NCBI GenBank assembly: GCA_951406725.2
Contig: OX597843.1
Location: forward strand, 496,001 to 560,000
Length of the DNA stretch: 64,000 bases
Direction: 5' to 3'
DNA from: Octopus vulgaris
Lineage: Eukaryota
Part shown: one piece after another, positions 1 to 64,000 of the stretch
Layout of the letters: each line of letters begins with the position of its first letter
Numbering within the stretch: position 1 is the stretch's first letter
Position numbers and translations under genes: made by a program
The notes under the pieces: generated by a model
What the model was told of the DNA's origin: nothing
What the model saw: the letters and a program-made list of their open reading frames with translations, nothing else
Databases searched by the model: none

Positions 1-93
1 GAATAAGTCCCGGGGTCGATTTGCTTGATTAAAGGCGGTGCTCCAGCATGGCCGCAGTCAGATGACTGAAACAATTAAAAGAGTAAAAGAGTA
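1..93 (+). mobile_element. SINE family A, 3' tail (cut by window edge)
   Basis: AAGGCGGTGCTCCAGCATGGCCGCAGTC..ATGACTGAAAC..TAAAAGAG tail, the same as the tails of the full copies at 6358, 22533 and 36805. Confidence 0.9.
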
Positions 94-501
94 ATCATAT
101 CATTACTCTTTCAAAACATTGAATGGTATGTTACTTGTTGACAAATGAAATCATGATACATGCAATTCTAAAAGGCGGAGATGCAAAGAAATAACATTTG
201 GGGAAAAAATAATTTTGAAAATGTATTTATAGGTGGATATTAAATTATTTGGGAAACTCATTAAAAAGCACTTATTTTTTTTTAAAGAAAAAAGAATATT
301 TAAATTTAAGGATTTTAATTTTTATGTATAAACATACAGGTACATAGACATATATACTTATACACATACACACACGCAAAACTATACATATAATCAACAG
401 CATGGATCCATTGAGTGTACAAAGACAGTTGTGTGTGTGTGTGTGTGTAGCCATATATATATATGTGTGTGAGTAACAGTATGTATTTATATGTGACCAT
501 G

Positions 502-536
<35 letters not shown>

Positions 537-670
537 TTAGAGACAAAACCACTATTTTGCAAATCAAACAAGGAAAGACTTAATCAATACATAAAAAAAT
601 TTTAATATAAAGTAAATAAATCGCCACTACAATTTTTCCCTGTAAATTTGGATTATTCTCTAATATTTAT

Positions 671-713
<43 letters not shown>

Positions 714-839
714 TGTGTGTGTATTTGTATGTATTTTTATGTGAGCATGTATATGTATATATATATAGATAGATAGATAGATAGATATGCCTATATATAT
801 ATATATCTACATACACACACACATTCATATATATATATA

Positions 840-925
840 CTTTATTTAAAAGCAGCAGAAATATACTCTGGTATTTGAATACTCTTTTTTTCCACCTTGT
901 TTCACATTTATTGGCTTACTCCGGT
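840..925 (-). mobile_element. Internally deleted copy of the palindromic hammerhead element
   Basis: Reverse complement matches the 12931-12986 extension, joined to the TTTCTGCTGCTT..AAATAAAG arm end; the central hairpin is absent; flanked by (TA)n. Confidence 0.75.
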
Positions 926-1248
926 ATATATATATATGCACATGTGTATATACATGCACACACACACATATATACATATGCACATACAGATACCTGTACA
1001 CAAAGTGATGTATATATACACATGCATATACACAAACATATATACATATACACACACAAATATATATACATATGTATATACACACATGCAAGGAACAGTA
1101 ACAGTCAAAGAATGACACATAGCGGGGAGTCCAAATGGAATGGGAAGGTGATGGTGAGATGAAAGAGAAGAGGTAGAGAAGATGAAAAAGGAGGCAGAAG
1201 AGGAGGGTAGAAGGTACAAACACGCGTGCGCGCGCGTGCACACGCACG

Positions 1249-1302
<54 letters not shown>

Positions 1303-1819
1303 GAAACATGTTAACAGGAAGTGACCTGCCTTAGGTGACAGCGGAGGGGTGCCACAGGTCACTCTCTTGAGGTGGTAAAAAAAAATCTACTAAAGGTTGA
1401 CTCATTCAATCACACACACACACACACACTTCATTGCCAACCTAACCTCTCGCCACTGCACCCCTCATCCGGCATCAACCCCCCTCTACCCTGAATGCTT
1501 GCTGCCTGTTCAAGAACTTGCAGAGAATCGGCCAAATGAGTCATCGCAGACAGACAATTCATGAAGAAGGTAAATTTTATTGGAGGGGGGGCAACAACAA
1601 CAACAATAATAATAATAATAACAATAATAATAGTAATGAAAAATTTATTGATCCCAGAATTTTCTCCAAATGTAAAAAAACCCTTCCACAACTTACCCCT
1701 ACCACCTGATTCCATTGCCTACACCCTCATACCCCCTATCAAACACCCGGATTTTATAGAATAATAATAATAATAATCAATAAAATAATAATAATAAAAC
1801 AATGAATAATAATAATAAT

Positions 1820-2296
1820 TAGAAGAAGAAGAAGAGGAAGAAGGAGGAGGAGAAGAAGAAGAAGAAGATGGAAAAGAAGAAGGAGAAGGAAAAGAAGAAG
1901 AAGGAGAAGAAGAAGAAGGAGAAGGTGAAGAAGAAGAAGGAGAAGAAGAAGAAGAAGAAGAAGGAGAAGAAGAAAGAGGAAAAGAAGGAGAAGAAGAAGA
2001 AGAAGAAGGAAAAGAAGGAAAAGAAGAAGGAGAAGAAGATGGAAAAGAAGAAGAAGGAGAAGGAAAAGAAGGAAAAGAAGAAGAAGGAGAAGAAGAAGAA
2101 GAAGGTGAAGAAGAAGAAGGAAAAGAAGAAGGAGAAGAAGAAAGAGGAAAAGAAGGAGAAGAAGAAGAAGAAGGAAAAGAAGAAGGAGAAGAAGAGGAAG
2201 AAGAAGAAGAAGGAGAAGGAGAAGGTGAAGAAGAAGGAAAAGAAGAAGGAGAAGAAGAAAAGAAGAAGAAGAAGAAGGAGAAAAGAAGAAGGAGAA
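1820..2296 (+). repeat. (GAA/GGA)n purine-rich microsatellite
   Basis: Direct reading; accounts for the poly-K/E/S/F ORFs. Confidence 0.95.
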
Positions 2297-2649
2297 TAAT
2301 AAAAATTATAATAAGAAACAATAATAATAATACATTGGTTCTGGAATTTTCTCAAATCTAAAACCCTTTATGCTGCCCCTGATCCTCCTCCCCTCCTTTC
2401 CCCTCATCCTCATCCCAACCCCCACACCCCCACTCGATAAACACCCGAATCGCACAAAATTCGATGACGAAAATTTCACAGCTCATCTCACGATGACTCA
2501 TTTCTTTCTTGCTAAAAATGACACAGTCGCCCATCAATGGTGCCCCCCCCCCCCGATCAGTTCCAAGCCCCCTCGCTGCCGGTTCCACCAAGTTCTTCGC
2601 AGATGTAATAGGTAGAAGAATCAGCTAGATACAGTAGTGAAATTTCCCC

Positions 2650-2892
2650 TCGAAATCATGTTGCTGATGTGATGGTCATGGCTGGAACAAGTTTGATTAC
2701 AATAAGTACAAGTGGTTCAGCATCAGGAGTGACCTAGGTCTAAACCAACAACAGCAACAACCAGGAAGGATGCATTCGATACTGTAGTCCTAGATATACT
2801 ATGCCTGAATAAAAGATAGGTTGATCATAACTAGAACATCTTTGATCATAGGTCAGCTGGATCAGGGCTGACCTAGGGTTAAACAACAACCA
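2650..2892 (-). mobile_element. Old SINE-like relic, two tandem degenerate units
   Basis: Reverse complement resembles GTTGTTTAACCCCAGGTCAGCCCTGATC..GACCTATGATCAAAG, also seen at 28410-28950 and 53655-53760. Confidence 0.55.
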
Positions 2893-2911
2893 TCACACAC
2901 ACACACACACT

Positions 2912-3582
2912 CTTTACTCTTTTACTTGTTTCAGTCATGTGACTGTGGCCATGCTGGAGCACCGCCTTTAATCGATCAAATCGACCCCGGGACTTATTCT
3001 TTGTAAGCCTAGTACTTATTTTATCGGTCTCTTCTTTGCCGAACTGCTAAGTTACGGGGACGTAAACACACCAGCATCGGTTGTCAAGCGATGTTGGGAG
3101 GACAAACACAGACACACAAACACACACATACATTGCCAGCCTCGCCTGGCCCCTGTGCCGGTGGCACGTAAAAGCATCATCCGTCCATGGCTGTCTACCA
3201 GCTCTGTATGGCACCTGTGCGGGTGGCACATAAAAAGCACACACTACACTCACGGAGAGGTTGGCGTTAGGAAGGGCATCCAGCCGTAGAAACACTGCCA
3301 GATCAGACTGGAGCCTGGTGCAGCCTTCTGGCTTCACAGACCCCAGTTGAACTGTCCAACCCATGCTAGCATGGAAAGCAGATGTTAAATGATGATGATG
3401 ATGATATATATATACATATATATGACGGGCTTCTTTCAGTTTCCGTCTACCAAATCCACTCACAAGGCTTTGGTCGGCCCGGGGCTATAGTAGAAGACAC
3501 TTGCCCAAGGTGCCACGTAGTGGGACTGAACCAGAACCATGTGGTTGTTAAGCAAGCTACTTACCACACAGCCACTCCTAAG

Positions 3583-3583
<1 letters not shown>
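2912..3583 (-). mobile_element. SINE family A, interrupted in its internal microsatellite
   Basis: Tail at 2912-3132 and tRNA-like head at 3404-3583, both on the minus strand. Confidence 0.9.
3133..3403 (+). mobile_element. SINE family B 3' part (RTE-type tail ending in (GAT)n)
   Basis: GTTGGCGTTAGGAAGGGCATCCAGCCGTAGAAAC ... ACCCATGCTAGCATGGAAAG..GTTAAATGATGATG; further copies at 24089, 37660 and 41240. Confidence 0.85.
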
Positions 3584-3620
<37 letters not shown>

Positions 3621-3720
3621 TCAAAACAGTCTGATTCAAATTTGTTGGTACTCTGAGTTTCAAGTGCAATGCTAGTCTTCAGCCATTTTTGATTCATCTT
3701 CTTTTGTTCATCCACTCACT

Positions 3721-3758
<38 letters not shown>

Positions 3759-3760
<2 letters not shown>

Positions 3761-3912
3761 CACGGGCATGGCTGTGTGGTAAGAAGCTTGCTTCCCAACC
3801 ACATAGTTCCAGGTTCAGGCCTGTGTGGCACCTTGGGCAAGTGTCTTCTACTATAACCTCAGGCCAACCAAACCCTTGTGAGTGTATTTGGTAGAGACTG
3901 AAAGAAGCCTCC
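3759..3912 (+). mobile_element. SINE family A head
   Basis: A box TGGCTGTGTGGTAAG, B-box-like GGTTCAG, core CTTGGGCAAGTGTCTTC. Confidence 0.85.
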
Positions 3913-3934
3913 TGTGTGTGTGTATGTGTGTTTG

Positions 3935-3965
<31 letters not shown>

Positions 3966-4044
3966 ATATACACACATACATATATATATATACATATGTA
4001 TATATATGTACACACACACACACACACATATATATATACATATG

Positions 4045-4112
<68 letters not shown>

Positions 4113-4450
4113 TATACATATATATGTACACACACACACACACACATATATACATATACATATGTATATATATATATATATGTACACACACACACATATA
4201 TATACACATACATATGTATATATATATATATATATATACACACACATATATACATATACATACATATATATATATATAGACACACACACACATATATACA
4301 CATACATATGTGTATGTATATATATATATATATATATAGACACATACACATACATATATACATATACATATATATAGACACACACACACATATATGCACA
4401 TACATACATACACACATATATATATATATATACACACACACACATATATA
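3913..4450. repeat. Compound (TA)n/(CA)n microsatellite
   Basis: Direct reading. Confidence 0.95.
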
Positions 4451-5481
4451 GTAGGTATGTAAGTATATAACATCAAACCAAAGTGTCAATTATGACACAC
4501 ACCATAAAAGAAGCCGAGAGTCAAACACGCTATTGCGGACAACAACAACAGCAACAACAACCACAGACAGACAGACGGACAGAGAGGACACAGACAGATA
4601 TCAGAGACACTCATGAAGAGTATAGAACCAACCAGTCATACACGTACATAACAAAAGCCATAATGACCGCAGAGACAGACGGACTTACACATAATAAAGA
4701 CTATAAAAGGAGAAGAATCAGAGAAATGTTTCTCTCGAATCATAAAAAGTGAAATTAATGGCGAAGTATATTAGATATCGTATAATTTTAAGAAACAATA
4801 AGATCTAAAAAGCAACATCAAAAACAAAGAGAAGAAATGCGAGATGATAATAGAAGAAGAAAAAAAATGAAGAAAAGAGATGAAATACTTAAACACAGAA
4901 GACTATAAAAACTTGAGAATATTTTAAAATCTTAATTCTTCAAATTGTTATTTTTGCCTTTGGTTTTTTTTTTGTTGGATGCTTTCTTTGTTAGTGGCAC
5001 CAGCACTAGTGAGGTCACCATACTGCTTGCAAGACTATAAAAACATGAGAATATTTTAAAATCTTAATTCTTCGAATTGTTATTTTTGCCTTTGGTTTTT
5101 TTTTCATCATTATCATCATCGTCGTCTTCATCATCGTTTCACGTTCCCTTTTCCAAGCTGGTGGTTCCCCAGGACTTCGTCTTGCCCCGATGTCCACTTT
5201 GGCATGGTCACTATGGCCGGATGTCCGTCCTAACGCCAACCGCTTTACAGCATGTGTTGGATGCTTTCTTTGTTAGTGACACCAGCATTAGTGAGGTCAC
5301 CGTACTGCTTGCAAGACTACAAGCCCCAAGGAGCAATCAGCTTTAGTCCACCAGGTTAGGGGTTCACATACATGCACACTCGCTTAGCCAATGGGGTTGC
5401 ATCATTTGAAGGCTAAAACAATGCGAAGCGCATTGTGACCAGCGATGTGTAGCAACATCTGGTAGCCTGGTCGATCATGGT

Positions 5482-5555
5482 GATATATATATATATATAT
5501 ATATACATCTACATATGTATATATGTATATATACGTATGTCATATATTGCATGTC

Positions 5556-5588
<33 letters not shown>

Positions 5589-5689
5589 TATACATATACA
5601 TATATACGTCATACATATACATATATATATATACACACATATATATACATATATATATACACACATACATATACATATATATGCATGTC

Positions 5690-5722
<33 letters not shown>

Positions 5723-6145
5723 TATACATATACATATATACATATACATATACACATATATATATATATATATATACACATATATATACATATACATATA
5801 TACATATACATATACACATATATATATATATATATACACATATATATACATATACATATATATACATACATATGTCATATATATACATATATATACATAC
5901 ATATGTCATATATACATACATATGTCATATATATATATACATACATGTCATATATATATACATACATGTCATATATATATACATACATGTCATATATATA
6001 TATACATACATGTCATATATATATATATACACACACACACAAAAAACATATACATACATCTATCATATATATAAATACACTACATGTGTGTGTGTGTGTG
6101 TGCATGTATAATGTGTGTGTATGTATGAATACACATACAGACACA
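5482..6145. repeat. Compound (TA)/(CATATA) microsatellite
   Basis: Direct reading. Confidence 0.95.
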
Positions 6146-6357
6146 CACTTGTTTTGTTTTTTCTTCCTGCTTCATCATATTGTCCAATTTAAGAATCTGA
6201 CTAAAGCAGCAATCTGTGCAACACGACAATAATTAATTTGGCGCTAGTCTTGGATTTAAGCAAATGAATTCCTCATTCATCATTCTGTTCAGCTTAAATA
6301 TGAAATGCTAAAGTCTTAAACGGAACAGCAGTTGCGTCATATGGCGCCGTATATATA

Positions 6358-6769
6358 GGCGCAGGAGTGGCTCTGTGTCAAGTAGCTTGCTTACCAATCA
6401 CATGGTTGCGGGTTCAGTCCCACTGCGTGGCATCTTGGTGAAGTGTCTTCTGCTATAGCCCCGGGCCGACCAAAGCCTTGTGAGTGGATTTGGTAGACGG
6501 AAACTGAAAGAAGCCTGTCGTATATATGTATATATTTGTATATATATATCTATGTGTGTGTGTGTCTGAGATTGTCCCCCTAGCATTGCTTGACAACCGA
6601 TGCTGGTGTGTTTACATCCCCGTCACTTAGCGGTTCGGCAAAAGGAGACCGATAGAATAAGTACTGGGCTTACAAAGAATAAGTCCCGGGGTCGATTTGC
6701 TCGACTAAAGGCGGTGCTCCAGCATGGCTGCAGTCACATGACTGAAACAAGTAAAAGAGTAAAGAGTAA
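6358..6769 (+). mobile_element. SINE family A, full length
   Basis: GGCGCAGGAGTGG head with A/B boxes, CORE-like block, internal (TA)(TG) tract, LINE-like tail. Confidence 0.92.
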
Positions 6770-6926
6770 TATATGCATATAGCCCATGGCCAAATAGGGA
6801 AGATGGAAGTTTACTCTGCAATCATTCTGGCTCTTGATCTGACTAACCCCACCCTTACCTCAGTCATACACCGTAACAGTTATGTTCTGCATTCTATTAG
6901 TTATCATGAAGTTTGTACATGCATAA

Positions 6927-7148
6927 CCCTTTTGTTACCATATTTCTGTTGAGATGCTCTGTGTTTCTTTCAATTAATTTTAAATATAGCAAAGAATTTA
7001 GTAAAATAACTTAGTTATAATTAAACTAGTGTTAGGAACATAAATTGTGACTGAGGTTTGGTGGAAGATTTTTAATTCCAAACTTATGAAAACAAGACAT
7101 TTGTACTCAGAACCAGAACCGGTTTCAGCTGGTTTGGTAATGAAAGGG
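6927..7148 (+). mobile_element. piggyBac-type MITE
   Basis: Termini CCCTTTTGTTACCA and TGGTAATGAAAGGG, flanked by ATAA/TTAA; copies at 48874 and 49123. Confidence 0.8.
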
Positions 7149-7380
7149 TTAATGTCCGTTCTCCATGCTGGCATGGGTTGGACGGTTCGACCGGGACCTG
7201 AGAAGCTAGAAGGCTGCACCAGGCTCCAGCCTGATCTGGTAGTGTTTCTACAGCTGGATGCCCTTTCTAATGCCAACCACTCCGCGAGTGTAGTGGATGC
7301 TTTTTATGTGCCACCGGCACAGGTCCCAGGCGAGGCTGGCAACGGCCACGATCAGATTGGTGCTTTTTACATGCCACCAT
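7149..7380 (-). mobile_element. SINE family B 3' part
   Basis: Reverse complement of the B tail; the MITE abuts the TTAA of that tail. Confidence 0.8.
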
Positions 7381-7387
7381 ATATATT

Positions 7388-8270
7388 CTTTTATTTGTTT
7401 CAGTCATTTGACTGCAGCCATTCTGGAGCACCATCTTTAATTGAACAAATCGAACCCAGGCCCTTATTCTTTGTAAGCCTAGTACTTACTCTATCATTAC
7501 TCTTTTGCTGAACTGCTAAGTTATGGAGACATAAACACACCAGCATCGGTTGTCAAGCAATGTTGGGGGGACAAACACAGACACACAAACATAGACATAC
7601 AAATATATATATATATATATATATATAGTTAATCAAAACATATATATATATAGTTAATCCAAACATGAAAACACAAAGAGAAAACACAACAACGTGAGGA
7701 CATGGAACAAGTATAGTATTATTGGATGCTCAGGAAAGGAAAGAAGGAGGGTTTAACGTTTCGAGCGGAGCTCTTCGTCGGAAACATAGGAGAAGGAAAG
7801 ATCCAGAGAAGGGAAGACAGAGGAAAAAAAATCGCCAACGGTACACATGAGGTCACATGTCACACACACACACACATATATTCCCTTCTCCCTAGCTCTC
7901 CTGTGTGACCCTTCTGTCTGGCCTTCGCCATGATAGATCGCTAGCCACTACACATTCTTTATTTTCTCTCCTTGTTTCTTTCTGTGTCCCTTTCTGTAGG
8001 CTCGAAATGTTAAAGACTTTTTCATTTCCCGAGCGTTATACTAATACATCTGTTTGTTTTGTACACCACCTGTCTTCGTCTTTTGTTTTTTTTTGTGAAT
8101 TCTCCTCCTATATATATATATATATATATATATATCCTTAAAATCCTTAAATGTTTTAGCCCGAAAGCCGCGGGCATGCTGGGGCACACATGACTGGCTT
8201 CTTTCAGTTTCTGTCTACCAAACCCACTCACAAGGCTTCAGTCATCCTGAGACTATATAGTAGAAGACAT
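7388..8270 (-). mobile_element. SINE family A split by an insertion at 7628-8190
   Basis: 3' half at 7388-7600 and a remnant of the 5' half at 8190-8270. Confidence 0.75.
7751..7785 (-). ncRNA. Minimal type-I hammerhead ribozyme-like motif (U4C variant)
   Basis: Minus strand GTTT-CCGACGA-A-GAGC-TCC-GCTC-GAA-ACGT-T-AAAC: stem I GTTT/AAAC, stem II GAGC/GCTC, palindromic stem III ACGT. Confidence 0.6.
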
Positions 8271-8537
8271 CAGGCTTTGTGCAGTTTCCATCAACCACAT
8301 TGCTTGACCATGGGACCACAGCAGTAGATGTTTGCCCCATTTGAGAACTCAGCTCTATAGCATATAATGATTTGCACTCCTCTCACACAAACTCAGGCCA
8401 CTCAAAGAAACATTCCGCATTGCTCCATCCCAACTGAGATAGACACTAAATATAACAACAACAACAAGCCATGACCACCACCACCAAATTCCACAACATG
8501 GGTACAAAACATTATTCTACAATGCCAAAAGATAATG

Positions 8538-9020
8538 CTACACACATACACGAAGACACACATGCACACGCATGCAAACACACACATACACATGCACACA
8601 GATGTAAACGCACACACACACACATGCGTGCACATGTACTCACACAGGCATTCGTACACACACAACTATATATATATATATATATATTTATACACACATG
8701 CACATACACGCACACACACATATACACACATGCATACACATACACATGCACACACACATCTATGCACACACATGCACATACACGCACACACATACACACA
8801 CACACACATATACACACATACATATACATACACATGCACACACATCCATGCACACACATGCACATACACGCACACACACATATACACACATACATGCACA
8901 CACACATGCACAGATACGTACACACATACATACACACAAACATACACAAATGTCCACGCATGCACATACACACATACACACACACACACAGACTATACCC
9001 CCCCAAACACACACACATAT
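8538..9020. repeat. (CA)/(CATA)/(CACG) compound microsatellite
   Basis: Direct reading. Confidence 0.95.
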
Positions 9021-9573
9021 CCACCCCACCCCCACTCCCACGCGTACACAGTGGAGAGGTGGTGCAGCCGGCGGTGCAACAAACGAACGCTCATATCTGC
9101 AACCCCCCCCTGCCCGATAACAGATCTAGTTCATTGGTATCACAACACAGCAGGGGGCGACGGATAAGATAACAAGACAAATGTTATTGCTACAAATGCC
9201 ATAGCAGGGGGTAAAAACAACTACAACAACAACAACAGTCGCAACACTGATGATAATAATAACGATAATAATAACAGGAATGTACAGAATTGAGAGTGGT
9301 TTTGTTTTATGAGCCGCCATCTGTCCGTCTGTTTGCCTGTAGATGGGTCGGAGGAGAGTAGGACTTTGGTGTGTGTGTGTGTGTGTACGTGTGTTAGACC
9401 ACACAGGCAGAGCTTACATGATATATATATATATATATTCATATATATATAACATAAATAATATACAGCATAATATAATACATACATACATACAATATAA
9501 TATATATATAAGCGATACGAAATGGCAGATTGTTAGGAAGGAGAGACACACAAATAAGAAAGAAAGCAAAGGA

Positions 9574-9613
9574 CCACTGATGAGGTCACAGAATTGTGAC
9601 GAAAGAACTCTGG
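9574..9613 (+). ncRNA. Minimal type-I hammerhead ribozyme
   Basis: CCA-CTGATGA-G-GTCAC-AGAATT-GTGAC-GAAA-G-AA-C-TC-TGG: core motifs present, 5-bp stem II, stem I CCA/TGG, CUC cleavage triplet. Confidence 0.72.
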
Positions 9614-9721
9614 CTGGAATACAATTAATATAAAATAAAGCTGAAGCTAGTGAACACCAAATATATAATGTGTGTGTTTTCATTGGCTAAACTGACACCA
9701 TAACCATCCCCAAATACAACA

Positions 9722-9767
<46 letters not shown>

Positions 9768-10424
9768 TAAATTAGAGATAAAACCACTATTAAGCAAATC
9801 AAACAGAGAAAAACATAAACCAAAACATAATATAAAATTTAAATTATTTAAATTTAAAATTATTAATTTATATTTATAAATTTTTATTTATTTTTTATTA
9901 TTTATCTTTTACTTTTTATTTTTTATTTTTTATATTATTTATTATTTATTATTATTTTTTTTTTAGTTAATCCAAACATGAAAACACAAAGAGAAAACAC
10001 AACAACGCGAGGACGTGGAACAAATATAGTATTATTGGACGCTCAGGAAAGAAGGGAAATATTTATTTATTTATGTAAAATATAAATAATGTGCCGGTGC
10101 CACATAAAAAATATAAGTGCACCCATGCCAGAACAGACAATTGGAGTCTGGACATGCCAAACCATCCAACTCATGCCAGCACAGAAAGCGAATGTTAAAC
10201 ACTGATGATATAATATAATAAATAAAATATACACGAGGAGCACTCCGTTGATTATGACAACAAGGGTCCCAGCTGATATGATCAACAGAACAGCAGATTT
10301 GGTAGGCAGAGACTGAAAGAAGCAGTCATATATGTGTGTGTGTGTGTGTTGTATTACCCCACCATAACTTAGCAGTTCAGCAAAACAAACCAATAAAGTA
10401 CCAGGCTTATAAAAAATAAGTACA

Positions 10425-11010
10425 GGCGCAGGAGTGGCTGTGTGGTAAGTAGCTTGCTAACCAACCACATGGTTCCGGGTTCAGTCCCACTGTGTGACAC
10501 CTTGGGCAAGTGTCTTCTGCTATAGCCTCGGGCCGACCAATGCCTTGTGGGTGGATTTGGTAGACGGAAACTGAAAGAAGCCCGTCGTATATATGTATAT
10601 ATATATATATATAGATGTAGGAGTGGCTGCATGGTAAGTAGCTTGCTTATGAACCACATGGTTCTGGGTTCAGTCCCACTGCGTGGCATCTTGGGCAAGT
10701 GTCTTCTGCTATAGCCCCGGGCCGACCAATGCCTTGTGAGTGGATTTGGTAGACGGAAACTGAAAGAAGCCCATCGTATATATGTATATATATATATATG
10801 TATGTGTGTGTGTTTGTCCCCCTAGCATTGCTTTACAACCGATGCTGGTGTATTTACGTCCTCCGTAACTTAGCGGTTTGGCAAAAGAGACCGATAGAAT
10901 AAGTACTGGGCTTACAAAGAATAAGTTCTGGGGTCGATTTGCTCGACTATGAGGCGGTGCTCCAGCATGGCCGCAGTCAAATGACTGAAACAAGTAAAAG
11001 AGTAAAGAGA
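10425..11010 (+). mobile_element. SINE family A, duplicated head (10425, 10614) plus full body
   Basis: Two consecutive heads separated by (TA)n, then the tail. Confidence 0.9.
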
Positions 11011-11282
11011 GGATCAAGGATCAATTCATTCAACTAAACACTCTTTAAGGCAGAGCTCCAGCATGGCCACAGTCTAATGACTAAAACAAGTAAAAGATGA
11101 AAGATATATGATGATATCTATTAAATACTCTCATAAGACTTTGGTAGGCCTGGGGTTATAACAGAAAATTTTTAAAAAAACATTTACCCAAGGAGCAATG
11201 CAGTGGGATTGAACTCAAACCTGTGTGATTGGCAAGCAAGCTTCTTAACCACATAGTTATACTTAACAGGATAAACGAGATT

Positions 11283-11688
11283 ACTCTTTTACTCTTTTAC
11301 TTGTTTCAGTCATTTGACTGCGGCCATGCTGGAGCACCGCATTTTAGTCGAGCAAATCGACCCCGGGACTTATTCTTTTTGTAAGCCCAGTACTTATTCT
11401 ATCGGCCTCTTTTGCTGAACCTCTAAGTGACGGGGGCGTAAACACACCAGCATCGGTTGTCAAGCAATGCTAGGAGGACAAACACAGAGACTCAAACACA
11501 CGCACACATATATATATATACAATTATACGACGGGCTTCTTTCAGTTTCCGTCTACCAAATCCACTCACAAGGCATTGGTCGGCTCGGAGCTATAGCAGA
11601 AGACACTTGCCCAAGATGCCACGCAGTGAGACTGAACCCGGAACCATGTGGTTGGTAAGCAAGCTACTTACCACACAGCCACTCCTAT
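11283..11688 (-). mobile_element. SINE family A, full length
   Basis: Reverse complement of the consensus. Confidence 0.92.
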
Positions 11689-11983
11689 GTATATTTTTTA
11701 TGTATTTATCAATAGAATTACAAAGGAACTCAAGGAAATGAAAGTATTTTTTCCAACATTAATTTTTACCAACTCGAAAGACAAAAACTTATGTAATTTC
11801 ATCTCAGAATAAGATCTACACATAAATAGACAGCTTTAAATATGTCACCGAGATTAAGAGATTACAGATAATCCATGGATTTATATATAGACAGACGGAC
11901 TGATAAATTACATATAGATGTTCAATAAAAGAGGGGTAGGATGACCCTGGAAAACACACACACACACATATATATAATCTTGT

Positions 11984-12088
11984 GAAGGCACATGGCTCAG
12001 TGGTTAGAGCGTAGAGCTTACGATCGTGAGGTTGTGAGTTTGATTCCCAGACCGGGCTGTGTGTTGTGTTCTTGAGCAAGACACTTTA
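11984..12088 (+). mobile_element. SINE family D head (tRNA-derived)
   Basis: GAAGGCACATGGCTCAGTGGTTAGAGCG...TTCTTGAGCAAGACACT; copies at 43311 and 58626. Confidence 0.8.
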
Positions 12089-12405
12089 TAAAAACATCTT
12101 TTTCTCTTGGCTTTATTGAGAAAATTCTATAGTTTGTAAGATATTTCTTCTTGTTTTTTCTTCAATTTCTGCAATTTCAACCAATCAATGACGTCCATTG
12201 AGGTAAAAAAAACATTCTGTGCCGTATGAATACGTCCCTCGTTTAAGAAACAGATTGGGTTTATTTACATTTCTGAAGGAAAAAAGATACCCTAACTAAC
12301 CCTAACACAGATTGAAATGCAATAGATCGATACTAGGGTCATAATTATGGGTGACAATTTCATATGACACTGCTAGAAAAACCTGCCGTTCAATCCGAAA
12401 AGATC
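12087..12405 (+). mobile_element. Right part of a putative non-autonomous DNA element
   Basis: Ends CTGCCGTTCAATCCGAAAAGATC, roughly complementary to the GATCTTTACCTTTTGACCGACAG start at 24587; the two fragments share TATAAAACATC. Confidence 0.45.
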
Positions 12406-12815
12406 CTAAATATATATAAACATTACCAAAGTCACCTAATTAATATATATGTTTTGTTTATGCCCTTATTGGCTGTGAGATTTCTCCAAGGAAAAATCCC
12501 TTTAAGACATCAAGTGTTAAAAAAAATATTGAATACTTCAGACCAGACAAAATGAATTTTTGCAGGTGAACAAGAATGGTTGATATCAATATTTAAAATG
12601 GTATTTCAGCTCGTTGGCACTGTGTATCTGAGTCACCTCAAAATGAATTCAAATCGCTTGTCTGAGGTATACCATGCGAATTGCAAATAGCATGCAATTT
12701 ATCGGCAGATGTGCAAACAGCACTGCACAAATTTTGAAGTGTGTGTGCGTGTGTGTGTATATACGCACACACTTACAAAGTGTATGTATATATATATGTA
12801 TATATGCACATACAA

Positions 12816-12849
<34 letters not shown>

Positions 12850-12930
12850 CACACACACAAAGTGTTGATATATATGTATATACACACATACACACACGCA
12901 CAAAGTGTTGATATATATATATACATATAT

Positions 12931-13164
12931 ACCGGAGTAAACACATAAATGTGAAACAAGGTGGAAAAAGAGTACTCAAATACCAGTGGTAGAGTAATAT
13001 GCTTTATTTTAAGCAGCAGAAAATTCAACAAAATCTGTTACTCTGAGTTTCTCGTTGCCGTTCATCAGACAGTTTTTGCTAGCAAAAACTGTCTGATGAA
13101 CGGCAACGAGAAACTCAGAGTAACAGATTTTGTTGAATTTTCTGCTGCTTAAAATAAAGTATAT
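12931..13164. mobile_element. Asymmetric fold-back element with hammerheads (Penelope-like pLTR derivative)
   Basis: About 70-bp extension plus a perfect palindrome at 13002-13159 centred on GCTAGC; inserted in (TA)n; second copy at 25332-25560. Confidence 0.8.
13089..13126 (+). ncRNA. Minimal type-I hammerhead ribozyme (mirror copy on minus strand at 13035-13072)
   Basis: CTGT-CTGATGA-ACG-GCAA-CGA-GAAA-CTCAGAG-TA-ACAG: stem I CTGT/ACAG, GNRA-capped stem II, near-palindromic stem III ACTC-A-GAGT, GUA triplet. Confidence 0.72.
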
Positions 13165-13859
13165 ACATATATATATATATACATACATAGATAAATAGAT
13201 AGATAGAAAGATAGATAGATAGATATACACACAAATACAAAGTATATATATATAGATAGATATATCTATATATATATATATACATAGATAGATATATCTA
13301 TATCTATATATATATATATATATATAGATATATATATGGTGCCCCATGCCGCGCTATATATATATATATATATATATATATAGATATAGAGATATAGGGA
13401 GAGAGATAAATAGATAGATAGATACACAAATACAAAGTATATATATATATATACACACACACACAAACACATACAAAGTACATATATACACTCACACACA
13501 GATTATACACACACACACACACACACATTGTCTTAATTTCTGACTAATTAATTGGAGAGTGAACAGGGGAGGGAGCACCTGGAAGGGAGAGGTGTGTGAC
13601 TCACAGAACAGGATGTACATTGGTGAAGATGACTATTGTATGTCCCGGGAGGGGGTCGGGAACAAAGGATAGGGGTACAGCACACAAACACACCTTTATA
13701 TCACAGACACCATTACTGCTACCACCAGCACTGTTTTGCTACACCAGGACTCATCATCACCATGCCCACCACTACTACTTGCACCACAACACCTAATGCA
13801 ACCATTTTTAGAGTATAGGACACTGACACTGCTTGTACTACAACCAATGCCACACCATG

Positions 13860-14378
13860 TACCATCACCACCAACACTACCATCACCACCACATTATGTA
13901 ACATTACCATCAATACTACCACCACCACAACCCATACCATCAATGGCATGTCGCCGAACCATCAACACTACCACCACCACCACAACTCATACCATCAATG
14001 GCATGTAGCCCAACCACCAACACTACCACCACCACCATAACCCATACCATCAACACTATGTAGCACAATCATCAACATTACCGCCACCATCACCAACACA
14101 ACCGATACCATCAATGCCATGTAGCCCAACCATCAACACTACCACCACCACCACCACCACAACCCATATCATTAATGCCGTGTAGCCCAACCATCAACAC
14201 TATCACTACAACCCATACCATCAATGTGATGTAACCCAACCATCAACACTACCACCACCACCACCACCACAACCCATACCATCAATGCCATGTAACTCAA
14301 CCATCAACACTACTACCACCACCACAACCCATACCATCAATGCCATTTAGCACAACCATCAACACTACCACCACCACT
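13860..14378. repeat. About 55-bp ACC-rich minisatellite
   Basis: Unit approximately CCAACCATCAACACTACCACCACCACCACAACCCATACCATCAATGCCATGTAG, repeated about 9 times. Confidence 0.85.
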
Positions 14379-14949
14379 GTCACATAACATCACCACCCTC
14401 ACCTGGCAACCAGTATTTCATTTTTTTCTTTTTTACATACCCATGACTTAGCAGTTGGGCAAGAAGAGAACGAAAAAATAAATAGCAAACCTTAAAAACA
14501 ATATAAGCAGAGAGGCCTATTTGTTCAACTAAACACTTCGAACTGGTGCCCCAGCATGGCCACAACCAAATAGCTGGAACCAGCAGAAGATAAAAGATAT
14601 ATATATATATACATCTGTGTGTGTGTGCATGTGTATGTGTGTATATGTGTGTATATATAGCACACACACACACACACACACACATACACACACACACACA
14701 CACATATATCCTCATAGAGGATATCATAGGTGAGTCAGCTATCATTAGTAATATCATTTACAATGAAATAACAGTATGGTGGTGGTGGTGGTGATGGTGA
14801 CAGCAGTGATGGTGGTCGTTATGGTGGTGGTGGTGGTAGTGGTGGTATGATGGTGATGTGCAAAGCAGAAGCGGAGCCTCAAACAGAGGTAACTAGGTGG
14901 TTTCCTCGCATTCTCTTCCAGAGTACGCACACACATCTAACACAGTCAC

Positions 14950-15614
14950 AAAATAATAGCAATAATAATAAAGATAATAACAATAATAATAATAATAATA
15001 ATGATGATGATGATGATGATAAAAATAAAATAACGATGATGATGATGATGATAATAATGATAATAATAATAACAATAATGATGATGATGATGATAAAAAA
15101 CGATGATGATGATGATGATAATAATGATAATAATAATAATAATGATGATGATGATGATGATGATGATAAAAAAAATAATAATAATAATGATGATGATGAT
15201 AAAAATAAAATAACGATGATGATGATGATGATAATAATAATAATAATGATAAAAATAAAATAATGATGATGATGATGATAATAATGATAATAATAATAAT
15301 GATGATGATGATGATAAAAATAAAATGATGATGATGATAATAATGATAATAATAATAAGAAGAAGAATGATGTTGATGATAATAAAAATATAATAATAAT
15401 AATAATAATAATAATGATGATGATGATGATAAAAATAAAATGATGATGATGATAATAATGATAATAATAAGAAGAAGAAGAATGATGTTGATGATAATAA
15501 AAATATAATAATAATGATAATAATAATAATGATGATGATGATAAAAATAAAATGATGATGATGATAATAATGATAATAATAATAAGAAGAAGAATGATGT
15601 TGATGATAATAAAA

Positions 15615-15662
<48 letters not shown>

Positions 15663-15750
15663 TGATGATGATGATGATAAAAATAAAATGATGATGATGA
15701 TAATAATGATAATAATAATAAGAAGAAGAATGATGTTGATGATAATAAAA

Positions 15751-15792
<42 letters not shown>

Positions 15793-15808
15793 TGATGATG
15801 ATGATGAT
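14950..15808. repeat. (AAT/GAT)n compound repeat with higher-order units
   Basis: Recurring GATAAAAATAAAATGATG and AAGAAGAAGAATGATGTTGATG landmarks. Confidence 0.92.
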
Positions 15809-16029
15809 ACACACATGCAGGCACACACGTGCACACACACACACAGGGCAATACACATGGATATGTTTACACATGTCAGTCATATATACACACACAATCG
15901 TTATACATTTGCACAAACTGAGATATGTACACACAGCAAGATGAGATGTGCTAATTCAAACAAGTCATTCTATACATGAGACAGAAGATCATATATAGAA
16001 TATCGATTACACATACATATTATATATAC

Positions 16030-16067
<38 letters not shown>

Positions 16068-16144
16068 ATATACATGTATGTATGTATTTATGTATATCTG
16101 TATGTTTGTATATATATATGTGTACATATATATTTGTTTGTATG

Positions 16145-16216
<72 letters not shown>

Positions 16217-16319
16217 TAGTTATGTGTATATATCTATATATATATACACACATATAAATGGAGAAATGGTACACATTGAAAGCTACACATTTCTCCGGTT
16301 TCTTTTTCTGCTCTTGTTT

Positions 16320-16402
16320 TAGTATACATTTGCTGGTTTCTTCCGAGGAATCTAGTACTCTTAGCTTAGATTTTTCCTTGGGCTGGCCAGATTGGAGCAG
16401 TC

Positions 16403-16440
<38 letters not shown>

Positions 16441-16453
16441 GACTGCTCAATCT

Positions 16454-16491
<38 letters not shown>

Positions 16492-16515
16492 TCAAGACTG
16501 CTAATCTGCCAGCCC

Positions 16516-16546
<31 letters not shown>

Positions 16547-16629
16547 GACTGCTCCAATCTGGCCAGCCCCAAGGAAAATCTAAGCTAAGAGTACTAGATT
16601 CCTCGGAAGAAACCAGCAAATGTATACTA
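16320..16629. repeat. Inverted repeat, arms about 88 bp, around (TA)n
   Basis: 16320-16408 is the reverse complement of 16541-16629; partial arm starts at 16435 and 16490. Confidence 0.85.
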
Positions 16630-16730
16630 TATATTATCAATAATAAAGGGTGAAATTAATTAATTTGGAATAATCATTAATTTCACCAAGTAGAGCTCGG
16701 CATGTAAAAGACCCATTCAAGGAAGGTTTA

Positions 16731-16967
16731 AGTAATACTAAGTAATTAAGGGTTTAGCAACGATTTGCCTCACACACACCGAATTTAGAAATAGCAGTCA
16801 GAGTTTTGGCTATTCTTTCTACTTAAAGGGAGATCCCAGTAAAAGTGCTGTAGTTTTACTGGGATCTCCCTTTTAAGTAGAAAGAATAGCCAAAACTCTT
16901 TGACTGCTATTTCTAAATTCGGTGTGTGGTGAGGCAAATCGTTGCTAAACCCTTAATTACTTAGTAT

Positions 16968-16971
<4 letters not shown>
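16731..16971. repeat. Fold-back hairpin, arms about 115 bp, 9-nt loop
   Basis: AGTAATACTAAG...CCCAGTAAAA-GTGCTGTAG-TTTTACTGGG...CTTAGTATTACT. Confidence 0.88.
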
Positions 16972-17002
<31 letters not shown>

Positions 17003-17006
<4 letters not shown>

Positions 17007-18447
17007 GACCTCGCACATCAGCAAAGTCATGGAACGAATAGTCAGAAGAAAATTAATTACCTTCCTTGAGGAAAATGACTTGCTGACTAACACCCAACAT
17101 GGTTTTCCGACCAGGAAGACGCTGCCAGACTCAGCTCTTACAACACTATGACTGGGTGCTGAAACAACTGCTCAACCACTCAAATGTGGAAGTCATATAT
17201 CTGGACTTTGCAAAGGCTTTTGATAAAGTCAGTCATGGAATGGTATGTCACAAACTGTGCCATCTCGGTATTGTCAGAAAACTGGGAGAATGGCTTCATG
17301 ACTTTCTGAAATATATAAATCAGGAGGTAGTAGCCAATGGGGCTACCTCCAATGACACGCAAATAGTGAGCGCTGTCCCACAAGGTAGTGTTCTGGGACC
17401 ACTACTGTTCATAATGGCCTTCTCAGATATGCCCTCAGCCACACAAAGAACCACGATCACAAGTTATGCAGATGATACAAAGTCTCACAGGTGATACAGA
17501 ACCTTAAAGACACTGTGCACTTGCAATGTGAGCTGGATGAAATATACAAGTGGGCTGAAAAGAATAGCATGCAGTTCAATGCTGAAAAGTTTCAAGCCTT
17601 GTGCTATCAGCTTGCAAAACTAAATGCAATACCCAATTAAATACACTGGACCTGGAGGGATTGCAATCCCAGAGGCACAATCAGTGTGAGACCTGGGCAT
17701 GAGTAATGATGCATCCTTCTATGCGTATGTTGCTAAGTTGGCAATGAAATGCAGGCAGCTGACAGGATAGATTCTTAGAACTTTTAGAACAAGAGATCGG
17801 GAAACCATGATGGTCCTCTGAAAGACACTTGTCCTAAGCCACTTTGACTATTGCTCTCAGCTATGTTCACCAACCAGTGTCAAATTAATCACAGAACTTG
17901 AGGCAATCCAACGAAGCTACACGAAGAAGATAGCCTCTATGCAGCATTTAAGCTTCTGGGAAAGACTCAAGAGATCAAGACTCTATTGTTTAGAGCGTAG
18001 GCAAGAAAGATATGCCATAATATACATCTGGAAGATCATAGAGAAACTTGTCCCAAAATTTGGCATCGAGAGTTACACAAATATTAGAACAGGACACCAC
18101 TGCATAGTGCAAAGAACTCCAAATTTGACATCAAGATATACGACAAGATACTGCAACAGCCTGGACTTCAGGGGACCATAGATCTTCAATATTCTCCCAA
18201 AGGACCAGAGAGACCTGCATGGGGTGGATGTAGGTGTCTTCAAAATGAAATTGGACCACTTACTGTCAAGTGTCCCAGATGAACCAACTTTACATCAGGA
18301 GGTGCAGATGAGGGCAGCGGCATCAAACCCCCTCATGCACCAAATGGCAATTTCTAAAAAAGAATTAGTGAAGTAAAATTAAGTAGCAACACCAAATGGT
18401 GGTGCCCCGGCATGGCCACAGCTCATGAGCTGAAACTAGATCAAACC
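17003..18447 (+). pseudogene. 5'-truncated CR1-group LINE, ORF2 reverse transcriptase relic with 3' tail
   Basis: Motifs QHGFRPGR, YLDFAKAFDKV, VPQGSVLGPLLF, YADDTK, LYCLERRQERY; stops and frameshifts present. Confidence 0.92.
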
Positions 18448-18484
18448 ATACATATATAAGTAAGTATTTCATTTATATCTCGCG

Positions 18485-18551
18485 TATTTGCCGCTGAAGA
18501 GGGGAAAATTTCTCACGAATTAACCCCGAAATTGGGACCAATACGGTAATA
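18485..18551 (+). ncRNA. Type-I hammerhead ribozyme
   Basis: GCCG-CTGAAGA-GGGG-(19 nt)-CCCC-GAAA-TTGG-GA-CCAA-TA-CGGT: canonical core and all three stems; predicted cleavage after A18543. Confidence 0.8.
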
Positions 18552-18687
18552 ACAAATTTTTTAGAGATTTCTATCGGTTTGTTTCAAGAAGCATAAATTA
18601 TAATGGTTATTGAAAAGTTCTGTCTTTTTTCGGTATCTTTGGCATTAGAATTTTTCTTTTGCCCTTATCTTGTAAATTATGTATATG

Positions 18688-18740
<53 letters not shown>

Positions 18741-19479
18741 GTGTATATATATGTATATATATACACACATACATACTCACATGCATATACATACACACAT
18801 ACATACATACATACACAGATATACACACACATGCTTACACTCATGCACACGTACATGCATATATATATAAACACACACTTACACACACACCTATTGATAT
18901 ATATACATATATATATACATATATAAATAGGTGTAGAGAGAGAGAAAAAGAGAGAGTATGAGCAAAGGATGCATGAATGCCTGATGCATGCAACAACACT
19001 TCACTGCAACATGCCAAAATAAATATACTGCAACAGCAACAACAACCATCACACCACTCTCTACTCTTTCACCAACAGCTCCTTCCATCCAAGCCAACAC
19101 CCCCACCTCAACTCCCTCCCTCTCACCACCACAGAGTGGGGAGGAGGGAGAGGGTCCCCCCCATCGTATCGGTCCCCAGTCCCTCTGGTCTTAGTGCCAA
19201 GAAGACACAGTCAGGCTGACAACACTGAGGACCACCCCTGTCTCACACTAACAGAGAGAGAGAGAGAGACAGAAGGAGAGAGAGAGAGAGAGAGAGAGAA
19301 CTGTTGCCGCCAAAGGGTGGTGGCAGGAGGAAGGTTTGAGGAAGCCCCCCCCCAGCAACGAGGGGTGGGGAGAGGGAGGAGGAAGAGGCGGAGGAGAAAG
19401 AGGACAGAAACTGGGTTATACACTCAAACACACCCAGATGGTTTCCAGTGTTCCAGCAGATAATATCATAGCACCATCC

Positions 19480-21180
19480 GACACCACCACCACCAACACC
19501 GCCACCACCTCCATCCCTGCTACCACCACCAACACCACCACACCACCACCACCATCACCACCATCACCGCCATCATCGGCATCACCACCACCACCACCAC
19601 CATCACCACCACCGCCATCACCACCACCATCATCATCATCATCGGCATCACCACCATCACCACTGCCTCCACCCATCGCTGCCACCACCTCCATCGCTGC
19701 TACCACCAGCACTGACGGCACCCCCCATACACCCCCATCACCACCACCACCGCCACCATCACCACTGCCACCACCTCCATCGCTGCTACCACCAGCACTG
19801 CCGTCACCCCCACCCCCATCGCCACTCGCACCGTCAACACCGTCGCCCCCATCGCCACTCACCGTCAACACCGTCATTGACAGAAGCAACAGTGAGGAGG
19901 AGAACTACGAACCTGATGCTCGCTTCACGAATATAACCCAGGTTCTAATCATCATCAGCAGCAGCAGCAGCAGTGACATCATCATCATCGTCATCGTCAT
20001 CATCATCATCATCATCATCATCACAGTTATTGTTGCTATTATTCATTACAATCATCACCCTCATCACCAATCACAATTATTGTTACAAAGACTGTTAAAC
20101 TAATAATTGTCAGACATCTTTCTCATCAAGCTCATCATCATCATCATCATCATCATCACAATCATTATGGCAAAACCATCACAATCAGCATCACCATCAT
20201 CTATCATCATCATCATCATCATTGTGCTCATCATCACCAGGGTTATCTTCAGCATTGTCATCATCGTCACCATCATCATCATCATCATTTTCACCACCAT
20301 CATCATCTTCACCACTACCATCATCATCATCAGCATCATCATCACCACCACCATCATCATCTTCACCACTACCATCATCATCATCATCACCATCACCATC
20401 ATCATCACCCCCATCATCATCATCATCTTCACCACCATCATCATCATCATCATCATCACCACCAACCATCATCATCATCATCACCACCATCATCATCTTC
20501 ACCACTACCATCATCATCATCACCATCACCATCATCATCACCCCCATCATCATCATCATCTTCACCACCATCATCATCATCATCATCATCACCACCAACC
20601 ATCATCATCATCATCACCATCACCATCATCATCATCATCATCTTCACCACCATCATCATCATCACCACCATCATCATCATCACCATCACCAAGTTGCTCA
20701 TCACTTTCCATCACGGTCACTGACATCAGCCTCCTCCTCCGCCTCCTCATCTTTCTCATCATCATAATTCACCATCATAATCATCATCACCATCATCATC
20801 ATCAACGGGCTCAATTATCACCGCGATATAACAACCTTACTCTCATCACGCTTGTCATCATCATCATCCTCATCATCATGATTCTCATCAAAACAACCAA
20901 CAACAATCGTCACCATAACAATTACAATCACCACCATCATCATCATCGTCAACATGTTTCTTGTCATCCATATCAGCCACCCCTCCTCCTTCTCCTCATC
21001 ATCATCATCATTTACCATCATGATCATCATCAACATCATCATCATCATGTTGCTTGTCATCCATATCAGCCTCCCCCTCCTCCTCATCATCATCACCATC
21101 ATCATCATCAACAGGCTCAATTATCACCGCAATTAGCATAGCAACCTTACCCTCATCATCACCATCACCATCATCGGTGG
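19480..21180. repeat. (CAC/CAT)n compound trinucleotide repeats with local duplications
   Basis: Direct reading; gives poly-P/H/I/S frames. Confidence 0.9.
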
Positions 21181-21394
21181 CAGCGGCAAAGTCAACATCC
21201 TAATCATCGTCAACTGAGTAAATGCCTGTCTTCGCTAATTAAGCTACATAACTAACCTTATTATCTTACAGAATACAAATTAGGTTACACACACACAAAA
21301 AACAATCATACATATACAATTGTATACACACATATATATATATGCATACACACACACATGGATATCCATTTACATGCATATATTTGTGAGTGTA

Positions 21395-21425
<31 letters not shown>

Positions 21426-21696
21426 GCATGTGTAAGTATATATGCATATTTTGATATTTGAATATCTGTGTGTGTGTGTTGTGTGTATATATAAACACAG
21501 ACTTGCATATGTGTGTACACATGTATACACATGCATATATGTATGGATGTATACATAAACAAACGCACACATACACACATATATATATATATATGTTCAT
21601 ACATTTCCATTTGTTTCTCTCGTTTGCAAAAAAAGTTTTTTCGTATTTCATATTTCATGTTGTTTACGTTTTCTGACGTCCTGTACCCATATATGC

Positions 21697-21727
<31 letters not shown>

Positions 21728-21777
21728 ATAATAAATCTCAGAGCAAGTTATAAACAGTAGCTGCAACACATCATGAA

Positions 21778-21989
21778 GTATATTTGCCATTTAAATATGG
21801 CTAACCCCTAAGGGCGGATGCTATTGTAGTTTGTAGCCCCCAGGAGGACACCTCCTCCTGCTGGCTTTAGACACACTTTCTGTGCCCTATCAGAGTTTGC
21901 AAAGGGAAGCTACTCTTCCCGAAGACGGGGCTACAAACTACAGTAGCATCCACCCTTAGGGGTTAGCCATATTTAAATGGCAAATATAC
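21778..21989. mobile_element. MITE-like element, 63-bp inverted arms, 86-bp spacer
   Basis: 21778-21840 versus 21927-21989 with two transitions; adjoins (TA)n. Confidence 0.7.
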
Positions 21990-21990
21990 G

Positions 21991-22052
<62 letters not shown>

Positions 22053-22087
22053 CACACACAAACATACATATATGAATATATATTTAT

Positions 22088-22270
22088 ATCATCATCATCA
22101 TCCCTTAACACCTGTTTCCATGTTGGCATGCGATGGACGGTTTGATCAGAGCTGGCAAGCTGGGGAGCTGCACCAGTCTCCAAATCTGATTTGGCATGGC
22201 TTCTACAGTTGAATGCCATTCCTAACACCAACCACTTTACAGAGTGCGCTGGGTGCTTTTAACGTGCCAT
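22088..22270 (-). mobile_element. SINE family B tail, degenerate
   Basis: (CAT)n followed by the reverse complement of the B tail. Confidence 0.75.
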
Positions 22271-22444
22271 CAGCATGAGTGCTTCCATGTGGCAGCAGCG
22301 TAAGTGCTTTTTACACAGCTCCATTATCAACCTCATAATTACACACCCAACCTTGTATGCTTGAGCTAGGCAGATGGGGCAGAGTTTCTATGACCGGGGG
22401 CCATTCCAGTCACTGACCTGCAACTGTTTGTAAGCAATGTAATA

Positions 22445-22516
22445 TATATAGTAGTAGAGTGGTAAGTATCCCCGCCTGTCACGCGGGAGACCGGGGTTCG
22501 ATTCCCCGCCGGGGAG
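22445..22516 (+). pseudogene. tRNA-Asp(GTC) pseudogene lacking the 5' acceptor strand
   Basis: GTAGTAGAGTGGTAAGTATCCCCGCCTGTCACGCGGGAGACCGGGGTTCGATTCCCCGCCGGGGAG matches metazoan tRNA-Asp from position 7; positions 1-6 are TATATA; a TTTTT run follows about 8 nt downstream. Confidence 0.88.
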
Positions 22517-22532
22517 GCAAGTTATTTTTATA

Positions 22533-22922
22533 GGCGCAGGAGTGGCTGTGCGGTAAGTAGCTTGTTTACCAACCACATGGTTCCGCGTTCAGTCCCACTG
22601 CATGGCACCTTGGGCAAGTGTCTTCTACTATAGCCTCGGGCCGACTAAAGCCTTGTGAGTGGATTTGGTCGACAGAAACTGAAAAGAAGCCCATCATATA
22701 TATGTATATATATATATATGTGTGTGTGTATGTCCCCCTAGCATTGCTTGACAACCGATGCTGGTGTGTTTATGTCTCCGTTACTTAGCGGTTCGGCAAA
22801 AGTGACTGATAGAATAAGTACTGGGCTTAAAAAAAGAATAAGTCCCGGGGTCGATTTGTTCGATTAAAGGCGGTGCTCCAGCATGGCCGCAGTCAAATGA
22901 CTGAAACAAGAAAAAGAGTAAA
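22533..22922 (+). mobile_element. SINE family A, full length
   Basis: Consensus head and tail. Confidence 0.92.
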
Positions 22923-22926
22923 GGGA

Positions 22927-22995
<69 letters not shown>

Positions 22996-22996
<1 letters not shown>

Positions 22997-23071
22997 TAGC
23001 AGTATCGCCCGTCGTTGCTCGGATTTGTAAGGGAAATATATATATATAGATAGACGGATATATATGTACTT

Positions 23072-23107
<36 letters not shown>

Positions 23108-23330
23108 TGTTGTTTTTAAAACAATATGCATTAAAATGGAAAAAAATTATGGTAAATTATTTTTAAAATCGTAGACTCATCATAGACGCGCGCTAATACC
23201 CAGAAGGGTTCGATATGAATCACGACTATAAGATACCCACTTTTGGTTACACTGCACCGCAAAATGTGGGAGTAGTTAGGAATCTAAATCGTAGGAGACA
23301 GACACACAACTTCACTTTTATATATAAAGA
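22996..23330 (-). mobile_element. Non-autonomous Helitron
   Basis: Minus strand starts TC and ends with hairpin CCGAGCAACGACGGG then CTAG; inserted between A and T. Confidence 0.8.
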
Positions 23331-23447
23331 TTTATCAACAATCACTTGCTATGCAAGTACATCTCCGTAATATATAATTTATATTTTTATTTAACTGAAT
23401 GCCATGTATTCATTTCCAAGTAAGTTTATATATATATATATATATAT

Positions 23448-23500
<53 letters not shown>

Positions 23501-23880
23501 GATATATATGTACTTGTATGTGTGTGTGTATGTGTGTACAGTATGCTGTTTTTAAAACATATGGCATGTAAAACAGCATAGTACAGTGTGGACCTGTTGG
23601 TGGGGTTGTTAGTGTTGTTGACATTGCTTTAGCCCTAGGTAAGCCAGTCCTGTGATCGCAGCTGGAAACAGCTATGAACATCATGTTTTCGTTCTCTGTT
23701 CACTCGTAGTATATCACCACCCCACCCCCTATCTCTCTCTACCTCCTGCTTTATCTTCTGTCATCGCTGTCTGCACCAATCAGCTTCTTGGGCTCTTTGC
23801 CCCCAGAGGGAACACCCTGCTTATTATATGGAGACATCTCTGTGGTTGAATGATATTACAAGGCAGCAATCAACACTAAA

Positions 23881-24088
23881 GGCGGCGAGCTGGCAGAAAC
23901 GTTAGCATGCTGGGCGAAATGCGTAGCCGTATTTCATCTGCCGTTACGTTCAGAGTTCAAATTCCACCGGGGTCTACTTTGCCTTTCATCCTTTCAGGGT
24001 CGATAAATTAAGTACCAGTTACGCACTGGCGTCGATGTAATTGACTTAATCCGTTTGACTGTCTTTGTTTGTCCCCTCTATGTTTAGA
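23881..24088 (+). mobile_element. SINE family C (Meta-domain-like)
   Basis: GGCGGCGAGCTGGCAGAA head, GAGTTCAAATTCC B box, GCCTTTCATCCTTTC.GGGTCGATAAATTAAGTACCAG central block. Confidence 0.8.
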
Positions 24089-24416
24089 GTGAAAATCGAA
24101 ATCGATCAACATCAATGGAAATTGTAGTTGTGAGACCAGTGCCGGTGGCACATAAGAGAACCAGCGCCGCCTCGACTGGTCTCTGTGCCGGTGGCACGTA
24201 AAAAGCACCATCCGATCATGGCCGTTGCCAGCCCCATCTGGCACGTAAAAAGCACCCACTACACTCACGGAGTGGTTGGCATTAGGAAGGGCATCCAGCT
24301 GTAGAAACACTGCCAGATCAGACTGGGCCTGGTGCAGCCTTCTGGCTTCCCAAACCCCAGTTGAACCGTCCAACCCATGCTAGCATGGAAAGTGGACGTT
24401 AAACGATGATGATGAT
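24089..24416 (+). mobile_element. SINE family B 3' part
   Basis: Repeated GTGGCACGTAAAAAGCAC units and RTE-type tail. Confidence 0.85.
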
Positions 24417-24693
24417 ATGTCATCTCCCCCCACTCTCTAATATATATGTGCAAAGGTTTCATGTGTTAATGCCCAAAACTCTCTGCACCTTGAGTCACCC
24501 TGTCGCTTCTGCTAAATATTAATAAAATTATGCACATTTATTTATATATTGTGTTCTATTTTTCCTGTCCGCATCAACATACCCAGATCTTTACCTTTTG
24601 ACCGACAGATTTAAAAAATAATTTTTTTTAACTAAACACTTTCAAACTTCGTAAACTGGTAGAATGTGTCATATAAAACATCCCTTACTCTTA

Positions 24694-25197
24694 CTGTTCT
24701 TATTCTGGCAGCTATGCTCTCAGTGCACCCCCACCCACTGCTACTGACTTGGTCACCTAAGTAACAGAAGCTATCAACAGCCTCTAGCTTACCCCACTGG
24801 CAGTTGATGGAGTCTATTTTCTGTACATTTGTAGTGTTTATTGTACCTGTGCACCTACCACACACAAAAACTATTTTCCTTGTTAAGCATCCTCTGATAT
24901 TTCTGCACCTCTTATGTGTCTATAACCTACACTGGGTACACCTTATGAAATTTCTACCTACACCTTTTCTACAGATTGAGCAGGGTCATCTACCTGAAGG
25001 GGTTAGTGATTTATCTGCTCTTCTACTTACAAAGATTTGGGTTTTTGTTAGATTAAGGCCCTTTGATTCTAGACCTTGCTTCCATGTCTGAAATTTCTTC
25101 TCTAGTTCTAGTAGTGATTTGGCTATAAGAGAAAGGTCATCAGCATAGAGGAGCTCCCAGGGATAGCCAGTCTTAAATTCCTCTGTTATTGCCTGCA
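24694..25197 (-). pseudogene. RTE-clade LINE RT fragment with a PHD finger
   Basis: LLYADDL..GLESKGL, then CSIC..CTQC.L*THKRC..CGRC (C4HC3), then VDSFCYLG; in-frame stops. Confidence 0.85.
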
Positions 25198-25224
25198 TCG
25201 GAAAAAATGCTATCTAATGGCTGG

Positions 25225-25283
25225 ATAACTGAAGATATGGTGGCGTGGATTTCCACCTTGGCATTCGAAACTCGGAGTGTTAT
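25225..25283 (+). ncRNA. Degenerate hammerhead ribozyme
   Basis: ATAA-CTGAAGA-(stem II with ATG/CAT and GTGG/CCAC)-GAAA-CTCGGAG-TG-TTAT; G at the cleavage position and a mismatched 10.1-11.1 pair. Confidence 0.5.
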
Positions 25284-25331
25284 AATGGCTACCGAATAAT
25301 TGTCACATATTACATTTATATATATATACAT

Positions 25332-25560
25332 ACTGGAGTAAACACATAAATGTGAAACAAGGTGGAAAAAAGAGTACTCAAATACCAGTGGTAGAGTAAT
25401 ATGCTTTATTCAAAAGCAGCAGAAAATTCAACAAAACCTGTTACTCTGAGTTTCACGTTCCCGTTCGTCGGACAGTTTTTGCTAGAAAAAACTGTCCGAC
25501 GACGAATGTGAAACTCAGAGTAACATGTTTTGTTGAATTTTCTGCTGCTTTAAATAAAGT
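25332..25560. mobile_element. Second fold-back hammerhead element
   Basis: Same extension and GCTAG centre as the 12931 copy; minus-strand motif at 25438-25475 CTGT-CCGACGA-ACG-GGAA-CGT-GAAA-CTCAGAG-TA-ACAG. Confidence 0.8.
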
Positions 25561-25753
25561 ATATATATATATATATATATATATAATCTGAGTTTGACTC
25601 ACAATCAAGAGTTCATGAGGTCAATTCCTGGACCAGACAGAACATTCACTCCTTGAGCAAGAGAATTCATTTCACACATGAAAAAAAAAAAAAGAAACTA
25701 CAAGTGCATGCATACACACTACTAAAACAAAAAGAAAAGAAAATGAAGAGTAA

Positions 25754-25797
<44 letters not shown>

Positions 25798-26087
25798 GGC
25801 TAAGGAATACAATTATAGATAGGCAGCTTGCAACACCCTCTTACGCCTCCATCCGTCTCTCCTCTCCTCCGTCGAAAGTAAATAAATAAGTGAGATAAGA
25901 AAAATAATAGATGCAGTTTGAAAGAGAGAAAAACGAGAGAAAGAGAAAGAGAAGGGAGATAATGAGAAATACAGAAAGATTGGCAGAGTATTTGTTACTG
26001 GTATCACCTCTTGTGATTATCTTAAGAAAATAAGTAAACAAGAGTTACCTTTCTTTAATTTTGTTTTGCTGCCAGGGTGAACGTGCG

Positions 26088-26124
<37 letters not shown>

Positions 26125-26317
26125 TAAAAGTCCATAACTCAGGAAAAAAATGCACTCATATATCTATCAGTAGGGTGGGTATACAGTACATTTCGATGTG
26201 TGTGTGTGTATATACATACATACATACATATTTACATAGATACATAAATACATATATACATCCATATACAAACGCACACACATACACACACACACACACA
26301 CATACATATATATGCAT

Positions 26318-26720
26318 TCTTTTACTTGTTTCGATCATTTGACTGCGACCGTGCTGGAGCACCGCCTTTAGTCAAACAAAATGACCCCAAGGCTTATTCT
26401 TTGTAAGCCTAGTACTTATTCTATCAGTTCTATTTCTGAACCGCTAAGTCACAGGGACGTAAACACACCAACATTGGTTGTCAAACGATGGTGGGAGAAC
26501 AAACACAGACATACAAATACATACACACACACGCACACACGCACACACACACACACACATATATATATACAACAGGCTTCTTTCAGTTTCTGTCTACCAA
26601 ATCCACTCACAAGGCCTTGGTCAGCCCAAGACTATAGTAGAAGATGCTTGCCCAAGATGCCACACAGTGGGACTGAACCCAGAACCATATGGTTGGGAAG
26701 CAAGCTTCTTACCACACAGT
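26318..26720 (-). mobile_element. SINE family A
   Basis: Reverse complement of the consensus. Confidence 0.88.
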
Positions 26721-26729
26721 CATACACAC

Positions 26730-26770
<41 letters not shown>

Positions 26771-26894
26771 TAGATAGATTCGGATGAATATGGTACTTAA
26801 GTTGAGGCACCAGAATTTAGTATGATATTATCCATATAATTTCAAAATAAGGTGATTAAAATCAAATATCCTTGTTGCTTTGATTATATATATA

Positions 26895-27280
26895 CTAGCA
26901 GTATCGCCCGGCGTTGCTCGGGTTTGTAAGGGAAATAACTATAAAGCATTTTTAGAGAGTTATAGCCAAAAAATAGCAAAAAAATGGGAAAAAAAATGAT
27001 GGTAAATTTTTTTTTGATAGTTAAAAAGGTCGAGTTGCGTCCCCTAGACCATCTGTGGTTTGTGTTTCTGATTGTCGACCCCATGTCGAATTTATCGATC
27101 TTTTTCAGAACTGGGGGAACTTTTCAAAATTTTCGCTGCGTTAGTTTTGAATTATGACATTGGGCTATGCGTGTGTCAAGTTTCATCAGAATCGGTTGAA
27201 AGCCGTGGTCAGGGTGAGGGTACAACCAAACAGACACACAGAAACACACACAGACAAACTGCCGTTTATATAGAGAGAGA
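26895..27280 (-). mobile_element. Non-autonomous Helitron
   Basis: Minus strand starts TCTCTCTCTATATAAACGGCAG and ends CCCGAGCAACGCCGGG-CGATACTG-CTAG at an A/T junction. Confidence 0.82.
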
Positions 27281-27372
27281 TATAGTTGAAATTTATAGAA
27301 AAGCAAAAGATGAAGGTAGATGTATAAAGAACAAGCAAGTGTATTAGTTTGATGCTTAGGAAAATGAAATAG

Positions 27373-27410
27373 CCTTTTATGTTTCGAGCCTATGCTCTTC
27401 AACAGAAAGG
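27373..27410 (-). ncRNA. Degenerate hammerhead (family of the 7751 motif)
   Basis: CTTT-CTGTTGA-A-GAGC-ATAG-GCTC-GAAA-CA-TA-AAAG; A6 is mutated. Confidence 0.45.
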
Positions 27411-27498
27411 AATGAGAGAAAATAAATGGAGAGAGAATTTTTAAAAAAACCTGTAGATTTAGTGGTCAAGCATGGTAAAACACACACACACATGCACA

Positions 27499-27541
<43 letters not shown>

Positions 27542-27713
27542 GTCTGTGTGTGTGTTTGTATACACACACAGGCATATAGATATATGTCCTGTACATATAT
27601 ATATTTATATATGCATGTATATATACATGTAGATGTCGGTACGTACATATATGTTTGTATGTATGCATATATTTTATTTATTACACTATATATATATATA
27701 TACACACACAGAA

Positions 27714-27763
<50 letters not shown>

Positions 27764-28319
27764 GGATGGATGGATAGGTAGATAAATGTGTGTATGGGAA
27801 TATACATGTGTTAGAGAGAGAAGAAAGGGTAAAGACACAGTTTTAAGCAGACATAGCTTTGATTTTACATGATTTTACACTTATACACACGCATATACAA
27901 ACACACACAGTTCATAATCATCATCATCAAGTGAAGAAGAATAATTCTTCCAAAAACAAAACCCAAAAGTGAGAATGAAAAACAAAGTCCACATGGTTAC
28001 TGAATTAAAGATGGTGGCTAACGTAGTTGAGGCCCAGGGCCGGATACACGAACTAAACATTCCAGTTCCAGTTACATACGTTCCAGTTACAACCACCCTG
28101 ACCATTGTTTTGGGTATATATCGAATATTCTTTTTTCACTCTAGGCACAAATTTTGCAGGAGGGGGCCAGTCGATTATATCGACACCAATACACAACTGG
28201 TACTTACTTTATCGACCCCGAAAGGATGAAAGGCAAAGTCAACCTTGGCGGAATTTGAAGTGTATGAAATATTACATTATTCACAGTGTTCTACTCTTTG
28301 TAAAGAGGTTGGGGTGTAA

Positions 28320-29175
28320 GTTGAGATTTGGCTGCTATTTCTAACAAGTCTAACAACTACACATAGGCTCACCATATTAGCTTAAGACACAGCTGTTATT
28401 GTTGTTGTTGTTGTTTAACCCCAAGTAATCCTAATCCAGTAGACCTATGATCAAAAGTGTTCCAACTATGACCATTCCATCTTATACTCAGACATAGTGT
28501 ACCTAGGACTACATTATCCAATGTGTTCCTTGTTTCTTTATTTCGCCCTAGGGCAGCTCTGATTCCTCAAACCTAAAATCAAAGGCATTCCAGTTGCGAC
28601 CATCCTGTCTTTTATTCAGAAATAATGTATCTACAACTCCATTATCTAATATGTCCTTCCTTGTTGGGGTGTCATTGTAAAGATTTGGCTACTATTTCTA
28701 ACAAATAAAATGGCTACATATAGGCCTACCACATCAGTTCAAGAAACAGCTGTTACTGTCGTTGCTTAGCCCCAGGTTAGTTGATCCAGCAGATCTATGA
28801 TCAGAAATGTCCCAGCTCTTGCCATCCTTCTTTTATTGAGCACAATGTATCTAAGGTTACAGTGTCTAATGTGCCCTTCTTTACTGTAGACGTTATTTGG
28901 CCCCTGGTCAGCCCTGTCTCAGCACACCTATGATCATATAATCTAATGTATCTTTACCACTTTATGACCATACAATATAACTTAAGGGAGATTTGGTTGC
29001 TATTTCTAGCATATCTTATGGGACATCGCTTCCCAGCACTTGTTTCTTTGAATTAATTAGGGAGCTTCACATGGCCTTCAACCTACAACAGATAGCTCCC
29101 AAATTGTTCTCAGATCATACCACCTTACTCTTGTAGGGCTACTGGATCATGACTGACCTAGGGTTAAACAAGGGA
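28320..29175 (+). mobile_element. Cluster of old degenerate SINE-like units
   Basis: AGATTTGGCTGCTATTTCTA three times and GACCTATGATCAAAG-like blocks four times. Confidence 0.55.
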
Positions 29176-29239
29176 AACAATCTCTACTTCATTCTACCCC
29201 TACACACACAAATGAATTATCAGAAATATATATATATAT

Positions 29240-29585
29240 TCTTTTACTTGTTTCAGTCATTTGACTGCAGCCATGCTTGAGCACTGCCTTGGGGGATTTT
29301 AGTCGAACAAATGGACACCAGGACTTACCTTTTTACACCTAGTACTTATTTTATCAGTCTCTTTTGCTGAACTGCTATGTTACGGGGACATAAAATACAG
29401 ACACAAAGACACACACATATATATATGTGACAGGCTTCTTTCAGTTTCCGTCTACCAAATCTACTCACAAGGCTTTGGTTGACCCGAGGCTATAGTAGAA
29501 GACACTTGCCCAAAGTACTATGCGGTAGGACTGAACCCGGAACCATGTGGTTACGAAGCAAGCTTCTTACCACATAGCCATGCCA
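29240..29585 (-). mobile_element. SINE family A
   Basis: Reverse complement of the consensus. Confidence 0.85.
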
Positions 29586-29639
<54 letters not shown>

Positions 29640-30084
29640 ACACACACATAGCTAGATGGGGTGAGAGGGAGAGAAAGAGAGAGATAAATAGCGAGACAGA
29701 GAGACAGATCAATAGTCAGAGAGATAGATAGCTGGATGGATGGATGGATGGATGGATAGATAGATAGACAAACAGACAGACATACCGACAGACAGATAGA
29801 TAAACACACAGACATACAGATAGATAGGTAGATAGACAGACAGACAGATAGACAGACAGACAGATAGACAGACAGACAGACAGCCAGAGAGATAGATAGA
29901 TAGATAGACCAACAGATTGACAGCTAGACAAACAAACAGACAGACACATTGATAAAATCCATTAAAGACTCGTGGCATTGGACTAAATATCTTGACTCTC
30001 AGACTTGCAGAGTTCTTTTTATACTAAGTAACCAGACAGTGTTCCGTTCAACCTTTTAAGCTCCGTGAAAAGATGTGAACCTGT

Positions 30085-30751
30085 GTGTATATACACACAT
30101 GTACATACATACATACGTATATATATGTACATGCACACACATTTATAGATATGCACATAGATACGCATATATATACACAAACATATGCACTCTCACACAC
30201 ATATATAAATATTCATACATATACATATATACACTCATACACACACACATAAACACATACACACCCACTCATACATACACACATCTATATACATAAACTC
30301 TCATACACATATACACTCATACACACACACATGAACACATACACACACACTCATACATACACACATCTATATATATATATATATACACACATTTAAACTC
30401 TCATACACATATACACTCATACACACACACACTCATACATACACACATCTATATATATACACACACACACACATAAACTCTCATACACATATACACTGAT
30501 ACACACACACATGAACACATACACACACACTCATACATACACACATCTATATATATACACACACACACAAACTCTCATACACATATACACTCATACACAC
30601 AAACTCATAAACTCTCATACACATATACACGCATATATATACACAAACATATGCACACTCACACACATATATAAATATTCATACATATACATATATACAC
30701 TCATACACACACACATAAACACATACACACACACTCATACATACACACATA

Positions 30752-30797
<46 letters not shown>

Positions 30798-30890
30798 TAT
30801 AAACTCTCATACACATATATACACTCATATACACACACAAATTCACTCACACACACACAAACACACATACATACATATATATACATATAT
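30085..30890. repeat. (CA/TA/CT) compound repeat with duplicated blocks
   Basis: Recurring AAACTCTCATACACATATACACTCATAC. Confidence 0.9.
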
Positions 30891-30930
30891 TATTTACATT
30901 TCATATATTAAAGATAGACTTGGACCTTAC

Positions 30931-31019
30931 CAGGACTTCTTGCTGACAGCTTTCCGTGGTAGGGTACTGTATCGCGGGACCTGGTAAGATGTTCGGAGTT
31001 TGGGTAGATCAGCGGGCAT
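30931..31019 (-). CDS. Candidate first coding exon MPADLPKLRTSYQVPRYSTLPRKAVSKKS(+TG)
   Basis: AAAATG start with an upstream in-frame stop, 89 nt, TG|GTAAGG donor in phase 2, within about 2 kb of repeat-poor DNA. Confidence 0.55.
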
Positions 31020-31480
31020 TTTCTCATCCACCCCTCTCTCCGACGTCCAATGTCCGATATCAATGGTGGAAATGATGATGATGATCAGATTTAAACAAGT
31101 CCGTGTGTCCTGTCCAAGTAATGTCCGCTGTTGCTGCCTTGCCGTTAGTTAGTTATGGCTTGTTCTTTTTGTTGTTTTTTTTTTAACCTTTTCTGGGGTT
31201 TTTTCCCCAAAATTTATTTGTTTTCCTTTACTTATTAAATTCCTTTATCCAGGACCACAATATTACAAAAGATTATTATTCTGATTTAGGACGGAGGAAT
31301 CAAAGATAATCAAAGAATGAAGAAGACAAGGAGAAAGATGTGGTCCGATAATCCACAATGCTTTCGTCCTTCCTTCCTGCCGGAAGAACTTTCCCCTGGT
31401 CAAATCTGTTCCGTTTTCGTCGTTTGTTGTTATCGTTATTACATATAAATTCTTCTCTCTTTCTTTCTTTCTTTTCAGCA

Positions 31481-31514
<34 letters not shown>

Positions 31515-34352
31515 TCTTCACTCCAAAGACAACACACGAAAATTCTCCACCCGCCACGTGAAGAATGAATTCTGAAAAAGGCACCAGAATACTGAAGAAT
31601 CCTTCAAAAGACCTTTTTCAAAAACTAAGGAGAAAATATTAATACAAAAACAAAAACAAATATTTCTCTTCGTTTCACTCTTAATTCTATAACTTTCAGT
31701 CAGGACTGATTCTTATTTTTCTTATTATTCTGTCTGGCGTGTTTTCAATATAATGGACCGTTCCTTCCCTTTAAATATGTGGTCTTATGCCTGCCTAACA
31801 AATTATTATCTTTAAATTCTTCTGTCCAAGACAGGATACCAGGATTCCATGAATCTTATCATGGAAGACAATAATAATAATAATAATAAAAATAAAAGGC
31901 TTCTTTTTGTACCTTCCCTTGAGACCCTTTTTGGATCAGTGTCTGTTTTATTAGTTGCTTATTATTATTATTATAAAATTTTTCACTCCAAAACCTAAAA
32001 TGAGAGATATATTCTGGAACTTTTGCAGTTCAGATTTACTTTCTGTATTGTTTTGGTTATTTTTTTTATTTGTATGTTTACACTAGAAATTATGAATTAC
32101 TAAAATTCTTTGACCCAAGACACTTGGCTAAAAAAGAGAAAAAAAAACCTCAGAAAACTGAAGATATGAAAGAAAAAAACAGTTGACCGACTCAAGTTCT
32201 GAAATTTAGCTTTTTAACTTTTGCATATTAATTATTATTATTATTATTATTATTCATTCCAAGACACAGGATTCGAAAAAGAAAGGAAAAGAAACGAAAC
32301 AATTGTTAAATAATCCAAGGTTTAAGAACGGCGACCGTAATCCCAAATAATTTTCAAAAATCACTTTTTTCCTCCCGAAAGCATTTTTTGGTTTACTAAA
32401 TGTTCATCATCCTCATCATCATCATCATTATTATTATTATAATAATTATTATAATTATTATCATCAAATTCTTAGCTCCAAAATGCAGGGCTCCAAACAG
32501 AAAAAAAATTAATTAAAAAAAAAATCAACAGAGAATGGTAGATTATCCAAAATAGCTTCTCCTTTATTCTTCCTTCTCTCTTTCTGTCATTCCTTTCAAA
32601 AATTCGGTATATCCGTTTTCAGTTCTTCATTTTTTACCAATTATCCACAGTTTGCTGGTTTTCTTTGGGTCTATATATATATATGTTTTTTTTTCTGTCT
32701 TTGTCTTCAAGAATTTTCCGAAAATTATTTGCCCTTCCTTGGATTAAGCACAAAATCACCCAACACCACCACAGATGTAAATAATAATAATAAATAGTAA
32801 TATTGGATCTTTTCCTTTTGATGGACGGAATTTTTTCCACTAAATAATAAAAGTAATTACAGAGACAGACTGGTAAAAACTGTCCCAGACACGGAGGCTT
32901 GTACGTGGTATTTCTTTGCAACACAGTCTGGTGGAAATGGCAGCCAAGTCTATCCTCAGATCATACCCACACACACACACACAAACCCAGAAGTGTTAAG
33001 GGGAGGAAAAAATTAAGGGGGCAGGCGGACAGAAAGACAAACAGACAGATCAGCCTACAATGTCATCATACATATATATGTTTGTGTATATATGTATATA
33101 TATGTGTGTATGTATATATGAATATATATATGGATATATATTATATATATATATGGATATATATATATGTGTGTGTGTATATGGATATATAAATATTTAT
33201 GTATAAAGGCAATAGATGGTTACAGCTGGGAAGCGTGGTGTGGTTCAGTTCCAAAGAGATTCCAATCAGAGCAGAAACAACATGGGACGGTGGGGGGGAA
33301 AAGGATGGTTGTGATGGTGGCGGCGGCGGTCCTTAGCAACAACAACGACAACAACAATGATGACGATGATGACGACAACCACAGCAACAACAGCTAGAAG
33401 CAACAGTGTGTCCAGACAAACTACTGTTGCTGCTCCCTTCGAAAAACTAGGGGGGAGCGGGGAGTAGGGAGCTCCTTTCAGAAAAACCGTTAACTGTACG
33501 GCACTGTACAGGAATATAGTATTTCACAAGCCTCTTCCTCCTCCATCTCTGCCTCCTCCATCTCCGCTTTCTTCTTTTAGCTACTACCTACTACTACTAC
33601 CTACTACTACTGCTACTACTACTACTACCAACACAGCTGCCACCACCACCACCACCACAACTACTACCACCACACCACCACTACCACCACCACCACAACT
33701 ACTACCACCATCACCACCATAACTACTATCACCACCACAACTACTTCTACCACCACCATAACTATTACCACCACCACAACTACTACTACCACCACCACAA
33801 TTACTACCACTACCACAACTACTACCACCACCATCACCACCACAACTACTACCACCATCACCACTACTACTACTATTAATATTGCTACTGCTTCATCCTC
33901 TTCCTCCCCCCCCCCCCCCGTCTTTATTTGTTTATTTATTTATTTATTTATTTATTTGCTGGTGTTTTTGTTGTTGCAGTTCTTGAAAAGGTTTAACTTC
34001 AACATGAATGTTTACAACAACAACAGCAGCAGCCGACAAGAGGGAGAGAGAAAGAGAGACCGGTAAAAATTGCTAGATATAGCAGCCAGATCCCTCTCGT
34101 GCCCTATCATCATTACTGTCTTTAAAACAACCAAAAGAAAGAAAGAAAAGAATTGATCAAAAGAAGGACTCAATACAGGGTGAGAATGTAATCTTAATCT
34201 TTAATCCACTTGATCTGAACACCGAAACAAAAAACAAAAAAGAAAAACAGACAGGATGGTCATAGTTGGAATGTCTTCATTACAGGTTTGCTTCATTAGG
34301 GCTGACTTGGGGCTAAGCAAGAACATTACTACTACTACTACTACTACAGCTG

Positions 34353-34390
<38 letters not shown>

Positions 34391-34611
34391 GCTGCTACTA
34401 CTACTACTACTACTACAATAAGGCTGCAAGATTTATAATCAGAGCCACCACCATCACCACCACCACCACCATACATAACACCACCAGCACTACCACCACC
34501 ACCACCACCACCATACATAACACCACCAGCACTACCACCACCACCACCATCGCTACTATCTTCACAGTTGGATAAACATAGGGAGAGGTTGACTAGCTGA
34601 AATTTTGTTCA

Positions 34612-34675
<64 letters not shown>

Positions 34676-34705
34676 CAAACATATATATTAAATGAGATAT
34701 AAAAC

Positions 34706-34738
<33 letters not shown>

Positions 34739-34977
34739 TATATGAACATTTTTATGCTGATTAGGAATAATGAAGAAGTATATCTACACATGTACAGAGA
34801 TTTATTTCTCTTGTTTCTTCAACCATACATACATACGTACATACACACAGATATCTGGCAGTCAGGAGAGAACTGTGTGGGAGGAGGGGTGGCTGTTCAC
34901 CCTTGATGTAAGGAAAAGGTGATGAGAGGAGCGCAGAAGAAATAGGTGAGTATAACTGTGTCAGTATGCATGTCATT

Positions 34978-35140
34978 AGTGGCTGTGTGGTAAGTAGCTT
35001 GCTTACCAACCACATGGTTCCAGGTTCAGTCCCACTACGTGGCATCTTGGGCAAGTGTCTTCTGCTATAGCCTCGGGCCGACTAAGGCCTTGTGAGTGAA
35101 TTTGGAAGACGGAAACTGAAAGAAGCCTGTCGTATATATG

Positions 35141-35175
<35 letters not shown>

Positions 35176-35380
35176 GTGTGTGTCTGTGTTTGTCCCCCCA
35201 ACATCGCTTGATAACTGATGCTGGTGTGTTTATGTCCCCGTCACTTAGCAGTTCGGCAAAAAGAGACTGATAGAATAAGTACTGGGCTTACAAAGAATAA
35301 GTCCCGGGGTCGATTTGCTCGACTAAAGGCGGTGCTCCAGCATGGCCGCAGTCAAATGACTGAAACAAGTAAAAGAAAAA
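34978..35380 (+). mobile_element. SINE family A
   Basis: Consensus match. Confidence 0.9.
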
Positions 35381-35707
35381 AATATATATATATATATGAA
35401 TGTATGTATACGTGTGAATATGAGCGTGTATATTTCAATACATTTATGTATGTATGTATGTATACATGTATATATAAATACATATATTATGTGCATCCAT
35501 AATGTAATATATATATATGTGTGTATGTGTGTGTAGATACACGTGTCTATATGTATACGTCTCTCTCTCTCATATACATATATATTTTATGTTTTCCAGT
35601 TTCAGCTCTTGAGCTGTGGCCATGCTGGAGCACCGCCAATATATATATATTATATATGTATGTATACATATGTATATATCTCTTTATATACACACATATA
35701 CATACAT

Positions 35708-35743
<36 letters not shown>

Positions 35744-35969
35744 ACAACAACTTTCTTCTATGTGTATATGGAAATAAGGGAGTTTCCAAATATGAATCAT
35801 GAAGCACACACACGTACACATACTCACATGTACACATACACACACACACACTAAGGATAGGCTATTAAAACTGACTTTCCTCCCCAAACTGTTGGAGAGG
35901 TTAATAATGACTGGTGATGACTGATGGTGATTGGGACAGAGTGATGACTCAGAGATGGAGGTGGTGGAG

Positions 35970-36090
35970 GATGGAAGAAGAAGAAGAAGAAGAAGGAGAA
36001 GAAGAAGAAGAAGAATTGGAAGAAGAGGGAGAAGAAGAAGAGGAAGAAGAAGAAGAAGAATTGGAAGAAGGAGAAGAAGAAATGGAAGAA

Positions 36091-36122
<32 letters not shown>

Positions 36123-36197
36123 AGAAGAAGGAAGAAGAGGAAGAAGAGGAAGAAGAAGAAGAAGAAGAGGAAGAAGAAGAAGAATTGGAAGAAGAAG

Positions 36198-36228
<31 letters not shown>

Positions 36229-36390
36229 GGAAGAAGAAGAAGAAGAAGAAGAAGAAGAAGAAGAAGAAGAAGAAAAAGAAGAAGACGAAAAAGAAGAAGA
36301 AGAATTGGAAGAAGAAGAAGAAGAAGAAATGGAAGAAGAAGAAGAATTGGAAGAAGAAGAAAAAGAAGAAGAAGAAGAAAAATAAGAAGG
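35970..36390. repeat. (GAA)n microsatellite
   Basis: Direct reading. Confidence 0.95.
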
Positions 36391-36804
36391 GAGGAAGACA
36401 AAGATGGAAGGGAAAGAGACTGGTTAACAAGTTTGTCTGCTTCAAATGATGAACAACCGTGCAGACAGACAGGTCGGTTGGTCGGTTGGTTGGGGCCTAC
36501 ATCAGGATGTGTGTGTGTGAAGGCAAACAAACAGGAATCTGGGAGAGAGCCAGAAGGCAGAGATGGTGGATGGTGGGGGTCACATAGGAGTGGAACAGAA
36601 TCTCAGTTCTCAGAATCTGCTTGTGCGTGTGTGTGAGTATATATATACATACATACATACATACATACATACATACAGAAATATACACATACATGCATAC
36701 ATATACATAAACACTTAACTGTGTCAATGTAAATGTCTAAGGCACAGAATGCAATAGTTAGTGTATATGTATGTATACACACATATATAATATATATATA
36801 TATA

Positions 36805-36967
36805 GGCGCAGGAGTGGCTGTGGTAAGTAGCTTGTTAACCAACCACATGGTTCCGGGTTCAGTCCCACTGCGTGGCATCTTGGGCAAGTGTCTTCTGCTA
36901 TAGCCCCGGGCTGACCAAAGCCTTTTGAGTGGATTTGGTAGACGGAAACTGAAAGAAGCCTGTCGTA

Positions 36968-37039
<72 letters not shown>

Positions 37040-37247
37040 TGTGTGTCTGTGTTTGTCTCCCTAGTATTGCTTGACAACCAATGCTGGTGTGTTTATTTCC
37101 CCGTCAATTAGCGGTTCAGCAAAAGAGACCAATAGAATAAGTACTGGGCTTACAAAGAATAAGTCCCGGGGTCGATTTGCTTGACTAAAGGCGGTGCTCC
37201 AGCATGGCCGCAGTCAAATGACTGAAACAAGTAAAAGAGTAAAGAGT
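36805..37247 (+). mobile_element. SINE family A, full length
   Basis: Consensus match. Confidence 0.92.
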
Positions 37248-37420
37248 ATATATATGTATATATATATATAAATTGCAGACTACAGCATACAAGTGATCAC
37301 TAAAACACAAATAACTCAACAGTGTCACTTGGCACAGTGCCTCATGAAGGTCACTGCTAGCGCTCATTGCACGTACCACCCCTGTACTCCCATCTGTTGG
37401 CACAATAAAAATCTAGTCCA

Positions 37421-37647
37421 TGAGCTGGCAGAGACGTTAGCACACCGGGTAAAATGCTTACCGGTATTTTGTCTGCCGTTACGTCGTGAGTTCAAATTCC
37501 ACCGAGGTCGACTTTGCCTTTCATCCTTTCGGGGTCGATTAAATAAGTACCAGTTACGCACTGGGGTCGATGTAATCGACTTAATACCTATGTCTGTCCT
37601 TGTTTCTCCCTCTATGTTTAGCCCCTTGTGGGTAATAAAGAAATAGG
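37421..37647 (+). mobile_element. SINE family C
   Basis: GAGCTGGCAGA...GCCTTTCATCCTTTCGGGGTCGATT...AAAGAAATAGG. Confidence 0.85.
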
Positions 37648-37659
37648 TAATGGTAGTGA

Positions 37660-37905
37660 AGCCTGAGAAGACCTGTCAAGCCAAATGAGATCACAGCCAT
37701 GGCCGATGCTGGTGTTTTGTAACTAACGCCTGTGCCGGTGGTATGCAAGAAGCACACACTACACTCTTGGGGTGGTTGGCATTAGGGAGGGCATTCAGCT
37801 GTAGAAATCCTACCAAATCACATTGAAATCTGGTGCAGCTCCCCAGCTCACCACTTTTCAATTAAACCATCCAACCCATGCCAGCATGGAAGACAGATAT
37901 CAAAT
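37660..37905 (+). mobile_element. SINE family B 3' part, degenerate
   Basis: GTTGGCATTAGGGAGGGCATTCAGCTGTAGAAA..ACCCATGCCAGCATGG. Confidence 0.75.
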
Positions 37906-37929
37906 GGTCATATGTATGTATGTATGTAT

Positions 37930-38386
37930 CTCGAGTTGCGCATGAGAAAGTAAGGAGGGATGTCAGGAAGGGCATCGCTGTTACACTTCCAGATAGGAAA
38001 GGTCTTCCTATGATGCTGACATGCAGTGTCTGTGTGAGACCCTGCCTTAGTAAAGCTGGACGCAAGAGTCATCTTCGTAGTCATAAAGCGAGACAGATGA
38101 GTGACAACCTGGCCACTGGTGGTGGTGTTACACACCATACTAATCATATCTGTCGGGCATGTAGAAGAGGGTGTAATTCGGCAGGAGGACTTAAACGACA
38201 TGCAAAGGTACACGAAGCCCAGTTACAACTACAGCCGGCTTCTTACCGGTAAAGGTTTTAGTTGCCAATTCTGTACAAGACATTGTAGATCTTTAGCTGG
38301 GCTAAAAAGTCACATTCGATCACAGCACCAGTAACAGTTAAGCTTCGTGCAATGGCCTTACTCGATAACGAGGGGGCAGCCATCAT
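37930..38386 (+). pseudogene. 3' end of an RTE-like LINE with three C2H2 zinc fingers
   Basis: CSVC..SKAGRKSHLRSH, CRAC..SAGGLKRHAKVH and (frameshifted) CQFC..SLAGLKSHIRSQH; flanked by (TATG)n on both sides. Confidence 0.7.
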
Positions 38387-38547
38387 GTATGTATGTATAC
38401 TATTGTATATCTGAGTATGTAGTATTATAGATATCCTTTACAGTTATATCTGGGAAAAATATATCTGTAGGTAGTACTTCAGTTATTCACTTCACTACCT
38501 GTTTTCAATAGGACTATTGGGGTAGAGAACAATGTTGTAAGATATGT

Positions 38548-38582
<35 letters not shown>

Positions 38583-38664
38583 AACATATAAGGGATGGCC
38601 ATAATAGGACATCCGACTCACTAGAAAGAGCAGTTAAACTCCAAACCACTAATAGTTGTAAGTC

Positions 38665-38807
38665 CTTGCTAACCAACCACATAGTTCCGGGTTCAGTCCC
38701 ACTGCGTGGCACCTTGGGCAAGTGTCTTCTGCTATAGCCCTGGGCCGACCAATGCCTTGTGAGTGGATTTGGTAGACAGAAACTGAAAGAAGCCTGTCGT
38801 ATATATG

Positions 38808-38881
<74 letters not shown>

Positions 38882-39092
38882 TGTGTCTGTGTTTGTCCCC
38901 CTAGCATTGCTTGACAACCAATGCTGGTGTGTTTACGTCCCTGTAACTTAGCGGTTCGGCAAAGAGACCGATAGAATAAGTACTGGGCTTACAAAGAATA
39001 AGTCCCAGGGTTGATTTGCTCGACTAAAGGCGGTGCTCCAGCATGGCTGCAGTCAAATGACTGAAACAAGTAAAAGAGTAAAAGAGTAAAGA
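38665..39092 (+). mobile_element. SINE family A (5' clipped)
   Basis: Consensus match. Confidence 0.9.
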
Positions 39093-39226
39093 CTTTGCAA
39101 TTCAAAAAAATAGGAGGAAACTTTTCAAATATAAATAAAGTAGAATTGGACAAAAATAAACATTATTTTCCCTCTTACTGATTTGTTTTGTTTTGAAAAG
39201 TTAAAATTTATTTTATGGTTTGTTAT

Positions 39227-39438
39227 TCTCTTTTACTCTCTTTTACTTGTTTCAGTCATTTGACTGCGGCCATGCTGGAGCACCGCCTTTAGTCGAGCAA
39301 ATCGACCCTGGGACTTATTCTTTGTAAGCCCAGTACTTATTCTATCGGTCTCTTTTGCCGAACCGCTAAGTGACGGGAACATAAACACACCAGCATCGGC
39401 TGTCAAGCAATGCTAGGGGGACAAACACAGACACACAA

Positions 39439-39487
<49 letters not shown>

Positions 39488-39651
39488 TACGACAGGCTTC
39501 TTTCAGTTTCCGTCTACCAAATCCACTCACAAGCATTGGTCGGCCCGGGGCTATAGCAGATGACACTTGCCCAAGATGCCACGCAGTGGGACAGAACCCG
39601 GAACCATGTGGTTGGTTAGCAAGCTACTTACCACACAGCCACTCCTGCGCC
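39227..39651 (-). mobile_element. SINE family A, full length
   Basis: Reverse complement of the consensus. Confidence 0.92.
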
Positions 39652-40096
39652 TATTGTTTATATTCGAATTACATAATCTTTTATGGCGGCACCAAAATCT
39701 TTTAAGTGCTTAGGGCCTCGACAGGTTTCAATCCGGCCCTGGTTGGAAGGCAATCTTAAGGGAAATCTGTAATCCCAGTTGCCTCAGGACTCTGGCAGCT
39801 TGCAGACAGTCGGACTCCCTCCACATTTATATCACCGAGGGCACACAACCATTACCAGCAAAGGTCCACATCACACAACACCAATGGCACCAGCACAACG
39901 ACCATGCCACAACTACCGCCAAAACTACAAGCCCTGATTCCTTTAGTTAATAGAAGGAAAAAAAAGGGAGGTTCTTGTTTAAGTTAAATATAAAGAGAAG
40001 GGGATAAAGCATATTATTCTTAGTTATAACACCAACACCGCCCTTATGCTGGGAGTAACATGATCTGGAATGGATAGGGGGGATAAGATCCTTGGG

Positions 40097-40143
<47 letters not shown>

Positions 40144-40369
40144 GTGTGAATGTTGGATGGTGGAGACTGAAAACGGGGAGGAATAGGGGTCCACAATAGC
40201 TATGGTGGGGATGCTGATGATAGTAAGGGTGGTGGTGGTGGTGGTGAAAGAAAGAGGTTTAAGGGGGAGAAAGAAGGACCAAAGATGTTTATTTAGTATT
40301 TTCTTATCAAGGAAGTGGTTATTTTAGTTTCTAGGGAAGTGTGTGAGTGCACTAGAAAATTGGGGCTGG

Positions 40370-41050
40370 TTTGGGTGTGAGCTCAAGAAGTTTGCCTCCA
40401 AATCACATGGTTTGGGCTCAGTTCCACCGCTTGGCACCTTGAACAAGTGTCTTCTACCATAGACTTAGGCTGAACAAAGCCTTGTGAGTGGATTTGGTAA
40501 GACAGAAACTGAAAGGGCCCTGTCATGTGTGTGTAATATGCAAAGGCGCAGGAGTGGCTGTGTGGTAAGTAGCTTGCTTACCAACCACATGGTTCCGGGT
40601 TCAGTCCCACTGCGTGGCACCTTGGGCAAGTGTCTTCTACTATAGCCTCGGGTCGACCAAAGCCTTGTGAGTGGATTTGGTAGACGGAAACTGGAAGAAG
40701 CCTGTCGTATATATGTATATATATATATGGGTGTGTGTCTGTTTGTCCCCCCAACATCGCTTAACAACCGATGCTGGTGTGTTTACATCCCCGTTACTTA
40801 GCAGTTCGGCAAAAGAGACCGATAGAATAAGTACTAGGCTTACAAAGAATAAGTCCTCGGGTTGATTTGCTCGACTAAAGGCGGTGCTCCAGCATGGCCG
40901 CAGTCACATGACTGAAACAAATAAAAAGTAAAAAAAAAAAAAAGTAAAAGTGTGGTAAGTAGCTTGCTTACCAACCACATGGTTCCAGTTTCAGTCCCAC
41001 TGCACGGCACCTTGGGCAAATGTCTTCTACTATAGCTTCAGGCCAACCAA
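40370..41050 (+). mobile_element. Cluster of SINE family A copies (full copy at 40545-40950)
   Basis: Degenerate head, full copy, then another head. Confidence 0.88.
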
Positions 41051-41239
41051 ATATAAGACATAAAACACTCGAAATATATGCATATAAAATACACACAAAC
41101 TCACACACACACACACACAGATGATTATAAATGTTAAATTTTTTTCCTGGTGATGAATATGCTAACCAACACATTTTAGTGGATTAGTGAAAAAAAGACT
41201 CACAGACAAAAGAAAATTTGAAGAATTAAACTCTGTTTG

Positions 41240-41628
41240 CGAAGACCTGTTGAGGCAAGCGAAATCAAAATTGATCAAAAATTCAATGGAAATTGTAGTC
41301 GTGATATCAGTGCCTGTGGCACATAAAAAGATCCATCCGAACGTGGCCATTGCCAGCGTTGCCTCGACTGGCCTCCGTGCTGGTGGCACGTAAAAAGCAT
41401 CAACCAATCATGGCCATTGCCAGCCTCGCCTGGCACCTGTTCAGGTGGCACGTAAAAAGCACCCACTACACTCACGGAGTGGTTGGTGTTAGGAAGGGCA
41501 TCCAGCTGTAGAAACACTGCCAGATCAGACTGGAGCCTGGTGCAGTCTCCTGGCTTCCCACACCCCGGTCGAACCGTCCAACCCATGCTAGCATGGAAAG
41601 TGGACGTTAAACGATGCTGATGATGATG
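41240..41628 (+). mobile_element. SINE family B 3' part
   Basis: Matches 24089-24416. Confidence 0.85.
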
Positions 41629-41699
41629 TTCTGGGCTTGTATGGTCCTTACATGTCATTCATATATCCCTAATTTCTTGAGTGATAACCAGATAATATA

Positions 41700-42313
41700 G
41701 CAAAGGACCTCGCCAGCTGTATGTCCTCTCCAGATCAAGGATTGCTAATGTAAACAGCTACAAAGGCAGAAAGAGATGAGCTAGAAACAGAAAACTACAG
41801 AGGTACCCAGGTTTTGGATGAGGCTATGGAAGTTACAGTAAGGGTATTAGGGGTACCTAGCAAGGGAAGAAGCAGAAAGTAGAGTATTGATATATTTCTA
41901 CAACATGACGATCAGATATGTTAAGCATTTCAGATTTCAAGGCAGTGTACCAGAGAACCCAACCACCCCTAATCAATTAGGAGCTGGATTGACCTCGCTG
42001 AGATGTAGTTTGGTTTTGTAGCAAGAAGCAGCACAACTAATGCCAGCTTCCATGTGAGACAACTGCAGAAGTATTACACAAGATGTAAACCTCTAAGGAA
42101 GGCATTTGACAGGGTCCCTTGCTTTACGATCTAGAGATCACTCATAAAATTAGAACTAATAGAATGGCTCATGAGGACCATACAAGCCATATACAGAGGT
42201 CAGGGTTAACAATAAGTTCCATGATGAATTTAGTATGAAAGTTGGAGGTTTGCCAAGACCTAGTTCCGAGCCCCCTTTTGTTTGTTACAGACCTCTAAGC
42301 AATATCGGAAGAG
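41700..42313 (+). pseudogene. Highly degenerate RTE RT relic (resumes near 44097-44145)
   Basis: KAFDRVP near 42100, SPLLF near 42268, and LYADDL near 44125 after the nested insertions. Confidence 0.6.
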
Positions 42314-42365
42314 CTTATCTCTTTTGTTATCATATTTTAGAGGAAATTTAGAAAGATATCTTTTT

Positions 42366-42978
42366 TGGAGGTACATGGCCTAGTGGTTAGAGCAGTGGAC
42401 TCAAGGTCAAGGGATTGTGGGTTCGAATCTCAACCCGGCAGATGTGTGTGTTTATGAGCGAAACACCTAATCTCCACGCGGCTCTGGCAGAAGGTAATGG
42501 CGAAACTTCTGCTGACTCTTTCGCCACAACTTTCTCTCACTCTCTCCTCCTGCATCTTGCAGCTCACCTGCGACGGACCGGCGTCCCGTCCAGGTGGGGA
42601 ACCTATACGCCAAGGAAACCAGGAAACCGGCCCTTATGAGCTTGGCATGGCTCAAGAAGGAACATTTATTTTTTTGGAGGCACATGGCCTAGTGGTTAGA
42701 GCAGCAGACTCGCGGTCGATGGATCAGGAATCGAATCTCAGACCGGGCGATGTGTGTGTACTTATGAGCGAAACACCTAAGCTCCACGTGGGTCCGGCAG
42801 AAGGTAATGGAGAACTTCTGCTGACTCTTTCGCCACAACTTTCTCTCACTCTTTCCTCCTGCATCTTGCAGCTCACCTGCGACGGACCGGCGTCCCATCC
42901 ATGTGAGGAACCTATATGCCAAGGAAACTGGGAAACCGGCCCTACGAGCCAGGCATGGCTCGAGAAGGAACAAACAAC
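42366..42978 (+). mobile_element. SINE family F head-to-tail dimer
   Basis: Two monomers of about 305 bp, TGGAGG(C)ACATGGCCTAGTGGTTAGAGC...GAAGGAACA, joined by TTTATTTTTT. Confidence 0.9.
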
Positions 42979-43128
42979 ATATATTTTGTCATTAGTAATC
43001 TGGTGTTTGGAACATAGATTAACTTGAAATTTTGATGGAGGGTTTTAAATTTAGATCACTTTAAAACAGGAAGTTCATATCATGGAACCAGGGAACAGGC
43101 TCAGGTGGGTGGGTAACAGAGGAGTTAA

Positions 43129-44092
43129 CCATTTAGTTACCATATTTCTGTTAACATATGCTGCCTTTGTTTCAATTTTTAAAATAATGAAGAATTTGGT
43201 AAGATAATTTTCTAATTATTAAAATGGGGCCTGGAACTATTTAGCATAAAACTTTGATGGAAGATTATAATTTAAACCACCAAAAAAAAACCCCAGTAAG
43301 TTTATGTCATGAAGGCACATGACTCAGTGATTAGAGCGTCAGGCTCACCATCATGAGGTAGTGAGTTTGATTCCTGGACTGGGCTGTGTGTTGCATTCTT
43401 GAGCAAGACATTTTATTTTCTGTAGCTCCAGTTCACTACTTAGCTGTAGAAATAAGATGCAATATCACTGATGCCAAGCTGTATCGTCCTTTGCCTTTCC
43501 TTTGAATAACATCAGTGCCATGGAGAGATGGATGGAAGCACTCCGTCGGTTACGACGACGAGGGTTCCGGTTGATCTGAATCAACGGAACAGCCTGCTCG
43601 TGAAATTAACGTGTAAGTGGCTGAGCACTCCACAGACACGTGTACCCTTAACGTAGTTCTCGGGGATATTCAGCGTGACACAGAGAGTGACAAGGCCGGC
43701 CCTTTGAAATACAGGTACAACAGAAACAGGAAGTAAGAGTGAGAGAAAGTTGTGGTGAAAGAGTACAGCAGGGATCACCACCATCCCCTGCCGGAGCCTC
43801 GTGGAGCTTTAGGTGTTTTCGCTCAATAAACACTCACAACGCCCGGTCTGGGAATCGAAACCGCGATCCTATGACCACGAGTCCGCTGCCCTAACCACTG
43901 AGCCATTGCACCTCCACGCCATGGAGAGAAGAGGCTGGTATGCATGGGTAACTACTGGTCTTCCACAAACAACTTTGCCCAGACTTGTGCCTCGGAGGGG
44001 AACTTTCTAGGTGTAATACTATGGTCATTCATGATCAAAGGGGGTCTGTATCCTTTGTCACAGAACTCTAGGGTGAGTTGGTATTAAAAGGG
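43129..44092 (+). mobile_element. Older piggyBac-type MITE interrupted by SINE D and SINE E
   Basis: TTAA-CCATTTAGTTACCA ... TGGTATTAAAAGGG-TTAA. Confidence 0.6.
43529..43917 (-). mobile_element. SINE family E (F-like head, different tail) inserted in SINE D
   Basis: 12-bp TSD GCCATGGAGAGA at 43517-43528 and 43918-43929. Confidence 0.9.
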
Positions 44093-44507
44093 TTAAGCCT
44101 GTCTGTCAATGTCTATGAGATTTCCTCTATGCTGATGACCTTATTAAATTTGTAATGATAGGTGACTGGGGAAAGATTAAAAAAAATATACAGATGGAAG
44201 AAAAAATTGCTGAGGGCTCAACCAAAGAAGAAGAGGTTATGCACGGTAGTTCCCAGCCTGAAAATCCCCTGAAACAGACCAGCTAGTTCGTCCTTGTAGA
44301 TGCCCAAAATTTCCCTAAGAACATTACACTTGCTCACTAGATCTTTATATATTGCTAACATAGAACTTCCGCCAACCTCATTGCTTCACTGGCAGAGACT
44401 GGTGAGTACCTGATGATATTCCAAGAAGAGAATAAAGGATGGAAAGAATAATAATGATATTAATAGTGATTATAATTGTAAAAGTTTAAGAGAATGGTTG
44501 TGCTTAC

Positions 44508-44587
44508 CTATTCCAATCAGGTGAGAGTTTCACCGAAATTCTCATACTCCACATATCCTCTTCAGTTGACGATGTAATCGTTTCCAT
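44508..44587 (-). CDS. Candidate first coding exon METITSSTEEDMWSMRISVKLSPDWN(+AG)
   Basis: Kozak ACCATGG, 80 nt, AG|GTAAGC donor in phase 2, repeat-poor upstream region. Confidence 0.6.
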
Positions 44588-45670
44588 GGTTACAAGATAT
44601 TGATATCGATATACACAGAAGCCCAAGAAATAAAGATTTCCCCTCAGAATATCAGAGTATCAAAAACAAAAAAAATTTGTCTTTGTTTTGTTTTTTTTTT
44701 TAATTCTCCCGACTTCAAAGACCAACCATAAGAAACCTGTGATGGGTTTGAAAGGTCTATTTTTGTTTGTTTGGAGAAAAGAGCAAAATTTTTTTTTTTT
44801 TGATCCAGGTGTTGGTAACTAAATTTTTTTTTTAAATCACTGTCACCTTATATATATTTTTTTTTATCTTGTCTTTATTTTTTAGCAGAAGCTGGGTCAG
44901 TAATTTTTTTCCTCAACCCTGAGCCAATTACAGTATTATCTGATCAATTATCATCAGAAAAGCAAAAATCAAAAGAAAAATCAATCAGCAAACAACTGAA
45001 AATGTTTATGATAAAATGTTGATTATCCAATTTTAAAAAAAATCAAATTATTTATATGTATATATATATTTCTCTTTTCTTTTTTTGAGATTTACCGATT
45101 TTTCTGACTACGAATACACAGAGCATGAAACGTTTCCAAAGAAAATCCAAGCTGGGCACTAAGATATGAACAAGTATTTCTTTACCATATTTCGACCAAA
45201 AATTATTAATTGAAATACAAAGAATGTTTGCAACGAAGAAGCTGGTCAGTTTGAAAAATGGTAAATTATATCCAAGCAAAATTTAGCCGTTTTCCTGATT
45301 CACTGTCCCCCAGATAGTATACAAGCTGAACTTAGAATGCAAGGAATCTTCCAAGATGTTCGTAAGAATCTTGAGGTATTGAAAAGGGTTACAATTTCAC
45401 CATTTGGATCAAGGGTGTCGCTGGATATGTGTTAGTGGAGAATATCATTAATTAATATATTTGTAAAAGTGATTTTAATGTTTGGTTATGTAAGCGGCAG
45501 AGCCAAATAGTCATTTATTTATCAAGACATTGATGTTTCCTGGTAGCAATGTTCTTCAAAAGATGTATCGAAATTCGGAAGAGAAACAAAAAGAGCAGTA
45601 GAAAAGATAAAAAGAATTTTAGAAAAAGCAAGAAGATATTCAGAAGAAACAACAGATATGTATATATATA

Positions 45671-45742
<72 letters not shown>

Positions 45743-46360
45743 ATTACAAATGTATGTAGATTGGGATACAGAGAGAGAGATAGATTTGTTTCAAAGCAAA
45801 AATCTCATCACTGATTAAAGGCGAGAGTAGAAGTGGAGTGTGAATAGAGGCTGAAGTGTAGTTGAGTATGAGTGAAAGATAGAGTACAATACGACGACGA
45901 TATGATGTTGTAGAAACTCAGCCAAACTCTTTATTGATAGATAAGAGACAGCAAAAAAAAGGAGAAAGAGGAAAAAGGAAAAAGAAAATAAAGATTTGGT
46001 GTGTCTCACTGGTATAAACCGTGTTCTACAATCTACAAGGCGTCAGAATTTGATCTGTTGGGATAGTCATGCCTTTCCCTCCCCCGCGATAAGATTAAAG
46101 AGATAAACGAACAAAGCAAGTGATACTCAGATCAGAGAAAAGCATGAGTGCGCTGCTGGCGCTTGGCAGTATCAGGTGGGTTCTCTCTTTTTCAACAGTG
46201 GAACCTCTTTGCCAAATTAAACGACAAGAAGACGCGACATAGCACAGCACCTTGCTGCACACCTTACCCAGATTATCTTGTGTAAACAAAGCAGGCAGAC
46301 AGCTTACACCCGTAAATGTAGTCACTGTGTCTGTATGTTTGTTTTTGTTTTATGTTTTAT

Positions 46361-46423
<63 letters not shown>

Positions 46424-47169
46424 GTTTTTCTTTACTCCACCCGGGACAGATTGATAGTGACTAGATGAGTCTGATGGGGTAAGCAGTCTGCTGTCAGAGT
46501 GGTGGTGGTGGTGGCTGTGGTGTTGGTGCTGGTGGTAGTGGCTGTGGTGTTGGTGCTGGTGGTAGTGGCTGTGGTGTTGGTGCTGGTGGTGAAGGTGTTG
46601 GCGGTGGTGTTTGTTGTTGATATTGGCGACTTAGTTGTTGGTGATAGTAGCGATTAATGTGCTGACGGTAATGATGACGACAACAACAACGATGTTTTTG
46701 GTGGTGGTGGTGTTGTTGTGGTGGTGGTGGTAGTGATGTGATGATGCCGATGACAGTGGTGGTCTTTGTTAATATTAATGATGCTTATGATGGTGGCAGT
46801 GTGATGGTGTTGCCAATGGCAGTGGTGTTGATGATGACAATAATGTAGTGTTGGTCAGCGATAGCAATATTGATGATGCTGTTGTGATGATGGTGGTGGT
46901 GGTAATGATGGTGGTGGTGGTAATGCTGATGTTGATAATGATGATGGTAATGGTAAAGTGATGATGCAGATGGTGTTTTTGTTGATATTATTGATAGTGG
47001 TGGTGGTGGTGGTAGGTGGTGGTGACAGTGGTGGTGGTAGTGGTGGTGGATTAATATAAACAAATATACAAAAAAACAAGTGAAAAATCTAATTAAAGCA
47101 AAGACAAATTAAATGACTTAGTCACAAGGTGGTGATGTCATGATGTTCATGCCTTTCCCCTTGTGTATT

Positions 47170-47700
47170 AGCAGAGTGAGAGCAAGATGGAGTGAGGGTC
47201 GAGTGGAGTGAGATTTGAGTAGAATGAGAGTCGAGTTGAGTTAGAGTCAAGTTGAGTGAGAGTTGAGTGGAGTTAGAGTGGAGTGAGAATCGAGTGGAGT
47301 GAGAGTCGAGTGTAGGGAAGGTGAGAATAGAGTGAGAGAGAGAGAGAGAAGTGAAGGTAGAGTGAAGTAAAAGTAGAGTGGAGTAAAAGTGAAGTGGAGG
47401 GAGAGTAGATTCTCAGAGACGAAAGTCTGAGTGAAGTAAGGCTGGAGTATAAGTGAAGAGTGAGAAGTGAAAGTCAGTGTAGAGTGAGAGAGAAGTAAAA
47501 ACTGAGTGAAGTAAGACTGGAGTGGAAGTGGAGTGTGAGAAGTGAAAGTCGAGAGGGAATGATGGGAGAGAAGAGAAAGAGAGAGTAGAGTGAGAGTGAA
47601 AACTTAGTGAAGACCAGAGAGAGAATAGAGTGAGAAATAGAAAACCAAGTGAAGAAAGACTTGACTGAGAGTGGAGTGCGAGAGAAGTGCAGGTCAAATC
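47170..47700. repeat. GAGT/GAGTG purine-rich low-complexity repeat
   Basis: Direct reading. Confidence 0.8.
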
Positions 47701-48873
47701 AATTTGAAAGTGAAAGTAAATATGAAACGTAAACCAATATTTGACCAGGGATTGAAACCGTGTCCTCAACGGAAACTATCAAGGGTTGTGGCAGTTGCGG
47801 TGTCGTTCTACTCGGCAGGAGAAGAGAAATAATTATAATAAAGATAGTAGAGTAATGATAATAATAATAATAATAACACAACAATAATAATACTAAGAAT
47901 AATATAAATGATAATAATAGTAGTAGTGATAATAGTGAGTTGTTTAAAAGGGAGCGAACAAGAAATATATATATATATATATATATATGTGTATGTGTAT
48001 ATAAAGGAGGGAGGAGTGATGTAGTGGCTTTCAACACTTTCCCTGACTGTAAAATGATAATAATAAGAGAAATAGTAATTGTAGCGAGGTAGTATTATTT
48101 AAGATACCAAGCTGCAAAGATATATATATATATGTATGTATGTATATATATATATGTATGTTTATGTGTATATATATATATGTTTATAGAGATAGATAGA
48201 TAAAGAGAGAGAGAGAGAAAAGTGCGTATGATGTAATAGTGTTCAAACTTTTCCAAATACAAATGGTAATAATATTAAGTAATAATTTTTGACAAAGATT
48301 TATCAGAATGCGGGCAGCAAATGATAGATATATATATGTGTGTGTATATGTGTGTAAATGTGAAGGCTAGCAGGTCATAACTTCGAAGTCACTGTCAAGT
48401 AGTAATTTATGACATAGATTTGTCAGAATGCGGGCAGCATATGATACAAATTGTAAATGTACAGGCCAGCACGACAACACTTCAAAGTCACTGTGAACAA
48501 TCTTGTAAAAGACGTTTAATGAATCATGTATGTTATTATAAAATATTAATTCTTCAGTTTAACATTAAATTGTTTTGATATATAACTTGGCATAAAAACA
48601 TATATATATATATGTTATATAGGAGAAAAGATGGCCAGCAACATGTGATGTTGTGGTATGCAAACTTCCCACCAGAAAAAGATATTTATTTAGCAAGCAG
48701 CATGAAGTAAAACCTCAGCAATTTATCTAACAAGGTGGCAAGAAGGACTGAAACCCAGTTGCTTGTATTTAGCTCTCAGCTAGCCAAACCACTGTCGTTC
48801 TATCTCTCTGTTGCTTCTCTACAGCTTCTAGTGAAGCTGATTTATGTCAAAATTTATTGAGAGATCAAATTAA

Positions 48874-49091
48874 CCCTTTTGATACCAACCCGGCTGAAAC
48901 CGGCTCTGGCTCTGAGTACAAATTTATTTTCATAAGTTCTGAATTACAATCTTCCACCAAACCTTAGTCACAATTTATGTTCCTAACACTAGTTTAATGA
49001 TAACTGAATTTATTTACTAAATTCTTTGTTATATTTAAAATTAATTGAAAGAAACACAGAACATCTCAACAGAAATATAGTAACAAAAGGG
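48874..49091 (-). mobile_element. piggyBac-type MITE
   Basis: TTAA|CCCTTTTGATACCA ... TAGTAACAAAAGGG|TTAA; reverse complement of the 6927 copy. Confidence 0.85.
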
Positions 49092-49122
49092 TTAAAATAT
49101 ATAATAGAGAATCAATTCTTAA

Positions 49123-49344
49123 CCCTTTTGATACCAACCTGGCTGAAACTGCCTCTGGCTCTGTAGTACAAATGTCTTGTTTTCAAAAGTTCTGAATTAA
49201 AATCTTCCACCAAACCTTAGTCACAATTAATGTTCCTAACACTAGTTTAATGATAACTGAGTTATTTTACTAAATTCTTTGTTATATTTAAAATTAGTTG
49301 AAAGAAATACAGAGCATCTCAAAATAAATGCAGTAATGAAAGGG
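49123..49344 (-). mobile_element. piggyBac-type MITE
   Basis: TTAA|CCCTTTTGATACCA ... CAGTAATGAAAGGG|TTAA. Confidence 0.85.
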
Positions 49345-50784
49345 TTAAAAAAAAATTTCTTGTAGGTAAGAGACAATAGAAATAAGTGTGATGATGCGGA
49401 ATAAGTTAAAATCGTTCGGTCGGTCAAGGGAGACGAAGGAAGAGGGGGTTAAGATGTGACCTGAATGAACTTGTACTAAGACTGGCGAAAGAGGAAGTAG
49501 ATGAGGAAGTGGAGAAGGACGAAGAGGAGAAGTAGGAGAGGAGCAGAAGGAGTGGGTAGAGGCGAGAGATAACGAGACTACTACTAGTGACGAGGATGCT
49601 GTTGCTACGAGATTTCAAACTGTTGTGATCCATTGCAGTGTAGCAAGAAGAAACACGTGGCGCCGCCCTCTTCATCGCCAGTATTGACGTTGTCATTACC
49701 GTGACAACGAGAAGAATGATATGGTGTAATGTGAAGACGACAACAAGGAAGAACAAGAGGTGAAGAGACAAATAATAATAATAATAATAATAATGATGAT
49801 GATGATGATGATATTTTCTAATGTAAAATTTTTCGGACGTGCTGGGTGTGTATTGTTGAGTAAATCAATGCCAATAGTCACGCAACAAATAATAATAATA
49901 ATAATAATAATAATGAGAAAGAAGAGGAGAAAGAAGGGAGGGAGGGCTATTTGCAAGAAGATTTCTGATAACGAAGAAGTAAGATGATTCTGATAATGAA
50001 TGAGGACAATAATGAAGGAAATTCACAGAATCACAGAATAAATTAATGACTGAATGAATGAAAGACAAACAGTCAGAATGAATGAATGAATTAATTAATT
50101 ACTGTTATTTAATGAAAGAAATAATGAAAATATATCAAAATATATTTCTTTTCATAAATTTCTTTAAAATATCTTTAAAATACCATGACGGAAAGGAAAA
50201 AAAATCTCAAAAGATGTTTTGTCAATAAATTGTTTTTGTCAAATTGTTGTCAAATTATGGCCGTCAGCAGATAATTTTTTCGTCAAATTATCTTTGTCAA
50301 CAAAATATTTACATCAAATTAATTTTGTCAACAAGGTTATTTTTGCCAAATTATTTTCATCAACAAATTATTCCGTCCCAGTTATGTTTGTCAACAAAAT
50401 ATTTCTGTCAATAAAGTATTTTTGACAATAAAATTATTTCTGTCAAATTGTTTGTCAACAAATGATTTTATGAAATAAGAAGCAAAATTAAATATCTTTT
50501 CATAATCATTAGGAAAAGAATTTGGAGTTTGTAATGACGTTGATGCTGATGTTATTGGTGGGGGGCCTAAGATATGAAGATGTTTTTTTTTTCTCTTAAT
50601 TTTACCAAAGGCTCTTTTACTGAGACAGAACTAAAGGAGAGAGGGAGAGAGATAGACAGAAAAACAGAATCTGCAAAAGTCAGACAAGCAGAGAGGGAGA
50701 GAGACAAACAGACAGATAGAGAGTAAGAGAGAGGAAAAGAGAAACAAAGAGAGATAGGGACACAACAAAAGAAAGCAAGATGAT

Positions 50785-50817
<33 letters not shown>

Positions 50818-50869
50818 CAAGAGAGAAATATAAAGAGAGAGATAAAGAGTGAAGATTATAGAAGCAGAG

Positions 50870-50872
50870 TGA

Positions 50873-50904
<32 letters not shown>

Positions 50905-51345
50905 TAGGTAGATAGACAGACAGATAGTCAGATAGACTGATAGATAGACAGGCAATTTGATAGTCAGATAGACAGACAATCAGATAGACAGACAGTCAGA
51001 TAGACTGATAGACAGGCAATTGGACAGTCAGATAGACTGATAGATAGACAAGCAATTGGATAGTCAGATAGACAGACAGACAGTTGTATAGACTGATAGA
51101 TAGACAGACAATCAGATAGACAGACAGTCAGATAGACTGATAGACAGGCAATTGGACAGTCAGATAGACTGATAGATAGACAAGCAATTGGATAGTCAGA
51201 TAGACAGACAGACAGTTGTATAGACTGATAGATAGACAGGCAATCAGATAGGCAGACAGTCAGATAGACTAATAGATAGACAGACAATTGGATAGTCAGA
51301 TAGACAGACAATCAGATAGACAGATAGTCAGATAGACAGATAGAC
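50870..51345. repeat. GATA/GACA-derived minisatellite with a higher-order unit
   Basis: Recurring GCAATTGGA(C/T)AGTCAGATAGAC. Confidence 0.88.
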
Positions 51346-51707
51346 AAAGAAAGACACAGGCAGATAGTGTGTCAGATTAGAAAGAAAAGAGAAAAGTAGC
51401 AGCAAAGCACAGAAAAGAAATGCCCCAAGACAAGACCAAGAAACCAACAGTGTGCACTGTTGTTTGTGTGTACAGCAAGCAACAGGTCTGCCAGTGTCTC
51501 TTAACACAATTGGTGATGGCAAGAATTATGAATGCAGTAGGCTACAATGGTGCTGCTGCAGATGATGACGATGATGATGATGATGATGATGATGACGATG
51601 ATGGGAGGTCAGAGTTTAAATTGGCTGTGATAGGATGTTAGATTGTGAGACTTCGGTGGCAGTCAATTCCAGGAAAGGATGGAGCGGTGGGATGAGAAAC
51701 AGGACCA

Positions 51708-52200
51708 CGGTGATGGTGGTGGTGGTGGTGTTAGTGGTGGTGGTTGTGATGGTGATGGTGATGGTGGTGGTGTTAGTGATGGTGGTGGTAGTGGTATTGA
51801 TGGTGGTGGTGGTTGTAATGGTGGTGGTGGTGGTGTTAGTGATGGTGGTGGTAGTGGTGTTAGTGATGGTGGTGTTAGTGATGGTGGTGGTTGTGGTGGT
51901 TGTGATGGTTGTGGTAGTGATGGTAGTGATGGTGGTGGTTGTGATGGTGGTGTTAGTGATGGTGGTGGTTGTGGTGGTTGTGGTAGTGATGGTAGTGATG
52001 GTGGTGGTTGTGATGGTGGTGTTAGTGATGGTGGTGGTTGTGGTGGTTGTGATGGTTGTGGTAGTGATGGTAGTGATGGTGGTGGTTGTGATGGTGGTGT
52101 TAGTGATGGTGGTGGTTGTGGTGGTTGTGATGGTTGTGGTAGTGATGGTAGTGATGGTGGTGGTTGTGATGGTGGTGTTAGTGATGGTGGTGGTTGCGGT
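51708..52200. repeat. (GGT/GAT) compound repeat with a higher-order unit
   Basis: Recurring GGTGTTAGTGATGGTGGTGGTTGT. Confidence 0.9.
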
Positions 52201-52584
52201 GTGGAATCGAGGGTTTGCTGATGGGACAAAAGATGGAGGAAGTTGTAGAGGTGGCAGTAGCAGTGGTGGTGGCAGTAATAGTAGTTAGTGGCAGTAGCGG
52301 CAGTGGCGCTAGTGGCAGTGGTGGTAGGAAATATCGTTCCCAATAAGAGAAAACGGATGGATGAACGGAGGGATAGATGGATGCTGGGAGCAAATGGCAG
52401 AAACAGTGAAAATTAATGGAAAAATAAAAGAAAATGGATTTTCCTTTTCCGAAAACAGATTACACTACATCAATATCCAGGCTTTACAATAACACTATAT
52501 ATGCCTGTGTATACAGATGTTTATGTATATTACATATATAAATATATATTATATTACATACATTATATATAATATATATATATA

Positions 52585-53125
52585 TATGTATTATATATAC
52601 TATATATACATATATATATATTAGTTATTATATATACTATATATACATATATATATTTGTTATCATATATACTATATATACATTAAAGGTGGTGCTCCAG
52701 CATGACCACAGTCAAATGACTGAAACAAGTAAAAGAATAAAAGAAAGAAAAGAATATATATTTGTTATTATATATACTATATATACATATATATATACTA
52801 GTTATTATATATACTATATATACATATATATATTTGTTATTATATATACTATATATACATATATATATTTGTTATTATGTATACTATATATACATATATA
52901 TATTTGTTATTATGTATACTATATATACATATATATATTTGTTATTATGTATACTATATATACATATATATATTTGTTATTATATATACTATATATACAT
53001 ATATATATTTGTTATTATATATACTATATATACATATATATATTTGTTATTATATATACTATATATACATATATATATTTGTTATTACATATACTATATA
53101 TACATATATATATTTGTTATTATAT
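52585..53125. repeat. 35-bp AT-rich minisatellite interrupted by a SINE A tail (52685-52752)
   Basis: Unit TTTGTTATTATATATACTATATATACATATATATA (e.g. 52868, 52903). Confidence 0.9.
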
Positions 53126-55624
53126 AAGCATATAATACATGTTTATTATAAATATATTACCTTATATATATAATATATTAAACATGTATATTTATATTAT
53201 CTATATCATGTATATATATATATTATATTTTGTATACATATATATGTGTGCGCGTCATTTATATTTACTGTATGTGCATTAATTACAAATACATCTCTTT
53301 ACATATATATACACATATATAAACATAAATGCTCAGATGGGCAAAACAAGATTGTGGTGCACTGGACACATGTAGCGACATGTGGGAGAATCAATGTGTT
53401 CGTGCGACCCAGGTAATATTCGCTGCTACTCCGAGTAATACAGATAGCTGCATCCAAAAATGCTTTAAGCACCAAACACAATAAACACACTACAAATATA
53501 CACACATGTAGACATTTACATAAATATATATACACATATATATATATCACTATGTACAGGAGAGCAAAAGGCACAGATCCTTCGTGTCTTCAGATCAACA
53601 ATGTTAACCCGAAAGGAAGTCAGACCATGAAGGTGTAGCAACTATAAGTAGTTTTGAGTCCCTAAGTCAGTCCTGATTGAGCAGACCTATAATCAAAAGG
53701 CAACCCAGCCTCGACCACCCCATTGAATTTGTTTTTGTTGTGGCATAGTGCATCTAGGATTCACATTTTTCCAAGACGCATCCTTTAGTTCTTTCTTGCA
53801 TATACTTATTATTATTGTTTTAGTTACAGTTGGGTGTAGTACAGGCCGAGGGAGATTTGGCTGTTATTTCCGATTGGTCGAGTGACCACCTAAGGGCTTC
53901 CAAGATGAGACAGTTGAGCTTTGTACAGACATGTAGACACACAGACAGACAGCTGATGAAGATGGATTTTCCTGCACTCCACCACTTTGCTATGTATGCT
54001 TGCAAATGTACAATACATATATATTTGTGTGTATATAAATGTGTGTGCGTGTATGAGTGTATATAAATGTGTGTATGTGTGTATATAAATGTGTGTGTGT
54101 GATGTCCTGTTCTGTTTTTGATTAAATGTTAAAAGATTGATGGTGGTGAGTGATGGATTTCGAATGATGTTGAATTTGAAATTAGATGACGCTCTCGTCG
54201 TAATCTTCTACCGTGTTCCTTTGGCGATGATACAATATGAGATGGAGAAGATGATGACGATGATGATGATGATGACAGAAAAGAAAAGAAAATGGAAGAA
54301 TCAGAAGATGACCGTGGCAAGCATTGAATGACAATGGAAGACGAAGAATAAGAATAAGAAGAATAAGAAGAAGAATAAGAAGCAAGGAACACGAACAAGA
54401 AAGGGAGATGGAAAAACCAAAAAGGCCGATTCCGATTCACGTCGCAGCTACAAACTCGTCAAGCGTGGAAGAAGCTGCACGCACAAGCGATGCGCTTGGC
54501 GTTGCAAGAAATGGAGTAAAACGGCACAACGGGTACGACGGCGCGAGGCACCGAGGCGAATCGTGTCACACACAAAAAAAAAAACTTTAAAAAAAAATTT
54601 GATGTATATATATAAATAAAGTCAAACACATGCAAAAGACAAAAAAAAAAAAACCCAACGAAATACAACTAATTAGCAAAATTTAGTAATTAATTCTTAA
54701 TTGGTCAACCACAAAAATATAATAATAAATTGCAATCCATTCTCATAGCTATTGCTGTTGTTGTTATTGTTGTTGTTGATTTTTCAGGAGGTTTTTTTTA
54801 TGTTTTTCCTTACTTCTTTTACGCCCTTTTTGTTACAATTATTATTATTATTATTATTGTTGTTGTTGTTGATTTTTCAGGAGGTTTTTGTATGTTTTTC
54901 CTTACTTCTTTTACGTCCTTTTTGTTACAATTATTATTGTTGTTGTTGTTGTTGTTGATAATCTCCTTTGTTTTTTTTTTATATATATTTTATATTATAT
55001 ATATATTATATATATATTATATATATTTAAAGGCGGTGCTCCAGCATGGCCGCAGTCAAATGACTGAAACAAGTAAAAGAGTAAAGAGTAAAAGAGATAT
55101 TTTTGTCAATTTTCCAATCCTGGGTCCTTTTATTCCCTATTTTCTCCCCTCTTTCATCGTCTGTGGCATATAATCGCTATTGTTGTTGTTGTTATTGTCG
55201 CCGTCTTCGTTGCACTCCGTCCTGTGCAATTGTGCAATTGCACTGCACCTTCTTCGGAAAATGGTCGTTCCAGCAGGTGTTGTCCAAGGACGGACGATGG
55301 GGTGGTGGGTGTCCAAGACAAGGGGTGGGGTCCTAAACAGGTATTAAAACATCACTGCCAAAGACGGACAAAGCGGAGAGGGGGATCCGTTGTTGGTCCA
55401 ATACTCCATTAGCATCTCCGAGGCAACAGGCTGCTGCTGTCACTGCCGCTGTCGCTGTTAACAGTTGTAATTCCAGTTATAGTCTCTTATTGATATTGTT
55501 ATTGCTGCTGCTGTTGCTGCTGCTGCAGTTAATGTGTGTATATCAGTGGTGGCGGTGGTCGTGGCGACGAGGAAGGGGAGCTACGAGACACAACACCAGC
55601 TGCTGTTAACTGCAACTACTACTA

Positions 55625-56960
55625 CTGATGCTGCTGATGTTGCCGCTGCTGCTGCTGGTGGTGATTATTATAATAATAAGGATGCTGCTGCTGATCTTGC
55701 TATCATTGCTGCTGTTGATGATGATGGTGATGATTGTAATAAAGATGCTGCTGTTGTTGTTGATGGCACTGCTGCTGTTCCTATCATTGCTGCTGTTGAT
55801 GGTAACCCTGCTGATGATGATGATGATTACAACAAAGATGCTGCTGCTGTTGTTGTTGGTGCTGCTGCTCTTCCTATCATTGCTGCTGCTGATGGTGATG
55901 ATTATAATAATGATGCTGCTGTTGTTGTTGTTGGTGCTGCTGCTGTTGATGATAATCCTGCTGCTGCTGATGGTGATGGTTATAGTAAAGATGCTGCTGC
56001 TGTTGTTGTTGGCGCTGCTGCTCTTCCTATCATTGCTGCTGCTGATGGTGATGATTATAATAAAGATGCTGCTGCTGTTGTTGTTGGTGCTGCTGCTGTT
56101 GATGATAATCCCGCTGCTGCTGATGGTGATGGTTATAGTAAAGATGCTGCTGCTGTTGTTGTTGGCGCTGCTGCTCTTCCTATCATTGCTGCTGCTGATG
56201 TTGATGATTATAATAAAGATGCTGCTGCTGTTGTTGTTGGTGCTGCTGCTGTTGATGATAATCCCGCTGCTGCTGATGGTGATGGTTATAGTAAAGATGC
56301 TGCTGCTGTTGTTGTTGGTGCTGCTGCTCTTCCTATCATTGCTGCTGCTGATGGTGATGATTATAATAAAGATGCTGCTGCTGTTGTTGTTGGTGCTGCT
56401 GCTCTTCCTATCATTGCTGCTGCTGATGGTGATGATTATAATAAAGATGCTGCTGCTGTTGTTGTTGGTGCTGCTGCTGTTGATGATAATCCCGCTGCTG
56501 CTGATGGTGATGGTTATAGTAAAGATGCTGCTGCTGTTGTTGTTGGCGCTGCTGCTCTTCCTATCATTGCTGCTGCTGATGGTGATGATTATAATAAAGA
56601 TGCTGCTGCTGTTGTTGTTGGTGCTGCTGCTGTTGATGATAATCCCGCTGCTGCTGATGGTGATGGTTATAGTAAAGATGCTGCTGCTGTTGTTGTTGGC
56701 GCTGCTGCTCTTCCTATCATTGCTGCTGCTGATGGTGATGATTATAATAAAGATGCTGCTGCTGTTGTTGTTGGTGCTGCTGCTGTTGATGATAATCCTG
56801 CTGCTGCTGATGGTGATGGTTATAGTAAAGATGCTGCTGCTGTTGTTGTTGGCGCTGCTGCTCTTCCTATCATTGCTGCTGTTGATGATAATCCCACTGC
56901 TGCTGCTGCAGACGATGCTGCTAGTGACTATTATGATAAAGACATTGCTGCTGTCATTGG
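55625..56960. repeat. GCT/GTT/GAT minisatellite, 153-bp higher-order unit (78+75 bp)
   Basis: GATGATTATAATAAAGATGCT landmarks at 56050 and 56203; open in three frames. Confidence 0.92.
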
Positions 56961-57492
56961 CGCTGCTGCCGCTGTTTGTATTGCTGCAGCTGATGATGGT
57001 GATGACGATGACAACAATGACGGTGTAGTTGTTATTCCTGCTGCTGCTGTTGCTGCTGCTGTAGTCTTGGTTAAACAATGTCTGTATGTGTACAACAGGA
57101 GACGACGCCTGCAGCAGATGCCGCTGCCGCTGCTGCTAACGCTGCCTTCGATGCCGCTGACGATGATAGTGATGGTAATGATGCTACTGCTGGTGCCGTT
57201 GGTGCTGCAGTAGTCTGGTGTATGTAGAATGGGAGACAACTACAACTGCTACTACTACTAAAACTGCCACTGTTCTTATAATGATGGTGATGGTGATGGT
57301 GGTGGTGGTGGTGGTGGCGGTGTCATTGTTGCTGAGTGGCAGCAACAGAGCAGCTGGTGTTTGTTGTTGTTTGTTGCTGTTGTTGTTGTTGTTGTTGTAT
57401 GCACTGTTGCAGTCGATGTTAGCTCGCAGAGTTTGGTGGTGGTGGTCGTGGTAGGAGGAGCAGTAAAACTGACGGAAATGCAGACAAACACA

Positions 57493-57542
<50 letters not shown>

Positions 57543-57632
57543 CAGAAAGGGAGAAAGAGACAGACAGACAGACAAAGTATGTAATGGATAGACAGACGGA
57601 GAAAGAAAGAGAGAGAGAGAGAGAGTCAAACA

Positions 57633-58210
57633 TTGATGGATGGATAGATATAGATGGATAGATGGATGGAGATAGATAGACAGATAGATGAATGGATAGA
57701 TGGATGGACGGACAGACAGACGGATGGATAGATAGATGGGTGGATAGATAGATGGATGGGTGGATAGGTGAATGGATAGATAGATAGATGGATGGGTGGA
57801 TAGATGAATGGGTAGATAGATGAATGGGTAGATAGATGAATGGGTGGATAGGTGAATGGATAGATAGATGGATGGGTGGGTGGATAGATGAATGGGTAGA
57901 TAGATGGATGGGTGGATAGATGAATGGGTAGATAGATGGATGGGTGGATAGGTGAATGGATAGATAGATAGATGGATGGGTGGATAGATGAATGGGTAGA
58001 TAGATGGATGGGTGGATAGATGAATGGGTAGATAGATGGATGGGTGGATAGGTGAATGGATAGATAGATAGATAGATGGGTGGATAGGTGAATGGATAGA
58101 TAGATAGATAGATGGGTGGATAGATAGATAGATGGATGGACGGACAGACAGACGGATGGATAGATAGATGGGTAGATAGATAGATGGATGGATGGATAGA
58201 TTGATGAATG

Positions 58211-58296
<86 letters not shown>

Positions 58297-58322
58297 CAGA
58301 TAGATAGATAGATGGATTGATG
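57633..58322. repeat. (GATA/GGAT/GGGT) compound repeat
   Basis: Direct reading. Confidence 0.93.
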
Positions 58323-58625
58323 GACTAACACATACAAAGAGACAGATATATATAGACACAGACAAACAAATGAACAGATACATAGATGTATGTGTGTGTG
58401 TGTGTGTGAGGTTCTCCTGTCAATCTCAACACATGAGGGCCCTACAACCAATACTATAATATTTAGGATTGCCACACAGATGGTTCTCTTTTAGTAAAGA
58501 AGACTCATATCGGACCAGACACACTCAGAGGAAACGTTGATAGCAGAAAGTTGGGGCAAATGCTTGTCACAAACTCAATAAGCAACACATCTCAGGCCTT
58601 CTTTTCTCCAAGTTCTTCTCCAAGT

Positions 58626-59215
58626 GAAGACGCATGGTTCACTGGTTAGAGCGTGAGGCTCACAATCATGAGGTAGTGAGTTCAATTCCCGGACCAGGCT
58701 GTGTGTTGTGTTCTTGAGCAAGACTCTTTATTTTACATTGCTTCAGTTCATTCAGCTGTAGAATTGAGTTGCGACATCACTGGTGCCAAGCTGTATCGGC
58801 CCCTTTGCCTTTCCCTTGATAACATCAGTGGCATGGAGAGGAGGAGGCTGGTATGCATGGGCGACTGCAAGGCAGCGAGCTGGCAGAAACATTAGCAGGC
58901 TGGGCGAAATGCTTAGCAGTATTTTGTCTGCCGCTACGTTCTGAGTTCAAATTCCGCCGAGGTCGACTTTGCCTTTCATCCTTTCGGGGTCGATTAAATA
59001 AGTACCAGTTACGCACTGGGGTCGATATAATCGACTTAATCCGTTTGTCTGTCCTTTGTCCCCTCTGTGTTTAGCCCCTTGTGGGTAGTAAAGAAATAGG
59101 TATGCATGGGCGACTGCTGGTCTTCCATAAACAACCTTGCCCAGACCTGTGCCTTGCAGGGGAACTTGCTCGGTGCAATCCCATGGTCGTGAATGACCAA
59201 AGAGAATTTTTACTC
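58626..59215 (+). mobile_element. SINE family D with a nested SINE family C (58869-59098)
   Basis: 19-bp TSD GGTATGCATGGGCGACTGC at 58850-58868 and 59099-59117. Confidence 0.9.
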
Positions 59216-59357
59216 CTCATCGTTTCTTCTCCATCTCCGGGGCTAGTTGACTTTGCAAAGTGGCTTAGAGTCCGACTCTCTCAGGTAGACTGAATGTGAA
59301 CCTGGGCACCAAAAGTCTTTCTGTGTGTGTGCATATGTAATCATCCTCCTCGTCATC

Positions 59358-62300
59358 GTGGAGGCACATGGCCTAGTGGTTAGAGCAGCGGACTCGCGGT
59401 CGAGGGATCGCAGGTTCGAATCTCAGACCGAGCGATGTGTGTGTTTATGAGCGAAAACACCTAAGCTCCACGCGGCTCCGGCAGAAGATAATGGTGAACT
59501 TCTACCAGTTAGTAGTGGTTAGAGCAGCAGACTCGCGGTCGAGGGATCGCAGGTTCGAATCTCAGACCGAGCGATGTGTGTGTTTATGAGCGAAAACACC
59601 TAAGCTCCACGCGGCTCCGGCAGAAGATAATGGTGAACTTCTACCAGTTAGTGGAGGCACATGGCCTAGTGGTTAGAGCAGCGGACTCGCGGTCGAGGGA
59701 TCGCAGGTTCGAATCTCAGACCGAGCGATGTGTGTGTTTATGAGCGAAAACACCTAAGCTCCACGCGGCTCCGGCAGAAGATAATGGTGAACTTCTACCA
59801 GTTAGTGGAGGCACATGGCCTAGTGGTTAGAGCAGCGGACTCGCGGTCGAGGGATCGCAGGTTCGAATCTCAGACCGAGCGATGTGTGTGTTTATGAGCG
59901 AAAACACCTAAGCTCCACGCGGCTCCGGCAGAAGATAATGGTGAACTTCTACCAGTTAGTGGAGGCACATGGCCTAGTGGTTAGAGCAGCGGACTCGCGG
60001 TCGAGGGATCGCAGGTTCGAATCTCAGACCGAGCGATGTGTGTGTTTATGAGCGAAAACACCTAAGCTCCACGCGGCTCCGGCAGAAGGTAATGGTGAAC
60101 TTCTACCAGTTAGTGGAGGCACATGGCCTAGTGGTTAGAGCAGCAGACTCGCGGTCGAGGGATCGCAGGTTCGAATCTCAGACCGAGCGATGTGTGTGTT
60201 TATGAGCGAAAACACCTAAGCTCCACGCGGCTCCGGCAGAAGGTAATGGTGAACTTCTACCAGTTAGTGGAGGCACATGGCCTAGTGGTTAGAGCAGCGG
60301 ACTCGCGGTCGAGGGATCGCAGGTTCGAATCTCAGACCGAGCGATGTGTGTGTTTATGAGCGAAAACACCTAAGCTCCACGCGGCTCCGGCAGAAGGTAA
60401 TGGTGAACTTCTACCAGTTATGGAGGCACATGGCCTAGTGGTTAGAGCAGCGGACTCGCGGTCGAGGGATCGCAGGTTCGAATCTCAGACCGAGCGATGT
60501 GTGTGTTTATGAGCGAAAACACCTAAGCTCCACGCGGCTCCGGCAGAAGGTAATGGTGAACTTCTACCAGTTAGTGGAGGCACATGGCCTAGTGGTTAGA
60601 GCAGCAGACTCGCGGTCGAGGGATCGCAGGTTCGAATCTCAGACCGAGCGATGTGTGCGTTTATGAGCGAAAACACCTAAGCTCCTCGCGGCTCCGGCAG
60701 AAGATAATGGTGAACTTCTACCAGTTAGTGGAGGCACATGGCCTAGTGGTTAGAGCAGCAGACTCGCGGTCGAGGGATCGCAGGTTCGAATCTCAGACCG
60801 AGCGATGTGTGCGTTTATGAGCGAAAACACCTAAGCTCCTCGCGGCTCCGGCAGAAGATAATGGTGAACTTCTACCAGTTAGTGGAGGCACATGGCCTAG
60901 TGGTTAGAGCAGCAGACTCGCGGTCGAGGGATCGCAAGTTCGAATCTCAGACCGAGCGATGTGTGTGTTTATGAGCGAAAACACCTAAGCTCCTCGCGGC
61001 TCCGGCAGAAGATAATGGTGAACTTCTACCAGTTAGTGGAGGCACATGGCCTAGTGGTTAGAGCAGCAGACTCGCGGTCGAGGGATCATGCAGGTTCGAA
61101 TCTCAGACCGAGCGATGTGTGTGTTTATGAGCGAAAACACCTAAGCTCCACGCGGCTCCGGCAGAAGGTAATGGTGAACTTCTACCAGTTAGTGGAGGCA
61201 CATGGCCTAGTGGTTAGAGCAGCAGACTCGCGGTCGAGGGATCGCAGGTTCGAATCTCAGACCGAGCGATGTGTGTGTTTATGAGCGAAAACACCTAAGC
61301 TCCACGCGGCTCCGGCAGAAGATAATGGTGAACTTCTACCAGTTAGTGGAGTCACATGGCCTAGTGGTTAGAGCAGCAGACTCGCGGTCGAGGGATCGCA
61401 GGTTCGAATCTCAGACCGAGCGATGTGTGTGTTTATGAGCGAAAACACCTAAGCTCCTCGCGGCTCCGGCAGAAGATAATGGTGAACTTCTACCAGTTAG
61501 TGGAGTCACATGGCCTAGTGGTTAGAGCAGCAGACTCGCGGTCGAGGGATCGCGGGTTCGAATCTCAGACCGGGCGATGTGTGTGTTTATGAGCGAAAAC
61601 ACCTAAGCTCCTCGCGGCTCCGGCAGAAGATAATGGTGAACTTCTACCAGTTAGTGGAGTCACATGGCCTAGTGGTTAGAGCAGCAGACTCGCAGTCGAG
61701 GGATCGCGGGTTCGAATCTCAGACCGGGCGATGTGTGTGTTTATGAGCGAAAACACCTAAGCTCCTCGCGGCTCCGGCAGAAGATAATGGTGAACTTCTA
61801 CCAGTTAGTGGAGGCACATGGCCTAGTGGTTAGAGCAGCAGACTCGCGGTCGAGGGATCGCAGGTTCGAATCTCAGACCGAGCTATGTGTGTGTTTATGA
61901 GCGAAAACACCTAAGCTCCTCGCGGCTCCGGCAGAAGATAATGGTGAACTTCTACCAGTTAGTGGAGGCACATGGCCTAGTGGTTAGAGCAGCAGACTCG
62001 CGGTCGAGGGATCGCGGGTTCGAATCTCAGACCGGGCGATGTGTGTGTTTATGAGCGAAAACACCTAAGCTCCTCGTGGCTCCGACAGAAGGTAATGGCG
62101 AAACTTCTGCTGACTCTTTCGCCACAACTTTCTCTCACTCTTTCCTCCTGCATCTTGCAGCTCACCTGCGATGGACCAGTGTCCCGTCCAGGTGGGGGAC
62201 CTATACGCCAAGAAACCGGGAAACCAGCCCTTATGCGCCTGGCATGGCTCGAGAAGGAACATTTATTTTTGTGGAGGCACATGGCCTAGTGGTTAGAGCA

Positions 62301-62553
62301 GCGGACTCGCATCGAGGGATCGCGGGTTCGAATCTCAGACCGGCCGATGTGTGTGTTTATGAGCGAAAACACCTAAGCTCCACGCGGCTCCGGCAGAAGG
62401 TAATGGTGAGACTTCTGCTGACTCTTTCACCCCACAACTTTCTCTCACTTTTTCCTCCTGAACCTTGCAGCTCGCCTGCGACAGACCAGTGTCCCGTCCA
62501 GGTGGGGAACCTATACGCCAAGGAAACCGGCTCGAGAAGGAACAAACAACATC
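59358..62553 (+). repeat. Tandem array of 17 SINE-F head units (154 bp) followed by a full SINE-F dimer
   Basis: Unit starts at 59358, 59512 (139 bp), 59651, 59805, 59959, 60113, 60267, 60421, 60574, 60728, 60882, 61036, 61192, 61346, 61500, 61654, 61808; full monomers at 61962 and 62271; A box TGGCCTAGTGG and B box GGTTCGAATC. Confidence 0.95.
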
Positions 62554-62825
62554 AACAATCCTCCTCCTCTTCTACCTCCTCCTCCTCATCATCATCCTTT
62601 AATGATCTCTTTCCATACTGGCATGGGTTGGACAGTTTGACCAGAACTGGGAAGCAAGGAGAGTTACACTAGGTTCCAGTCTGTTTATGTCCCTTTCAAT
62701 TAGCGGTTTGGCAAAAAGTGACCAACAGGGGCATTTGAACTCAGAAATACCGCTAAAGCATTTCACCCGGCTTGCTAATGATTCTGCCAGCCCACCACCT
62801 TAATAATGATAATAATAATAATAAT

Positions 62826-63235
62826 CACAATATAGCGGCAAAAGAATTTGACAAGATTAGTAAATATAAAGACCTACTAATGGAAATTGAAAAAATGTGG
62901 CATCTCAAGGCGACTACAGTACCAGTGATTGTAGGATCTCTAGGAATGCTAAAAAGGTACTGAAACCTATTTGAAAATGATTCCAGGCTTACCATCCCTA
63001 CAGGAAGTGCAAAAAATCGTGTTAACTGGAACGGCTCATGTACTGAGAAGAGCATTATCGCTGTGAAAACAACATCCATCCATGAATTTACTTATTTATG
63101 AATTTTTAAATACATATTTTATCTGTGAATTTGCGTGTGTAATCTGGGAATGCATATAATGCCCTTCTCTGCCCTAGGTGTATGGAAAACACTCGGCGAG
63201 AAACGGAAGAAAATTTGAAGAAAGAAGGAAAAAAC
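62826..63235 (+). pseudogene. 3' fragment of an RLE-type non-LTR element (R4/Dong-like) in (TAA)n
   Basis: KEFDKISKYKDL..EIEKMW..VPVIVGSLG, frameshift, then LQEVQKIVLTGTAHVLRRAL; (TAA)n on both flanks. Confidence 0.8.
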
Positions 63236-63249
63236 ATAATAATAATTAT

Positions 63250-63820
63250 AAATGCCCTGATGCAGTACCAGACAGTGGCTCTCATGGCTTCTGATCTTAA
63301 CTGATTGGAAGTGTTATCATGTACATTGTTTTGTCTTGGTATGAAAGATGGACTACAGCAAATATTCTGCTCAATACCACAGATTTGCTTGTCAGTTGTT
63401 TGACCTTAACCAGTTGAGCATGTCCCTTAGTGGCTGACGATATGTGCATATCTGATCATGAGCAGAAGTAGTGGGGGAGCATCATAGCAATGTGTTGAAA
63501 GGAATTCTTAGAGGTTTGGATAAATATACCTTTGGAAACATGGATGGTTTGTTCAACATCCTTAAACAACCCTTATTCAGGAACCTTTTAAGCAGGATGG
63601 GTTACTCAACCTAAAGAAAATTCTAACTGGGCCCCACCTGCAAGGTCATGTGCTGTTTATCTTGATATGAGATCACCATGTTGCACACATATGGTTGTGA
63701 TGCATGTGCCTGGTGTACCCTTATCAGATGGGTAGTCATGATGGGTATACCGGGCTTTGTATATTTTACCCCAGTGTCACTTTGATGACATGCACTGCTC
63801 TCTCACTCAATAATAATAAT
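63250..63820 (+). mobile_element. Unclassified element ending in (TAA)n
   Basis: About 560 bp of complex sequence bounded by AAT repeats; family unidentified. Confidence 0.35.
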
Positions 63821-63903
63821 AATGGTTTCAAATTTTTGCAAATTTCAGGGGCTTGGGTAAGTCAATTATATCAACCCCAGTGTGTAACTGGTATTTTATT
63901 TAT

Positions 63904-64000
63904 CGGCGAGCTGGCAGAAACGTTTGTGTGGCAATCCTAAACATATAAGGTGGCGAGCTGGCAGAACCGTTAGCACGCCGGGCGAAATGCGTAGCTGTAT
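63904..64000 (+). mobile_element. SINE family C heads
   Basis: GGCGAGCTGGCAGAA occurs twice. Confidence 0.8.

Follow-up and report, generated by a model that had tools for sequence, protein, structure and literature searches.

The window, a 64,000-nt stretch of the Octopus vulgaris genome (contig OX597843.1 of assembly GCA_951406725.2, positions 496,001 to 560,000), holds copies of six families of hammerhead-carrying repeats (A to F). Family A is present as a solo pLTR at 7653..7859 (minus strand; C3 of the hammerhead at 7781), with an extra A after A9, a 4-bp stem II, the stem III ACGU, predicted cleavage after 7755 and a (TA)n tract past the 3' end, and as a 3' fragment at 9964..10058 (minus strand) that ends before the hammerhead. 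One solo pLTR of family B (7925..8105, plus strand) begins at the 5' wall of its family (see below) and lacks, through a deletion, its hammerhead core together with part of stem II; another (27290..27475, minus strand; C3 at 27405) has the core CUGUUGA, without A6 like the whole family, and a stem III altered to ACAU. Family C has left a 3'-terminal piece (9513..9725, plus strand; C3 at 9577) with an extra G and predicted cleavage after 9610, which is 88% identical to an older ORF-linked copy and 78% identical to the pLTR of intact 1,312-aa elements. Family D forms a head-to-head hairpin insertion at 12934..13165 (minus strand), consisting of two arms (12997-13080 and 13081-13164) and a tail of ~70 nt. 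Its hammerhead at 13089 (plus strand, C3) and the mirror hammerhead at 13072 (minus strand) lie inside an 84-bp near-perfect hairpin, and both carry an A-A mismatch at the base of stem II. The second D hairpin insertion (25334..25560, minus strand), also with a ~70-nt tail, has an intact hammerhead with C3 at 25471 (minus strand) and predicted cleavage after 25442, and a damaged mirror arm at 25496 (plus strand). The family E copy (18455..18679, plus strand; C3 at 18494, predicted cleavage after 18543) is a 5'-truncated monomer of a non-coding tandem unit of ~450 bp (retrozyme). Family F is represented by a solo pLTR at 25190..25320 (plus strand; C3 at 25229), of which the ribozyme is probably inactive because its cleavage position, 25279, is a G, where 37 of 39 family arms have a U.

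The hammerhead motifs in the window are real. A type-I hammerhead descriptor found four intact-core matches, with C3 at 7781(-), 9577(+), 18494(+) and 25471(-), and none in any of 12 block-wise dinucleotide shuffles of the window; when one core mismatch was allowed the shuffles gave 0-2 matches each and the window gained none. In 770 kb the strict descriptor found 8 matches, compared to 0-1 in 10 shuffles. Rfam at the gathering threshold recovered tRNA alone and no hammerhead in the window. The intact type-I core (CUGANGA...GAAA...UH with stems I and II) is found in window copies of A, C, D and E, and the consensus of F also keeps it, but with a bulge in stem II.

A first-pass annotation of this DNA had listed folds sharing a single core. 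A hammerhead-like fold is indeed found at or near all listed sites, but the core is intact in four and the remaining sites are mutated or damaged copies of the same families. The core-deleted B copy (7925-8105, plus strand) and the damaged second arm at 25496(+) had not been listed. A core common to all fails for family B, in which A6 is present in 0 of 36 copies. Of the stem III sequences proposed to be self-complementary, the AGAACU of family C is not so as a dimer: the dimer duplex of the consensus stem III was calculated at -1.7 kcal/mol for A and B, -7.4 for D, -8.9 for E and -9.7 for F, against +1.4 for C. Cleavage positions proposed after 9610, 13122 and 18543 are correctly placed as predicted sites. 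The (TA)n borders are found reliably after the 3' end (29/32 alignment ends in A, 32/33 in C, 50/51 in D, 34/45 in F and 22/59 in E) but not always before the 5' end. The general assignment to Penelope-type minimal hammerheads in TA-targeted retroelements is supported, and the reported absence of a Penelope ORF from the window agrees with a tblastn search using five proteins of Penelope-like elements (PLEs), which gave no match there.

When copies elsewhere were followed upstream, five families of the six, namely A, B, C, D and F, were found to be tied to the 3' UTR of a Penelope-like ORF with a C-terminal GIY-YIG nuclease. A reverse transcriptase (RT) was seen for C, D and F; the linked A and B stretches end short of it. 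Family C has ORF pieces upstream at 12 of 29 other loci, and open frames of 1,310-1,312 aa in 9 of 128 scored matches. Its element layout is pLTR-ORF-pLTR with the 5' copy inverted. Four C ORFs are 99.2-99.7% identical, those of the young C subfamily are intact (1,310-1,312 aa), and one family is apparently still active. The identity of the C protein rests on its motifs, on the members of its alignment (GIY-YIG matches in 7 of 36, RVT_1 in 11 of 36) and on a model-based fold search in which ranks 1-8 were all telomerases; Pfam returned no family for the whole C protein, its C-terminal 308 aa or the D proteins, and a PDB sequence search gave no match. When a distant homologue was used to search the genome, family C alone came up again. 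The ORF was reached at 3 of 30 upstream-walk loci in D and at 1 of 30 in F; B lies downstream of a GIY-YIG sequence on the same strand at 9 of the 14 loci retrieved, and the GIY-YIG ORF link of A was found at one locus (L416+L421), so that the links of A and F come from one locus each. For A, B, D or F no full-length intact ORF was seen. The pLTR of the long, ORF-linked copies is 85-95% identical to that of the short copies. Three candidate associations were rejected: the RT fragment found close to a copy of A (L115) comes from another PLE that has a 3' end of its own, an E-like hammerhead 3' of a GIY-YIG piece (L117) has a TA tract and other repeats lying between the two, and an F tandem of 1.38 kb (L150) is a duplication of flanking DNA. 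The families had been proposed to be non-autonomous and mobilised in trans. This applies to E but not to A, B, C, D and F, whose longer copies run into a GIY-YIG ORF; their copies in the window are therefore solo pLTRs or 3'-terminal pieces of coding PLEs, of which some may have been re-mobilised in trans.

Family E is the only one of the six that is a non-coding tandem unit of ~450 bp. The unit spacing is 448 bp at one locus (L382) and about 470 bp at another (L041), and the longest stop-free frame is 73 aa. No GIY-YIG ORF was found upstream of E, nor a coding protein partner; as E is non-coding, it must be mobilised in trans. Covariation of the stems is present among the relatives of E: in five sequences 97% of the cells are paired and 5 of 15 pairs are changed on both sides, compared to at most 47% pairing in slid controls. 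This set was picked by the descriptor and is therefore partly circular, and E alone was counted. Two E copies 5.9 kb apart, considered as a possible pLTR-ORF-pLTR element, are a segmental duplication.

Two alternative 3' ends, which differ by the tail, are found in each of the families C, D, E and F; for A a single 3' end was found within the 137 nt examined. Inversions occur in D, E and F, and the 5' copy in C is inverted. The hairpin junctions of D differ from copy to copy, so the hairpins are remade at each insertion and not copied whole. An apparent single fixed D junction came from a biased query and was rejected. Of 28 D arm pairs 21 could be typed; the two arms share a haplotype in 20 and differ in one, and L017 looks like a second exception. 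The arm haplotypes do not separate fold-back of the first cDNA from double priming. The hairpins into which the D copies are folded would block the ribozyme fold.

In A, B, D and F, the 5' ends of the short copies cluster at a YCAKTY motif that resembles an initiator and lies upstream of the ribozyme. Counted from the core, 15 of 39 D arms begin within the range -17 to -13 and the stretch from -18 to -65 holds no starts (motif at -17), and 12 of 53 B copies begin at -73 to -66 with one beyond (motif at -72). In A 11 of 27 begin at -86 to -82 with four beyond (motif at -84), and in F none between -37 and -77 with 6 of 40 beyond (motif at -33), the 5' ends in these two sets being biased by queries that extended upstream of the core. 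The motif was chosen after the ends were seen; by chance it would occur in a 7-nt window with a probability of 0.019. No such wall was found in C or E. When D copies were selected by the sequence 3' of the cleavage site alone, 1 of 30 started at the cleavage site. The pile-up at the motif and not at the cleavage site suggests that these are run-off copies from the 5' end of the RNA. We have not found such a fixed 5'-end pile-up of short copies in published work.

We consider it probable, with moderate confidence, that the pieces are pLTRs of at least five coding PLE families together with the non-coding E, and that the short copies arose when the element's reverse transcriptase began close to the front end of an RNA that had not been cleaved, and then ran off its 5' end. 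An internal, TATA-less pLTR promoter has been reported (PMC2377424), and in an in vitro study of a PLE (PMC11167929) RT initiation is internal, at two sites, on an uncleaved RNA template. Transcripts of the octopus elements would begin at the YCAKTY motif, which precedes the ribozyme core by 17-84 nt. The RT/GIY-YIG protein would nick a (TA)n tract and start cDNA synthesis internally, at either of two sites that lie 70-270 nt 3' of the core. A start at the site copy nearest the RNA 5' end would give a solo pLTR of 90-230 bp with a fixed 5' end, and a start at the far copy a long element with random 5' truncation. Use of both start sites, through priming on each of the two target strands or through folding back of the first cDNA, would give a hairpin with the tail on one arm. 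The ribozyme would be copied uncut and would not be required for insertion. E, being tandem, retains sequence flanking the start sites on both sides and would borrow a PLE protein.

An unlikely alternative is that the short copies of A, B, D and F, derived from PLE pLTRs, now spread as SINE-like master elements, with an internal promoter and copied in trans; this is the guild proposed in the first-pass annotation. Fixed-end short copies are far more numerous than long ones, and pLTR sequences are sufficient for trans mobilisation in a rotifer (PMC3846280). The GGAA/GU haplotype, common in D hairpins, is also absent from the long D copies examined, although the query came from the other haplotype. 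Against master elements stand the long ORF-linked copies carrying the same pLTR at 85-95% identity, and D junctions that vary by copy and thus arise anew at each insertion. In addition, the single PLE studied in vitro needs RNA reaching ~55 nt past the RT start, according to the part of that study used here (PMC11167929), and the solo copies do not have it.

We find it improbable, but not negligibly so, that all short copies are simply 5'-truncated insertions of the usual kind, with priming at the element's 3' end and the wall marking an RT stop at an RNA structure or a microhomology hot spot. Truncation at the 5' end is typical of PLE insertions (PMC4209133; bioRxiv 10.64898/2026.07.22.740005), family C behaves in this way with many long copies, and in D and F the wall is 17-33 nt away from the ribozyme fold, near short palindromes. 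The A and B walls, in contrast, are 72-84 nt from the fold, the same type of hexamer stands at the walls of four families whose upstream sequences are unrelated or divergent, and in D no copy ends within the stretch from -18 to -65, which other copies traverse. TA-targeting DNA-transposon MITEs or chance folds with an incidental likeness to hammerheads are very improbable: D, F and several adjacent repeats are hairpins and Rfam gave no hammerhead match, but the shuffle controls, the compensatory stem changes among the relatives of E, the tails on one side, the junctions that vary and the collinear RT/GIY-YIG ORFs all speak against this reading, which the ORF links already contradict.

Families that have spread widely carry changed catalytic cores: the widespread family B lacks A6, and the young C subfamily has C9 in 70 of 71 copies and A9 in one of 71. 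Such cores in widely spread families would imply that cleavage is dispensable, and we have not found core changes in widely spread families in published work. More tentatively, and with somewhat less than even confidence, we propose that PLEs routinely shed solo pLTRs and hairpins by RT from the start site nearest the RNA 5' end and run-off at the cap; the ~100,000 octopus copies would then record PLE transcription starts and an uncleaved template, and the altered-core families a hammerhead that is dispensable in vivo. What the hammerhead does in PLEs, and how tails and inversions originate, can be approached in this genome: with six families from at least two PLE lineages, natural core variants and sharp ends, the need for cleavage and the RT start and stop become directly testable. 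PLE-derived, core-containing arms occur at ~38 per Mb (29 in 770 kb) and could easily be classified as SINEs, MITEs or repeats of unknown type.

The kind of element is already known, and the octopus families match published kinds. As far as the accounts of PLE hammerhead motifs used here go, published motifs share with the octopus copies the type-I fold, an extra base after A9, a stem III that is tiny or palindromic, the presence of several consensus families in one genome and opposite-strand pairs; most of the motifs are single and ascribed to truncated PLEs. To these accounts the octopus adds ORF ties for five families, mapped 5' ends and an A-U instead of a G-C pair at 10.1-11.1 in D; the core changes of B and young C were not found in the parts consulted.

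By their motifs, A, B and C are tentatively placed as Neptune/Nematis-like. A and C share with this clade a CX4CxxC linker followed by a C-terminal GIY-YIG with Cys/His in a CCHH pattern; the frameshifted B has these motifs (CX2-5CxxC linker and CCHH) in part, and its nuclease is 50% identical to that of A over 115 aa. The C protein is divergent (no family in the whole-protein Pfam scan) and has an Asn-rich stretch. D and F belong by motif to the Hydra clade as defined by Craig et al. (2021; PMC8557442), that is, RWK, DKT, a CxCX5C linker, CxxC with CxH, (TA)n insertion and a hammerhead, the last two being common to D and F. D has RWK, DKT, CxxC and CxH, with the second Cys of the linker changed in the single copy read; F has the CxCX5C linker and CxxC, and its linked stretch ends short of RWK and DKT. 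Stems I and III at the 3' end of Hydra-2_Amil (PMC8557442 supplement) are nearly the same as those of D. The hammerhead listed for Hydra-1_Obim of Octopus bimaculoides (PMC8557442) differs from those of D and F, which therefore look like further Hydra-clade families, with long 3' UTRs (1.3 kb in D, ~0.9 kb in F).

E resembles the non-LTR retrozymes (Cervera and de la Pena, 2020, PMC7229834; Li, Clavereau and Pollet, 2026, preprint), non-coding tandem units of 150-450 bp with a hammerhead in each: its units of ~450 bp are arranged head to tail, carry one type-I hammerhead apiece and are low in GC, and they occur as monomers, dimers and inverted copies. To this E adds a PLE tail, inverted 5' copies and (TA)n insertion. 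A mechanistic parallel to our preferred reading is Poseidon of Anolis carolinensis (Frangieh et al., 2024, PMC11167929). The part of that study used here contains no description of a solo-copy class with fixed 5' ends, but it reports two RT start sites that define a tail, as in the octopus families, extension of both target strands, AT-rich targets, and no need for hammerhead cleavage in vitro.

Four intact type-I hammerhead motifs were identified in the window with a descriptor that required a CYGANGA core (an optional extra base being allowed), stems I and II of at least 3 bp, GAAA, a short stem III and UH. They lie at core positions (hammerhead C3) 7781(-), 9577(+), 18494(+) and 25471(-) and belong to families A, C, E and D, respectively, D being present as two hairpins. 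Family F has its core position at 25229, and family B is represented at 27405 and by a copy with a deleted core at 7925-8105. Shuffling the window 12 times gave no intact motif, and a 770-kb sample (77 ten-kb stretches at round genome coordinates) contained eight descriptor matches vs. 0-1 in each of 10 shuffles. Rfam returned no hammerhead match in the window. The first-pass annotation had proposed at least five hammerhead-bearing mini-elements in (TA)n tracts between 7628 and 27410; four of its fold sites correspond to the intact motifs, and the remaining sites turned out to be damaged copies of the same families. Within A, C, E and F, though not within D, the core varied less than the flanks. 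The surrounding sequence is microsatellite-rich and includes a tRNA match at 22451-22509 (Rfam, 39.9 bits, GTC anticodon) with a partly missing acceptor stem.

In the searched genome (2.8 Gb, 227 contigs), A, C, D, E and F are dispersed repeats with 87-99% identity among the 40 matches scored per family, taken from 969-2,486 first-look candidates per family, figures that do not represent copy numbers. The 770-kb sample contained 29 core-position arms, an arm being one copy or hairpin half (A 7, B 12, C 1, D 5, E 1, F 3). This density of about 38 per Mb extrapolates from the sample to roughly 100,000 arms genome-wide, and the nine arms of the window represent about four times the sample density. 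Of 47 unbiased arms, 26 were followed at the 3' end by a TA repeat, vs. 8% of random positions, and TA followed the alignment 3' ends in A (29/32), C (32/33), D (50/51), F (34/45) and E (22/59, where alignments were cut short by a deletion in the reference). Two favoured 3' ends, separated by 55-80 nt, were seen in each of C, D, E and F; many copies carry an inverted second arm that lacks the tail between these ends. Tail and inversion match those described for Penelope-like elements (PLEs) in PMC8557442. Families D and F (window 25190-25480) also occur in sequencing-run contigs labelled organism B and organism C, and a D remnant at 841-925 has both arms collapsed and no hammerhead. TA-flanked inverted or hairpin repeats at 16275-16630, 16630-16975 and 21730-21995 have relatives elsewhere in the genome; a relaxed core search found no hammerhead in them, and they possibly represent PLE ends lacking a ribozyme. 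Segments at 530-660 and 9763-9830, and at four other loci (L219, L011, L212 and L296), are 3' pieces resembling additional hammerhead families; intact motifs of these families are present at other places, in one case as a perfect hairpin.

Five families (A, B, C, D and F) run upstream into ORFs. At one C locus (L083), an RT thumb, a CX4CxxC linker and GIY-YIG all lie 5' of the hammerhead, and ORF pieces were present at 12 of 29 other C loci. Using the L083 protein as a query identified a young C subfamily with open frames of 1,310-1,312 aa in 9 of 128 scored matches and a pLTR-ORF-pLTR layout (pLTR being the PLE terminal repeat), with inverted 5' copies and partial tandems. Four of its ORFs were 99.2-99.7% identical, and the predicted protein structure (pLDDT 88.6) retrieved telomerases at fold-search ranks 1-8. 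One young-C ORF (L201, 2763-6701) contains 33% Asn in residues 251-510 vs. 7% elsewhere, resembling the N-rich inserts of rotifer Penelope ORFs (PMC3846280). In an annotated octopus host-gene isoform (P0101), one segment matches the family-C protein at 98% identity (21% of the query) and is either an exonised fragment or an annotation error. Walking upstream from D, 3 of 30 loci led via a UTR of 1.3 kb to an ORF containing RWK, DKT, CxxC and CxH; F, linked at one locus, shows RT, a CxCX5C linker, GIY-YIG, UTR and hammerhead in that order. These D and F motifs are Hydra-clade marks; PMC8557442 already records an O. bimaculoides Hydra element with (TA)n preference, whose hammerhead differs from those of D and F. 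The B hammerhead lies 3' of GIY-YIG in L313, and B was found downstream of GIY-YIG on the same strand at 9 of 14 loci fetched out of 41 matches. For A, six loci were fetched from 40 matches, and in five of the six a CA-rich UTR was joined to the hammerhead. The ORF link comes from one locus, where the open nuclease end shares 50% identity with that of B. Just upstream of the window (L152, 690-2100), eight B units lie in tandem with TA between them, six sharing an internal deletion that removes hammerhead stem II. A second young PLE family (L334, L341, L361-L364) has an 811-aa ORF with an RVT_1 match and a direct repeat in L361; its 3' UTR contained no convincing hammerhead.

The 5' ends of short copies were mapped for D in 30 copies selected solely on the basis of the region 3' of the cleavage site. 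Nearly all reached through the core and one began at the cleavage site; 27 of 39 arms ended 17 to 7 nt upstream of the core, none between -18 and -65, and four beyond. Comparable walls, where 5' ends pile up, were located at about -84 in A, -72 in B and -33 in F, with the A and F sets biased by their queries and many B ends being alignment breaks; unbiased arms extending past the wall (A 1/7, D 0/9) agree with the walls. No wall was seen in C and E in this mapping. Each of the four walls carries a YCAKTY hexamer, which resembles the animal initiator; its chance occurrence within a 7-nt window is 0.019, the hexamer having been picked after the 5' ends were known. In Drosophila Penelope, the pLTR contains an internal promoter without a TATA box (PMC2377424), and in rotifers, motifs resembling initiators are present in pLTRs, together with solo copies and junction palindromes (PMC3846280).

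Family B lacks A6 in all 36 copies. In young C, position 9 is a C in 70 of 71 arms, compared to A in 29 of 31 older C arms. Such changes are expected to reduce cleavage, and judged by them hammerhead cleavage looks dispensable. Poseidon, a PLE of Anolis carolinensis, does not require hammerhead cleavage; its cDNA begins at two internal sites just within the ORF, both target strands are extended and the RNA must continue for about 55 nt past the start sites (PMC11167929). The first ATG of the C ORF lies 135 nt 3' of the core, which places both C 3' ends within the beginning of the ORF. For a transcript with pLTR-ORF-pLTR structure, the front start-site copy would have its full context and the rear copy often would not, so that front-primed run-off copies would be common, and two cDNA starts would give hairpins. 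Among 21 typed pairs of D hairpin arms, 20 shared a haplotype, consistent with a single template or with templates of the same age; one or two pairs of mixed haplotype may reflect two RNAs. With folding energies of -111 and -140 kcal/mol, the modelled D hairpins would hide the ribozyme.

Sequence upstream of E leads back into a preceding unit, with a spacing of 448 bp in L382 and about 470 bp in L041, and the unit has no stop-free frame above 73 aa. In related subfamilies (five descriptor-picked sequences), both sides were altered in 5 of 15 stem pairs. A search for a protein partner of E found none. A decayed LINE-type reverse transcriptase fragment, recognized by eye, adjoins the E copy upstream (17004-18440). 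E fits a non-LTR retrozyme of the type described in PMC7229834 and bioRxiv 10.64898/2026.07.22.740005.

Further study is warranted for the fixed 5' walls and the altered cores. In the openly accessible literature searched, no paper dealt with octopus PLE hammerheads or initiator-motif 5' walls. A 2026 O. vulgaris repeat annotation lists 31 recently active Penelope-like families, and a term search of its main text found no mention of hammerheads or ribozymes (PMC13282606). A 2014 study (PMC4209133) described minimal hammerheads in the pLTRs of PLEs, as well as motifs paired on opposite strands and single ones derived from truncated PLEs; cleavage of such hammerheads as dimers is summarised in PMC6765202. 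The hammerheads of the window are real and explained, and are further members of these already described kinds of element.

Follow-up and report, generated by a model that had tools for sequence, protein, structure and literature searches.

How does a tandem array of promoter-bearing SINE heads come into being in an octopus genome, and is such an array peculiar to its site? The locus that raises this question lies in a stretch of 64,000 nt from Octopus vulgaris (hereafter the window), which corresponds to positions 496001-560000 of contig C30 (OX597843.1). This contig measures 21.2 Mb, that is 0.76% of the 2.8-Gb assembly, and the array sits 0.56 Mb from its start. A first-pass annotation, made from the letters alone, had described 18 tRNA-like Pol III promoters with a single distal terminator, and had offered three readings: a nascent SINE-derived satellite, a SINE source locus, or a TFIIIC insulator upstream of host promoters.

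Architecture and local growth of the array

Together with its putative flanking duplications, the array occupies window positions 59343-62572, with all its features on the plus strand. As had been claimed, seventeen head units (59358-61961), each made of SINE positions 1-146 and an 8-nt linker, run into a full monomer. The count of seventeen is as read in the assembled sequence; the first linker (module A) lies at 59504-59511, and from there on the 17 linkers are spaced by 154 nt, except for steps of 139 (unit 2), 153 (unit 8) and 156 nt (unit 12). Unit 2 (59512-59650) carries a 15-nt deletion that takes out the 5' half of its A box. The full monomer, number 18 (61962-62260), consists of a SINE body that carries the end of a sister element, SINE X, marked by T at position 278 (278T). 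It is followed by a monomer-monomer joint (module B, 62261-62270), which is the (ATTT)n tail of SINE X and contains the first T5 run, and then by a second monomer with a full head and a deletion in its 3' part (62271-62543). An AAAC/AAC-type tail like that of dispersed copies (62544-62557) and a degenerate target-site duplication (TSD) come only after this second monomer. The two putative TSDs (59343-59357 and 62558-62572) were read from the sequence and are uncertain: the left one is of low complexity and identical to the right one at 13 of 15 positions, and the best partner returned by our script was a different low-complexity stretch nearby.

Going by A- and B-box motif patterns, the A box is present in 18 of 19 units, being absent from unit 2, and the B-box core in all 19, with the preceding G missing in unit 11; the earlier description of both boxes is thereby confirmed. 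On the plus strand, no run of four or more T occurs from 59212 to 62265, again in agreement with that description, and T5 runs are found at 62266-62270 and 62449-62453. The proposed layout of 18 promoters and one terminator is correct in that the first such run comes only after monomer 18, but it had overlooked the 19th promoter-bearing monomer, which begins right after T5.

The majority sequence of 29 loci describes a parent SINE of about 298 nt that starts with GTGG, ends with GAAGGAAC plus AAAC repeats, and is flanked by TSDs of 10-20 bp; by inspection, TSDs and AAAC tails are present in most of these loci. Its exact 3' 20-mer occurs 4005 times genome-wide, a count that also takes in a sister SINE with an identical 3' end, and the element is dispersed over all large contigs. 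It is thus a short, dispersed, high-copy sequence with TSDs, a simple-repeat tail and a tRNA-like head with A and B boxes, as expected of a SINE. The 39 best non-self relatives of the 3' half of monomer 18 lie on 23 contigs, and none of them on C30. SINE X shares positions 203-298 (the 96-nt 3' end) with the parent SINE, is marked by 278T and has an (ATTT)n tail. Ohshima and Okada reportedly described the tRNA-derived octopus SINEs OK, OR1 and OR2 in 1994; their tRNA-like head with A and B boxes resembles that of our element, which may be OR1 or OR2. In the accessible text of one source, OR2 is classed as a CORE SINE (PMC4758252).

Neither ARAGORN nor the Rfam tRNA model called the SINE head, and the whole window, like 22 neighbouring stretches of 10 kb, is free of tRNA calls by ARAGORN. 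The array unit was assigned to no Rfam family, its one miRNA match lying below threshold (E=0.2), and Rfam reported no ribozyme at gathering score in the window or at E<=5 in the monomers; an uncurated ribozyme could escape this search. The predicted fold of the majority sequence and of a unit contains a long hairpin and a stem pairing positions 1-6 with 108-113, and no cloverleaf. An acceptor-like stem pairing the 5' end with the linker was rejected, being unsupported by folding.

Other SINE-related sequences are found in the window and beyond. A dimer of the array's parent SINE with a module-B-type joint lies 17 kb upstream of the array (42366-42971, plus strand). A further relative, seen at 43727-43906 (minus strand) and in 32 census hits, matches positions 1-185 at 75-84% identity, has two other 3' ends, and outnumbers the array's parent SINE in the census. 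The window also contains a 189-nt dimer of another tRNA-like SINE (10430-10799, 93% match) and an Rfam tRNA match (22451-22509, plus strand; 39.9 bits, model positions 7-64, GTC anticodon loop) on which ARAGORN was silent and which is probably a truncated tRNA-Asp copy. Genome-wide, heterodimers of SINE X and the parent SINE are joined through the (ATTT)n tail of X, in varied lengths, at 20 loci on 13 contigs and at two more, perhaps as a result of a template jump or of tail insertion. At C4:174764824-174766991, five matches to the X 3' end, spaced by multiples of 102 nt, probably represent a tail-derived SINE satellite.

The mean pairwise distance among the 16 full heads is 2.0%, and it climbs with separation, from 1.1% between neighbours to about 3.1% at 12-14 units. 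Since units 2% apart become more distant with separation, the array likely grew in place, as the idea of a nascent satellite amplified stepwise had implied. The variant blocks on which this idea was based follow the claimed pattern, except that GGTAATG, assigned to units 5-8, also occurs in unit 12, and that CTCCTCG, assigned mostly to the units from 9 on, is missing from units 12-13. Moreover, units 15-16 and monomer 18 have two linked bases in common, a sign of exchange inside the locus. The locus also shows the marks of a SINE satellite (sSat): the tandem unit (positions 1-146 of 298 plus the linker) is shorter than the dispersed SINE, at least four middle monomers are followed by a longer terminal unit that reaches the SINE end (17 heads, then full monomers), and the units are closer to one another than to the heads of the sister loci described below (5.5-8.3%). 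From these sequence comparisons, the array is very probably a locally expanded SINE satellite.

In a run labelled as another species, one contig extends from the left flank into the head; over 224 nt it shows 16 substitutions and 4 gap letters, a divergence indicating that the insertion is old. The CpGs had been described as well preserved; indeed, the array heads have lost just 2.6 of 14, but this is nothing special, as dispersed copies have lost 3.7 of 14 (24 copies). Special protection is therefore unnecessary, and the retention stems from the SINE itself. Head arrays with different joints are present on C20 (4 heads), C23 (3) and C29 (up to 8), so that head arrays arise repeatedly; the 17-unit array is the longest one found. 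Taken alone, it is an ordinary SINE-derived satellite, new for a cephalopod within the literature searched.

A family of joints on one contig

The array is not unique: its head-linker joint belongs to a C30-restricted family that the first-pass annotation had not noticed. With up to two mismatches, the linker pattern has 36 matches genome-wide. All 34 matches with at most one mismatch fall on C30, at nine loci including the array (0.56, 0.69, 0.76, 0.78, 1.02, 1.04, 2.30, 3.10 and 8.16 Mb); the two matches off C30 carry two mismatches, and a reversed-pattern control gives three. The probability of eight extra C30 loci arising by chance is P<=1e-8, even with C30 holding 4-10% of the copies. A genome search for the junction, which had been suggested as a check, thus returned the exact form in the array only (15 of 15 matches) and a form with one changed base at the eight other C30 loci. 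As the exact junction is confined to the array, the array has left no daughters; with sister loci as distant as stated above and no daughters carrying its diagnostic bases, it does not behave as a SINE source locus.

No homology between abutting flanks was found among the nine linker loci. The whole multimer is bracketed by one exact TSD of 11-17 bp or more at three of the nine according to our script, and at two more by eye; three loci are without a TSD, two of them being 5'-truncated, and the TSD of the array itself is the degenerate one. The modules occur in several combinations: A with B at the array, A with an ATT joint at 1036k and 2302k, A with module D at 694k, and A alone at five loci. 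The post-linker monomers differ at the 249 indel, which is present in three, absent from four and deleted in two. The sister array at C30:1019-1021 kb is organised as a higher-order repeat into which 103 nt of its left flank have been incorporated, which is direct evidence of DNA-level duplication in place.

The linker had been called non-SINE, but it is probably SINE-derived. At one sister locus, CAGTCA comes directly after body position 148, and its last five bases, AGTCA, are the reverse complement of body 149-153; the linker would then consist of body 147-148 and an inverted copy of body 149-153. Inverted body bases after position 148 suggest a templated repair insertion, for which a 5-nt match found post hoc is modest evidence.

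Monomer-monomer joints cluster by chromosome as well, while ordinary copies spread genome-wide. Among the 95 exact monomer-head joints listed, 34 are on C30. The ATT joint, with 18 cases at 11 loci among the 95 listed and two further loci, is found on C30 exclusively, and so is the T5 joint of the array (module B), at four loci. Off C30, the upstream unit was of X type in all 20 ATTT joints fetched, and joint lengths varied. On C30, the ATTT joints follow SINE bodies to which X contributes no more than its final part (278T, often 289A), which points to one founder; the founder's 278T is missing from about half of the pre-joint units on this contig. Two other interpretations were rejected: ATTT joints do not mark where Pol III once terminated in a master gene, since they are the (ATTT)n tail of SINE X, and 278T is not a priming block, since it occurs 360 times genome-wide and marks SINE X.

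Joints are shared on other contigs too. One joint on C28 is a copy of the TSD found at its origin locus. It turns up again at three other C28 loci and one on C29; the outer TSDs of these recurrences are exact in two cases, carry a mismatch in one and were not found in one. Clusters on C27 (three loci), C29 (17.3-17.9 Mb) and C31 were rejected as independent cases because they are segmental duplicates; these, together with one divergent relative, were excluded from the locus-pair scores. The segmental duplications carrying SINE multimers on C31, C27 and C29 (three loci each) have abutting flanks 81-99.8% identical. On C30 itself, arrays of six to seven near-full monomers within one TSD are present at 1331 kb and 15850 kb.

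Routes of spread and possible function

We propose that the array expanded in place within one old insertion and that the joint spread among resident C30 copies by intrachromosomal ectopic gene conversion, a scenario that we consider evenly poised between right and wrong. It starts from the tRNA-like SINE of about 298 nt, whose copies, each with TSDs and an AAAC tail, are spread across all large contigs. A repair event on one C30 copy would have duplicated the head and left a short inverted insertion, the linker; separately, one copy would have been joined to the tail of SINE X. Breaks in nearby resident copies may then have been repaired on these multimers by synthesis-dependent strand annealing. 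Such repair would add a unit and its joint between the recipient's own TSDs, and the modules would gather in differing combinations. Finally, unequal exchange or slippage very probably enlarged the head to 17 units at the array locus. According to the accessible part of the source, the spread of Rsp-like into 1.688 clusters is a precedent for homology-seeded spread along one chromosome (PMC7403614).

The main competing route is local retrotransposition, in which terminator-free multimers are read through by Pol III, their RNA is reverse transcribed near the source, and the array then grows in place. We see this as possible but on the unlikely side, and we say the same of a variant in which switching onto multimer RNA occurs during insertion, with a bias to the chromosome territory of the source. 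Multimers that sit in their own TSD with their own tail suit local retrotransposition, but a TSD around a multimer fits either the insertion of a multimer RNA or a resident copy extended between its old TSDs. The two most widespread joints (linker A and ATT) are without a T4 run, as read-through would have it, yet module B contains a T5 and has reached its four C30 loci nonetheless. Moreover, the family's ordinary copies are found on every large contig; a single source predicts uniform downstream monomers, whereas those observed are mixed; and the four module combinations require several recombinant sources. The zone shows no clear excess of loci over the controls (8 in 484 kb against 8 in 600 kb), which argues weakly against local retrotransposition; multimers make up six of the eight zone loci and two of the eight control loci, in a census that is underpowered (P=0.20 for too few unmarked loci, P=0.13 for the share of multimers). 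With moderate confidence, and as far as sequence comparison can tell, conversion would be favoured over retrotransposition because the family spreads in trans, its modules combine freely, and its post-linker monomers are of mixed subfamily.

Several observations nevertheless count against conversion. The first units of C30:1758k and C30:7638k have 14 variants in common, spread over positions 7 to 289. At 780k and 1020k, the shared variants begin at head position 43 and extend as far as monomer position 282, the 3' pair being a common subfamily state. Such near end-to-end sharing in two locus pairs speaks for local retrotransposition, as do the 5' truncation of two loci and a pair of X-SINE heterodimers on C5 that lie 1.2 Mb apart and share the joint and variants in both units, but not the outer flanks. 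Head joints resume at the SINE 5' end or within a few bases of it, a point against conversion for which the search pattern itself partly selects. Furthermore, with 278T missing from about half of the pre-joint units on C30, conversion needs later overwriting or clustered breaks.

A haplotype search yielded no monomer daughters, its matches being the two known loci only. Among public contigs, two from run X12, which we guessed to be RNA, are 52 and 58 nt long and identical to the array-specific joint, with a depth of 5-6; the pieces are short and do not satisfy a 31-nt bridging rule. An RNA origin of these contigs would favour local retrotransposition, but with a run only guessed to be RNA and pieces this short, they support the existence of the joint, not its transcription. 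Runs X3 and X18 gave no junction-crossing piece among the eight listed for each, and none of the runs listed is on record as RNA. The unique flank was not covered in three runs, an outcome that carries no weight in either direction.

A related proposal is cis retrotransposition of a tRNA-derived SINE, in which terminator-free arrays would give rise to read-through multimer RNAs that are captured and inserted in the chromosome territory of their source (0.1-25 Mb away), with a new TSD each time; we regard it as doubtful. Improbable, in our view, is a route through circular DNA, in which multimer circles excised from arrays would re-integrate by homologous recombination into nearby resident SINEs. 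This route, proposed for Rsp-like in the accessible text of PMC7403614, matches conversion in accounting for the TSDs of the recipients, the mixing of modules and the bias towards one chromosome; against it, most sister loci gained just one or two units.

The possibility that a functional cluster of Pol III promoters, either a TFIIIC boundary or a multimeric RNA gene, has been kept by selection seems to us very improbable. The retained A boxes and B-box cores (18 and 19 of 19), the T4-free 2.9 kb and the hint of the joint in one RNA-guessed run would fit it. However, intact promoters follow from the recent copying of one unit, the unit without an A box persists, CpG loss resembles that of dispersed copies, no tRNA fold is called, and comparable head arrays have independent origins on C20, C23 and C29. 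Nor was a host gene found nearby when 28 ORFs were compared with Pfam, a search that a gene with short exons could escape; the only match above cut-off was a reverse transcriptase fragment, the others being weak zinc-finger and low-complexity hits. The nearest translated long ORF, 2 kb off (55609-57135), is a simple-repeat array, and the proposed TFIIIC insulator upstream of host promoters thus has no support from these searches. The reverse transcriptase fragment lies at 17087-17491 (plus strand; PF00078, E=5.5e-15) and a weak single C2H2 zinc-finger match at 37866-38249 (plus strand; E=2.5e-4), and the stretch 55600-57140 is a compound tandem repeat of trinucleotide runs that creates spurious long ORFs on both strands. 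Altogether, the array is most likely without a selected function; read-through Pol III transcription into an RNA ladder is possible, judging from its promoters and T runs.

Least probable of all is the independent self-insertion of new SINEs into old heads at a fixed site, or else an assembly stutter, given that no displaced SINE body lies behind the last monomer at the nine linker loci, that independent events would not share one linker or one contig, that the units differ in ordered blocks, and that the joint is present in public contigs.

Known systems and meaning of the joints

The closest likeness is offered by the sSats of squamates, for example sSat2Gja1 and sSat3Gja2 (Vassetzky et al. 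2023, PMC10702118). In the accessible text, their units span the head and part of the body and, at about 140-150 nt, are shorter than the SINE; some contain a short additional segment, and the terminal unit is longer, extending to the SINE end. There are several loci per genome, the long ones being more uniform, and a subtelomeric tendency is described, to be compared with our array at 0.56 Mb from the contig start. The octopus case differs in that it comes from a mollusc, its joint is confined to one contig, and its sister loci keep individual TSDs; the same text reports neither a TSD analysis nor a chromosome-restricted joint. Among molluscs, the TSD-(SINE)n-TSD loci of Scapharca broughtonii are SINE multimers of 4-15 units within one TSD pair (Martelossi et al. 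2024, PMC11481361, in the part accessible). The inner units of the clam are truncated at both ends and headless, whereas each octopus unit keeps its promoter, and spread between loci is not described in that part.

The Rsp-like repeats that entered 1.688 on the X of the Drosophila simulans clade (Sproul et al. 2020, PMC7403614) resemble our family in another respect: one founding junction is found at many loci of one chromosome. As far as the accessible text goes, the recipients are pre-existing homologous repeats, and interlocus conversion or circular DNA is proposed. There, a satellite entered a satellite, whereas the octopus recipients would be dispersed retroposons with their own TSDs that gained a promoter-bearing unit. 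The multimeric B2 and Dip SINEs of rodents (PMC8466645) are likewise head-to-tail homo- and heteromultimers whose origin the authors leave open; they differ in having full-length units joined via A-tails, and the accessible text describes no head-only arrays or chromosome-bound joints. The accessible portion of a preprint on L1 transduction does not address source-proximal insertion (10.1101/2024.08.27.596794). Finally, we found no description of chromosome-restricted SINE joints in the literature searched, mostly the main text of open-access papers.

The part of these results that deserves follow-up is the chromosome-bound family of joints, which act as natural tags. What the tagged joints show is a spread of SINE multimers within a single chromosome, between sites that each have a TSD of their own. 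If conversion is the true route, the joints would allow ectopic repair events between dispersed retroposons to be counted over megabases, and a multimer within one TSD would be no proof that it was inserted as a multimer. If local retrotransposition is true instead, the assumed independence of SINE insertion from the position of the source would be challenged and, should it operate in cis, junction-tagged SINE lineages would be chromosome-specific and would seed satellites locally.
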